Shown here: piece after piece, positions 1 to 64,000 of the stretch
How the letters are laid out: the number at the start of each line of letters is the position of its first letter
Numbering within the stretch: the first letter of the stretch is position 1
DNA from: Escherichia coli
Lineage (GTDB): Bacteria > Pseudomonadota > Gammaproteobacteria > Enterobacterales > Enterobacteriaceae
Direction: 5' to 3' (one strand)
Assembly: GCF_009931435.1 (NCBI RefSeq)
Contig: NZ_CP043414.1
Length of the DNA: 64,000 nucleotides
Made by a program: the position numbers and the translations under genes
The notes under the pieces: model-generated
What the model saw: the letters and a program-made list of their open reading frames with translations, nothing else
Database searches by the model: none
Told to the model about the DNA's origin: nothing

Positions 1-1355
1 GGGGGGTCAACTTTGGTAATCGACAGTGGGCGATAAATGCCGTAGCTGCCGATAGTTGCGTAGACTCGCGCTAACTGTAACGGTGTTACCATTAGCCCGT
101 AGCCGAAAGAGAAGGTGGCCCTCTCTATGTCAGACCACCGTTGTTTTTGAGGATATAAGCCACTGCGTTCTCCGACCAACCCCAAATTGGTCGCTTTTCC
201 CAGTCCAAAACGTGAGTAAGTATCTACTAACGCTGAGGACGGCATCGCTAACGCCAGTTTGGAAACACCGACGTTACTCGACTTCTGTAATACCCCGGTC
301 AGGGTTAATTCGCTGTAGCGTGCCACGTCTTTGATTTCGTGGCCGTTAATTCGATAAGGAACGGTATTCAGTACCGAGTTTTCTCGCACCACGCCACGTT
401 GCAACGCGGTCATCACCACCATCGGTTTGACCGTTGAGCCCGGTTCAAAGACGTCGGTAATGGTACGGTTACGCATCGCCTCTTTCGGCGTGCCACTCAG
501 ATTGTTTGGGTTGTATGACGGGCTGTTAGCCATCGCCAGCACTTCACCGGTGTTGACATCCACCAGCACGGCGCTACCAGATTCAGCTTTGTTAAAGGCC
601 ACCGCGTTGTTCAGTTCGCGATAAACCAGCGCCTGCAGGCGTTCATCAATACTCAGCGCCAGGTTGTGCGCCGCCTGACTGTCGGTGGAAGAGATATCTT
701 CAATTACGCGACCATAGCGGTCTTTACGCACAATGCGCTCACCCGGCTGCCCGGTAAGCCATTTATCGAAACTCTTCTCGACGCCCTCAATCCCCTGACT
801 ATCGACGTTAGTAAAGCCGATGAGGTGAGCGGTCACTTCGCCGGATGGATAATAACGGCGAGATTCTTCACGCAGATGAATCCCCGGCAGTTTCAGTTTT
901 TTGATGTACTCTGCCATGTCAGGGTTTACCTGACGCGCCAGATAAATAAAGCGCCCTTTCGGGTTAGCGTTAATGCGAGCTGAGAGCTGATCCAATGGAA
1001 TGTTGAGCGCGTTAGCCAACGCCTTCCAGCGGTCACCGACGCTGATACCACCAGCGTCATGCACCTCTTTCGGGTCAGCCCAAATCGCTTTTACCGGCAC
1101 GCTCACCGCTAACGGGCGACCAGAACGGTCAGTAATCATGCCGCGGGAGGTGGAAACTTGCTGAACGCGAAGAGAACGCATGTCGCCCTCTTTTACCAGC
1201 ATATCCGGGGAGATAACTTGTAACCACGCTACGCGTCCGAGCAGAAAAGCCAGCGCCAGGAGAATACAGCCGCATAACAACGCAAAACGCCAACTGATAA
1301 AGTTGGCATGTTCTTCCTGACGTTTTGGTTTCTGCGTTTTCGCCGCTGCTTTCAT
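1..1355 (-). CDS. ftsI: Peptidoglycan transpeptidase FtsI (PBP3), N-terminal part; 3' end lies beyond window start
   Basis: Reverse-strand frame open from window start to ATG at 1353-1355; N-terminus MKAAAKTQKPKR; 15 nt downstream of ftsL stop as in the dcw cluster. Confidence 0.85.
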   Translation of the reverse strand, partial: MKAAAKTQKPKRQEEHANFISWRFALLCGCILLALAFLLGRVAWLQVISPDMLVKEGDMRSLRVQQVSTSRGMITDRSGRPLAVSVPVKAIWADPKEVHDAGGISVGDRWKALANALNIPLDQLSARINANPKGRFIYLARQVNPDMAEYIKKLKLPGIHLREESRRYYPSGEVTAHLIGFTNVDSQGIEGVEKSFDKWLTGQPGERIVRKDRYGRVIEDISSTDSQAAHNLALSIDERLQALVYRELNNAVAFNKAESGSAVLVDVNTGEVLAMANSPSYNPNNLSGTPKEAMRNRTITDVFEPGSTVKPMVVMTALQRGVVRENSVLNTVPYRINGHEIKDVARYSELTLTGVLQKSSNVGVSKLALAMPSSALVDTYSRFGLGKATNLGLVGERSGLYPQKQRWSDIERATFSFGYGLMVTPLQLARVYATIGSYGIYRPLSITKVDP

Positions 1356-1370
1356 GCGTCGCGTTTATCC

Positions 1371-1736
1371 TTATTTTTGCACTACGATATTTTCTTGTGA
1401 CGGATCAACATGCTGCATTTGCAGCTTTTCCGTGGCGATCCTTTCCACCCGGCTATGGTCGCCGAGCGCATTCTCTTCAAGGATCAGGTTGCGCCATTCA
1501 ATGTCTAAAGCATCTCGCTCCAGCACCAGTTGTTCGCGCTGAGCGGTCAGTAAACGGGTATGGTGCGCCGTGGTTACCACGGTCACCGCCGTCAAAATAA
1601 TGCAAATGAACAGGCAGAGTGGCAGCTTCCCAAATCGCAAAAGATCGTCACCGATAACACCAGGCAATGCATGGCGCTCGTGGCTTCCCATCGATCCTTT
1701 AACTTTGCTTAGAGCTTCTGTCACTCTGCTGATCAT
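1371..1736 (-). CDS. ftsL: Cell division protein FtsL
   Basis: 121-aa ORF; recognised FtsL sequence; single TM segment; ATGA overlap with rsmH stop. Confidence 0.9.
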
Positions 1737-2674
1737 GCGTTCGTCCTCTCTGCAATACGCAGAACTGAACTACGGGCACGAGGGTTCTCAGCCACCTCTT
1801 CTTCGCCCGGCATTAACTTGCCTAGTGCTCGCAGCTGACGGCCACCCAGTTTTTTGAGCTGCTCTTCAGTCATCGGTAACCCTGCCGGAACTTGCGGACC
1901 ACGGCTGTTTTCACGCATAAAGCGTTTCACAATGCGGTCTTCCAGCGAGTGGAAGCTGATGATCGAGAGCCGCCCCCCCGGGGCCAGCACGTTGAGCGAG
2001 CTTTTTAGCGCCTGCTCTATCTCCTCCAGTTCACTGTTTACCCAAATGCGCACCGCCTGGAAGGTACGGGTCGCGGGATGTTTGAATTTGTCTTTCACCG
2101 GCGTTGCGGCAGCCACGACTTCCGCCAGTTCTTTGGTGCGGGTCATCGGCTGTTCGCGGTTTCGCTCGACAATGGCGCGGGCAATGCGTTTGGCAAAACG
2201 CTCTTCACCATAGGTTTTCAATACCCAGGCGATATCGGCTTCTTCTGCGGTTTGTAGCCATTCAGCGGCTGACTGCCCACGGGTTGGGTCCATACGCATG
2301 TCCAGCGGGCCATCGCGCATAAAGGAAAAGCCGCGTTCTGCATCATCAAGTTGCGGTGAAGAGACACCAAGATCGAGGAGAATGCCGTCGATCTTGCCGA
2401 TAAGATCGCGCTCGGCAACGTATTCGCCCAGCGCGGAGAAAGGTCCATGGATGATGGAGAAGCGCGGATCATCAATAGTCTTCGCAACGGCGATAGCCTG
2501 CGGGTCGCGATCGATCGCCAGCAAACGCCCCTCTTCGCCAAGCTGCGAGAGGATCAGACGTGAGTGACCACCGCGACCAAAAGTCCCATCAATGTAGATG
2601 CCATCAGGACGGATATTGAGGCCATTAACGGCTTCATCCAGCAGCACCGTAGTATGTTTATAGTTTTCCATCAT
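1733..2674 (-). CDS. rsmH: 16S rRNA m4C1402 methyltransferase RsmH (MraW)
   Basis: ORF-track frame 1733..2803 trimmed to conserved [15 protein letters not shown] start (313 aa); the longer ORF would overlap mraZ. Confidence 0.9.
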
Positions 2675-2675
2675 T

Positions 2676-3134
2676 TTATAGAGACAAGTCCTGCAGTCGC
2701 TCCGATAAGTCTCCAGTAGCCAACTGCTCTGCGTCGATATCTTCCTTGACCTGTTGATGCCAGGTTGTTTCATCCCACAGCTCAAACTTGTTGAACTGTC
2801 CAACCAGCATCACTTCTTTTGTCAGACCGGCATGTTGCCGCAGTACTGGCGCGATTAACAATCGACCGGCGCCATCCATCTGACATTCGCTGGCATGACC
2901 TAACAGAAGGCGCTGCACACGGCGCTCAACCGGGTTCATGCTCGACAGACGCGATAATTTTTGCTCGATAATTTCCCATTCAGGCAGGGGGTAAAGCAGC
3001 AGGCACGGGTGATGAATGTCAATGGTGCAAACCATTTGACCGGCAGCGTTCTCAAGCAGCTGTTCCCGATAACGGGTAGGCACTGATAAGCGCCCTTTGC
3101 TGTCGAGATTGACTAACGTTGCTCCCCGGAACAT
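2676..3134 (-). CDS. mraZ: Transcriptional regulator MraZ
   Basis: Frame 2676..3170 trimmed to conserved [19 protein letters not shown] start (152 aa). Confidence 0.9.
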
Positions 3135-3149
3135 GCCAGCCTCACCCCT

Positions 3150-3216
3150 TATTCCCACTTTGCCCCACAATTTCCCACTGAAAGGAGTTTACGGAGCGGA
3201 GGAAAAGCTTGTCAAG
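3150..3216 (-). promoter_or_regulatory. Pmra promoter with MraZ operator: three GTGGG direct repeats at 10-bp spacing
   Basis: Minus-strand TTGACA (3210-3215), 18-nt spacer, TAAACT; three CCCAC motifs on plus strand at about 3154, 3164, 3174, immediately upstream of mraZ. Confidence 0.55.
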
Positions 3217-3734
3217 CCAGTCACAAGGCATACCGAGGTAAAAAACCCGATGTTTACGGCTAATATCAGCGTTGTTTATTTTACGTCCAACGTGCGAAGC
3301 AAATTAACGTTATGAATAGCTGTAAGAAAAAATCCCTCATCGTCATCACCGTTTTAAAATGACTAACTATTTTCCACAGCAAATATAAAGTGTCAGTTTG
3401 CGACGCGAGCGGCATTTTAGGACATATCTTCCCCGGTTAACAGTCCCTGTTGCGTCTGTGTGGCGCTTGATGCCAGCAGGTTTGCGCAAAAGCAAAGAAA
3501 AGTGTTTGTTAAATCGGCAATTCATCTCTGCATGTAACAAAATAATGCAAAAACGCTCTGTCAATATTGCTTAATTATTGTGAATTTCAGCAGGTGAGTT
3601 AATTAATGGGCGGGTTTAAAAGCATTTATCAATAATAGCCAGGAATAGTCTTATTTACTTTAAGGATATTGATGTCCATTCCCGTACTCGACGCGCCAAT
3701 GAGAAATTCACTGGCGCGTATTTTTGTTCGCGGC

Positions 3735-4739
3735 TTAGTTACGGCTGAGCACGCCGCGGCGATAGAGATTACGTTTAATGCGCGTTAACCCAGGTTTTGG
3801 CTTACGCGGTTCGTCCAGGCTTGCCAGGACAATTTCCAGCACACGCTCTGCGACATCGCGGTGACGTTGAGCCACTGCCAGCACCGGGCACTGTAAGAAG
3901 TCGAGCAGTTCGTTATCGCCAAAGGTGGCAATTGCCAGGTCAGAAGGCAGTTTGCCATCGCGACGCAGCGTGACATCCATCACCCCTTGCAACAACGCAA
4001 ACGACGTTGTGAACAGCGCCTGCGGCATCGGATGCGTTTCCAGCCATTTTTCGAATAACTGGGCAGCCGCCTCCCGCTCATAACTGTTGGCATAAAGGAA
4101 ATGCACTTCGCGCGGATCATCTTTCCAGGCAGTACGGAAACCTTGCTCACGCAAGAAGCTCACAGAAAGCTCCGGCAGCGCGCCAAGATAAAGCACCGTC
4201 TCGGCGGGAAACTTACGTAACTCTTCCGCCAGCATTTCGGCATCATCCTGATCGGCACCAACCACGCTGGTGAAGTGTTCACGATCGAGGGCGCGGTCCA
4301 GCGCGACAATCGGGAACGGGTCGTTAGCCCAGCGTTGATAAAAAGGATGCTCTGGTGGCAACGACGTCGAAACAATAATGGCATCAACCTGACGCTGTAG
4401 AAGATGCTCAATACAACGCATTTCGTTGTCTGGCTGATCTTCTGAGCAAGCAATCAGCAGTTGATAACCCCGTTGCCGCGCCTGACGTTCAAGATAATTA
4501 GCGATGCGGGTATAGCTGGTGTTCTCCAGATCGGGGATCACAAGACCAATAGAACGTGTGCGTCCAGCACGAAGCCCAGCTGCCACGGCGTTCGGGTGGT
4601 AATTGTGCTCACGCACCACAGCCATGACTTTTTCAACGGTTTTGTCGCTCACACGGTATTGCTTCGCTTTGCCGTTAATAACATAGCTTGCAGTGGTCCG
4701 CGACACTCCCGCTAGCCGAGCGATTTCATCCAGTTTCAC
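3735..4739 (-). CDS. cra: Catabolite repressor/activator Cra (FruR), LacI family
   Basis: 334-aa ORF; recognised Cra sequence with N-terminal HTH; GTG start. Confidence 0.95.
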
Positions 4740-4862
4740 AATTGCCCCTTGCGTAAAATGTAAAAACCATAGCCATTGTACTGGTATGGGTTAAATTCAT
4801 TAACATCTAAGCGCAGAAAATTAACTGCGGCAACTGCTTTTATTCCAGGTTCCCACTGAATT

Positions 4863-4893
4863 CGCAAAAAAAGCCCAACGTGACATGTTGGGC
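4863..4893 (-). terminator. Rho-independent terminator downstream of ilvH
   Basis: Minus-strand hairpin GCCCAACATGTCACGTTGGGC followed by TTTTTTT, about 25 nt after ilvH stop. Confidence 0.55.
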
Positions 4894-4918
4894 TGCAAAT
4901 TGCGCATTGAGATCATTC

Positions 4919-5410
4919 TCAACGCATTATTTTATCGCCGCGCGAAAGTCCAACTACACCAGAGCGAGCAACTTCCACAATTTTCGCCACATCGCGAATC
5001 GATGTTAAAAATGCATCAAGCTTATCGCTGGTGCCTGCCAGTTGGACGGTGTAAAGCGATGGCGTGACATCGATGATTTGCCCACGAAATATTTCCGTAT
5101 TGCGCTTCACTTCGTCACGTCCGTAGCCGCTGGCCTGAATTTTCACCAGCATAATTTCCCGCTCGACGTGCGCCCCCTGCCCCAGCTCGCTCACGCGCAA
5201 GACATCGACCAGTTTGTGTAATTGCTTTTCGATCTGCTCAAGCACTTTTTCATCGCCCACGGTCTGGATGGTCATACGCGATAATGTCGGATCGTCGGTG
5301 GGCGCAACGGTCAGGCTTTCAATGTTGTACCCACGTTGGGAAAAAAGGCCAATCACGCGGGATAACGCGCCTGATTCATTTTCGAGTAAGACTGATAATA
5401 TCCGGCGCAT
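4919..5410 (-). CDS. ilvH: Acetolactate synthase III small (regulatory) subunit
   Basis: Frame 4919..5440 trimmed to conserved [19 protein letters not shown] start (163 aa); adjacent to ilvI stop. Confidence 0.9.
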
Positions 5411-5412
5411 AA

Positions 5413-7137
5413 TCAGGTTCTCTCCGTTTTGCTTAACCACATTTCATCCATTCCACCCCCGCGAATCTGCATCGGGTAGACGTGCTCACTGCCATCGACG
5501 GTAACATCAACAAAGACCAGACGATTATTGCGCACCTGTTCCAGCGCCTCGCTAAGTTTGCTTTCCAGCTCTTGCGGATGAGAAATCTGGATCCCAACAT
5601 GCCCATAGGCTTCCGCCAGACGGACGAAATCGGGTAGCGATTGCATATAAGATTGTGAATGGCGGCCGGAATAGATCATGTCCTGCCACTGCTTCACCAT
5701 CCCCAGATAGCGATTATTAAGATTCACCACCAATACCGGCAACTCGTATTGCAAGGCGGTAGACAGTTCCTGAATGTTCATCTGAATACTGCCGTCACCA
5801 GTGACGCAAACCACGGTTTCTTCTGGCAGCGCCATTTTGACGCCCAGTGCCGCAGGTAAACCAAACCCCATCGTGCCGAGGCCACCAGAGTTAATCCAGC
5901 GACGCGGTTTGTCGAAAGGATAATAAAGTGCGGCGAACATCTGGTGCTGCCCGACATCAGACGTCACGTAAGCGTCCCCCTTCGTCAGTCGCCAAAGAGT
6001 CTCGATAACCGCCTGCGGTTTAATCTTTTCACTGTGAATATCGTATTTCAGGCACTGACGAGCACGCCACTGTTCAATCTGCTGCCACCAATCGCGGATC
6101 TCATCCAGCGGTTGATGGGCAGATTCTTGCGACAGGAGTTCAAGTATTTGTTCGAGGACCTGGCGGGCATCTCCAACAATCGGGATATCAGCAGTCACAG
6201 TTTTAGAAATGGAAGTAGGATCAATATCGATATGCAGAACCGTGGCATTTGGGCAGTACTTCGCCAGATTGTTCGTCGTTCGATCATCAAAACGTACCCC
6301 GACGGCAAAAATCACATCCGCGTTATGCATCGTCATATTGGCTTCGTAGGTACCGTGCATTCCCAACATGCCCAGTGCCTGACGATGCGTTGCTGGAAAC
6401 GCCCCCAGCCCCATTAATGAGGAAACAACGGGCAGATTCAACGCCTCCACCGTGTCTTTCAACTGCTGATGGCAGCCCGCCGTGATTGCCCCACCGCCTA
6501 CATACACAACCGGTTTTTTTGCCGCCACCAGCGTTTGCAGAGCGCGCTTAATTTGCCCTTTATGTCCGGAGGTCGTGGGATTATAAGACCGCATACTGAC
6601 CGACTCCGGCCAGACATAGGGTAATTTGTTCGCCGGATTTAGAATATCTTTCGGTAAATCAACGACCACGGGTCCAGGACGACCACTTGCCGCCAGCCAG
6701 AAAGCCTTTTTCAGCACCTGCGGAATGTCTTCCGTTTGCTTAACCAGAAAACTGTGCTTCACCACTGGGCGGGAAATTCCCACCATGTCGCACTCCTGAA
6801 AAGCATCGTAGCCTATCAACGAAGTTGCTACCTGCCCGGAAAGAACAACCAAGGGAATGGAGTCCATATAAGCGGTGGCGATGCCGGTAATCGCATTGGT
6901 CGCCCCTGGCCCCGATGTTACCAGCACGACGCCGACTTCCCCGGTCGCGCGTGCCAGACCATCGGCCATATGCACCGCCGCCTGCTCATGACGAACTAAT
7001 ACATGATCGATACCACCCACGGTATGCAATGCATCGTAAATATCAAGGACCGCGCCTCCGGGATAACCGAATACTTGTTTAACGCCCTGATCGATAAGCG
7101 ATCGGACGACCATCTCGGCTCCAGACAACATCTCCAT
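5413..7137 (-). CDS. ilvI: Acetolactate synthase III large subunit (ThDP-dependent)
   Basis: Frame 5413..7149 trimmed to conserved [14 protein letters not shown] start (574 aa). Confidence 0.9.
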
Positions 7138-7261
7138 GGCCTGCCTCACTGTTTAACGGAAAAATGTGTAAAACACATTAACCGCCCGATCTTGCTTAAG
7201 CAATTGGTAGCCAGAGACATAAATACGAGGTAATAAGAATAAACAGGAGGAAAGGTGAAAA

Positions 7262-7291
7262 GAAACGATAAAATCCTCCATTACGGAGGAT
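7262..7291 (-). terminator. Probable leuO terminator hairpin in the ilvIH upstream region
   Basis: Inverted repeat ATCCTCC-ATTAC-GGAGGAT with T-rich tract on the minus strand, about 165 nt after leuO stop. Confidence 0.4.
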
Positions 7292-7453
7292 TAAATTGAT
7301 AATAAATCGGCTAAATCCCACAACTTACAGCAATTTCTCTATTTTTTTAATTAATCCTAAAATAGTGAACTCACACATTCAGAATAAAATTCTATATTCA
7401 ATAAAAAATACAGAATAAATCAGTAATCAATATCTGACCTATTCTGCATTCAG

Positions 7454-8398
7454 TTAGCGTTTGCAAATTGAGACTAATTGCTCTTCCATCCACTGATGGC
7501 CTTTGTCGCGCCCGGCAGCTTCATGCCAGGAGAGATAACAGGTTCTGCTATTTTGTTTTAATGGCAGCGGTAATACCTGTAACTCTAAAGATTCAGCGAA
7601 CTCTTCAGCCAGCCAACGCGGCGCAATAGCGACCAGATGCGTTTGCGACACCACGCTCAGTACACTCATCATTGCCATGCCCTGATACGCGATACTGGCT
7701 TGTTTATCTACCGTGTCATACCACGGTTGACTAAATGACGCGAAACGATCGAGCGAAACTGCCGCATGTTGTTCGTTATAAACATCATGTTTCAGTAACG
7801 GGCCTTTAATTGTTGGATGATTTTTGCTGGCTACCAGCACCATTTCATCTTTAAATAATGGCACACTGGTAAATTCAGGACGATGGAAGTCTTCATAACT
7901 AATCACAAACTCCGTTTCCTGATAACGCAGTTGATGTTCAGTGTTCTGATTTAATGAAGACTTGAACATAACATGTATATTTGGCGCAGTTTGCTCAATG
8001 TGATTATAAATCTGCGAGGTCAGAATGCTGTCTAACGGACTGCAAACACAAAGATGAAATACACGTTCACTGCTCGCGGGTTCAAAACCTGAACCTGGCA
8101 ATTCATTTTGTACTAATTGCAATGCCTGACGAACTGAACCAAAAAGTTGAAATGCGCGAGCAGTCGGTTGAATGCCACGGCCATAACGAACAAAAAGCTC
8201 GTCATTAAACATCACCTTCAGGCGTGCAACCGCGTTACTGACCGCAGGTTGCGACATCCCCAGAACATGAGCGGCACGGGTGATGTTTTGCTCCTGCATC
8301 ACGGCATCGAAAACGGTTAATAAGTTGAGATCGACCATGCGTAGTTGTGGCTTGCTTAACTCCGCCGTCTCTGGTTGATCTGTTTGTACCTCTGGCAT
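7454..8398 (-). CDS. leuO: LysR-family transcriptional regulator LeuO
   Basis: Frame 7454..8482 trimmed to conserved MPEVQTD start (314 aa); HTH near N-terminus; AT-rich divergent region shared with the leu operon. Confidence 0.85.
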
Positions 8399-9056
8399 AC
8401 TTAACTCCACTGTCACACTTAACTCCCTTTCCCTTATTGGAATGCAGAGAAATAATCCTCGAGAATATGATTTATCATGCATATAAAATAAGAAAAAGGA
8501 AAATGAGAAAAATTAGGAAAACATAAAGATACGGGTTCTTATAAAAACAGAACCCATTGCCGAGTAAAGAGTCATTTACCGCAGCATAATAATCCATAAT
8601 GTTTTTGTTGCGAAAACAATCTAATCATAACTACCGCGAATACTCAATCATCCACAAAATGGATTAAATGTGCTTTTTTAATAATTAATTTATATGTTTA
8701 ATGCATTAATTCTTAACATTAATAGAACAATAATATTCACCAAATGAATATCAAAAAATTAGCAAAACATATAATTCAATACAAATCATCAAGATAGGTT
8801 TTGTAACGCGTGCATTTTATCCCCCTTTTCCTCGTTGATTAGATGCAAAAATTTATTCTGAAATATGTCAACCGATGAAAAGCGTCGGTGGTTAAGCAGA
8901 AATTAATATCGCTTGTTTTAACCACCGCAGCACAATTAGCTAATTTGACGAATGCAGAACTCACTCTGGCGGAACGTTTTTGTTGCGTCAGGGTTGACAT
9001 CCGTTTTTGTATCCAGTAACTCTAAAAGCATATCGTATTCATCTGGAGCTGATTTA

Positions 9057-9143
9057 ATGACTCACATCGTTCGCTTTATCGGTCTACTACTACTAAACGC
9101 ATCTTCTTTGCGCGGTAGACGAGTGAGCGGCATTCAGCATTAA
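9057..9143 (+). CDS. leuL: leu operon leader peptide (28 aa) with four consecutive Leu codons
   Basis: ATG at 9057; [31 protein letters not shown] x4 run; followed by attenuator hairpin. Confidence 0.9.
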
Positions 9144-9161
9144 GCCAGCACGCAGTCAAAC

Positions 9162-9193
9162 AAAAAACCCGCGCCATTGCGCGGGTTTTTTTA
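9162..9193 (+). terminator. leu operon attenuator (rho-independent terminator)
   Basis: AAAACCCGCGCCATTGCGCGGGTTTTTTT between leuL stop and leuA start. Confidence 0.85.
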
Positions 9194-9235
9194 TGCCCGA
9201 AGCGAGGCGCTCAAAAAGAGACAAGGACCCAAACC

Positions 9236-11898
<2,663 letters not shown>

Positions 11899-11900
11899 TC

Positions 11901-13917
<2,017 letters not shown>

Positions 13918-13947
13918 TTTGTACACCGTCCGGCACTCAATCGCCAA

Positions 13948-14177
13948 AAAGAAAAAAGCCAGCAGATAATCACTGCTGGCGTGGCGATTAACACCAATAC
14001 TCAGTCACACATGATGTCCGCAAATCAGTAGTCAGAATGACTCCCCTCCCACTGCATCAGCTCTTCAAGCATGGTTAATCGTTGTGGGACGCTTAACCAA
14101 CGCAACCAGCACAACGTCGCTGTCGCGGTAAAATAGTGCTGATAAAACTGACGTATGGGGCACCTCCTTGCTTCATC
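13948..14177 (-). ncRNA. sgrS: SgrS small RNA (glucose-phosphate stress), divergent from sgrR
   Basis: Minus-strand RNA beginning GAUGAAGCAAGG, conserved GUGUGACUGAGUAUUGGUGU seed region, terminator hairpin GCCAGCAG/CUGCUGGC plus U-run; position between sgrR and leuD. Confidence 0.75.
14025..14156 (-). pseudogene. sgrT: sgrT-like 43-codon frame inside SgrS whose initiation codon reads ATA instead of ATG
   Basis: Frame encodes (I)RQFYQHYFTATATLCWLRWLSVPQRLTMLEELMQWEGSHSDY; codon at 14154-14156 is ATA on the minus strand; an AGGAGG lies 7 nt upstream. Confidence 0.4.
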
Positions 14178-14244
14178 GTTAGGAATTATTGACTTAATAT
14201 AGGGAAAATAAAATTGCTGACTTTTGCGCAGGAGTTCCCCTTTT

Positions 14245-15900
14245 ATGCCATCTGCTCGTCTGCAACAACAGTTCATCCGCCTGTGGCAATGCTGCGAGGG
14301 TAAATCGCAGGACACAACGCTCAACGAACTAGCGGAGTTATTGAGCTGCTCCCGTCGTCATATGCGCACCCTGCTCAATACCATGCAGGATCGCGGCTGG
14401 CTGACGTGGGAAGCGGAGGTCGGGCGCGGTAAACGCTCACGTTTAACATTCCTCTATACCGGGCTGGCGCTTCAGCAACAGCGAGCAGAGGACCTGCTGG
14501 AGCAGGATCGTATCGATCAACTGGTGCAACTGGTTGGCGACAAAGCGGCTGTGCGGCAAATGTTGGTTTCTCATTTGGGACGCAGCTTCCGCCAGGGGCG
14601 GCACATCCTGCGCGTGCTCTACTATCGTCCGTTGCGCAATCTGCTGCCCGGCAGTGCATTGCGCCGTTCCGAAACCCATATCGCCCGGCAAATCTTCAGT
14701 TCGCTAACGCGCATAAATGAGGAAAATGGGGAACTGGAAGCAGACATCGCCCACCACTGGCAGCAAATATCACCGCTTCACTGGCGCTTCTTTTTGCGTC
14801 CAGGAGTCCATTTTCATCATGGTCGTGAACTGGAAATGGACGATGTGATCGCCTCTTTAAAACGAATCAATACGCTGCCGCTTTATTCGCATATTGCGGA
14901 CATTGTGTCGCCGACGCCCTGGACGCTGGATATCCATCTCACGCAACCGGACCGCTGGTTACCGTTACTGCTGGGGCAAGTTCCGGCGATGATCCTGCCA
15001 CGAGAATGGGAAACCCTCAGTAACTTTGCCAGCCATCCCATCGGCACCGGTCCGTATGCGGTGATCCGCAACAGCACCAATCAACTGAAAATTCAGGCAT
15101 TCGATGACTTCTTCGGTTATCGCGCATTAATCGACGAAGTAAATGTCTGGGTTCTGCCAGAAATTGCCGACGAGCCAGCCGGCGGTCTGATGCTAAAAGG
15201 GCCGCAGGGCGAGGAAAAAGAGATTGAAAGTCGGCTGGAGGAAGGTTGCTACTATTTACTGTTCGACAGCCGCACCCATCGCGGGGCGAACCAGGCGGTA
15301 AGAGACTGGGTAAGCTATGTTCTCTCCCCCACCAACCTGGTCTATTTTGCCGAAGAACAGTACCAGCAACTCTGGTTTCCAGCCTACGGGCTGTTGCCGC
15401 GCTGGCATCATGCCCACCCGACGCATTGCGAAAAACCCGCCGGGCTGGAAAACCTCACCCTGACTTTTTATCAGGATCATATTGAGCATCGAGTGATTGC
15501 CGGGATCATGAAGCAGATTCTGGCAAGTTATCAGGTCACACTGAAAATTAAAGAGATCAGCTACGATCAGTGGCACGAAGGAGAGATCGAAAGTGACATC
15601 TGGCTTAACAGCGCCAACTTTACGCTGCCGCTGGATTTTTCGCTGTTCGCGCACTTGTGCGAGGTGCCGCTGCTCCAACACTGTATTCCGATCGACTGGC
15701 AAGCCGACGCCGCCCGCTGGCGCAATGGCGAAATGAATCTGGCGAACTGGTGCCAGCAACTGGTCGCCAGTAAAGCAATGGTGCCACTTATCCACCACTG
15801 GCTGATCATTCAGGGGCAACGCAGTATGCGCGGTCTGCGTATGAACACCCTCGGCTGGTTCGATTTTAAATCCGCGTGGTTTGCGCCGCCGGATCCATGA
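14245..15900 (+). CDS. sgrR: Transcriptional regulator SgrR (HTH plus solute-binding-protein-like domain)
   Basis: Frame 14224..15900 trimmed to conserved [15 protein letters not shown] start (551 aa). Confidence 0.9.
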
Positions 15901-15934
15901 TTGCTGGTTGATAACAAAATCACTACACTAACGC

Positions 15935-16020
15935 CGTTCTCAACGGGGTGCCACGCTGCCGCGTGCGCTGAGAAAATACCCGTCGAACCTGATCCGGATA
16001 ACGCCGGCGAAGGGATTTGA
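15935..16020 (+). promoter_or_regulatory. TPP riboswitch (THI-box) in the thiBPQ leader
   Basis: Conserved elements GGGGTGCC ... CTGAGA ... ACCTGATCCGGATAACGCCGGCGAAGGGA directly upstream of thiB. Confidence 0.8.
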
Positions 16021-16063
16021 GGCTCCTTCTCAAGTCCTTTGCCACTCTTCTTTGAGGTGCAAA

Positions 16064-17047
16064 GTGTTAAAAAAATATCTTCCCCTGCTGTTGCTCTGTA
16101 CAGCACCCGCTTTCGCTAAACCCGTTCTGACTGTTTATACCTACGATTCCTTCGCCGCCGACTGGGGGCCAGGTCCGGTGGTGAAAAAAGCCTTTGAAGC
16201 CGACTGTAATTGCGAACTGAAACTGGTGGCGCTGGAAGATGGCGTTTCGCTTCTCAACCGTCTGCGGATGGAAGGCAAAAACAGTAAAGCCGATGTGGTG
16301 CTGGGGCTGGATAACAATCTGTTAGATGCCGCCAGCAAAACCGGGCTGTTTGCTAAAAGCGGTGTGGCAGCGGATGCCGTTAACGTTCCCGGTGGCTGGA
16401 ATAATGACACTTTTGTCCCATTTGATTACGGCTACTTCGCCTTCGTCTATGACAAGAACAAACTGAAAAATCCGCCGCAAAGCCTGAAAGAATTGGTTGA
16501 AAGCGATCAGAACTGGCGAGTGATTTATCAGGATCCGCGTACCAGTACGCCGGGCCTGGGCCTGTTGTTGTGGATGCAAAAAGTCTATGGCGATGACGCC
16601 CCGCAAGCCTGGCAGAAGCTGGCGAAGAAAACCGTCACGGTCACCAAAGGCTGGAGCGAAGCCTACGGCCTGTTTTTAAAAGGCGAAAGCGATCTGGTAC
16701 TGAGTTACACCACCTCTCCGGCTTATCACATTCTCGAAGAGAAGAAAGATAACTACGCCGCCGCGAACTTCAGCGAAGGTCACTATTTGCAAGTGGAAGT
16801 CGCCGCCCGCACCGCTGCCAGCAAACAGCCGGAGCTGGCGCAAAAATTCCTCCAGTTTATGGTTTCTCCGGCTTTTCAGAATGCGATCCCAACCGGCAAC
16901 TGGATGTATCCGGTGGCAAACGTCACGCTGCCTGCCGGTTTTGAAAAATTGACCAAACCGGCAACCACGCTGGAGTTCACGCCAGCCGAGGTGGCGGCAC
17001 AACGTCAGGCATGGATTAGCGAATGGCAACGCGCCGTCAGCCGTTAA
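16064..17047 (+). CDS. thiB: Thiamine ABC transporter periplasmic binding protein
   Basis: GTG start preceded by GAGGTG; signal peptide then KPVLTVYTYDSF; 327 aa. Confidence 0.9.
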   Translation: MLKKYLPLLLLCTAPAFAKPVLTVYTYDSFAADWGPGPVVKKAFEADCNCELKLVALEDGVSLLNRLRMEGKNSKADVVLGLDNNLLDAASKTGLFAKSGVAADAVNVPGGWNNDTFVPFDYGYFAFVYDKNKLKNPPQSLKELVESDQNWRVIYQDPRTSTPGLGLLLWMQKVYGDDAPQAWQKLAKKTVTVTKGWSEAYGLFLKGESDLVLSYTTSPAYHILEEKKDNYAAANFSEGHYLQVEVAARTAASKQPELAQKFLQFMVSPAFQNAIPTGNWMYPVANVTLPAGFEKLTKPATTLEFTPAEVAAQRQAWISEWQRAVSR

Positions 17048-18633
17048 TTCCCGGCTGGTTAATTCCAGGCGTAAGCGCCGCTACGCTTGTGGTGGCGGTT
17101 GCACTGGCGGCATTTCTCGCCCTGTGGTGGAACGCGCCGCAGGGTGACTGGATGGCAATCTGGCAGGACAGCTACCTGTGGCATGTGGTGCGCTTCTCCT
17201 TCTGGCAGGCGTTTCTCTCGGCGCTGCTCTCTGTCGTACCCGCGATATTCCTCGCCCGCGCGCTCTATCGCAGGCGCTTTCCGGGTCGGCTGACGCTGTT
17301 GCGTCTGTGCGCAATGACCTTGATCCTCCCGGTGCTGGTTGCTGTTTTCGGCATTCTTAGCGTCTATGGTCGCCAGGGCTGGCTGGCATCACTCTGCCAA
17401 TCGCTCGGTCTGGAGTGGACCTTTTCGCCCTACGGCCTGCAAGGTATTTTGCTGGCGCACGTATTTTTTAATCTGCCGATGGCGAGCCGCTTATTACTCC
17501 AGGCACTGGAAAACATTCCCGGCGAACAACGTCAACTTGCCGCCCAGCTTGGGATGCGCGGCTGGCATTTTTTCCGCTTCGTCGAATGGCCGTGGTTACG
17601 GCGTCAAATCCCGCCGGTTGCCGCGCTTATCTTTATGCTCTGTTTCGCCAGCTTCGCCACCGTGCTATCGCTGGGCGGCGGTCCGCAGGCGACCACTATC
17701 GAGCTGGCAATCTATCAGGCGCTGAGTTACGACTACGATCCCGCCCGCGCGGCGATGCTGGCGCTGATCCAGATGATATGTTGCCTTGGGCTGGTGCTGT
17801 TGAGTCAGCGACTAAGTAAAGCCATTGCGCCCGGCACCACGCTGCTGCAAGGCTGGCGCGACCCGGACGACCGTCTGCATAGCCGCATTTGCGACACGGT
17901 GTTAATTGTGCTGGCGCTGCTGCTGTTGCTGCCACCGTTACTAGCGGTGATTGTCGATGGGGTAAATCGCCAGTTGCCAGAGGTGCTGGCACAACCGGTG
18001 CTGTGGCAGGCGCTGTGGACCTCGTTGCGTATTGCGCTGGCGGCAGGCGTATTATGCGTAGTGCTGACCATGATGCTGCTATGGAGCAGTCGCGAATTGC
18101 GGGCACGGCAAAAAATGCTGGCGGGTCAGGCGCTGGAGATGAGCGGAATGCTGATCCTCGCCATGCCGGGGATTGTGCTGGCAACGGGCTTCTTTTTACT
18201 GCTCAACAACACTATCGGCCTGCCGCAATCTGCTGACGGCATTGTGATTTTCACCAATGCGTTAATGGCGATCCCTTACGCACTGAAAGTGCTGGAAAAC
18301 CCGATGCGCGATATCACCGCGCGTTACAGTATGTTGTGTCAGTCGCTGGGGATTGAAGGCTGGTCGCGCTTAAAAGTGGTGGAACTGCGCGCCCTGAAAC
18401 GTCCGCTGGCGCAGGCGCTGGCCTTTGCGTGTGTGCTGTCGATTGGTGATTTTGGCGTGGTGGCGTTGTTCGGTAACGATGATTTCCGTACCCTGCCGTT
18501 TTATCTCTACCAGCAAATTGGCTCCTATCGTAGCCAGGACGGTGCGGTGACCGCGTTAATTCTGCTGCTGCTCTGTTTTCTGCTGTTTACCGTGATTGAA
18601 AAACTACCGGGGCGAAATGTTAAAACTGACTGA
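17023..18633 (+). CDS. thiP: Thiamine ABC transporter permease
   Basis: 536-aa polytopic membrane protein, overlaps thiB end. Confidence 0.9.
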
Positions 18634-19315
18634 TATCACCTGGCTTTATCACCATTTGCCGATGCGTTTTAGCTTAACGGTGGAACCCGGCGAGCAGGTG
18701 GCGATCCTCGGGCCAAGCGGCGCGGGTAAAAGTACCCTGCTAAATTTGATCGCCGGTTTTCTGACGCCAGCCAGCGGTTCGCTGACTATCGATGGTATTG
18801 ATCACACCACGACGCCGCCGTCACGCCGTCCGGTATCGATGCTGTTTCAGGAGAACAACCTGTTCAGTCACCTGACGGTCGCGCAGAACATCGGGCTGGG
18901 GCTTAATCCTGGATTGAAGCTGAACGCGGCGCAGCAGGAGAAAATGCATGCTATCGCCCGCCAGATGGGGATTGATAATTTAATGGCGCGATTACCGGGC
19001 GAGCTTTCTGGCGGTCAGCGACAGCGCGTGGCGTTAGCGCGTTGTCTGGTGCGCGAACAGCCGATTTTATTGCTCGATGAACCGTTCTCTGCGCTCGATC
19101 CGGCGTTACGTCAGGAGATGCTGACGCTGGTGAGCACGAGCTGCCAGCAGCAAAAAATGACGCTATTGATGGTGTCGCACAGTGTGGAAGATGCGGCGCG
19201 GATCGCCACACGCTCGGTGGTGGTCGCTGACGGGCGCATCGCCTGGCAGGGTAAGACTGAAGAATTGTTGAGCGGTAAGGCGAGTGCTTCGGCAATATTG
19301 GGGATTACGGGTTAG
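18617..19315 (+). CDS. thiQ: Thiamine ABC transporter ATPase
   Basis: Trimmed to conserved [18 protein letters not shown] start; Walker [13 protein letters not shown] signature LSGGQRQR. Confidence 0.9.
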
Positions 19316-19322
19316 TATGCAC

Positions 19323-19408
<86 letters not shown>

Positions 19409-19427
19409 AACCCGCACAGACTATCCC

Positions 19428-20192
19428 CTAAACCCCAACCACTTTCCGCAAAATATCGATATATACCGGCATCAACGGGTGGCGAATTAACACTACCAGC
19501 GCCACTACACCGACGGCAGAAATTAACGGTGCCAGCCACAACAAACGACCGCGCGACAAATAATGACTTAAACGGTCAGTCGCTTTACCACTGCGCCATA
19601 ACCGCCAGCACAGCCAGCCACCAACCCACAAAAACACCGCTGTTGCCAGCAGCAACCATTTAAACTCGCCACTCTGCATTCCGGCAGGAATATCGATCGC
19701 CGCGCCCGCCAGAATCCCCGGCAGGAAGTAAAACGGCGGCCATAACAGGCAGCCGATAATATTTGGCGTAATAAATTTCGCCACCGGGAGATCCAACATT
19801 CCCGCCACCATTGGCACCAGCGGACGCGTCGGGCCGACAAAACGACCGACCAGAATGGTAAACATGCTGTGTTGATGCAACGCATGTTCAGTTTTATCGA
19901 GTAATGCTTTGTTCTTCTTCAGAAACGACCAGCGATGCAACGGCTTTTTAAAACGCCAGCCCAGCCAGAAGGAGATCCAGTCGCCCAGCAGGCAACCGAC
20001 GATCCCTGCCAGCCAGGCGTGCCAGAAACTTAACTCGCCGCTGCCAATCAGCGCTCCCAGCCCCGCCATCAGCACCGTACCGGGTAGAATCAAACCGACC
20101 AGCGCCAGCGACTCCAGAAAGGCCACCAACACCACCGCCATCAATGAATACACGGTGGATTGGGTAATAAAGTGTTCCAGCAATGCTTGCAT
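19428..20192 (-). CDS. yabI: DedA-family inner membrane protein
   Basis: 254-aa ORF with multiple TM segments. Confidence 0.85.
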   Translation of the reverse strand: MQALLEHFITQSTVYSLMAVVLVAFLESLALVGLILPGTVLMAGLGALIGSGELSFWHAWLAGIVGCLLGDWISFWLGWRFKKPLHRWSFLKKNKALLDKTEHALHQHSMFTILVGRFVGPTRPLVPMVAGMLDLPVAKFITPNIIGCLLWPPFYFLPGILAGAAIDIPAGMQSGEFKWLLLATAVFLWVGGWLCWRLWRSGKATDRLSHYLSRGRLLWLAPLISAVGVVALVVLIRHPLMPVYIDILRKVVGV

Positions 20193-20277
20193 AATGTGCC
20201 TGTCAAATGGACGAAGCAGGGATTCTGCAAACCCTATGCTACTCCGTCAAGCCGTCAATTATCTGATTCGTTACCAA

Positions 20278-21156
20278 TTATGACAACTTGACGGCTACAT
20301 CATTCACTTTTTCTTCACAACCGGCACGGAACTCGCTCGGACTGGCCCCGGTGCATTTTTTAAATACTCGCGAGAAATAGAGTTGATCGTCAAAACCAAC
20401 ATTGCGACCGACGGTAGCGATAGGCATCCGTGTGGTGCTCAAAAGCAGCTTCGCCTGACTAATGCGTTGGTCCTCGCGCCAGCTTAAGACGCTAATTCCT
20501 AACTGCTGGCGGAACAGATGCGACAGACGCGACGGCGACAGGCAGACATGCTGCGCGACGCTGGCAATATCAAAATTGCTGTCTGCCAGGTGATCGCTGA
20601 TGTACTGACAAGCCTCGCGTACCCGATTATCCATCGGTGGATGGAGCGACTCGTTAATTGCTTCCATGCGCCGAAGTAACAATTGCTCAAGCAGATTTAT
20701 CGCCAGCAGCTCCGAATAGCGCCCTTCCCCTTGCCCGGCGTTAATGATTTGCCCAAACAGGTCGCTGAAATGCGGCTGGTGCGCTTCATCCGGGCGAAAG
20801 AAACCGGTATTGGCAAATATTGACGGCCAGTTAAGCCATTCATGCCAGTAGGCGCGCGGACGAAAGTAAACCCACTGGTGATACCATTCGCGAGCCTCCG
20901 GATGACGACCGTAGTGATGAATCTCTCCTGGCGGGAACAGCAAAATATCACCCGGTCGGCAGACAAATTCTCGTCCCTGATTTTTCACCACCCCCTGGCC
21001 GCGTATGGTGAGATTGAGAATATAACCCTTCATTCCCAGTGGTCGGTCGATAAAAAAATCGAGATATCCGTTGGCCTCAATCGGCGTTAAACCCGCCACC
21101 AGATGGGCGTTAAACGAGTATCCCGGCAGCAGGGGATCATTTTGCGCTTCAGCCAT
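20278..21156 (-). CDS. araC: Arabinose operon regulator AraC
   Basis: Frame 20278..21207 trimmed to conserved [23 protein letters not shown] start (292 aa). Confidence 0.95.
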
Positions 21157-21171
21157 ACTTTTCATACTCCC

Positions 21172-21201
21172 GCCATTCAGAGAAGAAACCAATTGTCCAT
21201 A
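21172..21201. promoter_or_regulatory. araO2 AraC half-site (DNA-looping operator) inside the araC leader
   Basis: GAAGAAACCAATTGTCCATA at the expected distance (about -265 to -294) from the PBAD start. Confidence 0.65.
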
Positions 21202-21321
21202 TTGCATTAGACATTGCCGTCACTGCGTCTTTTACTGGCTCTTCTCGCTAATCCAACCGGTAACCCCGCTTATTAAAAGCATTCTGTAACAAAGCGGGAC
21301 CAAAGCCATGACAAAAACGCG

Positions 21322-23196
<1,875 letters not shown>

Positions 23197-23206
23197 GGAC
23201 ACGACA

Positions 23207-24709
23207 ATGACAATTTTTGATAATTATGAAGTGTGGTTTGTAATTGGCAGCCAGCATCTGTATGGTCCGGAAACCCTGCGTCAGGTCACCCAACATGCCG
23301 AGCACGTCGTTAATGCGCTGAATACGGAAGCGAAACTGCCCTGCAAACTGGTGCTGAAACCGCTGGGCACCACGCCGGATGAAATCACCGCTATTTGCCG
23401 TGACGCGAATTACGACGATCGTTGCGCTGGTCTGGTGGTGTGGCTGCACACCTTTTCCCCGGCCAAAATGTGGATCAACGGCCTGACCATGCTCAACAAA
23501 CCGTTGCTGCAATTCCACACCCAGTTCAACGCGGCGCTGCCGTGGGATAGCATCGATATGGACTTTATGAACCTGAACCAGACTGCACATGGCGGTCGCG
23601 AGTTCGGCTTCATTGGCGCGCGTATGCGTCAGCAACATGCTGTCGTTACCGGTCACTGGCAGGATAAACAAGCACATGAGCGTATCGGCTCCTGGATGCG
23701 TCAGGCGGTCTCTAAACAGGATACCCGTCATCTGAAAGTTTGCCGCTTTGGCGATAACATGCGTGAAGTGGCGGTCACCGATGGCGATAAAGTTGCCGCA
23801 CAAATCAAATTCGGTTTCTCCGTCAATACCTGGGCAGTTGGCGATCTGGTGCAGGTGGTGAACTCCATCAGCGATGGCGATGTTAACGCGCTGGTCGATG
23901 AGTACGAAAGCTGCTACACCATGACGCCTGCGACACAAATCCACGGCGAAAAACGGCAGAACGTGCTGGAAGCTGCGCGTATTGAGCTGGGGATGAAGCG
24001 TTTCCTGGAACAAGGTGGCTTCCATGCGTTCACCACCACCTTTGAAGATTTGCACGGTCTGAAGCAGCTTCCAGGCCTGGCCGTGCAGCGTCTGATGCAG
24101 CAGGGCTACGGCTTTGCGGGCGAAGGCGACTGGAAAACTGCCGCCCTGCTTCGCATCATGAAAGTGATGTCAACCGGTCTGCAGGGCGGCACCTCCTTTA
24201 TGGAGGACTACACTTACCACTTCGAAAAAGGTAATGACCTGGTGCTCGGCTCCCATATGCTGGAAGTCTGTCCGTCGATCGCCGTAGAAGAGAAACCGAT
24301 CCTCGACGTTCAACACCTCGGGATTGGCGGTAAAGACGATCCTGCCCGCCTGATCTTCAATACCCAAACTGGTCCGGCGATTGTCGCCAGCTTGATTGAT
24401 CTCGGCGATCGTTACCGTCTGCTGGTTAACTGCATCGACACGGTGAAAACGCCGCACACCCTGCCGAAACTGCCGGTGGCGAATGCGCTGTGGAAAGCGC
24501 AGCCGGATCTACCAACCGCTTCCGAAGCGTGGATCCTTGCTGGTGGCGCGCACCACACCGTCTTCAGCCATGCGTTGAACCTCAACGATATGCGCCAGTT
24601 TGCCGAGATGCACGACATTGAAATCACGGTGATTAATAACGACACCCGCCTGCCAGCGTTTAAAGACGCGCTGCGCTGGAACGAAGTGTATTACGGATTT
24701 CGTCGCTAA
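23207..24709 (+). CDS. araA: L-arabinose isomerase
   Basis: 500-aa ORF. Confidence 0.95.
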
Positions 24710-24731
24710 GTAGCCGCATCAGGTATGTAAC

Positions 24732-24810
24732 GCCTGATGCGACGCTGACGCGTCTTATCTGGCCTACACGTTCCGATTTTGTAGGCCGGATAAGCAAAGC
24801 GCATCCGGCA
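24732..24810. repeat. REP elements (inverted pair) between araA and araD
   Basis: GCCTGATGCGACGCTGACGCGTCTTATCTGGCCTAC and GTAGGCCGGATAAGCAAAGCGCATCCGGCA. Confidence 0.75.
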
Positions 24811-24877
24811 TTCTTTTCCCCCTCGCCCCTTTGGGGAGAGGGCCGGGGTGAGGGGAAACGACCTCTCAGGAGTCAAC

Positions 24878-25573
24878 ATGTTAGAAGATCTCAAACGTCA
24901 GGTTTTAGAAGCCAACCTGGCGCTGCCAAAACACAACCTGGTCACGCTGACCTGGGGCAACGTCAGCGCCGTTGATCGCGAGCGCGGCGTCTTTGTAATC
25001 AAACCTTCCGGCGTCGATTACAACGTCATGACCGCTGACGATATGGTCGTGGTCAGCATCGAAACCGGTGAAGTGGTTGAAGGTACGAAAAAGCCCTCCT
25101 CCGACACGCCAACTCACCGGCTGCTCTATCAGGCATTCCCGTCCATTGGCGGCATTGTGCATACGCACTCCCGCCACGCCACCATCTGGGCGCAGGCGGG
25201 CCAGTCAATTCCGGCAACCGGCACCACCCACGCCGACTATTTCTACGGCACCATTCCCTGCACTCGCAAAATGACCGACGCAGAAATCAACGGCGAATAT
25301 GAGTGGGAAACCGGTAACGTCATCGTTGAAACTTTCGAAAAACAGGGTATCGACGCAGCGCAAATGCCTGGCGTTCTGGTCCATTCTCACGGCCCGTTTG
25401 CATGGGGTAAAAACGCTGAAGACGCAGTGCATAACGCCATCGTGCTGGAAGAAGTCGCTTATATGGGGATTTTCTGCCGCCAGCTTGCTCCGCAGTTACC
25501 GGATATGCAGCAAACATTGCTGGATAAACACTATCTGCGTAAGCATGGTGCGAAGGCATATTACGGGCAGTGA
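24878..25573 (+). CDS. araD: L-ribulose-5-phosphate 4-epimerase
   Basis: Frame 24848..25573 trimmed to conserved [19 protein letters not shown] start (231 aa). Confidence 0.95.
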
Positions 25574-25580
25574 TTTAAGA

Positions 25581-25612
25581 GAAGCATCTGGGTAACAGGT
25601 GCTTCTTTTTTA
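25581..25612 (+). terminator. Rho-independent terminator after araD (may act bidirectionally)
   Basis: GAAGCATCTG-GGTAA-CAGGTGCTTC stem followed by TTTTTTATT; the minus-strand 147-aa ORF ends 7 nt beyond it. Confidence 0.8.
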
Positions 25613-25619
25613 TTATCAC

Positions 25620-26063
25620 TCAGGCAGCAAGAAAAATTTCTGCCCCTATTCCCTCAATTAACAGTGCTTCTAATGAAGGGGCAATATACACCGCATCATC
25701 AAGATCTAAATTACCAAAACCGACGAGATATAAACCAAACCCCTCTTTTCCTTCGGCATAAAAAATCACTTTTCCGCCTTCATCATCGCCAATCGCCAGA
25801 GCGTGTGGAATATAATCCTGAATATGGTATGCGGCATTCATCTCACTACAGCCTGCGGCTCCCCAAATTCTGATATAAGACGTTGAATCCATCACTTTTA
25901 ATTCAACGTCTGCCATCAGAGTAATAAAGGTTAAATACTCATCAGGAATTGCAATGTGAAAATAATTTTTTATAAGTTGACCGAGTCCACTATAATCTAA
26001 TACGGGTTCCCATGACGCCAGCGTGAATTTTTCATGCAATTTAACAATAGGAAACTTACTCAT
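25620..26063 (-). CDS. Hypothetical protein, SUKH/SMI1-KNR4-like (candidate immunity protein); third gene of the islet operon
   Basis: 147-aa ORF; ATG with AAGGA SD; start overlaps upstream ORF stop (ATGA); motifs IPDEYLTFI, AIGDDEGGKVIFY, DDAVYIAPSLEALL resemble SUKH-family immunity proteins; AT-rich. Confidence 0.6.
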   Translation of the reverse strand: MSKFPIVKLHEKFTLASWEPVLDYSGLGQLIKNYFHIAIPDEYLTFITLMADVELKVMDSTSYIRIWGAAGCSEMNAAYHIQDYIPHALAIGDDEGGKVIFYAEGKEGFGLYLVGFGNLDLDDAVYIAPSLEALLIEGIGAEIFLAA

Positions 26064-26407
26064 TTCATCATCCTTTTCTTATACTTCTGGGGTAAAATAT
26101 CCGTTATAACGCCTTCACCTATAAATCCGGCTTCCCACAGCAGAAACTCACTGCCACAGCTGATCCACGGCATTACAAGTTCAGGATTTAAAAACGCCAT
26201 CTCAAGATTGTGTACCATTTCGCCAGGGTGAATCGTTTTTCCATAGCCGTCGATGTAAATCCGGCAGCCATAACCATATGAAGATAACTCATTAATCCCT
26301 TTAAAAAAGACAGGACAGCCGTAAAAACGGTTAGATGATAACAAAGGGCCACGATGCGATTTTTGCGTTGAAGAGTATAGTGTAATGGTAATCCGAACCT
26401 TTCTCAT
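26060..26407 (-). CDS. Hypothetical 115-aa protein; second gene of the islet operon
   Basis: ATG preceded by GGAGG SD 5 nt upstream; 12-nt spacer from upstream ORF; overlaps downstream ORF start; no recognisable family. Confidence 0.55.
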   Translation of the reverse strand: MRKVRITITLYSSTQKSHRGPLLSSNRFYGCPVFFKGINELSSYGYGCRIYIDGYGKTIHPGEMVHNLEMAFLNPELVMPWISCGSEFLLWEAGFIGEGVITDILPQKYKKRMMK

Positions 26408-26419
26408 CTTCCCTCCGAA

Positions 26420-26752
26420 TTAATTACGCTCTTCAATCAAATATGTCGTTTTATTAGTCCAGGCGATTATTTTATAGGGTCTGTTAATAATACCTTTCTG
26501 CGTATAATCAGCCATAATTTCTGATGGATACCAACCATAACCAAAGCAAAATAAAGCACCTACATTAATAAGCTCACTAATTACACTTAGTTTCTCATTT
26601 TCATTACTGGTATTTTTGCTAAATCGATCATTGTCGGCAGAAAAACCCAACCGTTGCATTTTTTCAACGTTATCATATCCGGTCACTACCGTTTCAATGA
26701 AATTATCACTTATGCTAACCACTATAATACAATCGCTCGGCAGTGTGTTCAT
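26420..26752 (-). CDS. Hypothetical 110-aa protein; first gene of the islet operon
   Basis: ATG with AAGGA/AGGGG SD; AT-rich; no recognisable family. Confidence 0.55.
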   Translation of the reverse strand: MNTLPSDCIIVVSISDNFIETVVTGYDNVEKMQRLGFSADNDRFSKNTSNENEKLSVISELINVGALFCFGYGWYPSEIMADYTQKGIINRPYKIIAWTNKTTYLIEERN

Positions 26753-26975
26753 TTCCCCTTGATCCTTCTAAAGTCATTTTTTCACCACAACAATGAATTC
26801 AATAGATATAATGAATATATGCAGCCATTTATATATAATTAGCATTACACCCTAATGCCTTAATATAACCCAAACAGAAATCGTCCGATAATCAGAAAAT
26901 GTAATCATTGAATAAAGCAGGAACCTTTTTATCGCATGAGAAACCGAAGATGGTTGATGCCGTTTCGTCAAACAT

Positions 26976-27035
26976 TACTGTACAAAATATCAGTGTTCAG
27001 TAAAAAACCAGGCTATAATCAAGCCTGGTTTTTTG
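26976..27035 (+). promoter_or_regulatory. polB (dinA) SOS control region: LexA box plus promoter-proximal perfect hairpin
   Basis: TACTGTACAAAATATCAGTG (CTG-N10-CAG) at 26976-26995; AACCAGGCT-ATAATCA-AGCCTGGTT hairpin followed by TTTTT ending about 14 nt before the polB GTG. Confidence 0.6.
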
Positions 27036-27048
27036 ATGGATTTTCAGC

Positions 27049-29400
27049 GTGGCGCAGGCAGGTTTTATCTTAACCCGACACTGGCGGGACACCCCGCAAG
27101 GGACAGAGGTCTCCTTCTGGCTGGCGACGGACAACGGGCCGTTGCAGGTTACGCTTGCACCGCAAGAGTCCGTGGCGTTTATTCCCGCCGATCAGGTTCC
27201 CCGCGCCCAGCATATTTTGCAGGGTGAACAAGGCTTTCGCCTGACGCCGCTGGCGTTAAAGGATTTTCATCGCCAGCCGGTGTATGGCCTTTACTGTCGC
27301 GCCCATCGCCAGTTAATGAATTACGAAAAGCGCCTGCGTGAAGGTGGCGTTACCGTCTACGAGGCCGATGTGCGCCCGCCAGAACGCTATCTGATGGAGC
27401 GGTTTATCACCTCACCGGTGTGGGTCGAGGGTGATATGCGCAATGGCGCTATCGTTAATGCCCGTCTGAAACCGCATCCCGACTACCGCCCGCCGCTCAA
27501 GTGGGTTTCTATTGATATTGAAACCACCCGCCACGGTGAACTGTACTGCATCGGTCTGGAAGGCTGCGGGCAGCGCATCGTTTATATGCTGGGGCCGGAG
27601 AATGGCGATGCCTCCGCGCTTGATTTCGAACTGGAGTACGTCGCCAGTCGTCCGCATCTGCTGGAAAAACTCAACGCCTGGTTTGCTAACCACGATCCCG
27701 ATGTGATCATCGGCTGGAACGTGGTGCAATTCGATCTGCGAATGCTGCAAAAACATGCCGAGCGTTATCGTATTCCGCTGCGGCTGGGGCGCGATAACAG
27801 TGAGCTGGAGTGGCGCGAGCACGGCTTTAAAAACGGTGTCTTTTTTGCCCAGGCCAAAGGGCGGCTAATTATCGACGGTATCGAGGCACTGAAATCCGCG
27901 TTCTGGAATTTCTCTTCATTCTCGCTGGAAACCGTCGCTCAGGAGTTATTAGGCGAAGGAAAATCTATCGATAACCCGTGGGATCGGATGGACGAAATTG
28001 ACCGCCGTTTCGCCGAAGATAAACCTGCGCTAGCAACTTATAACCTGAAAGATTGCGAACTGGTGACGCAGATCTTCCACAAAACTGAAATCATGCCGTT
28101 TTTACTCGAACGAGCGACGGTTAACGGCCTGCCGGTAGATCGGCACGGGGGATCGGTGGCGGCGTTTGGTCATCTCTATTTTCCGCGAATGCATCGCGCT
28201 GGTTATGTCGCGCCTAATCTCGGCGAAGTGCCGCCGCACGCCAGCCCTGGCGGCTATGTGATGGATTCGCGGCCTGGGCTTTATGATTCGGTACTGGTGC
28301 TGGACTATAAAAGCCTGTACCCGTCGATCATCCGCACCTTTCTGATTGATCCCGTCGGACTGGTAGAAGGTATGGCGCAGCCTGATCCAGAGCACAGTAC
28401 CGAAGGCTTTCTCGATGCCTGGTTCTCGCGGGAGAAACATTGCCTGCCGGAGATTGTGACTAACATCTGGCACGGGCGCGATGAAGCCAAACGCCAGGGC
28501 AATAAACCGCTGTCGCAGGCGCTGAAGATCATTATGAATGCCTTTTACGGCGTGCTCGGTACTACCGCCTGTCGCTTCTTCGATCCGCGCCTGGCATCGT
28601 CGATCACCATGCGTGGTCATCAGATCATGCGGCAAACCAAAGCGTTGATTGAAGCGCAGGGCTACGACGTGATCTACGGCGATACCGACTCAACGTTTGT
28701 CTGGCTGAAAGGCGCACATTCGGAAGAAGAAGCGGCGAAAATCGGTCGTGCACTGGTGCAGCACGTTAACGCCTGGTGGGCAGAAACGTTGCAACAGCAA
28801 CGGCTGACTAGCGCACTGGAATTGGAGTATGAAACCCATTTCTGCCGTTTTCTGATGCCAACCATTCGCGGAGCCGATACCGGCAGTAAAAAACGTTATG
28901 CCGGGCTGATTCAGGAGGGCGATAAGCAGCGGATGGTGTTTAAAGGGCTGGAAACCGTGCGCACCGACTGGACACCGCTGGCCCAGCAGTTTCAGCAGGA
29001 GCTATATCTACGTATCTTCCGCAACGAGCCATATCAGGAGTACGTCCGCGAAACCATCGACAAACTGATGGCTGGCGAACTGGATGCACGGCTGGTTTAC
29101 CGTAAACGCCTTCGCCGTCCACTGAGCGAATACCAGCGTAATGTGCCGCCTCATGTACGCGCCGCACGCCTTGCGGATGAAGAAAACCAAAAGCGCGGTC
29201 GCCCCTTGCAATATCAGAACCGCGGCACCATTAAGTACGTATGGACCACCAACGGCCCGGAGCCGCTGGACTACCAACGTTCACCGCTGGATTACGAACA
29301 CTATCTGACCCGCCAGCTACAACCCGTGGCGGAGGGAATACTCCCTTTTATTGAGGATAATTTTGCTACACTTATGACCGGGCAACTTGGGCTATTTTGA
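27049..29400 (+). CDS. polB: DNA polymerase II (B-family)
   Basis: 783-aa ORF, GTG start; exonuclease and polymerase motifs (YGDTDS). Confidence 0.95.
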
Positions 29401-45575: not shown

Positions 45576-46098
45576 GATATGCCTCCTGCCATTCCAGCAG
45601 ACGTTGCTTATAATGACGCGCCTGCCCTTCGAGGGTTTCGTCGTCACAAATAAAGGTGCAGTGCATAGCAAACGGAGGCAGCCAGTTCAGCCCGCAGTAG
45701 ATTGCCGTCGCCTGTAGCGGCTGCGACAGCACATCAAAGCCCGGATGCGCGCCAATCTCAAAATGACTTTCCCCGCCGCCGGTCGTCACCGCCCACAGCA
45801 AATGTTTACCATGCAGTGCCGTGCCGCCGTGACCGTAAGCCCAGCCGTGCGAGAAGACTTTATCGATCCAAAGTTTAAGGAGCGGAGGAATGCTGTACCA
45901 CTGCATCGGGTGCTGCCAGACGATCAGGTCGGCGCGAGACAACGCCTCCTGCTCGGCAGCAATATCGATATTGAAGTCAGGATAGAGTTGATAAAGAGAG
46001 CGAACTTCGACGCCTTCCAGCGTCCTTGCGTGTTCAAGCATCCGTTTATTCGCATGAGAATGATGCGGATACGGATGCGCATAAATTATGAGGATCAT
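45568..46098 (-). CDS. kefF: KefC ancillary protein / quinone oxidoreductase KefF
   Basis: 176-aa ORF; flavodoxin-like. Confidence 0.9.
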
Positions 46099-46201
46099 AG
46101 TTAACTCGCGTGTTTACGCCTTTGTTTTCCCACAAAGTGTAGTCATATATTCACGCGGCTTATAGTCAATAATATTGATTCAGAAAAAGCAGAAATCTGA
46201 A

Positions 46202-46435
46202 TCAGTTGTCCAACTCACTCATATCTTTAACCTGATCGCGGTTGATCTGTTCAGTTTGCCCGGTTTGCGCATTTTTGTAAGAAACCAGCCCGGTATCGTC
46301 ATCAACCTGCGGTTTACCATCGGTGACTATCGTTTGGCCATCGGTTGTTCTTACCGCCTGGTTTGAGGAACAGCCAGCCACAGTGAACATTACCGCCGCG
46401 GCGAAGATTGATGTGATCAATACTTTATGTTGCAT
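46202..46435 (-). CDS. Small lipoprotein, YgdI/YgdR (DUF903) family
   Basis: 77-aa ORF; lipobox VAGC; C-terminal region DG.TIV.DGKPQ.D.DTG..SYK...G....INR..VK.M.ELD parallels YgdI; occupies the position where K-12 has caiF..yaaU. Confidence 0.7.
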   Translation of the reverse strand: MQHKVLITSIFAAAVMFTVAGCSSNQAVRTTDGQTIVTDGKPQVDDDTGLVSYKNAQTGQTEQINRDQVKDMSELDN

Positions 46436-46524
46436 CGTCTTTTCCTCTGCTTTGCTGTAGTAAGCATTCAGTTTAGGTTAACTGCCTGAAAGCAAGTGAA
46501 AAAACAGAAGATTCTGAGGCGAGT

Positions 46525-46554
46525 TGCGCCCGGCAACAGCAATGTTACCGGGCG
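46525..46554 (-). terminator. Possible carB terminator hairpin
   Basis: GCGCCCGG-loop-CCGGGCGC stem just after carB stop; U-tract is weak or distal. Confidence 0.4.
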
Positions 46555-46562
46555 CGGAGGGG

Positions 46563-49500
46563 TTACTTCTTAATCTGCGCGTGCATTTCCTGCACCGAAA
46601 TTACTTTTTCAGTCGCATCGGCATTCAGCGCCATCGCGGTAGCGAAACCACCGTTCAGGGTGGTGTCATAGTGCACTTTATATTGCAGCGCACTGCGACG
46701 AATCACGCGGGAGTCCTCAATCGCACGACGGCCTGAGGTGGTGTTGATGATGTAGGTATATTCGCCATTCTTGATACGGTCCTGAATGTGCGGACGACCT
46801 TCATGCACCTTGTTCACCAGACGCGGGTTAATACCTGCTTCGCCCAGCACAATCGCTGTGCCGTGGGTCGCATCCAGCTCGAAGCCCTGTTTCAGCAGTT
46901 TTGCCGCCAGGTCAACCACGCGTTCTTTATCGCCTTCACGCACGGAGAGCAACGCACGACCGTGTTTCTTCATCGTGGAGTTACTGCCCAGCTGCGCTTT
47001 GGCAAACGCTTCAGCGAAGGTGCGGCCCACGCCCATCACTTCCCCGGTAGAGCGCATTTCTGGCCCTAACAGCGGGTCAACGCCGGGGAATTTGTTGAAC
47101 GGCAGCACCACTTCTTTCACCGAGTAATATGGCGGGATAACTTCTTTAGTTACGCCCTGCTCAGCCAGCGATTTGCCAGCCATCACACGCGCCGCTACTT
47201 TCGCCAGCGGTACGCCGGTGGCTTTGGAGACGAACGGAACGGTACGCGCCGCACGCGGGTTAACTTCAATCAGGTAGACTTCGTTGTTTTTCACCGCAAA
47301 CTGCACGTTCATCAGTCCGCGCACCTGCAATTCGAAGGCCAGTTTCTGCACCTGTTGGCGCATCACATCCTGAATTTCCTGACTTAAAGTGTAGGCTGGC
47401 AGAGAACATGCGGAGTCACCGGAGTGCACGCCCGCCTGCTCAATATGCTCCATGATGCCGCCAATCAGCACCATTTCACCGTCGCAGATGGCGTCCACAT
47501 CCACTTCTACCGCGTCATCGAGGAAGTGGTCCAGCAATACTGGTGCATCGTTAGACACGCTCACCGCCGTCTGGAAGTAGCGACGCAGGTCAGCTTCGTC
47601 ATAGACGATTTCCATCGCCCGACCGCCGAGAACGTAAGACGGACGCACCACCAGCGGGTAACCAATCTCTTTTGCCTTCTCAACCGCCATTTCAATAGCG
47701 GTAACGGTGGCGTTCGCCGGTTGTTTCAGTTTCAGACGGTCAACCGCATGCTGGAAGCGTTCACGGTCTTCCGCACGGTCGATAGCATCCGGGCTGGTGC
47801 CGATAACCGGTACGCCAGCGGCTTCCAGTGCGCGCGCCAGTTTCAGCGGGGTCTGACCGCCGTACTGAACGATAACGCCTTTCGGCTTCTCAATACGCAC
47901 GATTTCCAGCACATCTTCCAGAGTTACCGGCTCGAAGTAGAGGCGATCGGAAGTGTCGTAGTCAGTGGAGACGGTTTCCGGGTTACAGTTAACCATAATG
48001 GTTTCGTAACCGTCTTCACGTAGCGCCAGCGAGGCGTGTACACAGCAGTAGTCGAATTCAATACCCTGACCGATACGGTTCGGGCCGCCGCCGAGCACCA
48101 TGATTTTGTCACGGTCAGATGGGTTGGATTCGCACTCTTCTTCATAGGTGGAGTACATATACGCGGTGTCGGTGGCAAATTCTGCCGCACAGGTATCCAC
48201 ACGTTTGTAGACCGGGTGCAGGTCATACTGGTCGCGTAGCTTGCGGATTTCCGCTTCGCGCACGCCCGCCAGTTTAGCCAGACGCGCATCGGCAAAGCCT
48301 TTGCGTTTCAACTGGCGCAGGAAGTCAGCGTTCAGGCCAGTGATGCCCACTTCCGCCACTTTCTCTTCCAGACGCACCAGTTCTTCAATTTGTACCAGGA
48401 ACCAGCGGTCAATGTTGGTCAGGTTAAAGACGCCGTCTACAGACAGGCCCGCACGGAAAGCATCGGCGATGTACCAGATACGATCTGCGCCTGCGTCTTT
48501 CAGCTCGCGGCGAATTTTGGTCAGCGCTTCCGGGTCGTCCAGGCTGACTTTCGGGTCAAAACCAGTCGCACCGACTTCCAGGCCGCGCAGGGCTTTTTGC
48601 AGGGATTCCTGCTGCGTGCGACCAATCGCCATCACTTCGCCGACGGATTTCATCTGAGTGGTCAGACGATCGTTAGCACCGGCGAATTTCTCGAAGTTGA
48701 AGCGAGGAATTTTGGTCACCACGTAGTCGATGGACGGTTCGAAGGAGGCCGGAGTACGCCCGCCAGTGATGTCGTTCATCAGTTCATCGAGGGTGTAACC
48801 AACCGCCAGTTTCGCCGCCACTTTGGCAATCGGGAAACCGGTGGCTTTCGACGCCAGCGCCGAAGAACGGGACACTCGCGGGTTCATTTCGATAACAATC
48901 AGGCGACCATTTTTCGGGTTCACCGCAAACTGGACGTTGGAACCACCGGTTTCAACGCCGATTTCACGCAGCACCGCCATCGAGGCGTTACGCATGATTT
49001 GATATTCTTTGTCGGTCAGCGTTTGGGCTGGCGCGACAGTGATGGAGTCACCGGTATGGATGCCCATCGCATCGAAGTTTTCGATAGAGCAGACGATGAT
49101 GCAGTTGTCGTTTTTATCACGCACCACTTCCATCTCGTACTCTTTCCAGCCGATCAGCGACTCATCAATCAGCAACTCTTTGGTCGGAGAGAGATCCAGA
49201 CCGCGGGCGCAAATTTCTTCAAACTCTTCGCGGTTATAAGCGATACCGCCACCGCTACCGCCCATAGTAAAGGATGGGCGAATAATGCACGGGAAGCCCA
49301 CATCAGCGGCAACTGCCAGCGCTTCTTCCATGGTGTGCGCGATACCGGAACGCGCAGTTTCCAGACCGATTTTCTTCATCGCCACGTCGAAACGGCGGCG
49401 GTCTTCGGCTTTATCAATCGCATCGGCGGTGGCACCAATCATGGTGACGCCGAACTCTTCCAGCACGCCCTGACGCTCCAGCTCCAGCGCACAGTTCAGC

Positions 49501-49784
49501 GCTGTCTGACCGCCCATCGTTGGCAGCACCGCGTCCGGACGCTCTTTTTCAATAATCTTGCGTACCACTTCCCAGTGAATCGGCTCGATGTAGGTCGCAT
49601 CAGCCATTTCCGGGTCGGTCATGATGGTCGCTGGGTTGGAGTTCACCAGAATGACGCGGTAACCCTCTTCGCGCAGGGCTTTACATGCTTGCGCGCCAGA
49701 GTAGTCAAACTCACACGCCTGACCGATAACAATCGGGCCCGCACCCAGAATCAGGATACTTTTTATATCTGTACGTTTTGGCAT
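46563..49784 (-). CDS. carB: Carbamoyl-phosphate synthase large subunit
   Basis: 1073-aa ORF with duplicated ATP-grasp halves. Confidence 0.95.
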
Positions 49785-49801
49785 GGCTCTTTTACTCCTG
49801 A

Positions 49802-50950
49802 TTACTTAGCGGTTTTACGGTACTGCTCAATTAACTCGATAAAGTGGTCGAACAACGGCGCGGCGTCGTGTGGACCCGGACTGGCTTCAGGGTGGCCCTG
49901 GAAGCTGAATGCCGGTTTATCGGTGCGATGAATGCCCTGTAACGTACCGTCGAACAGGGATTTATGCGTAACACGCAGGTTTGCAGGTAATGTTGCTTCA
50001 TCCACCGCAAAACCGTGGTTCTGGGCGGTGATCATCACCACGTTTTTTTCAACATCTTTAACCGGATGGTTGCCGCCGTGGTGTCCAAATTTCATTTTGA
50101 CAGTCTTCGCACCGCTCGCCAGCGCCAGCAACTGATGGCCGAGGCAGATGCCGAATACCGGGATGTCGGTTTCGAGGAATTTCTGGATGGCAGTAATAGC
50201 GTAATCACACGGTGCCGGGTCGCCAGGACCGTTGGAGAGGAAGATACCGTCTGGATTCATTTTCAGTACATCTTCCGCAGAGGTTTGCGCCGGAACGATG
50301 GTCAGGCGGCAGCCTCTATCCACCAACATGCGCAGGATGTTGCGCTTGGCACCAAAATCATAAGCCACAACATGGAACGGCAGCTCGTCTTCTTTCTTCG
50401 CTTCTGGCAGGCCGCCGGTCAGCGTCCAGCTCCCTTGTGTCCAGCTATAGGCTTCTGCGGTGGTCACTTCTTTTGCCAGATCCATGCCGTTCAGACCTGG
50501 GAACGCGCGGGCTTTTTCTAACGCCAGCGCCGCATCCGGGTTATCGCCTGCGATAATGCAGCCATTCTGTGCGCCTTTCTCACGCAGTAAACGCGTCAGC
50601 TTACGGGTATCGATATCAGCAATCGCCACGATGTTATGGCGTTTAAGGTAAGAAGAGAGGTCTTCGGTATTACGGAAGTTGCTGGCAATCAGCGGCAGGT
50701 CGCGAATCACCAGACCTTGTGCATGTACCTGAGAAGATTCTTCATCGGCGTCATTAGTGCCGACATTGCCAATATGGGGATAAGTAAGAGTAACGATTTG
50801 ACGAGAATAGGAAGGATCAGTGAGGATTTCTTGATAACCGGTCATTGAAGTATTGAAAACGACTTCCCCAACCGCCGAACCTGTTGCCCCTATGGCCCGA
50901 CCGTGAAACTGGGTTCCGTCTTCCAGAACCAATAGCGCTGACTTAATCAA
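49802..50950 (-). CDS. carA: Carbamoyl-phosphate synthase small (glutaminase) subunit
   Basis: Frame 49802..50977 trimmed to TTG start encoding (M)[16 protein letters not shown] (382 aa). Confidence 0.9.
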
Positions 50951-51311
50951 AACACCCTCCAGAGAATATTCACTCACTTTATTTGCATATTAATTCACAA
51001 TGATGACGTAAATCAATGCAAATCTGCTTACCGACGAATTTCTGGCAAACGGCGGCATTCTGGAGAGATGAGAGCTAAAAGTCAACTTAATGGTGGTATT
51101 TTTTATATTATTTTGTGGCTCATGCATGTTTTGCAGTCATTAAGCGACAAAAAGATCATATAACCCGTTCTGGAAAACGCTTGCGCAGCAAGAAGATTGT
51201 ATAAAATCAAAACGCGTAGAAAAAAGTGGACCAAATGGTCAAAATTTACATTAAAACAACAAAAACAGAAGAGAAAACATGTTATTTTTAGCACACTATA
51301 CGATTTTATAA

Positions 51312-51351
51312 ATAAAAAACTCAAAATAAAAGGGCTAAAAATTAAAGCCCT
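51312..51351 (-). terminator. Rho-independent terminator after dapB
   Basis: AGGGCT-loop-AGCCCT hairpin followed on the minus strand by a T-rich tract; lies in the AT-rich carAB promoter region. Confidence 0.65.
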
Positions 51352-51405
51352 TTATAATCAATAAATTAAATATGTTATTTTTGCACCATCACAAATGTTT
51401 TGTGG

Positions 51406-52242
<837 letters not shown>

Positions 52243-52393
52243 TTAATTTGCATAGACCGTTTTCAGAGTAACCAGCGCATCGCTACGCCGCCAGCCAAAA
52301 ACGCTGATAATTAGAAATTAATGATAAACAGGGAGGGATATCAGTGAAAGGCATGAGTCGATGAATGACTGCATGCCGATAACATGTGACAGG

Positions 52394-53314
52394 TTACGAC
52401 GCCAGAGCCAGCACCTCAGCCACCCACTGCTGGAAACCTTTCACATCCAGATCCAGCGCCACCTGCACGTTTGCAGGTTTACTCAGGCAACCATCAATAT
52501 CAACAACCGTAGTACCTGAGGTAAATTCACCCTGAGTTTCCACCGCCACAAAACACGGTTTGAGAGTGAACAAGTCTGGGCGCACCAGCCAGGCGATGGC
52601 GCAGAGATCGTGCATACGCAGACCGCTTTGCATACTGCCGCTACGGTAGTGGCTAAACAGGGCGTGCAACATTTTCCCGGTACGATTCAACTCCGGCAAA
52701 GTAGCGAGATAGTCAGGAGTTAATATTGCCTGATTGGTGACATCCAGACCGCACATAACGATTTCGATGCCGCTACGGAAGACACAGGCTGCCGCTTCTG
52801 GATCGGCAGCGATATTAAACTCGGCGTTTGGCGTACAGTTGCCGCGTCCGGCAGAACCGCCCATGATCACCAGACGGCGAATATGCGGTTTGCATTCCGG
52901 GCATTGTGAAAGTAACAGCGCAATATTGGTTAACGGGCCGATGGCTACCAGCGTAACAGGCTCAGGCGCACGCAGCAGGGCATCACGAATCGCCAGAAAT
53001 GCGGGTTTGTCCAGTGGGCTTCTGTTGTGCTCGACAAAGTCGTAGCCAGCCATTCCCGATTCACCGTGCACAGATGCTGCATTACGCGGTGCGCGTACCA
53101 GCGGCACAGCGGCTCCCTGGGCGAGCGGAATATCCGCATTCCAGAAATGCAGCAGTTGCAGGGCGTTGCGGGTAGTTTTCTCAACCGAAACATTACCCGC
53201 GACGGTGGTCATCAGTTGCAGGTCGAGTTCGGGGGCAAAAATCGCGGCGGCAATGGCGACCGCATCGTCAATGCCTGGGTCTGTATCAAGGAAGATGGGT
53301 ATAAGTTTTGTCAT
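52394..53314 (-). CDS. rihC: Non-specific ribonucleoside hydrolase RihC
   Basis: 306-aa ORF; N-terminal [14 protein letters not shown] motif; starts 19 nt after the 402-aa ORF stop. Confidence 0.9.
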
Positions 53315-53333
53315 TACTGTCTCTCCTGGCTTG

Positions 53334-54542
53334 TTACTTGCTCATGGCTTTGAACTCATCGCGGCTGATACAGATATCCGAAATATCTTTATTCGTCACC
53401 AGACGCGGGCTAAGTTTATCGCCTTCAACAAACGGTACTAGCGGGCAAAATTCCCCTGGAGACGCTTTATCTTCCTGCCACTGAATTTCAATGGATTCCG
53501 GCTTCATACCTGGTTTCTGTGACTGAATGACTGTGCGGATATCCGTGGTTAACTGAAATGGCTCACACCCCTTCACATCAGTAAAAGTCGGCGTCAGATG
53601 ACCATTCTTACGTTCCTGCAGATAAAAAATGCGGCCATCGTGATAGGAAGGAATTACGTAGCAGGTATACATTTTACCTTTGCTTAGCACGGGCTGAAGA
53701 TAACTTGAACCTCTCTCGATCAATTCAACCTCTTTCCCCTTCCAGCGATAAACGTCAACCCCGTGACTACAGCAGCTTCCTCGCCAATGGCTGACGATCT
53801 GCTTATATTCTGCATCTGGCTCCGGCGAGGTGATTTCCTGATAAGACGCAGGCGCATCAACAAAACGTTGTGTTGAGGGATCGTAAAGCCAGGTTTGTTC
53901 GGGGATATTGGGTCCAGCGGGTAACTCTTGCGGAATGGAAAGATCCGGATAACCATCAAAATTAACATCCTTCCATTGAGGCGTAAAAATGCTACAAGTG
54001 CCGATAGAAGCAGTATATAAGGTCTGTATCGGTTTCCCATCACGATATAATTTTATTGCTGAAATGACCGGAACATTATTACAGTCGATCGCTTTGGAAG
54101 GGTCGTAATCGTCATTCACTTCCGCCACCAGCACCAGATCAATGCCCGGATCGTTTTTGGGTTTGTTATAGTTAAGCGCAATGGGGAAATGGTGTTTTTT
54201 ATCGGCTGAAGTCCATACACCTTTTATCTCAATCGGTGAAACTTCAGCATCCCATTGACCAGAAAGTGTCTGTGCGCGCTCCTCAAGAAGCAACCGCTTA
54301 ACCTGGAGAGATCCACGCAGAATTAATCGCATTTTTCTCTGATTGCAGGGTTCATAGCAATAGCTACCATGAAGGTCGTTGTTAATCCGCGTGATATCGA
54401 CACTTACCTGCTTACCCGCAATCGTCCCGGAATAATTTCGATCCCAGAACGGAAATTCAAGCTGCGAAGCGCCATTGGCCGCTCCCAAACAAAATACAAA
54501 AGCCAAAAATCCCGCCAATCCATAAGCTATCTTGCTCATCAT
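53334..54542 (-). CDS. Hypothetical secreted Cys-rich protein (402 aa) inserted between ispH and rihC
   Basis: ATG with GGAGG SD; N-terminal signal peptide [25 protein letters not shown]; at least 10 Cys; FDGYPDL motif; no family recognised; absent at this position in K-12. Confidence 0.65.
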
Positions 54543-54566
54543 CCTTGCCTCCGCAGAAGAGTACAG

Positions 54567-54597
54567 CTAAAAAAAACCAGCAACGAATGTGCTGGTT
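54567..54597 (-). terminator. Rho-independent terminator after ispH
   Basis: AACCAGCA-loop-TGCTGGTT followed by T8 on the minus strand; ends about 25 nt before the 402-aa ORF start. Confidence 0.8.
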
Positions 54598-54612
54598 TTG
54601 AATGATTAATCT

Positions 54613-55563
54613 TTACTCGACTTCACGAATATCGACACGCAGCTCTTTTGGCACTTCGAAAACAATGTTTTCTTCACGGCCTTCCAGCGAAATGGCTTCA
54701 CCACCGCCCAGTTGCTGTAAACGTGCGACTACATTCTGCACCAGAATATCCGGAGCCGATGCGCCCGCAGTTACGCCAACGCAGTTCACGCCTTTTACCC
54801 ACTCTTCCTGGATATCTTTCGCATCGTCAATTAAAAACGCGCGTTTGCCCATACGCTGGGCCAGTTCCGCCAGACGGTTGGAGTTGGAAGAGTTTTTTGA
54901 ACCAACCACCAGTACTACTTCCGCCTGTTCTGCCAGAGCGCGTACCGCTTCCTGACGGTTAGTGGTGGCGTAGCAAATGTCATCTTTGCGCGGACCGACA
55001 ATTTTCGGGAAGCGTTTACGCAGCGCGTCGATCACATCAGACGTGTCATCCACCGACAGCGTGGTTTGGGTCATAAAGGAGAGTTTCTCTTCGTTTTTGA
55101 CCGTCAGTTTCCACACATCGTCCGGCGATTCGACCAGATACATTCCCCCTTCCGGGTTGCTGTACTGACCCATCGTCCCTTCCACTTCCGGGTGACCGGC
55201 GTGACCGATAAGAATAGACTCTTCACCACGGCGGCTGGCACGGGCGACTTCCATATGCACTTTGGTCACCAGCGGACAGGTGGCATCAAACACCGTCAAA
55301 TCACGGCTTTTCGCTTCGTTACGTACCGCCTGAGAAACACCGTGTGCGGAGAAAATCAGGATCGCGCCGTCCGGGACTTCGCTAATCTGCTCAATAAAGA
55401 TAGCCCCACGCTCCCGCAGGCTATCGACCACGTAGCGGTTATGCACCACTTCGTGACGGACATATATCGGTGCGCCGTAAATGGCCAGCGCGTTTTCAAC
55501 AATGCTGATAGCGCGGTCTACCCCGGCACAAAAACCACGCGGGTTGGCCAACAGGATCTGCAT
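54613..55563 (-). CDS. ispH: 4-hydroxy-3-methylbut-2-enyl diphosphate reductase IspH (LytB)
   Basis: Frame 54613..55647 trimmed to conserved [19 protein letters not shown] start (316 aa). Confidence 0.95.
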
Positions 55564-55564
55564 G

Positions 55565-56014
55565 TTACGCCTCCAGTGCCGGATCGATTTCCAGCACTTC
55601 AATATCAAAATGAACGGTCTGCCCGGCCAGCGGATGATTGAAATCAACGGTAATGGAGTCGCCGTTAATTTCGCGGATCACGCCAGGCATCTCACTGCCA
55701 TCCATTGCGGTAAAAAGCATGATTGCACCAATTTCTGGCTCGCCTGCATCCATAAACTCACGGCGGGAGAAGTACTGAATCAGGTCCGGTGACGGCACGC
55801 CAAACGCCGCATCTGGCTCCAGCGAGAAGGTGGTTTTATCACCCACTTTCAGCCCCAGCAGGTGTTGCTCCAGACCTTCGGAGAGAGAAGCATCGCCCAG
55901 GCGGAACAGCGCCGGTTTACCGTTGTTGCGGGTAGACTCGGCGGTGGTGCCATCGTCGAGTTTTAGCGTGAAGTGCACCAGGACGGCGCTATTGCTCTGT
56001 ACAGATTCAGACAT
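55565..56014 (-). CDS. fkpB: FKBP-type peptidyl-prolyl isomerase FkpB (SlpA)
   Basis: 149-aa ORF. Confidence 0.9.
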
Positions 56015-56121
56015 GCAGGTTTGCTCTTATATTTTGAGGATTTTTGCCGGATGCGGCCTACGATTTCACAGCAATCTGTAGGCCGGATAAGATGCGTCAG
56101 CATCGCATCCGGCAGGGTTTA

Positions 56122-56616
56122 TTATTGTTTTTTCGCTTTCGAAGGTAAAAAACCTTCCAGCACAATCAGTGCCGCACCGACACAGATAGCAGTATCGGCG
56201 AGGTTGAAGGTGGCGAAGTGCCAGTCGCCGACGTAGAAGTCGATCATATCGACAACGAAGCCGTGCCACAGGCGGTCGAACAGGTTGCCCAGCGCGCCGC
56301 CAATAATCAGCGCGTAAGCGATATTGTTCAGCTTCTGCGTGGCCTTCGAGCGATACATCATCACTACCAGAATCACGCTAATACCAATCGCAATACCGGC
56401 AAAGAACCAACGCTGCCAGCCGCCGCTATCGGCAAGGAAACTAAACGCCGCGCCATAGTTACGCGCATAATGCAGATTAAGCGACGGGAACAGCGGGACC
56501 GTATCCCCCAGAGCAAAGTTCTGGAGGATCAGGTATTTGCTGCCCAGATCGATAATCAGCACGACTACCACCAGCCACAGCCAGCGTAGCCCTGTTGAAC
56601 AGATCGATTGACTCAT
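56122..56616 (-). CDS. lspA: Lipoprotein signal peptidase II
   Basis: 164-aa membrane protein; start overlaps ileS stop. Confidence 0.95.
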
Positions 56617-59432
56617 CAGGCAAACTTACGTTTTTCACCGTCACCGGCGACGTTGCTGACACAGCGGCCGCAGATTTCTGCGTGTTCCGCCACCTTGCCG
56701 ACATCCTGGGTGTAGTGCCAGCAGCGTGGGCACTTCTCACCTTCGGCTTTACTCAACGCGACTTTCAGCCCTTTGAGTACTTCGCTCTGCTGAGCATCAG
56801 CAGGGGCGTCGTTATAGTCTGCAACGGTAGCGCCGGAGGTCAACAGGACAAATCGTAATTCATCGCCCAGCGCGGTCAGTTTCGCCGCCAGTTCCGGTTC
56901 TGCATACAAGGTTACTGCCGCTTCCAGCGAGCCACCCACTTTCTTGTCGGCACGTGCTTGCTCAATGACTTTGTTCACTTCGCCACGCACTTTCAGCAGC
57001 TCGTCCCAGAACGCATCGTTCATCGCTTCGCTGTCTGCCAGACCAAACAGGCCTTCGTACCACTCGCCGGTGAAGACGTATTTTTCACGTTCGCCCGGCA
57101 GATAGCCCCACACTTCATCAGCGGTGAAGGAGAGGATTGGTGCCATCCAGCGAACCAGCGCTTCTGCGATGTGATACAGCGCAGTCTGGCAGCTACGACG
57201 CGCCACGCTGTCCGCTTTCGCGGTGTACTGGCGGTCCTTAATGATGTCGAGGTAGAAAGAGCCCATCTCAACGGAGCAGAAGCGCATCAGACGCTGTACC
57301 ACTTCGTGGAAATCGTATGCTTCGTACGCCTTGAGGATGTCTTCCTGCGCCGCTTTCGCACAACCTACGGCCCAGCGATCCAGTACCACCATCTCTTCCG
57401 GTTTCACCATATCTTTTGCCGGATCGAAACCGTTCAGGTTTGCCAGCAGGAAACGTGCAGTGTTACGGATACGACGATAGCTGTCGGCTGCACGTTTCAG
57501 GATCTCGTCAGAAACGGCCATTTCACCGGTGTAGTCCGTTGATGCCACCCACAGACGCAGAATATCCGCGCCCAGTTTGTTCATCACATCCTGCGGCGAA
57601 ACGGTGTTGCCGATGGATTTAGACATCTTGCGACCCTGACCATCCACGGTAAAGCCGTGGGTCAGTACCTGACGATACGGCGCTTTGCCTTTCATCGCGG
57701 TGGAGATCATCAGGGAAGACATGAACCAGCCACGGTGCTGGTCAGAACCTTCCAGATACATGTCCGCTGCGTGACCAGCAAATTCCGGACGCACGTCAAC
57801 AACAGAAGAGTGGGTAGATCCGGAGTCAAACCATACGTCCAGCGTATCCGGCACTTTCACGTACTGATCAGCTTCGTCGCCGAGGATCTCTTTCGCATCA
57901 AGATCCCACCATGCCTGAATGCCATCAACTTCAACGCGTTTTGCCACTTCTTCCATCAGTTCGAGGGTACGCGGATGCAGCTCTTCCGTGTCTTTGTGCA
58001 CGAACAGTGACATCGGTACGCCCCAGGTGCGCTGACGGGAGATACACCAGTCAGGACGGTTAGCGACCATCGACTCGATACGCGCCTGGCCCCAGTCAGG
58101 GATCCACTGCACGCCTTTGATCTCTTTCAGTGACTGCGCACGCAGACCTTTCTGATCCATGCTGACGAACCACTGCGGCGTAGCGCGGAAGATGATCGGC
58201 GTTTTGTGACGCCAGCAGCACGGATAGCTGTGCTGCATTTTCTCAACGTGCAGCAGCGCGCCTTTTTCCTGTAGCAGCGCAACGACGATGTCGTTCGCTT
58301 TGAAGACGTTAACACCATCCAGCGTCGGGTAAGTACCCGGCAGATAAGTACCGTCCGGGCCAACCGGGTTAGCGGTTTCCAGACCATATTTCTGACCGAT
58401 CACATAGTCGTCCGGACCGTGGCCTGGCGCGGTGTGAACGGCACCGGTACCGGCATCCAGCGTAACGTGATCGCCAAGAATTGCCGGAACGTCGAAGCCC
58501 ATAAACGGATGGGTAAAGCGCAGCAGCTCCAGCTCCGCACCTTTTACCGTGCCGAGAATGGTGTAATCGGTCACGCCGATACGCTGCATTACGCTTTCAA
58601 CCAGATCTTTCGCCAGAATCACGGCCTGACCGTCGATCTGCACCAGCGCATAGTCGAAATCCGGTGCAATGGAGATTGCGCGGTTGGCAGGCAAAGTCCA
58701 CGGCGTAGTGGTCCAGATCACCAGCGAGATTGGGCCGTTAACGTTGCTTACGGCAAATTTTGCTTTCAGTGCATCCTGATCGACTGCCTGGAAAGCGACG
58801 TCGATGGACGGAGAAGTTTTGTCGTAATACTCAACTTCCGCTTCCGCCAGCGCAGAACGGCAGTCAACGCACCAGTGCACCGGCTTCGCGCCTTTGTGCA
58901 GGTGACCGTTGCCGATGATTTTGCCCAGCGCGCGGATGATATTGGCTTCAGTTTTGAAGTCCATAGTCAGGTACGGGTGCGACCAGTCGCCCAGCACGCC
59001 CAGACGGATAAAGTCTTTGCGCTGACCGTCAACCTGGGTCGCAGCGTATTCGCGGCACTTGGCGCGGAACTCGGCAGCGGTGAATTTCTCACCCGGCTTA
59101 CCGTATTCTTGCTCTACTTTCAGCTCGATCGGCAGACCGTGGCAGTCCCAGCCAGGCACATACGGCGAGTCATAACCGGAAAGCCCTTTGGACTTCACGA
59201 TAATGTCTTTCAGAATCTTGTTAACCGAGTGACCAATATGAATGCTGCCATTCGCATAAGGAGGGCCATCATGCAGAATGAAGGTTTTTTTGCCTTTTTT
59301 AGCCGCACGGATGATGCCGTACAGATCATCATCAGTCCAACGCGCCAGCATTCCCGGTTCGCGCTTGGCGAGATCGCCACGCATCGGGAACCCTGTTTCC
59401 GGCAAATTCAGGGTTGATTTATAGTCACTCAT
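56616..59432 (-). CDS. ileS: Isoleucyl-tRNA synthetase
   Basis: 938-aa ORF; HIGH (HIGH) and KMSKS motifs; C-terminal Zn-binding cysteines. Confidence 0.95.
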
Positions 59433-59474
59433 CAGATTCTCGGTTCCGTATTTCGGTTTGATTACATAACAGGC

Positions 59475-64000: not shown

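Follow-up and report, generated by a model that had tools for sequence, protein, structure and literature searches.

An AUA codon at the sgrT start in a setA-less sgrR-sgrS locus of Escherichia coli: SgrS riboregulation probably retained with little or no SgrT

SgrT is a peptide that blocks the PtsG transporter. [quoted passage not shown] Loss of the sgrT start codon is already known from O157:H7, in which a point mutation probably leaves no functional SgrT, making riboregulation the more conserved function (Horler and Vanderpool, 2009; PMC2760817); a 2014 review describes this mutation as “presumably abrogating SgrT production” (PMC4021124). The change was specified as ATG to ATT, together with an improved Shine-Dalgarno sequence (AAGGAGGT), by Neuhaus et al. 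(2017; PMC5331693), who reported a ribosome coverage value (RCV) of 1.55 for SgrS of EHEC and hypothesised that ATT acts as a rare start. Furthermore, SgrS of Yersinia and Photorhabdus is a pure riboregulator without SgrT, and SgrS of Y. pestis is reported to be fully functional as such even though Yersinia SgrS lacks the 5' part of the RNA (PMC2760817). As for near-cognate starts in general, initiation from AUA, AUC, AUU and CUG amounts to 1-2% of the AUG level in a T7-sfGFP reporter and to 0.02-3% in single-copy NanoLuc (Hecht et al., 10.1101/063800). The AUA codon described below is a further allele of the O157:H7 sort, and no published description of an sgrT ATA allele was found.

The locus lies in a window of 64,000 nucleotides of E. 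coli DNA (NCBI RefSeq assembly GCF_009931435.1, contig NZ_CP043414.1), to which all coordinates refer unless stated otherwise. SgrS is present at its full length of 227 nt on the minus strand (13951-14177), begins with GAUGAAGCAAGGAGGUGCCCCAUACGUCAG in RNA sense and matches Rfam family RF00534 over model positions 1-232 with 226 bits against a gathering score of 37 (E=3e-64). It is transcribed (from 14177 to 13951) divergently from sgrR, an intact plus-strand reading frame of 551 codons (14245-15900 in the ORF list). The exact SgrR protein is recorded as [quoted passage not shown] on 17 contigs, all of them Escherichia or E. coli, and shares 98% identity with SgrR of strain 2013C-4282. The intergenic region between the two genes (14178-14244) contains the sgrS promoter; in an alignment with K-12, O157:H7, 2013C-4282 and VG1046-3E9, the approximately 40 nt preceding the SgrS start, including a -10-like AATAAT, are invariant, and the sole variable intergenic base (14220) has the state found in 2013C-4282. 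Within the RNA, the seed or base-pairing region (SgrS nt 168-187; 13991-14010, minus strand) is the 20-mer GTGTGACTGAGTATTGGTGT, exactly as in K-12, corresponds to the conserved 3' region that includes G176 and G178 and is complementary to ptsG, and is without variation across the five-sequence alignment; with ptsG located beyond the window, the seed was judged from the SgrS side. The intrinsic terminator (13951-13980, minus strand) consists of a hairpin at 13980-13958 with 8 pairs, 6 of them G-C, followed by a U-tract with the tail TTTTTTCTTT; it was found by a terminator scan and also forms the terminal helix of the Rfam model. These results bear out the preliminary description of this DNA, which had recognised SgrS, divergent from sgrR, with its seed and terminator conserved. 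An AUG at SgrS nt 2 (GAUGAAG…) additionally opens a 27-codon reading frame (14176-14093, minus strand; MKQGGAPYVSFISTILPRQRRCAGCVG, then a stop codon), which is in a frame other than that of sgrT and occurs in K-12 too. Being near-leaderless, this start could explain part of the ribosome coverage of SgrS independently of sgrT.

The sgrT frame comprises 43 codons followed by TGA (14025-14156, minus strand, with the stop at 14027-14025). Its translation, IRQFYQHYFTATATLCWLRWLSVPQRLTMLEELMQWEGSHSDY, matches Pfam SgrT (PF15894; E=1e-12, residues 3-37); NCBIfam holds no SgrT model, hence the lack of an NCBIfam match for SgrT. Beyond codon 1 the protein is identical to WP_001248772.1, a common protein annotated in 2013C-4282, and it differs from K-12 SgrT by eight residues past codon 1, six of them within the last seven. 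The first codon, at SgrS nt 22-24 (14154-14156, minus strand; TAT on the plus strand), reads AUA in place of AUG in the alignments, and the underlying G-to-A change sits at 14154, which is SgrS nt 24. This is the sole difference between SgrS of the window and the ATG alleles of 2013C-4282 and 2020CK-00188 (226/227 nt identical). In front of this codon stands the Shine-Dalgarno sequence AAGGAGGT (14162-14169, minus strand), with 6 nt between GGAGG and the start codon and without the occluding GGGGG/CCCC hairpin of K-12, the counterpart of which reads AAGGGGGT. The frame thus has a Shine-Dalgarno sequence, and its first codon is AUA instead of one of the canonical initiation codons AUG, GUG and UUG. 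No in-frame AUG, GUG or UUG occurs upstream of the AUA inside the transcript, as read from the sequence; neither a GTG at 14163-14161 nor the AUG at +2 is in frame with sgrT. In-frame starts downstream are UUG at codons 15 and 18 and AUG at codons 29 and 34, all without a Shine-Dalgarno sequence and all leading to a truncated peptide. The frame has no secondary lesions, which is uninformative given that the allele is just one mutation away from the ATG form. The preliminary description was correct in reporting an open 43-codon frame with ATA (14156-14154) at the position of the K-12 AUG, a strong AGGAGG (within AAGGAGGT, 14169-14162) and C-terminal residues that differ from K-12; the K-12 start on which it relied, and which it named as a possible point of refutation, agrees with K-12-lineage records, in which ATG stands at this position.

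An sgrT codon that differs by a single base from the closest alleles, and that is nearly missing from complete genomes (1 of 5,392, see below), might be a sequencing or assembly error in a strain that is truly ATG. A search for exact copies of the SgrR protein encoded in the window led to two further assemblies at NCBI, GCA_036246705.1 and GCA_030511265.1, both independent of the window, in which the 361-nt sgrR-sgrS-leuD junction is identical, ATA included. Over 6,656 nt these assemblies differ from the window by 1 and 3 mismatches, so that they are distinct genomes of one small clade, which excludes a sequencing error; furthermore, the position lies outside any homopolymer. With the ATA common to three distinct genomes, an error is extremely improbable and was rejected. 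The size of the clade is bounded by the number of contigs with the exact SgrR (17 in one look-up, and 24 across 40 index blocks in another), two of which were read at the DNA level.

The surroundings of sgrS differ from K-12 in a second respect. The 201-aa leuD (13312-13917, plus strand, identified from its reading frame and as leuD in matching records) is convergent with sgrS, and its stop at 13917 is separated from the SgrS end by a junction of 33 nt (13918-13950) without setA; the K-12-type arrangement, with setA directly after the sgrS terminator, is thus absent, as the preliminary description had stated in placing the 3' end of leuD next to the terminator. When the junction of the SgrS terminator and leuD was queried with 96 nt, 2,157 of 5,426 complete E. 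coli genomes (40%) matched, 726 of them at ≥99% identity, with Nissle 1917, ATCC 25922 and O157:H7 as carriers among the matches listed; in the other complete genomes setA is present, arranged as in K-12. The setA-less haplotype also includes the divergent C-terminus of SgrT (…EELMQWEGSHSDY), which is found, in a protein with an M start, on at least 1,000 contigs, and nearly every carrier of the haplotype has a normal ATG. The 88% identity of K-12 SgrS to SgrS of CFT073 and Sakai was already noted by Horler and Vanderpool (PMC2760817). The absence of setA and the altered C-terminus are thus features of a common haplotype and are unlinked to the start-codon change. A single degenerative event encompassing the setA loss, the C-terminal change and the start codon was therefore rejected, as 40% of complete genomes have the haplotype and nearly all of these have ATG. 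The leuD genes also differ in their last codon, with …AFMR before the stop in the window (13915-13917) and …AFMN in K-12 (retrieved locus L004, 4565-4570), from which the deep divergence of the haplotypes appears to span the 3' third of sgrS and to reach into the end of leuD. On the plus strand of this stretch (13918-13980), no T-run comes after the terminator hairpin; with the leuD stop 33 nt away, transcripts that read through from the leu operon would run antisense to SgrS. In K-12, by contrast, setA and leuD have a separate hairpin between them.

The frequency of sgrT start codons was assessed by a census of complete RefSeq E. coli genomes, in which exact matches to short queries were counted via BLAST identity bands; draft genomes, which number hundreds of thousands, are outside its scope. 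With a 61-mer spanning the Shine-Dalgarno sequence and the start codon (around 14126-14186), 5,392 genomes were matched. AGGAGG is the majority form of the Shine-Dalgarno sequence and is followed, in exact matches, by ATG in 3,349 of the 5,392 genomes, by ATT of the O157:H7 type in 312 and by ATA in 1, namely VG1046-3E9, which carries an unrelated haplotype with setA. ATG together with the K-12 GGGGG hairpin accounted for 1,421 of the 5,392 (26%); this hairpin type was reported in 2009 in 3 of 15 strains. A 48-mer without the polymorphic Shine-Dalgarno base (5,234 genomes) likewise gave ATA once and ATT 312 times, and an ATC start was found in 0 of these 5,234 complete genomes. The ATT matches listed are O157 or O157:H7 strains or have no serotype given, which is the basis for referring to ATT as the O157:H7-type allele. 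Elsewhere, a 29-mer with ATA had 0 matches in a metagenome contig collection, and a scan of GTDB species representatives with ATN returned one match, Escherichia sp. MOD1-EC7003, with ATG and setA, the ordinary E. coli representative evidently not being among those returned.

Annotation is blind to these substitutions. In RefSeq, PGAP enters the frames of VG1046-3E9 (ATA) and O157:H7 (ATT), at 3031-3162 of the retrieved loci, as CDS for a “glucose uptake inhibitor SgrT”, gives them M-start protein accessions and does not flag them as pseudogenes; in two further loci (L006 and L007, 2281-2412), the product called is 43 aa long and matches Pfam SgrT. The ordinary sgrT annotation of ATA and ATT frames makes start-codon loss invisible at the protein level, and protein surveys would thus miss it.

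The lineage that carries the allele is a rarely sampled one within E. coli. The best match to 24 kb of the window in complete genomes has 98.4% identity at 94% coverage, and in the leuC-thiB stretch identity amounts to 97.7% with 2013C-4282 and to about 93.5-95% with K-12. The flanking region is just 94.3% identical to O157:H7, which moreover has ATT, and the possibility that the window is O157:H7 was rejected on these grounds. At 45671-46563, kefC and kefF are followed almost at once by carB, with a small gene for a YgdI/YgdR-family lipoprotein in between (as in matching records). In K-12 this position is occupied by caiF-caiTABCDE-fixABCX-yaaU (approximately 13 kb), a cluster that is absent here. 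The kefF-carB junction without the cai/fix cluster occurs in 2 of 5,426 complete genomes, 2020CK-00188 (99.1%) and GF4-3 (94.8%), and the nearer of the two, 2020CK-00188, has ATG at sgrT, so that the G-to-A change falls on the branch from which the small ATA clade descends. Two other features of the window lie apart from sgrS. An island of about 1.4 kb between araD and polB (25574-27048) holds three minus-strand ORFs of 147, 115 and 110 aa, none with an NCBIfam match, the 147-aa product having a weak match to SMI1/KNR4 (SUKH-1, an immunity-protein family; Pfam E=7e-4); it is missing in most complete E. coli genomes and, among the matches listed, is covered by SCU-301 and 2014C-3075 alone. An ORF of 402 aa (53334-54542, minus strand) between rihC and an ispH-like ORF contains an XAC2610-related domain (NF047539, E=1.5e-25), at a position where K-12 presumably has no gene.

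The single complete genome with ATA, VG1046-3E9 (NZ_CP128594.1), shares with the window the change from ATG to ATA and the AGGAGG Shine-Dalgarno sequence. It differs in its K-12-like haplotype, with setA, the K-12 SgrT C-terminus and a K-12-like 3' half of SgrS, and its ATA is known from that one genome. The flanking markers at -43 and at SgrS nt 62 differ among the alleles, and the ATA of the window can therefore be taken as independent both of the ATT of O157:H7 and of the ATA of VG1046-3E9; the latter, on this sequence evidence, most likely represents a separate event. Acquisition of ATA by recombination from VG1046-3E9 is unlikely, since the differing markers 43 nt upstream of the transcription start and at nt 62 would require a tract shorter than about 105 nt.

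The comparison with the described systems places the window allele closest to O157:H7. SgrS of O157:H7 is identical to that of the window at 224 of 227 nt, with seed and terminator kept in both, and the two share the changed nucleotide (SgrS nt 24), the Shine-Dalgarno sequence AAGGAGGT, the setA-less haplotype and the SgrT C-terminus. They differ in the base at nt 24, T in O157:H7 and A in the window, and at nt 62 and nt 117, as well as in frequency, with the ATT in 312 complete genomes and the window's ATA allele in three known genomes; the expected outcome would be alike, with SgrT lost or nearly lost. K-12 agrees with the window in the locus, its divergence from sgrR and the 43-codon frame, in the identical promoter-proximal sequence and seed (nt 168-187) and, nearly so, in the N-terminal 31 residues of SgrT. 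It differs in having an AUG but an occluded Shine-Dalgarno sequence (the GGGGGUGCCCC hairpin), in setA downstream and in the 3' third of SgrS (overall about 87% identity, 201/230); sgrT translation is thus weakened by structure in K-12 and by the start codon in the window allele. In Yersinia and Photorhabdus sgrT is physically gone by 5' truncation, whereas in the window the whole frame is present and the initiation codon alone is changed.

The most economical account of these data, and one considered probable, is that the window carries an ordinary setA-less sgrR-sgrS locus in which one G-to-A substitution turned the sgrT AUG into AUA, so that riboregulation is kept and little or no SgrT is made, as in O157:H7. 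As the promoter region, seed, terminator and fold of SgrS are unchanged and sgrR is intact, SgrR should still be able to induce SgrS, which in turn should repress ptsG and manXYZ through base pairing. Ribosomes would still bind the strong, unoccluded AAGGAGGU site, and initiation at AUA would be expected at approximately 0.02-3% of that at AUG. Glucose-phosphate stress would then be handled in this lineage by riboregulation with little or no contribution from SgrT, a functional state equal to that of O157:H7 (ATT) and reached independently by another base change at the same nucleotide. Most likely, therefore, SgrS base pairing is kept and SgrT output does not exceed a few percent of that from AUG; the sequence alone does not separate “lost” from “weakly initiated” SgrT, that is, a null allele from a strong hypomorph. 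The core proposal of the preliminary description, that base pairing is retained while the peptide is lost or unconventionally initiated, stands as the best-supported reading and fits the literature on the O157:H7 ATT (PMC2760817; PMC4021124; PMC5331693), but the setA absence and the SgrT C-terminus, which it had bundled with this proposal, are not part of the story, as they belong to a common haplotype (2,157 of 5,426 genomes).

The substitution might instead act chiefly on the RNA, by breaking the G24-C pair in the long 5'/middle helix and altering the folding, stability or Hfq handling of SgrS, with the effect on sgrT incidental. The partner of the mutated base in the Rfam consensus structure is C14054, which leaves A.C as the sole non-canonical pair of the model; ViennaRNA predicts that the minimum free energy rises from -82.3 (AUG) to -77.9 kcal/mol (AUA), with a weaker helix. 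Nevertheless, the prediction leaves the architecture, the terminator and the unpaired seed as they were, a single mismatch matters little in a helix of about 22 bp, and this helix belongs to the 5' part of SgrS, which is missing from Yersinia SgrS although that of Y. pestis is reported to be fully functional in riboregulation (PMC2760817). An effect chiefly at the level of the RNA is thus very improbable. The same prediction bears on translation, as the probability that the start codon is unpaired increases from 0.06 to 0.37 with the G-to-A change, and loss of a G-C pair that sequesters the start codon could, in this model, slightly favour residual initiation.

SgrT may still be made in physiologically useful amounts from AUA, tuned down and possibly IF3-dependent, if the accessible AAGGAGGU and the opened helix compensate for the codon. 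The Shine-Dalgarno sequence is of the best class with a 6-nt spacing, the inhibitory hairpin of K-12 is absent, the start codon is more accessible in the predicted ensemble, and AUA initiation is measurable (10.1101/063800), though near-cognate initiation reaches at most 3% of the AUG level even behind strong ribosome-binding sites (10.1101/063800) and native SgrT of K-12 is too low for rescue even with AUG (PMC2760806; PMC4021124). The ribosome footprints on the ATT allele of EHEC (RCV 1.55; PMC5331693) are consistent with residual synthesis, but this coverage could stem from other frames, such as that of the +2 AUG. That PGAP lists sgrT with ATA or ATT as a normal CDS would also fit, but this annotation is homology-driven and is no evidence of translation. 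On balance, useful synthesis from AUA is unlikely, though with an appreciable chance of being correct, and little or no SgrT beside a functional SgrS remains the preferred reading. In E. coli, infC and pcnB, with AUU starts, likewise have a near-cognate AUN codon behind a normal ribosome-binding site (10.1101/063800). Their starts are conserved and regulatory, with infC autoregulated by IF3, whereas the AUA of sgrT arose recently from AUG, is confined to one lineage and shows no sign of use.

Three independent hits on the same start-codon base, the ATT of O157:H7, the ATA of VG1046-3E9 and the ATA of the window lineage, have all occurred on the strongly translated AGGAGG background. They may reflect recurrent selection for weakened sgrT translation in E. 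coli, in which case the AUA would be a convergent down-tuning of the peptide arm and not neutral decay, and the K-12-type GGGGG hairpin, present in 26% of complete genomes, would reach the same end via structure. With just three events and no homoplasy baseline, such selection is doubtful and is put forward as a speculation. While the ATA allele otherwise leaves the knowledge of SgrS and SgrT as before, it would represent a second, independently arisen natural allele of E. coli in which the base-pairing arm of SgrS is kept and the canonical start of the peptide is lost. Furthermore, the AUA and AUG alleles, one base apart (226/227 nt), provide a clean natural pair for gauging the contribution of SgrT made from an unoccluded AGGAGG.

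Follow-up and report, generated by a model that had tools for sequence, protein, structure and literature searches.

What is the short G-rich palindrome that stands between a pair of REP sequences and araD in this strain of Escherichia coli, and does it belong to those REPs, to another repeat family or to none? The window analysed here is the whole stretch of 64,000 nucleotides, one strand of contig NZ_CP043414.1 (RefSeq assembly GCF_009931435.1), and positions refer to it unless another genome is named. Four Rfam matches at the gathering score, to the Leu leader (9043–9192, plus strand), SgrS (13951–14177, minus strand), a TPP riboswitch (15934–16033, plus strand) and the ES003 sRNA (50998–51050, minus strand), identify it as the leu–sgrS–thi–ara–polB region. 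Its closest match among 5426 complete E. coli genomes, compared over window positions 23000–31000, reaches only 97.3% identity over araA–araD and 98.2% over polB–rapA, which points to a source probably outside the E. coli diversity sampled, for instance Shigella or a cryptic Escherichia clade. A sequence-only reading of the locus had described a G-rich element next to the araA–araD REP pair, upstream of araD, as an imperfect palindrome distinct from the REPs and resembling a dispersed intergenic repeat, to which it could give no family name. These observations stand, and the family can be named. With a probability of roughly 0.88, the element at 24820–24855, together with arms spanning about 24811–24867, is one copy of the repeat known as BoxC, PIT or TMECO, of subtype B mm, and at ara it is a derived and polymorphic passenger.

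Position, block architecture and fold

The element is a 36-mer on the plus strand, CCCTCGCCCCTTTGGGGAGAGGGCCGGGGTGAGGGG, located between the REP pair and the araD ribosome-binding site (Table 1); the start previously given for it, 24818, adds two C's to the core. It lies between the stop codon of araA, at 24709, and the ATG of araD, and is therefore intergenic, as expected of a BoxC copy. Its end is separated by 12 nt from the Shine-Dalgarno sequence AGGAG and by 22 nt from the ATG. An inverted-repeat scan recovers the imperfect palindrome, with arms of 14 nt each at 24816–24829 and 24845–24858 that are 86% complementary. Rather than a simple palindrome, the element is a C-G-G three-block potential intrastrand-triplex motif. 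Its blocks are arranged in the order C-block (CCCTCGCCCC), TTT, G-block 1 (GGGGAGAGGG), CC and G-block 2 (GGGGTGAGGGG), the C-block being able to pair with either G-block, and the two G-blocks being mirror images of each other. Watson-Crick pairing between the C-block and G-block 1 holds at nine of ten positions, and it is the single mismatch that defines the 'mm' subtype. Laid in reverse against G-block 1, G-block 2 gives only G.G:C, A.A:T and T.A:T triads, all ten of which are permitted.

Table 1. Features of the araA–araD spacer around the BoxC copy, in window positions
Feature	Position	Strand	Basis or remark
REP pair (one BIME unit), two REPs inverted	24729–24812		arms 24754–24768/24780–24794 and 24729–24741/24800–24812
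Whole segment of 'filled' alleles, 57 nt; CGA in 'empty' alleles	24811–24867	+	junction comparison
5′ arm TTCTTTTCC, part of the repeat unit, not REP	24811–24819	+	CTTTTCC/TTTTTCT flank of K-12 type B copies
BoxC / PIT / TMECO core, subtype B (CCG second loop), one mismatched triplet ('B mm')	24820–24855	+	pattern, identity, profile
C-block CCCTCGCCCC, pyrimidine arm	24820–24829	+	reverse complement fits G-block 1 at 9/10; with 24819, G-block 2 at 10/11
G-block 1 GGGGAGAGGG, Watson-Crick partner of the C-block, central strand of the proposed triplex	24833–24842	+	architecture per PMC4666352
G-block 2 GGGGTGAGGGG, mirror repeat of G-block 1, potential third strand	24845–24855	+	triads 10/10
3′ flank AAACGACCTCTC, within the segment absent from empty alleles	24856–24867	+	junction comparison; AAA is the usual family 3′ flank
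araD Shine-Dalgarno AGGAG (24868–24872) and start ATG (24878–24880)	24868–24880	+	same in filled and empty alleles

The CCTCTC of the 3′ flank can also pair with the G-blocks, and in the fold of minimum free energy (MFE) UGAGGGG pairs with CCUCUCA. The predicted RNA hairpin has an energy of −26.8 to −29.6 kcal/mol. When both strands were folded and compared with dinucleotide- and composition-matched shuffles, no excess stability was seen (z = −0.9 for RNA and −0.5 to −1.4 for DNA). The argument from an exceptional palindrome was dropped, as the fold energy lies within the range of shuffled sequence, and the case for more than chance accordingly rests on sequence identity with the family and not on folding. 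The structural argument, likewise, is that of the published biophysics of the family and not of the folding done here. The G-rich half of the element (GGGGAGAGGGCCGGGGTGAGGGG) contains a quadruplex motif (four times G3+N1-7); with the C-block attached, the quadruplex-aware MFE structure is the hairpin, and published NMR ruled out a quadruplex for the DNA oligonucleotide (PMC4666352).

That published work was carried out on a type B mm oligonucleotide identical to the present 36-mer; according to CD and NMR, its single strand folds into a stable intrastrand triplex of the purine motif, with a Tm of 70 ± 1 °C (Holder et al. 2015, PMC4666352). The C-block and the first G-block form a hairpin, onto which the second G-block folds back (PMC4666352). 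Together with its complementary strand the element is a duplex, in vivo DMS footprinting likewise found a duplex and no stable triplex, and in primer extension the element stalls the polymerase (PMC4666352). The motif resembles H-DNA in being a purine mirror repeat able to form G.G:C, A.A:T and T.A:T triads. H-DNA requires a long homopurine-homopyrimidine mirror repeat in supercoiled duplex, whereas BoxC supplies the three triplex strands from a single DNA strand, and so folds only when single-stranded.

Family identity and distribution of the repeat

In E. coli the repeat was first named BoxC (Bergler et al. 1992), later the potential intrastrand triplex (PIT) element (Hoyne et al. 2000; Hoyne and Maher 2002), and was then renamed TMECO (Holder et al. 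2015, PMC4666352). The TMECO consensus is 5′-CCCTCNCCC-N3-6-GGGNGAGGG-N3-GGGNGAGGG-[G/T/C/-], also written CCCTCNCCCN3-6GGGNGAGGGN3GGGNGAGGG (PMC4666352). The window contains one match to this pattern, at 24820–24854 and followed by G, while 100 shuffles yielded no match either to the pattern or to the 36-mer. Among the 23 copies of K-12 MG1655 listed in Table 1 of the same work, no. 3 (282101–282136) is of type B with one mismatch, and is the copy that was footprinted in vivo (PMC4666352). The ara 36-mer is identical to this copy at 36 of 36 positions, and a longer segment, 24812–24855 (44 nt), is 100% identical to 282096–282139 of a K-12 MG1655 assembly, the copy between yagA and yagE. A profile built from 19 BoxC copies at 15 K-12 loci, the ara locus not being among them, matched window 24809–24863 in an nhmmer search (E=8e-15, 50.2 bits), and gave no further significant match across the 64 kb.

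The flanks of the core also follow the family when the 19 K-12 copies and the window are aligned. In type B copies, which have CCG as the second loop, the core is preceded by CTTTTCC or TTTTTCT and is usually followed by AAA; the K-12 type B copies (L009, L029+, L030+ and L004+) share this 5′ flank, which type A copies lack. The latter, with the loop TTA, have ..GCAC-N4-ACGGTC on the 5′ side and GAAMAG..GCAC on the 3′ side. The flanks of the ara copy are those of type B, by a subtype-flank criterion that was derived in this analysis and not taken from the literature. Conserved, subtype-specific flanks indicate that the repeat unit is longer than the 36-nt core. In addition, the inner arms co-vary by subfamily, left ..ACAGTC occurring with right GAACAG.., and left ..ACGGTC with GAAAA or GAACG, which implies a repeat unit of about 60–70 nt.

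Rfam has no family for the element, either at a permissive E-value over 23000–27500 or at the gathering threshold over the whole window, and RefSeq annotation shows no feature under the BoxC repeat in any genome examined. The repeat is reportedly covered also in the 1999 survey of Bachellier et al. A literature search found no work on the BoxC family later than Holder 2015. The repeat is an already known one, and no feature of the ara element departs from it; the present result names a repeat that annotation pipelines leave unlabelled, which in itself matters little.

A 63-nt query around the element found a match in 5421 of 5426 complete E. coli genomes. At E<=10 the number of places per genome has a median of 19 and reaches 36 at most, and at E<=1e-3 the median falls to 12. 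The element is thus multi-copy and dispersed, the opposite of a single-copy sequence present in K-12 without relatives, which the sequence-only reading had considered as the contrary outcome of a genome-wide search. Only 48 of the 94,440 places were on plasmids. Published copy numbers per strain range from 1 to 30, with 1–2 in B2, 10–11 in O157:H7, 21–24 in K-12 derivatives and 28–29 in O104:H4, O26 and O111 (PMC4666352 supplement). Outside E. coli, Enterobacter asburiae has 143 copies and Salmonella none. No. 714 in Suppl. Table S8 of Holder et al. is this exact 36-mer, at 4420083–4420118 of NC_018661 (PMC4666352). In that genome araA ends at 4419972 and araD starts at 4420141, so that the entry falls between them and the ara copy itself is already in the literature.

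The motif has been reported as unassociated with transposons, phages and plasmids (PMC4666352). In contrast to the statement on phages, K-12 TMECO no. 3, in the yagA–yagE spacer (L009, K-12 281800–282400), lies inside the annotated cryptic prophage CP4-6 (262898–297205), and copy no. 4 (289246), by its Table 1 coordinates, is within CP4-6 as well. In the zntA–tusA spacer, sampled in ten assemblies (L033–L042), the BoxC copy is kept in all ten, several of the copies being decayed: five alleles have their C-block interrupted by a C-to-T change, and L040 and L042 have lost 8 nt and with them most of G-block 2. REP elements are inserted beside the BoxC copy in L038, L040 and L042.

BoxC and REP/BIME sequences have much in common, since both are short, GC-rich, hairpin-forming, intergenic, dispersed and often inside operons, and they adjoin each other at ara, at pstB–pstA and in some zntA–tusA alleles. 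They nevertheless differ in that REP is a different sequence family, with a single palindrome and hundreds of copies, whereas BoxC has three blocks and about 20 copies. REP sequences have a known association with RAYT transposases and known protein partners; we know of no enzyme or binding protein for BoxC. The distinctness of the element from the adjacent REPs, as claimed from the sequence, is supported by its absence from every internal BIME unit of K-12, CFT073 and PT62, and it has no similarity to the REP consensus (neighbour units ...GCCTGATGCGACGCT...GCGTCTTATCAGGCCTAC). The only Rfam matches next to the element are weak, sub-threshold ones to naRNA4, which is REP-derived; one on the minus strand, 24784–24843, reaches its 5′ half at 20.3 bits against a cutoff of 59.5.

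Filled and empty alleles of the araA–araD junction

Comparison with K-12 at this junction, which the sequence-only reading had proposed as a check, shows that the element is absent there, the 23 catalogued K-12 copies, including the one with 36/36 identity, being elsewhere. The K-12 spacer consists of three BIME units and ends ...GCATCCGGCA-CGA-AGGAGTCAACATG, and where K-12 has CGA the window has 57 nt made up of TTCTTTTCC, the core and AAACGACCTCTC. The same empty junction, CCGGCA-CGA-AGGAG, is found identically in K-12, CFT073, O157:H7, SMS-3-5, E. albertii, Escherichia sp. MOD1-EC7003 and SCPM-O-B-8794. When one genome per species was searched for the string that runs from the araD Shine-Dalgarno sequence to the ATG, three records came up, those of E. 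albertii, Escherichia sp. MOD1-EC7003 and a divergent 'E. coli' representative, and each of them has the empty state with this CGA junction. Since the junction is empty in outgroup Escherichia and in K-12, the filled state is derived, having been gained within the E. coli lineage.

With a 121-nt junction-spanning query, the filled junction was found in 1564 of 5426 complete E. coli genomes (29%), the rest matching on the araD side only. Both junctions are the same in the window, PT62, O145:H28 RM13516 and 1504D004, apart from a few point differences elsewhere, and O104:H4 2009EL-2071 is also filled, with all 63 nt of the junction-spanning query matched at 98.4%. The filled allele probably had a single origin, with which the common junctions are consistent. 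The empty site reads GGCAC|GA, and the junction is imprecise: CGA recurs inside the segment at 24859–24861 and is followed by an extra CCTCTC. The comparison of filled and empty junctions revealed no target-site duplication at ara, and no flanking direct repeat. A donor locus for the right flank of the window was also sought, and the next-best matches were other type B copies, covering positions 2–53 of the 63-nt query. What is added here beyond Holder et al. is that the ara copy is polarised as derived, occurs at a frequency of 1564/5426 and has an imprecise junction.

The Shine-Dalgarno sequence and the ATG of araD are the same in filled and empty alleles. The only open reading frame that crosses the element begins within BoxC (24848–25573, GTG start, 241 aa) and was rejected as a gene of its own; it is araD with a spurious upstream extension of ten codons, which empty alleles do not have. 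The true start of araD is the ATG at 24878, giving 231 aa as in K-12, and automatic gene callers could mis-start araD in filled alleles.

The number of BIME units in the araA–araD spacer differs among strains: one in the window, O145:H28, 1504D004, O104:H4 and E. albertii; two in SMS-3-5 and O157:H7; three in K-12, CFT073 and MOD1-EC7003; four in SCPM-O-B-8794; and about five in PT62. In the E. coli alleles that were measured, the spacer is between 167 and 423 nt long. REP-pair number varies independently of the BoxC copy, and differences between strains in this spacer are explained by two independent variables, the number of BIME units and whether the 57-nt BoxC segment is present. As a natural filled/empty pair in an inducible and well-understood operon, with a clear ancestral state, the ara junction is usable as a test locus for the spread and function of BoxC.

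Role at ara, mobility and instability

Since the sense strand at ara is the G-rich one, the element becomes part of the araBAD mRNA. RNA cannot adopt purine-motif triplexes (PMC4666352 introduction), so that only the hairpin is expected in this message. A scan for promoter-like and terminator-like sites found none overlapping 24811–24867 on either strand, and the hairpin is followed by GAAACGACC instead of the T/U run of an intrinsic terminator. Earlier reporter work found neither promoter nor terminator activity, and the motif showed no link to gene function or position (PMC4666352). On this basis the ara copy would be a passenger repeat that leaves the Shine-Dalgarno sequence and start of araD intact, and its main consequences would be, possibly, local structural instability of the DNA, and added length polymorphism beside an already variable BIME. 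We infer that it has no dedicated function at ara, relying on the published negative reporter assays at other copies. Given that the Shine-Dalgarno sequence is only 12 nt away, and that a weak hairpin can include part of it, a modest effect of the element on araD translation or mRNA processing may nonetheless be envisaged.

One locus that bears on the question of mobility is pstB–pstA, where a type A BoxC copy lies within a clean presence/absence difference of 92 nt bounded by an 8-bp direct repeat, AACCGTGT (K-12, L015 170–460, against strain QA-1986 630, L031 151–349). The long allele occurs in 2099 of 5426 genomes. A third AACCGTGT lies directly after the core, and the copy adjoins a REP pair. 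A target-site duplication and a slippage deletion would both account for this single case. Among the loci tried only pstB–pstA gave a clean indel, the alleles at adk–hemH and yihR–yihS being too diverged to be read for target-site duplications. In most K-12 copies (L010–L016, L025–L030) GCAC, or GTAC, occurs in direct orientation about 10–14 nt outside the core on both sides, and may reflect either a target duplication or shared ancestry. The derived ara copy, the pst indel and the flanking GCAC hint at mobility or template switching, and are too few to decide the matter.

Bacterial MITEs such as ERIC/IRU offer a comparison, as they too are small, non-coding, dispersed and structured intergenic sequences with presence/absence polymorphism. 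MITEs have terminal inverted repeats matching an IS element, together with target-site duplications, and the ara BoxC copy shows neither. It is against this background that we consider a non-autonomous mobile element, MITE-like or moved by some nuclease or transposase, that entered the ara spacer by transposition. The derived presence at ara, the subtype-specific arms conserved beyond the 36-nt core, the pstB–pstA difference with its direct repeat, the GCAC flanking most K-12 copies and the strong variation in copy number between lineages, from 1–2 in B2 to 28–29 in O104, O26 and O111, all agree with such an element, but there is neither a target-site duplication nor a clean boundary at ara, the family lacks terminal inverted repeats beyond the internal C- and G-blocks, and no candidate enzyme is known to us. 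The repeat is, moreover, almost never on plasmids and is described as unassociated with mobile elements of other kinds (transposons and phages; PMC4666352), and the pst case is a single example that a slippage deletion between direct repeats fits equally well. We therefore regard transposition into the spacer as doubtful, though worth keeping in mind. A stronger version, in which BoxC moves, or recently moved, as a unit of about 55–90 nt, and the ara copy is a datable insertion that arose via short homology at a GCAC-like target and might shift araD expression, seems to us somewhat less probable still. The related proposal that the element is kept because it promotes local recombination or mutation, an 'instability generator' in the ara–polB region, derives from an adaptive idea raised as speculation by Holder et al. 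(PMC4666352), who found that variable regions are larger, and small intergenic indels more numerous, at TMECO loci than at control loci. The neighbouring BIME varies from one to five copies, a rare 1.45-kb islet between araD and polB is 0.7 kb away, and copies at zntA–tusA are decayed or partly deleted, as such a generator might lead one to expect. BIME number varies, however, among empty alleles also (two or three pairs in K-12, CFT073, O157 and SMS-3-5), which means that the BoxC copy is not needed for this variation, and PT62 has the element but not the islet. The relationship is correlative, and repeats may merely insert or survive in permissive, variable spacers; retention for the sake of instability is unlikely.

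A cis-acting structure in the araBAD mRNA, either a hairpin or an RNA G-quadruplex that tunes araD translation or protects the araBA message as REP hairpins do, would draw on the sense transcription of the element within the operon, on the energy of the RNA hairpin (−26.8 to −29.6 kcal/mol), on the fit to the quadruplex motif, and on the ability of CCUCUC to pair with G-block 2 or to form a weak hairpin with the Shine-Dalgarno sequence. Yet the element is missing from about 71% of E. coli genomes and from every outgroup examined, where the Shine-Dalgarno sequence and ATG are the same, and the same sequence occurs in either orientation at about 20 unrelated intergenic sites. The hairpin persists as the MFE structure when quadruplexes are allowed, its energy is not above that of shuffles, and the published absence of promoter and terminator activity, and of any link to function or position (PMC4666352), argues in the same direction. 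We consider a regulatory structure of this kind very improbable. The simplest alternative, a chance G/C-rich palindrome or a mere part of the REP/BIME array, could appeal to the same unexceptional hairpin energy and to the sub-threshold naRNA4 match that runs into the 5′ half, but it is refuted by the multi-copy search, the TMECO pattern, the 36/36 identity to a catalogued repeat and the family profile (E=8e-15), and the internal BIME units contain neither the element nor, in their REP consensus, anything similar to it; we attach practically no weight to it. The reading as a BoxC passenger, derived within E. coli and polymorphic at ara, is the one retained.

Downstream of araD, the window carries an islet of about 1.45 kb (25580–27045) between the araD stop at 25573 and the polB start at 27049, with a GC content of 34–42% against about 55% in the flanks. 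K-12 and PT62 have a 74-bp araD–polB gap in its place. The islet region is covered by only two of the 5426 complete E. coli genomes, 2014C-3075 and SCU-301 (94.8% identity over the whole 25500–31000 query), in which three 'hypothetical' genes are annotated. On the minus strand, the islet contains an open reading frame at 25620–26063 (147 aa) with a weak SMI1_KNR4/SUKH-1 match (E=5e-4, below the Pfam cutoff), and two more, at 26060–26407 and 26420–26752, with no Pfam match. From these sequence features, the islet looks like an orphan immunity-type gene cassette.

Follow-up and report, generated by a model that had tools for sequence, protein, structure and literature searches.

A probable immunity-only cassette between araD and polB of Escherichia coli, with a stand-alone homologue of EF-Tu domain 3

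Polyimmunity loci, or orphan immunity arrays, have been described by Zhang, Iyer & Aravind (2011) and Zhang et al. (2012; PMC3482391), and are defined by the absence of intervening toxins, a common orientation, short gaps between the genes and variability among strains (PMC3482391). Among individual immunity proteins, TriTu protects against TreTu, an Rhs toxin that ADP-ribosylates EF-Tu (PMC9825190), and EF-Tu recurs as a partner of toxins delivered by T6SS and CDI (PMC5737660; 10.1101/2025.10.28.685041; 10.64898/2026.05.10.723254). In the 64-kb window of E. coli DNA analysed here (the term refers to the whole stretch), an AT-rich islet lies between araD and polB, and we consider it very probable that it is a small heterogeneous polyimmunity (orphan immunity) locus, in which three different families would act against three different T6SS-delivered Rhs C-terminal toxins. 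The initial annotation had suggested an orphan immunity cassette of a polymorphic-toxin system, a suggestion that is strengthened by the finding of homologues of all three genes behind Rhs toxins. The features of the locus are as follows.

25574..26976, no strand: AT-rich islet of 1,403 bp, occupying the place where islet-free strains have a few bases from the araD stop to the LexA box of polB
25577..25609, plus strand: terminator-like hairpin and T-run with a 14-pair stem, directly after the araD stop
25620..26063, minus strand: gene C, 147 aa, SMI1/KNR4 (SUKH-1) immunity-type protein
26060..26407, minus strand: gene B, 115 aa, stand-alone EF-Tu domain-3-like protein of an unannotated family
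26420..26752, minus strand: gene A, 110 aa, from an unannotated family of ~110-aa proteins found behind Rhs proteins with one C-terminal toxin domain
26753..26976, minus strand: AT-rich non-coding leader upstream of gene A
26978..26993, plus strand: polB LexA (SOS) box, variant CTGTACAAAATATCAG, a context element
27001..27035, plus strand: conserved hairpin 5' of the polB start, where identity to islet-free E. coli picks up again
27049: polB start codon, GTG

Alignments with K-12, N96 and 2014C-3075 locate the insertion after the araD stop (25571-25573) and before the LexA box (26978-26993), and its GC content of 0.34-0.43 contrasts with 0.53-0.59 in the flanks, so that the AT-rich insert of about 1.4 kb described initially is confirmed; the distance from the araD stop to the polB start, given there as about 75 bp in K-12, measures 74 nt both in strain N96 and in a derivative of K-12. 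The interval of LexA box and hairpin before polB had been called conserved, which is correct for the hairpin but not for the LexA box, 4 of whose 16 positions differ from K-12 and N96. The variant CTGTACAAAATATCAG also occurs in 2014C-3075, CTGTATAAAACCACAG being the sequence of K-12 and N96 and CTGTACAAAACAACAG that of E. fergusonii; judging from these sequences, the variant is associated with the islet haplotype and moves along with it. The terminator-like hairpin is itself borne by the islet, being present in that of 2014C-3075 and absent from K-12 and N96, and it lies 3' of gene C on the opposite strand. No terminal repeats or target-site duplication were found at the islet. Co-transfer of flanking DNA from E. 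fergusonii together with the islet was rejected, because the flanks are closer to islet-free E. coli N96 (the 3' half of araD is 100 % and the 5' end of polB 99.4 % identical) than to E. fergusonii, where the same two segments show 93-97 % identity.

Arranged in tandem on the minus strand of the islet are genes A, B and C, which encode 110, 115 and 147 aa and belong to mutually unrelated families. As had been reported from the reading frames, all three start with ATG, preceded at 5-10 nt by the Shine-Dalgarno-like motifs AAGGA, GGAGG and AAGGA, respectively; A and B are 12 nt apart, and the TGA of B overlaps the ATG of C as ATGA, a 4-nt overlap. Since all three have homologues and dN/dS values between 0.11 and 0.63, A, B and C are, on this comparative evidence, real genes and not chance ORFs. 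The proposal that they are probably co-translated depends on the ATGA overlap, which is allele-specific: in a 109-aa B allele the stop lies 15 nt before the C ATG, and a 1-nt deletion relative to that allele produces the overlap and rewrites the C-terminus of B. The 115-aa allele is nevertheless widespread, its exact sequence occurring on 203 contigs. The leader is presumed to be the promoter region of an A-B-C transcript; it contains no ORF with homologues and has no Rfam match, and no sigma-70-like consensus site was found upstream of gene A at the threshold of the consensus scan.

For gene C, the SUKH/SMI1-KNR4 type proposed in the initial annotation is upheld by a weak match to Pfam PF09346 (SMI1_KNR4; i-E=7.3e-4, 20.6 bits, model positions 12-124 of 125), by a match to PDB 3d5p (Smi1/Knr4; E=1.5e-4) and by homologues at 43-54 % identity that carry PF09346 in precomputed annotation and are named SMI1/KNR4 by NCBI. 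Homologues with 51-55 % identity directly follow Rhs toxins with a C-terminal Tox-SHH nuclease domain, at a distance of 7 nt in Photorhabdus and Pluralibacter and with a 4-nt overlap in two metagenome contigs, and the Rhs/Tox-SHH toxins preceding three independent C homologues are 67-74 % mutually identical. By these matches and this gene order, gene C is a SUKH-1 member of the kind that accompanies Rhs toxins with a Tox-SHH nuclease domain.

The other two proteins had been said to match nothing recognisable, and a word-indexed search of 5.8 billion proteins returned only close relatives for A and B; distant relatives came from tblastn on plasmids, an exhaustive profile search and a metagenome scan, and A is now placed in an Rhs-immunity family and B among the homologues of EF-Tu domain 3. 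Gene A has no Pfam or NCBIfam match, yet its seven homologues (39-45 % identity) all directly follow Rhs proteins that share one unannotated C-terminal toxin domain located after the DPLGL motif, one of these Rhs proteins being full-length (1,467 aa). The homologue in Rahnella aceris, 42 % identical, overlaps an orphan Rhs-CT by 4 nt, and the six metagenomic homologues obtained in the metagenome scan come after the same toxin, which has no Pfam, NCBIfam or PDB match. A Foldseek search with gene A returned 48 uncharacterised proteins of ~110 aa with TM up to 0.83. The structure model of A was of low or marginal confidence. Judged by the position of its homologues, gene A is a member of an Rhs-immunity family.

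The most striking of the three is gene B, whose own sequence, like that of A, has neither a Pfam nor an NCBIfam match. Its family comprises 503 cluster representatives in an exhaustive profile search, and when the family profile was compared with the PDB, all 57 matches at E below 0.1 were to EF-Tu, on domain 3 (residues ~300-393), the best at E=1.1e-6; hhalign of the family against EF-Tu domain 3 gave 96.8 % and E=2.4e-10 over 87 columns. The Pfam model GTP_EFTU_D3 (PF03143) is found in 2-6 of 60 family members, in two of them at E<=1e-3. According to these profile comparisons, the B family is homologous to EF-Tu domain 3. An AlphaFold2 model of B from a 5-sequence alignment is all-beta by DSSP but unreliable (pLDDT 43.5). 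The G domain and domain 2 are absent from the 115 aa of gene B, and most family members stand alone at ~100 aa. By this domain content B is not a translational GTPase, and a TriTu-like immunity protein was rejected as well, the TriTu fold being alpha/beta.

A B-family profile search of genome contigs with 8 sequences returned three loci. Three B members, each from a separate 50 % cluster, follow one shared unannotated Rhs toxin domain at a distance of 1-8 nt, and one of the toxin-adjacent members is inside a prePAAR-PAAR-Rhs locus; the profile of this toxin matched no PDB chain (E up to 10) and has no Pfam or NCBIfam match. In P0038 the B domain is fused to a second domain, which shares 36 % identity (E=2e-14) with a different Rahnella gene located in immunity position, and other B members are found within toxin-free runs of small genes. 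A single ORF of a MAG (P0165) has Rhs repeats and then a B domain, which may be a true fusion or a gene-calling run-on.

In the proposed polyimmunity locus, C would bind a Tox-SHH (HNH-type) nuclease and inhibit it, the unannotated toxin with the motif 'GNDYFLGPGQHLPGGAPE' would be blocked by A, and B, as an EF-Tu domain-3-like beta-barrel, would block the unannotated toxin with the motifs 'YRAVGP...KYFTTS...VDGGIPAYV'. We did not find any toxin, Rhs core, integrase or known defence gene in the 64-kb window, and tblastn of the three cognate toxin families and of Rhs cores against it gave only chance-level matches (E>=0.1), in agreement with the absence of a nearby toxin reported earlier. Because no toxin is encoded in the islet or the window, the islet genes would defend their host against toxins that other bacteria inject and not against its own. 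From what is observed, namely how the genes are arranged, which families they belong to, the location of their homologues beside toxins, the absence of toxins here and the patchy distribution, we infer a single A-B-C transcript, toxin binding and protection. Immunity is usually allele-specific, and the toxin-adjacent homologues are only 37-55 % identical to the islet genes, which counts against the reading and makes the match of A, B and C to particular toxins, if any, tentative.

The occurrence of homologues in orphan Rhs-CT/immunity arrays of Rahnella and Pluralibacter would also fit what is left of an earlier rhs toxin locus, in which orphan rhs-CT/rhsI cassettes lost their toxin fragments by deletion. 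This origin is extremely improbable: the tblastn comparisons reveal no remnant of an Rhs core, YD-repeat or toxin-CT in the islet or window, the genes are 12 nt apart or overlapping and so leave no room for toxin remnants, and none of the genomes examined has an rhs locus between araD and polB. The compact operon layout in a variable AT-rich islet, with two genes lacking annotation, could likewise suggest a module for anti-phage defence or of the toxin-antitoxin kind, with one of its small proteins being the toxic component, an alternative that the initial annotation had left standing. It is highly improbable given that PADLOC (no match at E<=1) and NCBIfam gave no matches and no Pfam toxin or antitoxin family was found, comparison of A, B and C with NCBIfam, PADLOC and PHROGs having yielded nothing usable; moreover, each family sits behind secreted Rhs toxins, the position of immunity genes, and members are frameshifted singly while others are kept, which is unexpected for an addictive pair.

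The islet is present at the same site in two of 5,426 complete E. coli genomes, a set in which we found no related toxin/immunity DNA in E. coli. Protein records of the islet genes are mostly from E. fergusonii, with E. albertii represented too, and one E. fergusonii genome has C without A and B at the same site, with DUF218 and DUF6348 as neighbours instead. Gene A is frameshifted in Escherichia sp. MOD1-EC7003 and gene B in E. coli 2014C-3075, so that one or the other is disrupted in two of the four lineages examined; C is intact in all. The dN/dS ratios are 0.11-0.19 for C, 0.30 for A and 0.53-0.63 for B (the last from few substitutions), and are thus below 1 for all three frames. By these ratios gene B shows relaxed constraint.

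These data bear on whether the islet is a decaying relic, a former immunity islet that is now silent (for example through H-NS acting on its AT-rich DNA) and drifting, where selection would act on C at most. The frameshifts, the dN/dS of B together with the 1-nt deletion altering its C-terminus, the AT-rich DNA and the lack of a consensus promoter all point in that direction. We nevertheless regard a relic as improbable, as all three frames are intact in this strain and in one identical metagenomic contig, the exact protein sequences of A, B and C occur on 36, 203 and 172 contigs, and the ratios for C and A in particular are low. A relic would in any case overlap the polyimmunity reading and does not exclude it. 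Counted against the polyimmunity reading are likewise the missing consensus promoter 5' of A, the frameshifts in A and B, the relaxed constraint on B, the absence of related toxin/immunity DNA from the complete E. coli set and the low or marginal confidence of the A and B models.

As to how B might act, it is possible, if on balance unlikely, that the family descends from a duplicated EF-Tu domain 3 and confers immunity by mimicry, the toxin with 'YRAVGP...VDGGIPAYV' docking on domain 3 of the victim's EF-Tu, either as its target or as an activating or entry cofactor, and B serving as a high-affinity decoy. Several T6SS and CDI toxins dock on other EF-Tu surfaces. If mimicry were true, the partner of the toxin in the cell would itself have given rise to the immunity protein, which would point directly to what an uncharacterised toxin family acts on.

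The kind of locus is already known, and the islet itself is of modest significance as a clean, minimal enterobacterial immunity-only cassette in a core-genome gap that decays gene by gene; the EF-Tu-like immunity family is the interesting part. A widespread immunity family of 503 cluster representatives is a stand-alone EF-Tu domain 3 homologue, a link that yields a testable hypothesis on what a new toxin family targets or uses as cofactor. Immunity families are now paired with two Rhs C-terminal toxin domains that have no Pfam, NCBIfam or PDB match, and because the A-like and B-like families match no Pfam or NCBIfam model here, their carriers are annotated as 'hypothetical'.

Compared with polyimmunity loci, the islet shares tandem unrelated immunity families (at least two, with a SUKH member included) on the same strand with short gaps, no toxin between or beside them, and strain-variable content. 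It differs from 'extended' polyimmunity loci, which have four or more genes, in having three, and from polyimmunity loci generally in lacking an adjacent recombinase, in lying beside an SOS box in an intergenic gap between housekeeping genes, and in its A and B families, for which the searches made here gave no entry in Pfam, NCBIfam or the published Imm list. The orphan rhs-CT/rhsI arrays of Salmonella, Serratia and Rahnella pPlas2 contain the same immunity families, whereas neither an Rhs core nor a toxin fragment is present in the window, and none lies immediately upstream of the islet genes. As in SUKH-1 (PF09346; 3d5p), C aligns across nearly the whole model and its homologues follow nuclease toxins; the match of C itself is weak (20.6 bits), and no toxin adjoins C here. 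With TriTu, B shares small size, an Rhs-toxin immunity-type character, occurrence in Enterobacteriaceae and the EF-Tu theme, but the TriTu fold, a flat sheet of five strands with two helices, contrasts with the EF-Tu-D3-like barrel predicted for B, and the profile of the B-cognate toxin matches no PDB chain (E up to 10), TreTu being represented in the PDB by 7ZHL. Unlike EF-Tu, B is of a stand-alone ~100-aa type without the GTPase domain or domain 2, and its family occurs in toxin-immunity contexts and not in translation operons, with two Cys and the Trp of 'LWE' as conserved residues that set it apart from EF-Tu domain 3. As in EF-Tu domain 3 (PF03143), the B profile spans the whole domain, including GGRxxP, PG[DE] and a C-terminal 'xEGG.TVG.G.V'-like strand.

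Our ORF calls, GC profile and junction alignments, together with the spacing in islet-free genomes, show that the initial annotation was correct in both coordinates and description when it placed a 1.4-kb AT-rich insert with three minus-strand ORFs between araD and polB. Gene order in the window is araB-araA-araD (plus strand), the islet, then polB and rapA (plus strand). The 1,403 bp of AT-rich DNA, flanked by the araD stop (25571-25573) and, at the other end, the polB LexA box (26978-26993), have a GC content of 0.34-0.43 versus 0.53-0.59 in the flanks. A K-12 derivative and E. coli N96 both have 74 nt between araD and polB, and in alignments to both, homology ends at the araD stop codon and returns at a conserved hairpin (27001-27035). 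The islet genes are as follows.

26420-26752, minus strand: gene A, 110 aa
26060-26407, minus strand: gene B, 115 aa
25620-26063, minus strand: gene C, 147 aa

Each starts with ATG and has an AAGGA or GGAGG motif 5-10 nt 5' of it; 12 nt separate A from B, and the TGA of B overlaps the ATG of C. We found neither integrase nor transposase, no terminal repeats, no Rfam family and no consensus promoter 5' of gene A. An imperfect 18-nt direct repeat, CAAACATTGCTGGATAAA at 25511-25528 (araD 3' end) and CAAACATTACTGTACAAA at 26969-26986 (right islet junction), is probably due to chance.

Gene C had been read as a SUKH/SMI1-KNR4-type protein, which is borne out by its matches to Pfam SMI1_KNR4 (SUKH-1; E=7e-4, model positions 12-124 of 125) and to the Smi1/Knr4 structure 3d5p (E=1.5e-4), and by the NCBI name of its homologues, SMI1/KNR4. 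A homologue in Photorhabdus australis (54 %) lies 7 nt 3' of a 1,642-aa PAAR-Rhs protein with a terminal Tox-SHH domain (PF15652), one in Pluralibacter gergoviae (53 %) follows directly on an orphan Tox-SHH fragment that belongs to a VgrG-DcrB-PAAR-Rhs locus, and for a metagenomic one (55 %) there is an overlap with the end of an Rhs protein; the preceding toxin domains share 67-74 % mutual identity and the GGRLQSHHGLQQEW motif. In Affinibrenneria the homologue is one of a row of small genes without a toxin, among them a second SUKH. For one further homologue (P0020, 47 %) the recorded organism is Bacillus cereus (TPA record, 134-kb contig). This host is unexpected, the family being otherwise confined to Enterobacterales in our data, and the label could reflect contamination or distant transfer.

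Library searches with A gave no matches and the indexed protein search only close relatives, while tblastn on plasmids found a homologue (42 % identity, E=6e-22) on Rahnella aceris pPlas2. There is a 4-nt overlap between this gene and the end of an orphan Rhs fragment, which is composed of an RHS core (PF03527) and an unassigned C-terminus of about 150 aa and lies in an array 3' of VgrG-DUF2169-DUF4150-Rhs that also holds an Imm15 gene. In this plasmid region (L007:6816-12775) orphan Rhs C-terminal fragments occur at least three times, every one with a small gene behind it, and the fragments at 8027-9004, 9464-10453 and 11137-11808 are missing from the PLSDB gene table. A metagenome scan yielded seven further A homologues (39-45 % identity), preceded by an Rhs protein in all six cases with upstream sequence, one of them full-length (1,467 aa). 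Past the DPLGL motif, the Rhs proteins before A homologues share the same toxin domain, ending '...GNDYFLGPGQHLPGGAPE...', which has no Pfam, NCBIfam or PDB match. The predicted model of A (pLDDT 67.5) superposes on 48 AlphaFold DB entries with TM up to 0.83, most at 0.7 or above; all are of about 110 aa and 'uncharacterized', from many Proteobacteria and one Bacteroides.

For gene B, too, the indexed protein search returned close relatives only, and a weak tblastn match in Variovorax (28 %) was convincing on alignment. A B profile run against 1.84 billion cluster representatives matched 503 proteins with E<=1e-3, of which 119 reach E<=1e-10; most are stand-alone proteins of about 100 aa. When a 60-member profile was compared with all PDB sequences, every match at E<0.1 was EF-Tu (57 distinct sequences), on domain 3 (residues ~300-393; best E=1.1e-6, profile positions 5-96 of 99), and hhalign put the match to an EF-Tu domain-3 alignment at 96.8 % probability (E=2.4e-10, 87 columns). 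Among the Pfam matches of the 60 members, GTP_EFTU_D3 was the sole recurrent one and no Imm family occurred.

Three members of this family, P0029 (43 %), P0031 (41 %) and P0034 (37 %), start 1-8 nt past the C-terminus of a toxin, the one before P0034 being an orphan Rhs fragment within a prePAAR-PAAR-Rhs locus. These toxin domains are 53-57 % identical ('YRAVGPxEL...KYFTTS...AFGDxPYT...VDGGIPAYV') and have no Pfam, NCBIfam or PDB match. In P0038 a B domain is fused to a domain that resembles another Rahnella immunity-position gene (36 % identity, E=2e-14), a polyimmunity-protein architecture. P0165, from a metagenome-assembled genome (L033:1-1698), is a single ORF made up of Rhs/YD repeats, a segment with the deaminase-like motif 'CAEQHAIKNA' and a C-terminal B-family domain, and may be either a genuine fusion or a gene-calling run-on over a toxin/immunity boundary. 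Further members occur in small-gene clusters without a toxin in Superficieibacter, Leminorella and one metagenome contig. The Superficieibacter electus ispA/yciA gap (L015:7657-8315) holds a two-gene islet of EF-Tu-D3-like small proteins, in which a 104-aa gene has 48 % identity to B and its upstream neighbour, of 101 aa, is by hhalign a divergent paralogue (95.7 % across the C-terminal half).

The dN/dS values are 0.11-0.19 for C, 0.30 for A and 0.53-0.63 for B, the last from few substitutions. In E. coli 2014C-3075 B is frameshifted, NCBI annotating only an 88-aa remainder, and in Escherichia sp. MOD1-EC7003 A has a 1-nt insertion. Relative to a 109-aa allele, the 115-aa B of the window has lost 1 nt close to the 3' end, which turns the last three residues into nine and creates the ATGA overlap with C. 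Because distant family members terminate where the 109-aa allele ends, the extension is derived; the derived allele is nevertheless common in the exact-sequence look-up.

The islet is present in only 2 of 5,426 complete E. coli genomes, at the same site, with 91 % identity and all three genes annotated 'hypothetical'; a low-stringency search of these genomes added no carriers. Exact sequences of A, B and C occur on 36, 203 and 172 contigs, respectively, the named records being mostly E. fergusonii with some E. albertii, and their often consecutive accession numbers suggest that the genes are adjacent there too. One metagenome contig carries the identical trio. In E. fergusonii GCA_029719885.1 the araD-polB gap (L002:7278-9696) lacks A and B and holds a DUF218 gene (202 aa), a C homologue (86 %) and a DUF6348 gene (393 aa), so the gap is a variable insertion site across Escherichia. 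Compared with the window, the islet copy adjoining araD in MOD1-EC7003 is 97 % identical and the araD flanks lower (94-95 %), whereas in 2014C-3075 the islet is 91 % identical and the araD flanks higher (94-96 %), a mismatch that supports an exchange of islet alleles among lineages.

The flanks themselves are E. coli as judged by identity, 98.5 % to E. coli genomes for polB-rapA, and against N96 100 % for the araD 3' half and 99.4 % for the polB 5' end. Islet aside, identity of 24878-27548 to N96 (L011) is 99-100 % from araD through the first 500 bp of polB and falls to 96.6 % beyond, a local recombination mosaic around the site. The polB LexA box reads CTGTACAAAATATCAG in the window and 2014C-3075 and CTGTATAAAACCACAG in K-12 and N96; in the window's variant, which is linked to the islet haplotype, the right half-site is TCAG where ACAG is usual, and SOS control of polB might change as a result. 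In the araA-araD intergenic region (24710-24870) there are REP/BIME-like palindromes (GCCTGATGCGACGC..., GTAGGCCGGATAAG...) together with a G/C-rich 'CCCCTTTGGGGAGAGGGCCGGGGTGAGGGG' repeat; the region varies in length (168 nt in the window, 284 in K-12, 114 in N96).

The surprising element is a large unannotated family in immunity position, B, with homology to EF-Tu domain 3. EF-Tu is a repeated target or cofactor of T6SS and CDI toxins (PMC9825190, PMC5737660, 10.1101/2025.10.28.685041, 10.64898/2026.05.10.723254); we found no description of an EF-Tu-D3-like immunity protein in the literature searched, and Zhang et al. 2012 (PMC3482391) do not mention EF-Tu. TriTu, which confers immunity to the EF-Tu-modifying toxin TreTu (PMC9825190), has a fold unlike the one predicted for the B family. 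A role of B-family proteins as EF-Tu mimics is speculative, and we consider it unlikely.

As had been stated, no toxin, integrase or transposase gene lies nearby: tblastn searches of the 64-kb window for the three toxin families and for Rhs cores gave nothing above chance level, and neither enzyme gene was seen. PADLOC gave no match for A, B or C. The first reading proposed for the islet, an orphan immunity-gene cassette, gains support from homologues of A, B and C, which for each of the three genes include copies behind an Rhs toxin of its own, and from the polyimmunity-like anatomy. Although the islet's kind is already known, the EF-Tu-like immunity family and two unannotated Rhs toxin domains, newly paired with immunity families, are leads worth pursuing. 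Orphan immunity genes as protection from T6SS attack by non-kin are a well-established idea, and the anatomy of the islet fits the published definition of heterogeneous polyimmunity loci, which are tandem unrelated immunity genes in one orientation with short gaps, toxin-free between and strain-variable (PMC3482391). On both grounds the islet is most probably a cassette of immunity genes alone, directed against three different Rhs toxins; we infer its transcription, toxin binding and protection.

Follow-up and report, generated by a model that had tools for sequence, protein, structure and literature searches.

The 73-bp stretch immediately upstream of polB (positions 26976-27048 of the window, by which we mean the whole 64,000-nucleotide stretch of Escherichia coli DNA under analysis) most likely represents the SOS promoter of polB (dinA) built into the ancestral intrinsic terminator of the araBAD operon, a reading to which we assign a probability of about 0.8. 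Its elements would follow one another as a LexA box, 20 nt, a -10 hexamer, a transcription start 6-7 nt further on, a leader of 23 nt and the GTG start codon of polB. The hairpin found between the box and the start codon would be part of this promoter, with its 5' arm as the promoter spacer, the -10 hexamer in its loop and the start site in its 3' arm. A polymerase that comes from upstream along the plus strand would transcribe both arms and the U-tract and hence terminate; one that starts at the polB promoter would transcribe only part of the 3' arm, so that the hairpin would never form in polB mRNA. LexA bound to the box would occupy the -35 position and keep initiation repressed until the SOS response is induced. 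Between araD and the promoter of this strain lies an islet of the Escherichia fergusonii type, which carries its own allele of the LexA box at the ancestral spacing. The hairpin would persist there since most of it is promoter and start-site sequence, and it would be a back-up barrier at most.

In the window, araB, araA and araD follow one another on the plus strand, and araD, the last gene of araBAD, ends at 25573 (the listed ORF, 24848-25573, includes an upstream GTG; the annotated protein has 231 residues). A terminator-like hairpin with its T-run lies on the same strand at 25577-25613, 3 nt past the araD stop codon. It is followed by an AT-rich islet (25620-26752) of three minus-strand ORFs of 147, 115 and 110 residues (25620-26063, 26060-26407 and 26420-26752), which are directed away from polB. 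The LexA (SOS) box, the 20-mer TACTGTACAAAATATCAGTG, is at 26976-26995, with its CTG-N10-CAG core at 26978-26993; we refer to this allele as type B. The polB-proximal hairpin (27002-27034) and the polB gene itself, which codes for DNA polymerase II (783 codons from the GTG, 27049-29400), are both on the plus strand, and rapA is the next gene past polB.

The polB-proximal hairpin consists of an A-run, a 5' arm, a loop, a 3' arm and a T-run. AACCAGGCT (27006-27014) pairs with AGCCTGGTT (27022-27030) in a perfect 9-bp stem with five G-C pairs, the 7-nt loop ATAATCA occupies 27015-27021, and 14 nt (27035-27048) separate the T-run from the polB GTG at 27049. The earlier note had described the stem, the loop and the distance to the GTG correctly. 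It had also reported five T's after the stem; the T-run is indeed there but has six residues (27029-27034) and overlaps with its first two the end of the 3' arm. Six A's at 27002-27007 mirror this T-run, and with them the helix can be extended to 14 pairs. The predicted free energy of the RNA fold, -21 kcal/mol with this A-tract extension, compares with -6.6 +/- 2.6 kcal/mol for shuffled sequences (z = -5.5; none of 200 shuffles was as good) and with -19.4 kcal/mol for the corresponding hairpin of K-12. The hairpin was called by a terminator scan. The fold of the minus strand is also stable and, in the window, its stem is followed by T6 as well. No further copies of the hairpin were found in the window, where 0.01 matches are expected, which indicates that this single-copy structure is not a repeated element, and an Rfam scan of positions 25400-27400 gave no match at E <= 1. 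In its structure, a GC-rich stem-loop directly followed by a U-tract, the hairpin has the form of an intrinsic terminator. Its context in the window is different, as no co-directional gene ends before it, whereas in K-12 and in 57 species with araD adjacent to the box it stands at the end of a transcription unit.

In K-12, the gap between araD and polB is 74 bp long and reads TAA-tga-CTGTATAAAACCACAG-12 nt-AACCAGGCT-ATACTCA-AGCCTGGTTTTTT-14 nt-GTG, i.e. the araD stop codon, 3 nt, the LexA box, 12 nt, the hairpin, 14 nt and the polB start codon. In K-12, as in the species in which araD ends less than about 55 nt from the box, the polB-proximal hairpin is the sole terminator-like hairpin past araD. 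By sequence comparison, the hairpin is neither new nor special to the islet-bearing strain; it is native to the araD-polB gap of K-12. From its form, its position and its pattern of decay among related species, we infer that it is the ancestral intrinsic terminator of araBAD. An intrinsic terminator of this operon was reportedly described along with the araBAD sequence by Lee and co-workers in 1986. The operon is not expressed without arabinose. Arabinose reportedly raises polB through read-through, a point that we do not use as evidence. The 3' ends of araBAD were not found in the literature sought, and the Term-seq supplement of Adams (2021) has no entry for araD and only an internal 3' end for polB.

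We collected polB upstream regions by a genome scan with the PolB N-terminus, which yielded 80 species loci, one of them unusable as it is cut at a contig end (L006). Adding the window, K-12 and the second islet-bearing E. coli brought the number of usable sequences to 82. A hairpin was considered intact when at least seven consecutive pairs can form, and araD was considered adjacent when at most 300 nt separate its end from the box. Of the 57 araD-adjacent species, 53 have an intact hairpin, compared with 9 of the 23 non-adjacent ones (Fisher p ~1e-6, with species treated as independent). Its decay is one-sided. Thus, the 5' arm, which corresponds to the promoter spacer, matches the consensus at 97% in the adjacent and 92% in the non-adjacent group, whereas the values for the 3' arm are 98 and 69%. 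When the hairpin has decayed, a separate terminator is usually found past araD. Not every case can be put down to a requirement for termination, since among the loci at which a co-directional gene other than araD ends next to the box, six have an intact hairpin and seven have lost it.

Non-Watson-Crick pairs in the araD-adjacent group comprise nine G.U and two A.C pairs, an excess that favours selection on a plus-strand RNA helix. The stem of Buttiauxella is wholly re-paired (AAGTGGTC/GACCACTT), an A-U pair is replaced by a G-C pair in one Enterobacter species, and compensatory stems are present at loci L082 and L073. A covariation test on 74 aligned hairpins was not significant: 448 of 500 shuffles scored at least as high, owing to the near invariance of the stem. 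According to a bioRxiv report (10.1101/2024.07.17.603904), Salmonella orthologues exist for fewer than 20% of E. coli terminators; the double duty of the araBAD/polB hairpin as a promoter would fit its unusual conservation among such poorly conserved elements.

Two loci depart from the common arrangement. In Pluralibacter gergoviae (L069), araD is adjacent and the usual stem is swapped for a different, longer hairpin (GCCACTCAAAC.../...GTTTGAGTGGC, -14.6 kcal/mol), which extends over both the -10 hexamer and the leader and may be an independent re-invention of a terminator. In the clinical isolate E. coli JNEC-KY178 (L083; NZ_AP045174.1, locus 2289-2995), an IS200C element is found directly past the T-run of the hairpin. 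It sits in the 23-nt polB leader and parts the SOS promoter from the coding sequence.

The plan of the polB promoter, i.e. its box, spacing and hexamer, appears essentially invariant across the Enterobacteriaceae. In each of the 82-83 sequences, TATA[AC]T occurs once and only once within the 110 nt that precede polB, at 29-33 nt from the GTG across the usable sequences, and columns T17-A18-T19-A20 and T22 of alignment A1 are invariant. In the window the hexamer is TATAAT (27014-27019, with GGC just before it), which spans the last base of the stem and part of the loop; in K-12 it is TATACT. Published maps place the polB start just downstream. In MG1655, it is at 65803, as judged from only two reads, which gives a leader of 23 nt preceded by the string GACTGTATAAAACCACAGCCAATCAAACGAAACCAGGCTATACTCAAGCCT, ending in ...GGCTATACTCAAGCCT, and in Klebsiella pneumoniae it is at 69499, with a 24-nt leader and the string ...CCAGGCTATAATCAGGCCTG, ending in ...GGCTATAATCAGGCCTG (Kim et al. 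2012, PMC3415461). In Salmonella Typhimurium SL1344, dRNA-seq identified 115459 as the primary start, for a leader of 23 nt and the string CCTGTACAAAATAACAGTATTACCCCCTAAAACAGGTTATAATTAGCGTGA, ending in ...GGTTATAATTAGCGTGA (PMC3963941). All three starts are 6-7 nt past the hexamer, within the range of 6-8 nt used for sigma-70/sigma-S promoters. They fall inside the 3' arm in the two species that keep the hairpin, E. coli and K. pneumoniae; in Salmonella this arm is missing. On tiling arrays, the UV-induced polB transcript of K-12 starts ~47 nt past the beginning of the box (PMC3009722), in agreement with the mapped K-12 start within array resolution. A second, weak K-12 start at 65946, inside araD, would give transcripts that run into the hairpin (PMC3415461).

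By homology, the polB start of the window would be T27026, corresponding to K-12 65803, or G27027, corresponding to the Klebsiella start. With the former, the predicted 5' untranslated region is the 23-nt segment 27026-27048 on the plus strand, transferred by homology from K-12, whose sequence is identical. The suggestion that the loop may be part of the polB promoter is thus borne out by the invariant -10 hexamer and the starts mapped 6-7 nt further on in three species. The same maps locate the start inside or beyond the 3' arm, not upstream of the hairpin, the position that the earlier note had named as speaking against its own reading. As polB starts within the 3' arm, its mRNA would lack the 5' arm and with it the whole hairpin, which therefore could not attenuate its own transcript. 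The -35 candidate, CAGTGT at a 17-nt spacing, matches TTGACA at one of six positions (three of six for CAGCCA in K-12), and a promoter scan did not call the polB promoter.

The box TACTGTACAAAATATCAGTG has the form expected of a LexA site, a CTG-N10-CAG 16-mer with an AT-rich centre, and is located where it had been reported; the consensus is close to TACTG(TA)5CAGTA (PMC6590174). The bare CTGT-N9-CAG pattern occurs 10 times in the window for 6.4 expected occurrences, which is not significant alone. We therefore scored the box with a weight matrix made from 17 published sites (Table 4 of PMC3009722), from which the K-12 polB box was left out. It obtained 12.0 bits, the third best score in the 64 kb, compared with 7.0 bits for the proven K-12 polB box, 13.6 bits for dinB and 16-28 bits for most sites with the same matrix, and it thus lies at the weak end of the range of supported sites. 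The best score in the window (17 bits) is that of CGCTGGGAAGATAAACAGTA at 42328-42347, inside the 3' end of an apaH-like ORF of 282 residues (41560-42408); it is probably a chance, non-promoter site. The promoter-proximal end of the polB box covers the -35 position, with CAG ending 20 nt before the -10 hexamer in the window and in K-12 alike, and this spacing is conserved in all but 2 of the 82-83 Enterobacteriaceae sequences. K-12 polB is among the UV-induced genes with a LexA motif (PMC3009722). Binding of LexA to the window allele is expected by homology.

The claim that polB keeps its SOS box in spite of the insertion needs to be revised. A megablast search against ~5,400 E. coli genomes showed that the homology with ordinary E. 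coli sets in only at 27005 (query base 156, at the foot of the hairpin), which leaves the box outside. Compared with the K-12 box, 4 of the 16 core positions differ and the flanks are unrelated (TA...TG versus GA...CC). The box is contiguous with islet-type sequence common to E. fergusonii and Escherichia albertii. It is identical in E. fergusonii, and near-identical variants are present in the second islet-bearing E. coli haplotype (L002) and in the E. albertii islet haplotypes. The polB SOS box of the window is a replacement allele of the Salmonella/E. fergusonii type, which belongs to the islet side and has the ancestral spacing. Across the collection, the CTGTAT...CAGC allele is found in 53 of the 57 species in which araD abuts the box, and the CTGTAC...CAGT allele in 17 of the 23 non-adjacent species, the intervening genes of which are mutually unrelated. 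A stronger box as the cause of this link between allele and arrangement was rejected, since the groups do not differ in mean score (14.0 and 14.4 bits).

The islet differs in composition from its flanks (33-43% versus 54-58% GC). Of 5,426 complete E. coli genomes, only two contain it (91.5% identity); it is standard in E. fergusonii and occurs as a third variant in some E. albertii. E. fergusonii CP053045.1 has the same islet, box, spacer and hairpin, with 98.6% identity over 25620-28252, whereas K-12 is only 95.6% identical over the first ~1.2-1.3 kb of polB. Positions 24920-28252 are 100% identical to ABPVGG010000001.1 of GCA_035607835.1 (side loci L090 and L084). These identities suggest that the islet and the early polB segment were exchanged between E. 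fergusonii and E. coli. The only Pfam match among the islet ORFs is a sub-threshold match of ORF147 to SMI1_KNR4, which makes it SMI1/KNR4 (SUKH-1)-like, in agreement with its NCBI name. Searches of the islet ORFs against NCBIfam and PADLOC gave no family match, and the genes that separate araD from polB in other genera, Salmonella and Citrobacter included, showed no homology to them. The islet may be an orphan cluster of immunity genes.

The earlier note had also proposed that, with the islet inserted, araBAD transcripts terminate 1.4 kb away from polB, and a separate terminator-like hairpin is indeed present directly past araD (25577-25609; 14 pairs, -19.7 kcal/mol, z = -6.8, followed by a T-run). 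This hairpin (25577-25613 with the T-run) is shared with L002 and absent from K-12. As a predicted terminator, it would take over araBAD termination in the islet-bearing E. coli haplotypes. The proposed insulation of polB from islet-directed transcription does not agree with the orientation of the three islet ORFs, which are on the minus strand and transcribed away from polB. Given this orientation and the new terminator past araD, the former terminator role of the polB-proximal hairpin is probably largely redundant here. Control of the islet by SOS from a minus-strand promoter abutting the box was considered and rejected, as TTGACG (26971-26966) is without a usable -10 hexamer 17 nt on. Within the islet, a plus-strand promoter-like site (25969-25996, TTTATA-16-TATAAT, 10 of 12 matches), antisense to ORF147, is a possible source of transcription toward the polB promoter.

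Several explanations differ from a promoter built into an old terminator. That the hairpin attenuates or insulates polB's own transcripts, started upstream near the LexA box, is highly implausible. Its location between the box and the start codon would suit such a role, TATAAA inside the boxes of type A can be read as a -10 hexamer, and transcripts from the weak K-12 start in araD would read through the hairpin; however, the starts mapped in three species are inside or past the 3' arm, which deprives an attenuator of its defining feature, Salmonella has the same start and no hairpin, the Rfam scan gave no family match, and no conserved alternative pairing partner that could serve as an antiterminator was seen in the folds. 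We also give very little credit to the idea that a dimeric polB regulator binds the inverted repeat as DNA and that no RNA structure is involved. The 9-bp palindrome is perfect and centred on the -10 region, and its 5' half (AACCAGG) is conserved even where the 3' half is gone, but the Salmonella promoter is still active with a decayed 3' half, and the bias of mismatches toward G.U (nine versus two), the compensatory changes in both arms in Buttiauxella and the terminator-like U-tract after the stem all point to RNA pairing. Equally improbable is a chance or decayed CTG-N10-CAG match that would leave polB free of LexA control. The frequency of the bare pattern (10 versus 6.4 expected) and a score of 12 bits, below most proven sites (14-28 bits), speak for it; against it, the box outscores the proven K-12 polB box, lies at the distance from the hexamer that is seen in 81 of 83 sequences and is conserved across islet haplotypes with diverged flanks, and a near-identical Salmonella allele sits at a mapped polB promoter.

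A further possibility, which we regard as rather doubtful, is that in islet strains the hairpin is still selected as an insulator, against plus-strand leak-through or spurious islet promoters and, by virtue of its A6/T6 symmetry, against antisense transcription leaving polB in the direction of the islet. Such a role would extend the promoter-in-terminator reading, not replace it, and we hold this extension, too, to be tentative. In every islet-bearing Escherichia haplotype the hairpin is perfect, contrary to what a mere relic would lead one to expect, although the sites are too few to decide. Its conservation is 100% among three islet haplotypes that have otherwise diverged, whereas the 12-nt spacer between box and stem differs at most positions. 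The stable minus-strand fold with its T6, the plus-strand promoter-like site inside the islet and the A-tract extension (-21 versus -19.4 kcal/mol in K-12) are also in line with insulation. Nevertheless, only about two substitutions are expected in the 13-nt 3' arm at the divergence of the islet, by our estimate, and their absence is not significant; with so few expected changes, perfect conservation does not separate selection from recency. In addition, Salmonella and a number of Citrobacter species whose upstream neighbours are divergent have lost the 3' arm, the L002 haplotype lacks the A-run, and the start site within the 3' arm constrains that sequence regardless. A broader version is improbable in our view. 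It holds that the araD-polB junction is an old recombination hotspot for unrelated cargo islets that come with a type B box, and that the Escherichia ex-terminator has been selected as a two-way insulator between the cargo operon and polB. If it were true, the response of polB to arabinose and SOS would be altered in islet lineages.

The arrangement reported here, a polB promoter within an araBAD terminator, is essentially known, and the window is an allelic variant of the polB/dinA promoter and araBAD terminator of K-12. The K-12 promoter, with the box GACTGTATAAAACCACAGCC, is orthologous and has the same plan of box, 20 nt and hexamer in the loop, an identical 23-nt leader and the GTG. It differs from that of the window in its box (7.0 versus 12.0 bits, 4 of 16 core positions) and hexamer (TATACT versus TATAAT). 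The 12-nt spacer between box and stem is unrelated and A-rich in the window, and the upstream neighbour is the divergent islet, not araD. The K-12 araBAD terminator has the same hairpin sequence and U-tract as the window, in which araD is 1.4 kb away with its own terminator. The polB promoter of Salmonella enterica, with the type B box CCTGTACAAAATAACAGTA, resembles the window in its CTGTAC...CAGT class, its spacing and its -10 hexamer. Both have genes between araD and polB, and the Salmonella start was mapped at the homologous position; in contrast, Salmonella has lost the 3' arm, whereas the hairpin of the window is perfect, and the intervening genes are unrelated. As in bidirectional intrinsic terminators, the A6-stem-T6 sequence of the window folds stably on either strand, with a U-run after the stem; unlike them, it is not flanked by a convergent gene pair, and its A-tract is not conserved in K-12 or L002. 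One compact sequence would thus serve two transcription units, as the stop of araBAD and the start of polB. In K-12, heavy arabinose-driven traffic would end on the polB promoter, whereas in the islet strains it would stop 1.4 kb away. With this distant stop and a box and -10 hexamer nearer to consensus, basal and induced levels of Pol II may differ between islet strains and K-12.

Follow-up and report, generated by a model that had tools for sequence, protein, structure and literature searches.

A short carB–kefF interval with a DUF903 lipoprotein gene in place of the cai/fix/yaaU block: a probable ancestral-type haplotype in Escherichia coli

In E. coli K-12 the genes carB and kefF are separated by the caiF-caiTABCDE-fixABCX-yaaU block. 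The locus described here raises the question of how a strain of E. coli came to carry one small lipoprotein gene at that site. The first-pass annotation of this DNA offered two answers, the state before acquisition of the cai/fix genes or a clean deletion. The analysis was carried out on a window of 64,000 nucleotides (contig NZ_CP043414.1 of assembly GCF_009931435.1), which is reversed relative to K-12, colinear with approximately 20.5–92.8 kb of that chromosome, and 95.2–96.8% identical to it over its whole length. Our reading, to which a probability of roughly three in four is given, is that the interval represents a short, ancestral-type haplotype of the Enterobacteriaceae in which the cai/fix genes were never inserted, rather than one from which they were deleted.

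The features of the junction are collected in Table 1. The gap between carB and kefF measures 464 bp (46099–46562), which makes exact the earlier estimate of less than 0.5 kb, and contains a single credible gene. The carA gene is also found on the minus strand, and kefC and kefF lie downstream of carB/carA. Homology to K-12 was mapped using blastn. It stops at position 46570, within the final codons of carB, and restarts at 46201, the base that follows the stop codon of the lipoprotein gene. The site and its flanking sequences are the same in the two chromosomes, and the content differs: 368 bp with one gene in the window (46202–46569) stand for 13.1 kb with 12 genes, caiF to yaaU, in K-12 (34032–47142). 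The K-12 block is bounded by the carB stop codon and by the hairpin upstream of kefF. No homologues of Cai, Fix, or YaaU were detected in the 64-kb window when all 12 K-12 proteins were used as tblastn queries (E ≤ 1e-3). The absence of the block from its canonical site was thus confirmed by both searches; its identity had been given correctly, and the K-12 coordinates replace the original figure of about 12 kb. The 13-kb block was also searched for an integrase, a tRNA target, flanking direct repeats, and IS elements, and it does not resemble a classical genomic island: the K-12 annotation contains only cai, fix, and yaaU genes, and the boundaries are without repeats.

Two small differences were observed in CarB itself. 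The C-terminus encoded in the window (46563–46575) is ...QIKK, as in Citrobacter, and that of K-12 is ...QIK. At codons ~549–560 the K-12 protein presumably reads EEECEANPSTDREK; the window protein is without one residue there, and its length stays at 1073 amino acids.

Table 1. Positions, strands, and supporting evidence for the features at the carB–kefF junction (window coordinates)
Feature	Position	Strand	Evidence
carB (carbamoyl-phosphate synthase large subunit)	46563–49784	−	ORF list; Pfam CPSase domains; blastn against K-12
carB terminator-like hairpin, GCGCCCGGTAAC-loop-GTTGCCGGGCGC, "empty-site" type	46526–46555	−	RNA fold −28 kcal/mol, z = −6.1
Conserved element upstream of the lipoprotein gene, TCAGAATCTTCTGTTTTTTCAC ... 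CAGTTAACCTAAACT, putative promoter region	46470–46517	−	Alignment of 20 upstream regions from 12 or more genera
77-aa DUF903/YgdI-YgdR-family lipoprotein gene	46202–46435	−	Pfam and NCBIfam, above cutoffs
Hairpin over the lipoprotein stop codon, UGAUUCAGA-loop-UCUGAAUCA	46176–46204	−	RNA fold −10.6 kcal/mol, z = −3.8; blastn
kefF (quinone oxidoreductase, KefC regulator)	45568–46098	−	Pfam Flavodoxin_2, E = 5.9e-44; RefSeq annotation of the colinear locus
kefC	43713–45575	−	Overlapped by kefF

The product of the gene within the interval was identified using profile models. A score of 61.3 bits (E = 8.5e-17, cutoff 27) was obtained with Pfam PF06004 (DUF903), and 101.9 bits (cutoff 42) with NCBIfam NF033216, "YgdI/YgdR family lipoprotein", for which 71 of the 71 profile positions are covered. 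In the translation the signal peptide occupies residues 1–21 and reads MQHKVLITSIFAAAVMFTVAG, that is MQHK-VLITSIFAAAVMFT-VAG, followed by Cys22 (codon 46370–46372) and serine at +2. The lipobox VAGC at the end of the signal peptide conforms to the pattern [LVI][ASTVI][GAS]C and is kept in all of the orthologues aligned. The description of this gene in the first-pass annotation, as a 77-aa DUF903/YgdI-like lipoprotein with a canonical lipobox, is borne out by these matches. A Shine–Dalgarno-like AGAGGA is located ahead of the gene at 46443–46448. Under the Lol sorting rule, serine at +2 directs a lipoprotein to the outer membrane. Because of the lipobox and this serine, the protein should leave the cytoplasm by the Sec pathway, acquire its lipid at Cys22, and be sorted to the outer membrane. 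Purifying selection acts on the gene: dN/dS is approximately 0.14 against the allele of E. coli GF4-3 and approximately 0.04 against Citrobacter.

The YgdI and YgdR proteins of E. coli belong to the same family by the profile models, above the cutoffs. Five solved DUF903 structures are related to the window protein by sequence, of which 5CAI (E = 4.5e-18) is the best; 2RA2 (E = 2.7e-14), 3BDU, and 2JN0/3FIF are the others. These proteins share with it a length of about 75 residues, the lipobox, and a conserved DGKP..DDDTG core. The window protein is a third YgdI/YgdR paralogue, located at another chromosomal site and missing from nearly all E. coli; at the DNA level its gene resembles ygdR over only ~60 bp. 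No function was found reported for any family member in the literature on DUF903 and YgdI/YgdR. For YgdI, PMC5437024 describes a small lipoprotein that depends on RpoS and has an Sm-like fold, and a cpxRA mutant of Citrobacter rodentium shows lowered YgdI expression (PMC6153362). On the strength of these two reports and by analogy, our best guess for the window protein is a role as an accessory protein of stationary phase or envelope stress.

The short junction was found in 2 of 5426 complete E. coli genomes, 2020CK-00188 (98.6% identity) and GF4-3 (94.7%), in both of which RefSeq labels the gene as a YgdI/YgdR family lipoprotein. A search with the 358-bp cassette at blastn sensitivity returned the same two genomes, all others matching only through ~60 bp of the paralogue ygdR. 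The cassette and the cai/fix block occur together in none of the 5426. An intact caiD–caiT segment is present in 5382 of them, and in a handful the search gave no match, or one of less than 90% identity. The exact lipoprotein is on record for 245 contigs under the name "MULTISPECIES ... [Escherichia]". The same junction and neighbours were also obtained from three independent assemblies, L005 and L006 (99.25% and 98.4% identical to the window over 20 kb) and that of E. fergusonii CP057504.1 (L007). The short carB–kefF locus is genuine but rare.

The distribution of the gene outside E. coli was determined with a scan of one genome per species, in which 80 loci were returned and their neighbours typed by tblastn. 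An adjacent and co-oriented carB-lpp-kefF order (lpp denotes the lipoprotein gene) is found in Enterobacter, Lelliottia, Kosakonia, Cedecea, Buttiauxella, Trabulsiella, Huaxiibacter, Dryocola, and Franconibacter; in some species of this short type, lpp and kefF are set 3–5 kb apart by other genes. The order fixABCX-yaaU-lpp-kefF appears in Pseudocitrobacter and at least seven species of Citrobacter, and the longer Citrobacter loci give the full order carB-caiF-caiEDCBAT-fixABCX-yaaU-lpp-kefF. A comparison of this junction among relatives had been proposed earlier; in Salmonella enterica it revealed both the block and the lipoprotein gene, the order being that of Citrobacter up to lpp, followed by a few extra genes that include a sulfatase and then by kefF. 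The Salmonella protein is Q7CR89_SALTY, an "outer membrane lipoprotein" encoded downstream of yaaU, and it is present in S. bongori as well. No Escherichia species representative in the one-genome-per-species collection carries the gene.

The positional orthologues (Q7CR89_SALTY and the DUF903 gene next to kefF in Citrobacter and Enterobacter) are 74–88% identical to the window protein in amino acid sequence and agree with it in neighbourhood, orientation, and conserved upstream element. In Salmonella and Citrobacter, unlike the window, the cai/fix/yaaU block coexists upstream of lpp, and Salmonella differs further by the genes inserted before kefF. The gene order across genera, with short-type loci on the one hand and Citrobacter and Salmonella loci with both elements on the other, indicates that the lipoprotein gene would be the ancestral occupant of the site, and that typical E. 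coli would have kept the block and lost the gene. That loss would start directly behind the yaaU stop codon and reach as far as that of the lipoprotein gene. The first-pass annotation had not recognised this ancestral place of the gene or its loss from typical E. coli.

A different arrangement was observed in Trabulsiella odontotermitis strain 01, where a cai cluster (caiF, caiD, caiC, caiB, and caiA) occupies positions 6001–11556 of locus L050, downstream of lpp. Its CaiF is 71% identical to that of K-12. In Citrobacter and E. coli the cluster lies upstream, and the empty carB-lpp-kefF order is found in T. guamensis and in another strain of T. odontotermitis. The position of this cluster suggests an independent acquisition at the same hotspot.

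The noncoding elements of the interval separate the two kinds of locus. The 53 bp that follow the carB stop codon in the window hold the carB hairpin of Table 1. When aligned, the carB terminators of Lelliottia and Enterobacter asburiae have a hairpin at the same position with the same stem core, GCCCGGYAA / TTGCCGGGC; the comparison is based on ~20 bp of similar stem sequence within a spacer that evolves fast. The stem is preserved in GF4-3 by compensating changes. No match to the hairpin or the 53 bp was found at the boundaries or inside the block of K-12, Citrobacter, or Salmonella, where the only matches are due to chance and no longer than 13 bases. These cai-bearing loci have another post-carB terminator in common, ACGGTTC...GAACCGTTTTTTT. 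The window thus combines the gene order of more than 25 species representatives with a GCCCGG-type hairpin and the conserved element upstream of lpp, the features that we used to recognise an empty site.

The cai/fix/yaaU block of Citrobacter and Salmonella stops immediately upstream of the conserved element. This element probably holds the promoter of the lipoprotein gene. Since a promoter and terminator scan of 45950–46700 returned no consensus sites, including none for sigma-70, the assignment is drawn from conservation across genera. An argument from colinearity between the window and Enterobacter over the point where the block is inserted in Citrobacter was dropped after a wider alignment, in which Citrobacter keeps the same element. 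The second hairpin, over the lipoprotein stop codon, is also present in K-12, where it follows the yaaU stop codon and where homology to the window restarts within it. Segment identities place a recombination breakpoint of E. fergusonii CP057504.1 at the same hairpin.

The following history would account for these data. The short haplotype consists of the carB terminator-like hairpin, the conserved upstream element, the DUF903 lipoprotein gene, and the second hairpin, followed by kefF. In a first step, the 13-kb caiF-caiTABCDE-fixABCX-yaaU block would have entered the site between the stop codon of carB and the promoter of the lipoprotein gene, a state that would still be visible in Citrobacter, Pseudocitrobacter, and Salmonella. 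In a second step, the lipoprotein gene would have been lost in the lineage that leads to typical E. coli. Within Escherichia the short and long haplotypes exclude each other at this single site. The short haplotype is rare and old, and homologous recombination within carB and kefF moves it among E. coli of clade I, E. coli sensu stricto, and E. fergusonii. The layout of the interval, its breakpoints, its distribution, the purifying selection on the gene, and the sharing and divergence of alleles are observed; we infer the order of insertion and loss, the promoter and terminator functions, and the lipidation and outer-membrane sorting of the protein.

The alternative that survives best, although we regard it as unlikely, is a clean deletion in which a single event removed the 13 kb that separate the carB stop codon from the lipoprotein promoter in a Citrobacter-like carB-cai/fix/yaaU-lpp-kefF locus. 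The nearest genera, Citrobacter and Salmonella, do have block and gene together, the nearest lipoprotein orthologues outside Escherichia are those of Citrobacter, the block is present in close relatives of the window, and loss of the block does occur in E. coli. A simple deletion from a locus with both elements, however, cannot yield the window sequence, because the 53 bp past the carB stop codon have no counterpart in K-12, Citrobacter, or Salmonella, yet resemble the carB terminators of empty sites. The precursor that it requires is found in 0 of the 5426 E. coli genomes.

The deletions known from E. coli are also of another kind. Seven further complete genomes are without caiF–yaaU and have IS1 between carB and kefF, among them Ec1120 and ET650. 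All seven retain IS1, and their endpoints vary, with a yaaU remnant in one and a truncated kefF in another. The differing endpoints point to at least two or three independent IS1-mediated deletions. Like the window, these loci have no cai/fix genes between carB and kefF; unlike it, they carry an IS1 scar and no lipoprotein gene. They are clearly secondary deletions of the long haplotype.

Two further points weigh against an allele that never carried the block. Because the closest orthologues outside Escherichia (88% amino acid identity) are in Citrobacter, which bears the block and the gene, an ancestor with both may have been followed by reciprocal losses. An empty-type allele dating from before the split of Escherichia, Salmonella, and Citrobacter would need either a very long polymorphism or re-import from an unsampled donor. 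Of the two origins named in the first-pass annotation, pre-insertion gene order is supported by many genera, and the carB hairpin of the empty-site type argues against simple deletion.

The relatives of the window limit how far the pre-insertion reading can be taken. The nearest complete genomes form a group of about 10 with 97.2–99.0% identity, which includes 2013C-4282, listed as a cryptic clade I strain (PMC10100065). Ordinary E. coli reach at most 97.4% (in the 28–40 kb segment) and at most 96.5% on the carB side. The closest relatives of the window are cryptic clade I E. coli, a placement drawn from nearest-neighbour identity to known clade I genomes, and E. fergusonii. None of the clade I PCR primers published in PMC10100065 matches the window, a result that does not bear on the placement. 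All members of the nearest group except 2020CK-00188 have the cai/fix genes with K-12-type breakpoints. Most genomes with the exact KefF protein of the window have the order fixABCX-yaaU-kefF and are apparently E. fergusonii chromosomes. A state before cai/fix acquisition is therefore matched by the gene order and not by the lineage, since close relatives mostly carry the block with K-12 breakpoints.

The age of the haplotype within Escherichia was assessed from its two alleles. The flanks of GF4-3, an E. coli sensu stricto strain, are 97–99% identical to K-12 and stay K-12-like up to both breakpoints (98.5% in the nearest complete 200-bp bin on the carB side; on the kefF side, 97.0% in the first bin); its cassette and lpp are 94% identical to those of the window. 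A dS of 0.204 was obtained between GF4-3 and the window for lpp, and the same value for kefF, which indicates that in at least two lineages of Escherichia the short haplotype has diverged at the same pace as its flanking sequence. The carB–lpp spacer and lpp (361 bp) are identical in the window, 2020CK-00188, L005, and L006 and are one base off in E. fergusonii CP057504.1, and the flanks of this shared cassette differ by up to ~3%. The lpp–kefF spacer of CP057504.1 is 100% of the E. fergusonii type. The shared cassette next to an E. fergusonii spacer shows exchange between lineages with one breakpoint at the hairpin after lpp. With the GF4-3 allele as diverged as kefF and the cassette shared with E. 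fergusonii, the haplotype is both old in Escherichia and exchanged by recombination. The locus is best described, from these comparisons, as a rare, old, and recombining alternative haplotype, and as neither a pre-cai/fix lineage nor a private deletion.

CP057504.1 is assigned to E. fergusonii by the names given to its DapB and CitG proteins. Its carA–surA segment is 95–99% like E. coli and clade I, and dapB and lptD are 88–89%. These values suggest an interspecies recombination tract.

A recent horizontal replacement, in which the cai/fix genes were exchanged for a short segment from outside Escherichia through homologous recombination in carB and kefF, is very improbable. The movement of a cassette between Escherichia lineages, identical in clade-I-like E. 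coli and one base off in E. fergusonii, would be in keeping with such an event, as would the occurrence of the empty-site hairpin type in other genera. The best non-Escherichia match of the cassette, however, is 80–82% in nucleotides and 88% in amino acids, no better than that of the flanking kefF. Nucleotide identities to Citrobacter are 80–82% for the lipoprotein gene, 80–82% for kefF, and 82–83.5% for the 5' part of kefC; because these values are equal, no close foreign donor is visible. The flanks are uniformly Escherichia-like, at about 95–97% to K-12 over the whole window, and a second allele, 6% diverged, sits in flanks of E. coli sensu stricto with the same dS as kefF. An assembly artefact, with ~13 kb collapsed or dropped at the junction, had been raised at the outset and can be dismissed: the identical junction is present in two complete RefSeq chromosomes and several independent assemblies, the gap is filled by an intact gene under selective constraint, and the carB-lpp-kefF arrangement is standard in many genera.

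The short, ancestral-type haplotype remains our preferred reading. An extension of it, held at long odds, is that the cassette and the cai/fix/yaaU block are two ancient and exclusive haplotypes, kept by niche-dependent selection as a long-lived polymorphism in E. coli sensu stricto, cryptic clade I, and E. fergusonii, and shuttled between these lineages by recombination at the carB stop codon and at the hairpin after lpp. If so, the carnitine-rich animal gut would be set against other habitats, and the locus would serve as an ecological marker.

Several other sites in the window differ from K-12. A ccdB/ccdA toxin–antitoxin pair is located between apaH and folA (42405–42955, minus strand), where K-12 has none; at the same spot, a DUF4291 gene, a hypothetical gene, and a truncated ccdA are found in GF4-3 and E. 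fergusonii CP057504.1. Because the contents differ among the window, these two genomes, and K-12, apaH–folA is another variable cassette site. Between ispH and rihC, a 1.3-kb insertion relative to K-12 carries a 402-aa ORF with a signal-peptide-like N-terminus (53334–54542, minus strand). This ORF gave no Pfam match in the scan, and its exact sequence is missing from the protein collection; the counterpart in L005 has the precomputed label DUF8339. Three small ORFs of 147, 115, and 110 aa are located between araD and polB (25620–26752, minus strand) and are missing in K-12. The 147-aa ORF has a weak, sub-threshold match to SMI1/KNR4 (SUKH-1), and the group may be an orphan immunity-protein cluster. 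The sugar exporter gene setA (K-12 77593–78853) is missing at 13912–13951, where ~40 bp are found instead between sgrS and leuD. Beyond rpsT, where K-12 has IS1A, a 490-aa ORF is followed by a fimbrial subunit gene (PF00419) at 61494–63743 on the plus strand. The 490-aa ORF is named [quoted passage not shown] and occurs in 11 contigs only; neither gene has a megablast match in K-12.

Identical junctions are already annotated in RefSeq, and gene family, gene order, and this kind of polymorphism were known before. No paper describing the carB–kefF polymorphism was found in the literature, including searches for carnitine with the cryptic clade. The value of the observation is descriptive, as one of ordinary gene-content variation with no new system or mechanism. 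[quoted passage not shown] Because CaiT, CaiABCDE, CaiF, and FixABCX are missing from the canonical locus, the strain is predicted to be incapable of converting carnitine or crotonobetaine to gamma-butyrobetaine and to be without the cai-dependent benefit in anaerobic growth. The same loss of carnitine-to-gamma-butyrobetaine conversion is expected for the rare class of Escherichia that carries this haplotype, which makes up ~0.04% of the complete E. coli genomes. With the lipoprotein gene as the original occupant, the K-12-based view of the cai/fix genes as the default content of this site would be corrected, and it is typical E. coli that would represent the derived state.

Follow-up and report, generated by a model that had tools for sequence, protein, structure and literature searches.

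The ispH-rihC junction and its signals

The stretch of Escherichia coli DNA analysed here (the window, 64 kb of contig NZ_CP043414.1) is colinear with the housekeeping genes of K-12 apart from a single gene, here called X, which lies between ispH and rihC (53334..54542, with its stop codon at 53334-53336); this and all other features described below are on the minus strand. X encodes a 402-aa protein of the DUF8339 or 'XAC2610-related' kind from an ATG start, the start sequence being ATGATG, of which PGAP picks the second ATG to give 401 aa, and it is preceded by a Shine-Dalgarno sequence, GGAGG (54548..54552). Upstream is ispH (54613..55563, stop codon 54613-54615), the last gene of the ileS-lspA-fkpB-ispH block, while downstream, across a 19-nt spacer (53315..53333) holding the sequence AGGAG at 53323-53327, is rihC in a 306-aa form with an ancestral 5' end (52394..53314, MTKLIP...). 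The original prediction, of a secreted-type, cysteine-rich frame at a junction where K-12 has only a short spacer, with its stop 19 nt from the rihC start and a Shine-Dalgarno sequence in between, is borne out in each of these particulars, the K-12 spacer being 65 nt long. With homologue dN/dS values of 0.16-0.32 and a confident AlphaFold2 model (pLDDT 91, pTM 0.83), X is an intact, secreted-type gene under selection and not a chance ORF. It has a GC content of 46%, against 54-55% in the flanks, and no mobility genes or repeats were found at the locus. Its neighbours being ispH and rihC, there is no X-Tfe effector (XVIPCD) and there are no type IV secretion system (T4SS) genes adjacent to it, nor is there an effector gene anywhere within the 64-kb window.

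The region between ispH and X is occupied by a hairpin and a run of eight T residues, together resembling an intrinsic terminator (54565..54599). The 10-bp hairpin (54573-54599) begins 14 nt past the ispH stop codon, and the X start codon lies 26 nt beyond the T-run, in agreement with the distance of about 25 nt first reported; the 80-nt X leader has a folding energy of -21.1 kcal/mol. This hairpin is homologous to the 3' hairpin of the Salmonella STnc30 element (RF02048), a fragment of which, below threshold, is the sole match in an Rfam scan of the window. In Salmonella, the spacer between ispH and X measures 200 nt and contains a complete STnc30 (161 bits, the gathering score being 120), with its 3' hairpin some 30 nt ahead of X. 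The E. coli haplotype that carries X lacks about 135 nt of this element and has kept the 3' hairpin alone, with a longer T-run and now 14 nt past ispH, the spacing from hairpin to X start (about 30 nt) being conserved between the two species.

A consensus scan of the minus strand from 54543 to about 55800 returned no sigma-70-like site, and in promoter scans of the sequence ahead of X, whether from E. coli or from Salmonella, no site rose above chance. The earlier view that the gene has no room for a conventional promoter therefore stands insofar as none is recognisable behind the hairpin, but the arrangement is not special to X, as in K-12 the rihC start follows a different ispH terminator by 14 nt, and rihC is expressed there from this comparable position. 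Given that X lies behind the hairpin in both species, its transcription is likely to arise by read-through from the ispH unit or, in Salmonella, from a promoter that precedes the hairpin; in E. coli, it probably depends on hairpin read-through from ileS-lspA-fkpB-ispH, continuing on into rihC. We also note that X may be expressed only at a very low level in E. coli, given the strong hairpin and T-run and the lack of any visible promoter.

Descent of X and its loss from most of E. coli

A survey of presence and absence at this junction places X in 9 of 5426 complete E. coli genomes (about 0.2%), always in the order ispH-X-rihC, with megablast and sensitive blastn in agreement and neither search finding remnants of X elsewhere in these genomes. 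The E. coli copies form two allele groups, 99.7-99.8% and 97.4% identical to that of the window. The frame is intact in all nine of these genomes, as it is in the window and in alleles from metagenomes. Outside E. coli, Salmonella enterica has an orthologue of 69% identity at the corresponding position, separated from rihC by 15 nt, and we take this gene to be STM0050 of LT2; it resembles X in length, in domains and in its upstream hairpin, and its 90%-identity cluster numbers 4762 sequences. A literature search on STM0050, STnc30 and the ispH-rihC pair found nothing relevant.

The same site beside ispH is used in five enterobacterial genera. The order is ispH-X in Citrobacter (loci L010 and L054) and Enterobacter (L011), ispH-rihC-X in Entomohabitans (L012) and ispH-X-rihC-dapB in two metagenomic contigs, L051 with E. 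coli-like flanks and L052, from an enterobacterium, whose flanks share about 83-87% identity with the window; these patterns come from a contig scan that missed Salmonella itself and are not a measure of total family distribution. Synonymous divergence from Salmonella is of the same order in X as around it, with dS values of 1.27 for X, 1.04 for ispH and 1.68 for rihC, while dN/dS is 0.16-0.32 for X, 0.03 for ispH and 0.06-0.08 for rihC. Taken together, the common site beside ispH and the dS matching that of the flanks indicate that X is ancestral, and the dS and dN/dS values that it has been evolving at this site under relaxed but still purifying selection.

X had first been described as inserted here, and a recent horizontal insertion into a K-12-like ispH-rihC junction could draw on its low GC content, its extreme rarity in E. 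coli and the presence of the family in distant proteobacteria. Such an event is nevertheless highly improbable in the light of the site shared by the five genera, the dS to Salmonella and the absence of mobility genes and repeats, and the low GC content is itself an old property of the gene, since the Salmonella copy is also low (48% against 53.5% for the locus). The structure of the junction also points to loss and not gain. The rihC gene beside X keeps its Salmonella-like 306-aa 5' end, whereas E. coli strains without X align with the window rihC only from nucleotide 14, the K-12-type alleles differing in the first 13 nt, where the junction falls. K-12 and a strain with a rihC 99% identical to that of the window have the same 65-nt spacer, with a 1-nt difference, and this spacer carries its own, unrelated terminator hairpin together with a new rihC start. 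By sequence comparison, then, it is one shared deletion or replacement allele, now dominant, that removed X from most E. coli.

The pairing of X with rihC, which had seemed a new association of a nucleoside hydrolase gene with a secreted protein, is likewise ancestral in that Salmonella has it too. As the tight arrangement is confined to Escherichia and Salmonella, with rihC being absent or across X in the other genera, we regard the link as positional rather than functional. The window is 95.4-96.8% identical overall to K-12 and thus belongs to a divergent E. coli lineage, while the genomes with the 97.4% allele have K-12-like flanks. The X allele of contig L051 is a mosaic, its first 200 or so codons being 76-80% identical and the remainder 91-93%, within flanks of 93-95%. 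We hold the statements on the identity and evolution of X, namely its orthology, its vertical descent and its loss from most E. coli, with high confidence.

A gene retained by so few strains may be a relic, transcriptionally silent behind a strong terminator with no promoter and in the course of being lost. The hairpin and T-run 26 nt upstream, the empty promoter scans, the missing portion of the STnc30-containing spacer and the absence of X from 99.8% of complete E. coli genomes are all consistent with such a fate, which is however very improbable: the frame is intact wherever it was found, dN/dS between the E. coli alleles is 0.25-0.32, a good Shine-Dalgarno sequence is present, the spacing from hairpin to start is conserved with Salmonella, and rihC of K-12 is expressed from the same kind of position.

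Architecture and family of the encoded protein

The N-terminus of X has a basic n-region (MMSK), a hydrophobic core and an A-x-G cleavage motif (ANG|A), from which, together with its hydropathy, a signal peptide of the signal peptidase I type without a lipobox is predicted at residues 1-24 (54471..54542). The sequence FVFC does not fit a lipobox, its cysteine (C18) is not conserved across the family, although hydrophobic N-termini are, and the Salmonella signal peptide has no cysteine; in the AlphaFold2 model, residues 6-19 form a helix of low pLDDT. The protein has 11 cysteines, one in the signal peptide and ten in the mature part. In the family alignment, C62 and C66 are invariant and C183, C257, C258, C366 and C391 are at least 90% conserved, while in some homologues C154 and C183 disappear together, as do C294 and C326, implying that they are disulfide pairs. 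These patterns argue for about five disulfides and for residence in an oxidising compartment.

The AlphaFold2 model, built on a 58-sequence alignment, is all-beta and in three parts. The first is an N-terminal 8-stranded up-and-down beta-barrel (residues 27-125; 54168..54464) with an invariant YCYxPC motif containing C62 and C66. The second is a central XAC2610-like beta domain (residues about 135-312; 53607..54140), the core of which matches the NCBIfam family NF047539, XAC2610_fam (residues 189-277; 53712..53978; E 1.5e-25). Within it lie a predicted Ca2+-binding loop, DVNFDGYPD (residues 192-200; 53943..53969), of which D196 and D200 are invariant in the family alignment; a near-invariant loop, LPAGPNIP (residues 207-214; 53901..53924); and a vicinal Cys-Cys and His motif (C257, C258, S259 and H260; 53763..53774), in a segment that aligns with GCCIHVFDTY of XAC2610 and in which H260 is invariant. 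The third part is a C-terminal beta domain (residues 313-402; 53337..53606) with the conserved C366 and C391, absent from XAC2610.

The original prediction recognised no family for this protein. The score for XAC2610_fam is well above its threshold (89.5 bits against a cutoff of 35), RefSeq PGAP already names X an 'XAC2610-related protein', and PF27031 (DUF8339) is recorded on 60 of 61 homologues, including one of 401 aa (P0001) that is 100% identical over its alignment; a Pfam-A scan of X gave no match even at E<=10 with a copy of Pfam-A that does not contain PF27031. A legacy name in nr and UniProt, 'nitrite reductase', was rejected, as no such match appears at E<=1 in NCBIfam or E<=10 in Pfam, and neither database gave a match to a ligand-binding or catalytic family. 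A single-sequence search of the PDB with X found no matches and the family profile reaches PDB 4QTQ, the structure of XAC2610, only at E 0.097, so that homology between the two rests on the NCBIfam match and the fold. An exhaustive profile search collected 2336 cluster representatives at E<=1e-3, about 35 of which share the full architecture of some 400 aa; most are 200-250 aa long and, like XAC2610, consist of the central core only. Full-length identity between gamma- and betaproteobacterial DUF8339 proteins is about 40%, with invariant loops. On these family matches, X is a member of DUF8339 and of the XAC2610 superfamily, in a subfamily that is named but uncharacterised. The link to a well-characterised family is thus half made, XAC2610 being characterised but distant, and we found no functional data in the literature for any DUF8339 member.

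XAC2610 is the X-Tfi of the Xanthomonas citri antibacterial T4SS. It shares its fold with X, and its Ca2+ loop, DINGDGHED, at residues 151-159 (PMC10933484), is matched by the predicted loop of X. In other respects the two differ. XAC2610 is a lipoprotein of 267 aa, in contrast to the 402 aa and signal peptidase I-type signal of X; it is encoded beside its GH19 effector, XAC2609, whereas X has no adjacent effector; and it lacks counterparts of the N-terminal 8-stranded barrel and of the C-terminal domain. Its proposed inhibitory residue is Tyr170 (PMC10933484), while the topologically equivalent loop of X, LPAGPNIP, has no tyrosine. With neither the tyrosine loop nor a lipobox nor an adjacent effector, X is not to be filed as an X-Tfi. 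A wider comparison can be made with Tsi1, a T6SS immunity protein of P. aeruginosa, and PliI-Ah, a periplasmic inhibitor of i-type lysozyme, which are reported to have a common beta-sheet topology with XAC2610 and, like it, to inhibit peptidoglycan hydrolases by loop insertion (PMC10933484); Pli-type periplasmic lysozyme inhibitors are, like X, stand-alone genes for periplasmic proteins. A second relative of interest is t0732 of Salmonella Typhi, an XAC2610-like protein of the t0728-t0735 islet for which the genome has no cognate effector and which has been put forward as a defence against peptidoglycan-degrading effectors of foreign origin (PMC7400221). It differs from X in sitting among several immunity genes, where X is a single gene at a housekeeping locus, and its homologues lie downstream of type VI secretion system (T6SS) effectors, while X belongs to the longer DUF8339 subfamily.

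Genomic context and candidate function

Most DUF8339 genes stand alone, in settings unrelated to one another, examples being those of Pseudomonas guguanensis, of Comamonas and of Lysobacterales, where msrA and glnS adjoin the gene; in Comamonas testosteroni, the gene is duplicated in tandem. No effector is adjacent to DUF8339 in the enterobacterial, Pseudomonas, Comamonas or Lysobacterales loci. Neighbour clustering across 41 species-level loci, with ORF calls that are noisy where GC is high, found no family common across genera except VgrG, the gene for which lies within 10 kb in six loci representing three lineages. In Burkholderia ubonensis and relatives, the genes run in the order VgrG, an effector of about 800 aa, an immunity protein of about 220-240 aa, DUF8339, PAAR, TssM and TssF, and the first 35 aa of the DUF8339 ORF as annotated duplicate the PAAR N-terminus, in what looks like a recombination scar. 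In Massilia, it borders a VgrG island with cargo that varies among species, and in Stutzerimonas, it follows, at a distance of about 2.8 kb, the genes for VgrG, an adaptor and an effector of 1362 aa, the latter being a separate gene downstream of a 719-aa VgrG and not part of an 'evolved VgrG', as was also considered.

Two kinds of partner suggested by these loci were rejected. The VgrG-linked Burkholderia effector family (p823, p807 and p766), with source names of 'M23 metallopeptidase', 'chitinase' and 'lysozyme family' and only weak Pfam M23 fragments (E 1.2 and 7.1), has its own immunity protein (p244 or p241): p244, downstream of p823, is 51% identical to p241, which follows a 74%-identical effector in Paraburkholderia, and three other p823 loci have no DUF8339. 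A conserved small secreted partner upstream of DUF8339 was also sought, but the candidates (p244, p217, p222, p215 and p155) have no mutual similarity. This context fits an orphan immunity gene stranded in effector and immunity arrays.

By analogy with its relatives, we suggest that X may be an orphan periplasmic inhibitor of a peptidoglycan-degrading enzyme, a reading to which we give a probability of about 45%; 'orphan' here refers to the lack of an adjacent cognate toxin gene. In its favour are the family match, the signal peptide and covarying cysteine pairs conserved among homologues, and the T6SS effector and immunity regions that house DUF8339 in Burkholderia, Massilia and Stutzerimonas; against it are the missing counterpart of Tyr170, the lack of a lipobox and of an adjacent effector, the separate immunity protein of the p823 family and the small share of loci with VgrG nearby. 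On this model, X would be exported by Sec and cut by signal peptidase I after about G24, and in the periplasm would acquire about five disulfides by oxidation, one of them joining the vicinal C257 and C258, and fold into the N-terminal barrel, a Ca2+-stabilised XAC2610-like domain and the C-terminal beta domain. It would then act as a stoichiometric protein inhibitor, as do XAC2610, Tsi1 and PliI, of a peptidoglycan hydrolase reaching the periplasm, whether a T6SS or T4SS effector of a competitor or a lysozyme-type enzyme, with the LPAGPNIP loop beside the Ca2+ site presented to the active-site cleft of the target.

If X were instead a true immunity protein, with its effector encoded at another locus of the genome, it would serve in protection against self- or kin-intoxication. 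Salmonella and many E. coli carry T6SS effectors that target peptidoglycan. XAC2610 itself, moreover, mainly guards against cis-intoxication (PMC10933484). This arrangement is improbable, given that immunity genes almost always adjoin their effector and the otherwise K-12-colinear window has none, and that the presence of X in very different genera with no conserved neighbour speaks against a fixed partner.

The main rival to the inhibitor reading, possible though less likely, is that X is a conserved periplasmic protein with a role other than inhibition, its resemblance to XAC2610 being one of scaffold only. It could be a binder of small ligands or glycans through an avidin- or lipocalin-like barrel, and the N-terminal barrel does resemble ligand-binding barrels, or it could be a Ca2+-dependent envelope or adhesion factor akin to the FG-GAP or VCBS repeat proteins after which its distant structural neighbours are named. 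The stand-alone, housekeeping settings of most DUF8339 genes, the wide occurrence of X in Salmonella in a single 90% cluster, the high full-length conservation with several invariant loops and the missing inhibitory tyrosine all favour such a role. Set against it are the fact that the sole characterised relative is an enzyme inhibitor, the recurrence of DUF8339 in the T6SS variable regions of three lineages and the want of any ligand-binding or catalytic family match, while the ease with which E. coli has lost X counts against an essential housekeeping function. Conservation in the family is unusually high for an immunity protein and the size of X is above that of typical immunity proteins, features that are equally compatible with a housekeeping role.

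A broader form of the inhibitor model, which we advance as speculative and consider doubtful, would make DUF8339 proteins a distinct class of three-domain periplasmic inhibitors with a conserved target, providing broad-spectrum 'innate' protection of the wall against a widespread class of hydrolase effectors or lysozymes. The gene would be fixed in Salmonella and subject in E. coli both to presence/absence polymorphism and to allelic polymorphism, the N-terminal half being hypervariable. Strains with and without X would then be expected to differ in how readily they succumb to contact-dependent killing or host lysozymes, and read-through of the STnc30-type hairpin would control expression.

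That X is annotated in RefSeq, in a family with a name, was already known, and its finding here is solid but only moderately surprising. What the locus does illustrate is that something 'absent from K-12' need not be an insertion: it may be an old gene that the majority of E. coli no longer have. Should X prove to be an inhibitor, its rarity in E. coli and wide occurrence in Salmonella would represent a simple natural polymorphism of E. coli in resistance to cell-wall-degrading weapons or lysozymes, and would provide a function for a Salmonella gene that has been mis-named 'nitrite reductase'.

Alleles of the DUF8339 gene and the element upstream

The DUF8339 (XAC2610-related) gene between ispH and rihC (53334-54542, minus strand) has a third Escherichia-type allele on a metagenomic contig with E. 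coli-like flanks (L051, 4001-5212), the product of which is 80.6% identical in amino acid sequence to that of the window. This allele is a mosaic at the nucleotide level, with identity of 76-80% in the N-terminal half, 91-93% in the C-terminal half and 93-95% in the flanks; a pattern that suggests recombination or diversifying selection acting on the barrel domain, the N-terminal eight-stranded beta-barrel of the predicted structure. Among the AFDB50 matches to the family are shortened Salmonella entries of 331, 319, 271, 216 and 127 aa, for which pseudogenization in some serovars or fragmentary assembly are possible explanations.

In Salmonella, the spacer between ispH and the DUF8339 gene (L004 4847-4978) corresponds to the Rfam candidate sRNA STnc30 (RF02048, 161 bits), of which only the 3' hairpin is left in E. 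coli carrying the gene (window 54565-54679, minus strand; a sub-threshold match of 24 bits). The element might represent the 3'UTR of ispH or, alternatively, a leader preceding the DUF8339 gene.

DUF8339 genes in other genera

In T6SS clusters of the Burkholderia ubonensis type (L009, also L049 and L057), the DUF8339 ORF starts with a 35-aa copy of the N-terminus of the downstream PAAR protein, the duplicated 5' segment and its counterpart lying at L009 6001-6105 and 7528-7653. This PAAR-derived start has the appearance of a scar left by recombining cassettes, and effector-immunity-PAAR cassettes are repeated in Paraburkholderia (L062). Two DUF8339 copies lie in tandem in Comamonas testosteroni SWCO2 (L036 8544-9803 and 9989-11104).

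Divergence and gene content of the window

Within colinear blocks, identity between the window and K-12 reaches only 95.4-96.8%; the window therefore derives from a divergent E. coli lineage. The rihC gene is unusually polymorphic, with 5338 genomes only 90-95% identical to the window allele. Between carB and kefF, the caiF-caiTABCDE-fixABCX-yaaU block (K-12 34.0-47.1 kb) is entirely absent, replaced by ~370 bp (46201-46570) containing, on the minus strand, a short ORF for a lipoprotein-like product (MQHKVLITSIFAAAVMFTVAGCSS...), and setA (K-12 77.6-78.8 kb) is missing between sgrS/sgrT and leuD (window 13911-13952). Past rpsT, the sequence is no longer K-12-like (61272-64000) and encodes, on the plus strand, a 490-aa ORF without a family match (61494-62966) and a YehD-like fimbrial subunit (63210-63743).

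K-12 lacks two further minus-strand loci of the window. A chromosomal ccdB/ccdA toxin-antitoxin pair, whose NCBIfam matches fall under equivalog cutoffs, lies between apaH and folA (42405-42955). Between araD and polB are three small ORFs of 147, 115 and 110 aa (25620-26752), the first matching Pfam SMI1_KNR4 (SUKH-1; E 7e-4), an immunity-protein superfamily; this trio may represent a second orphan-immunity-like islet within the window.
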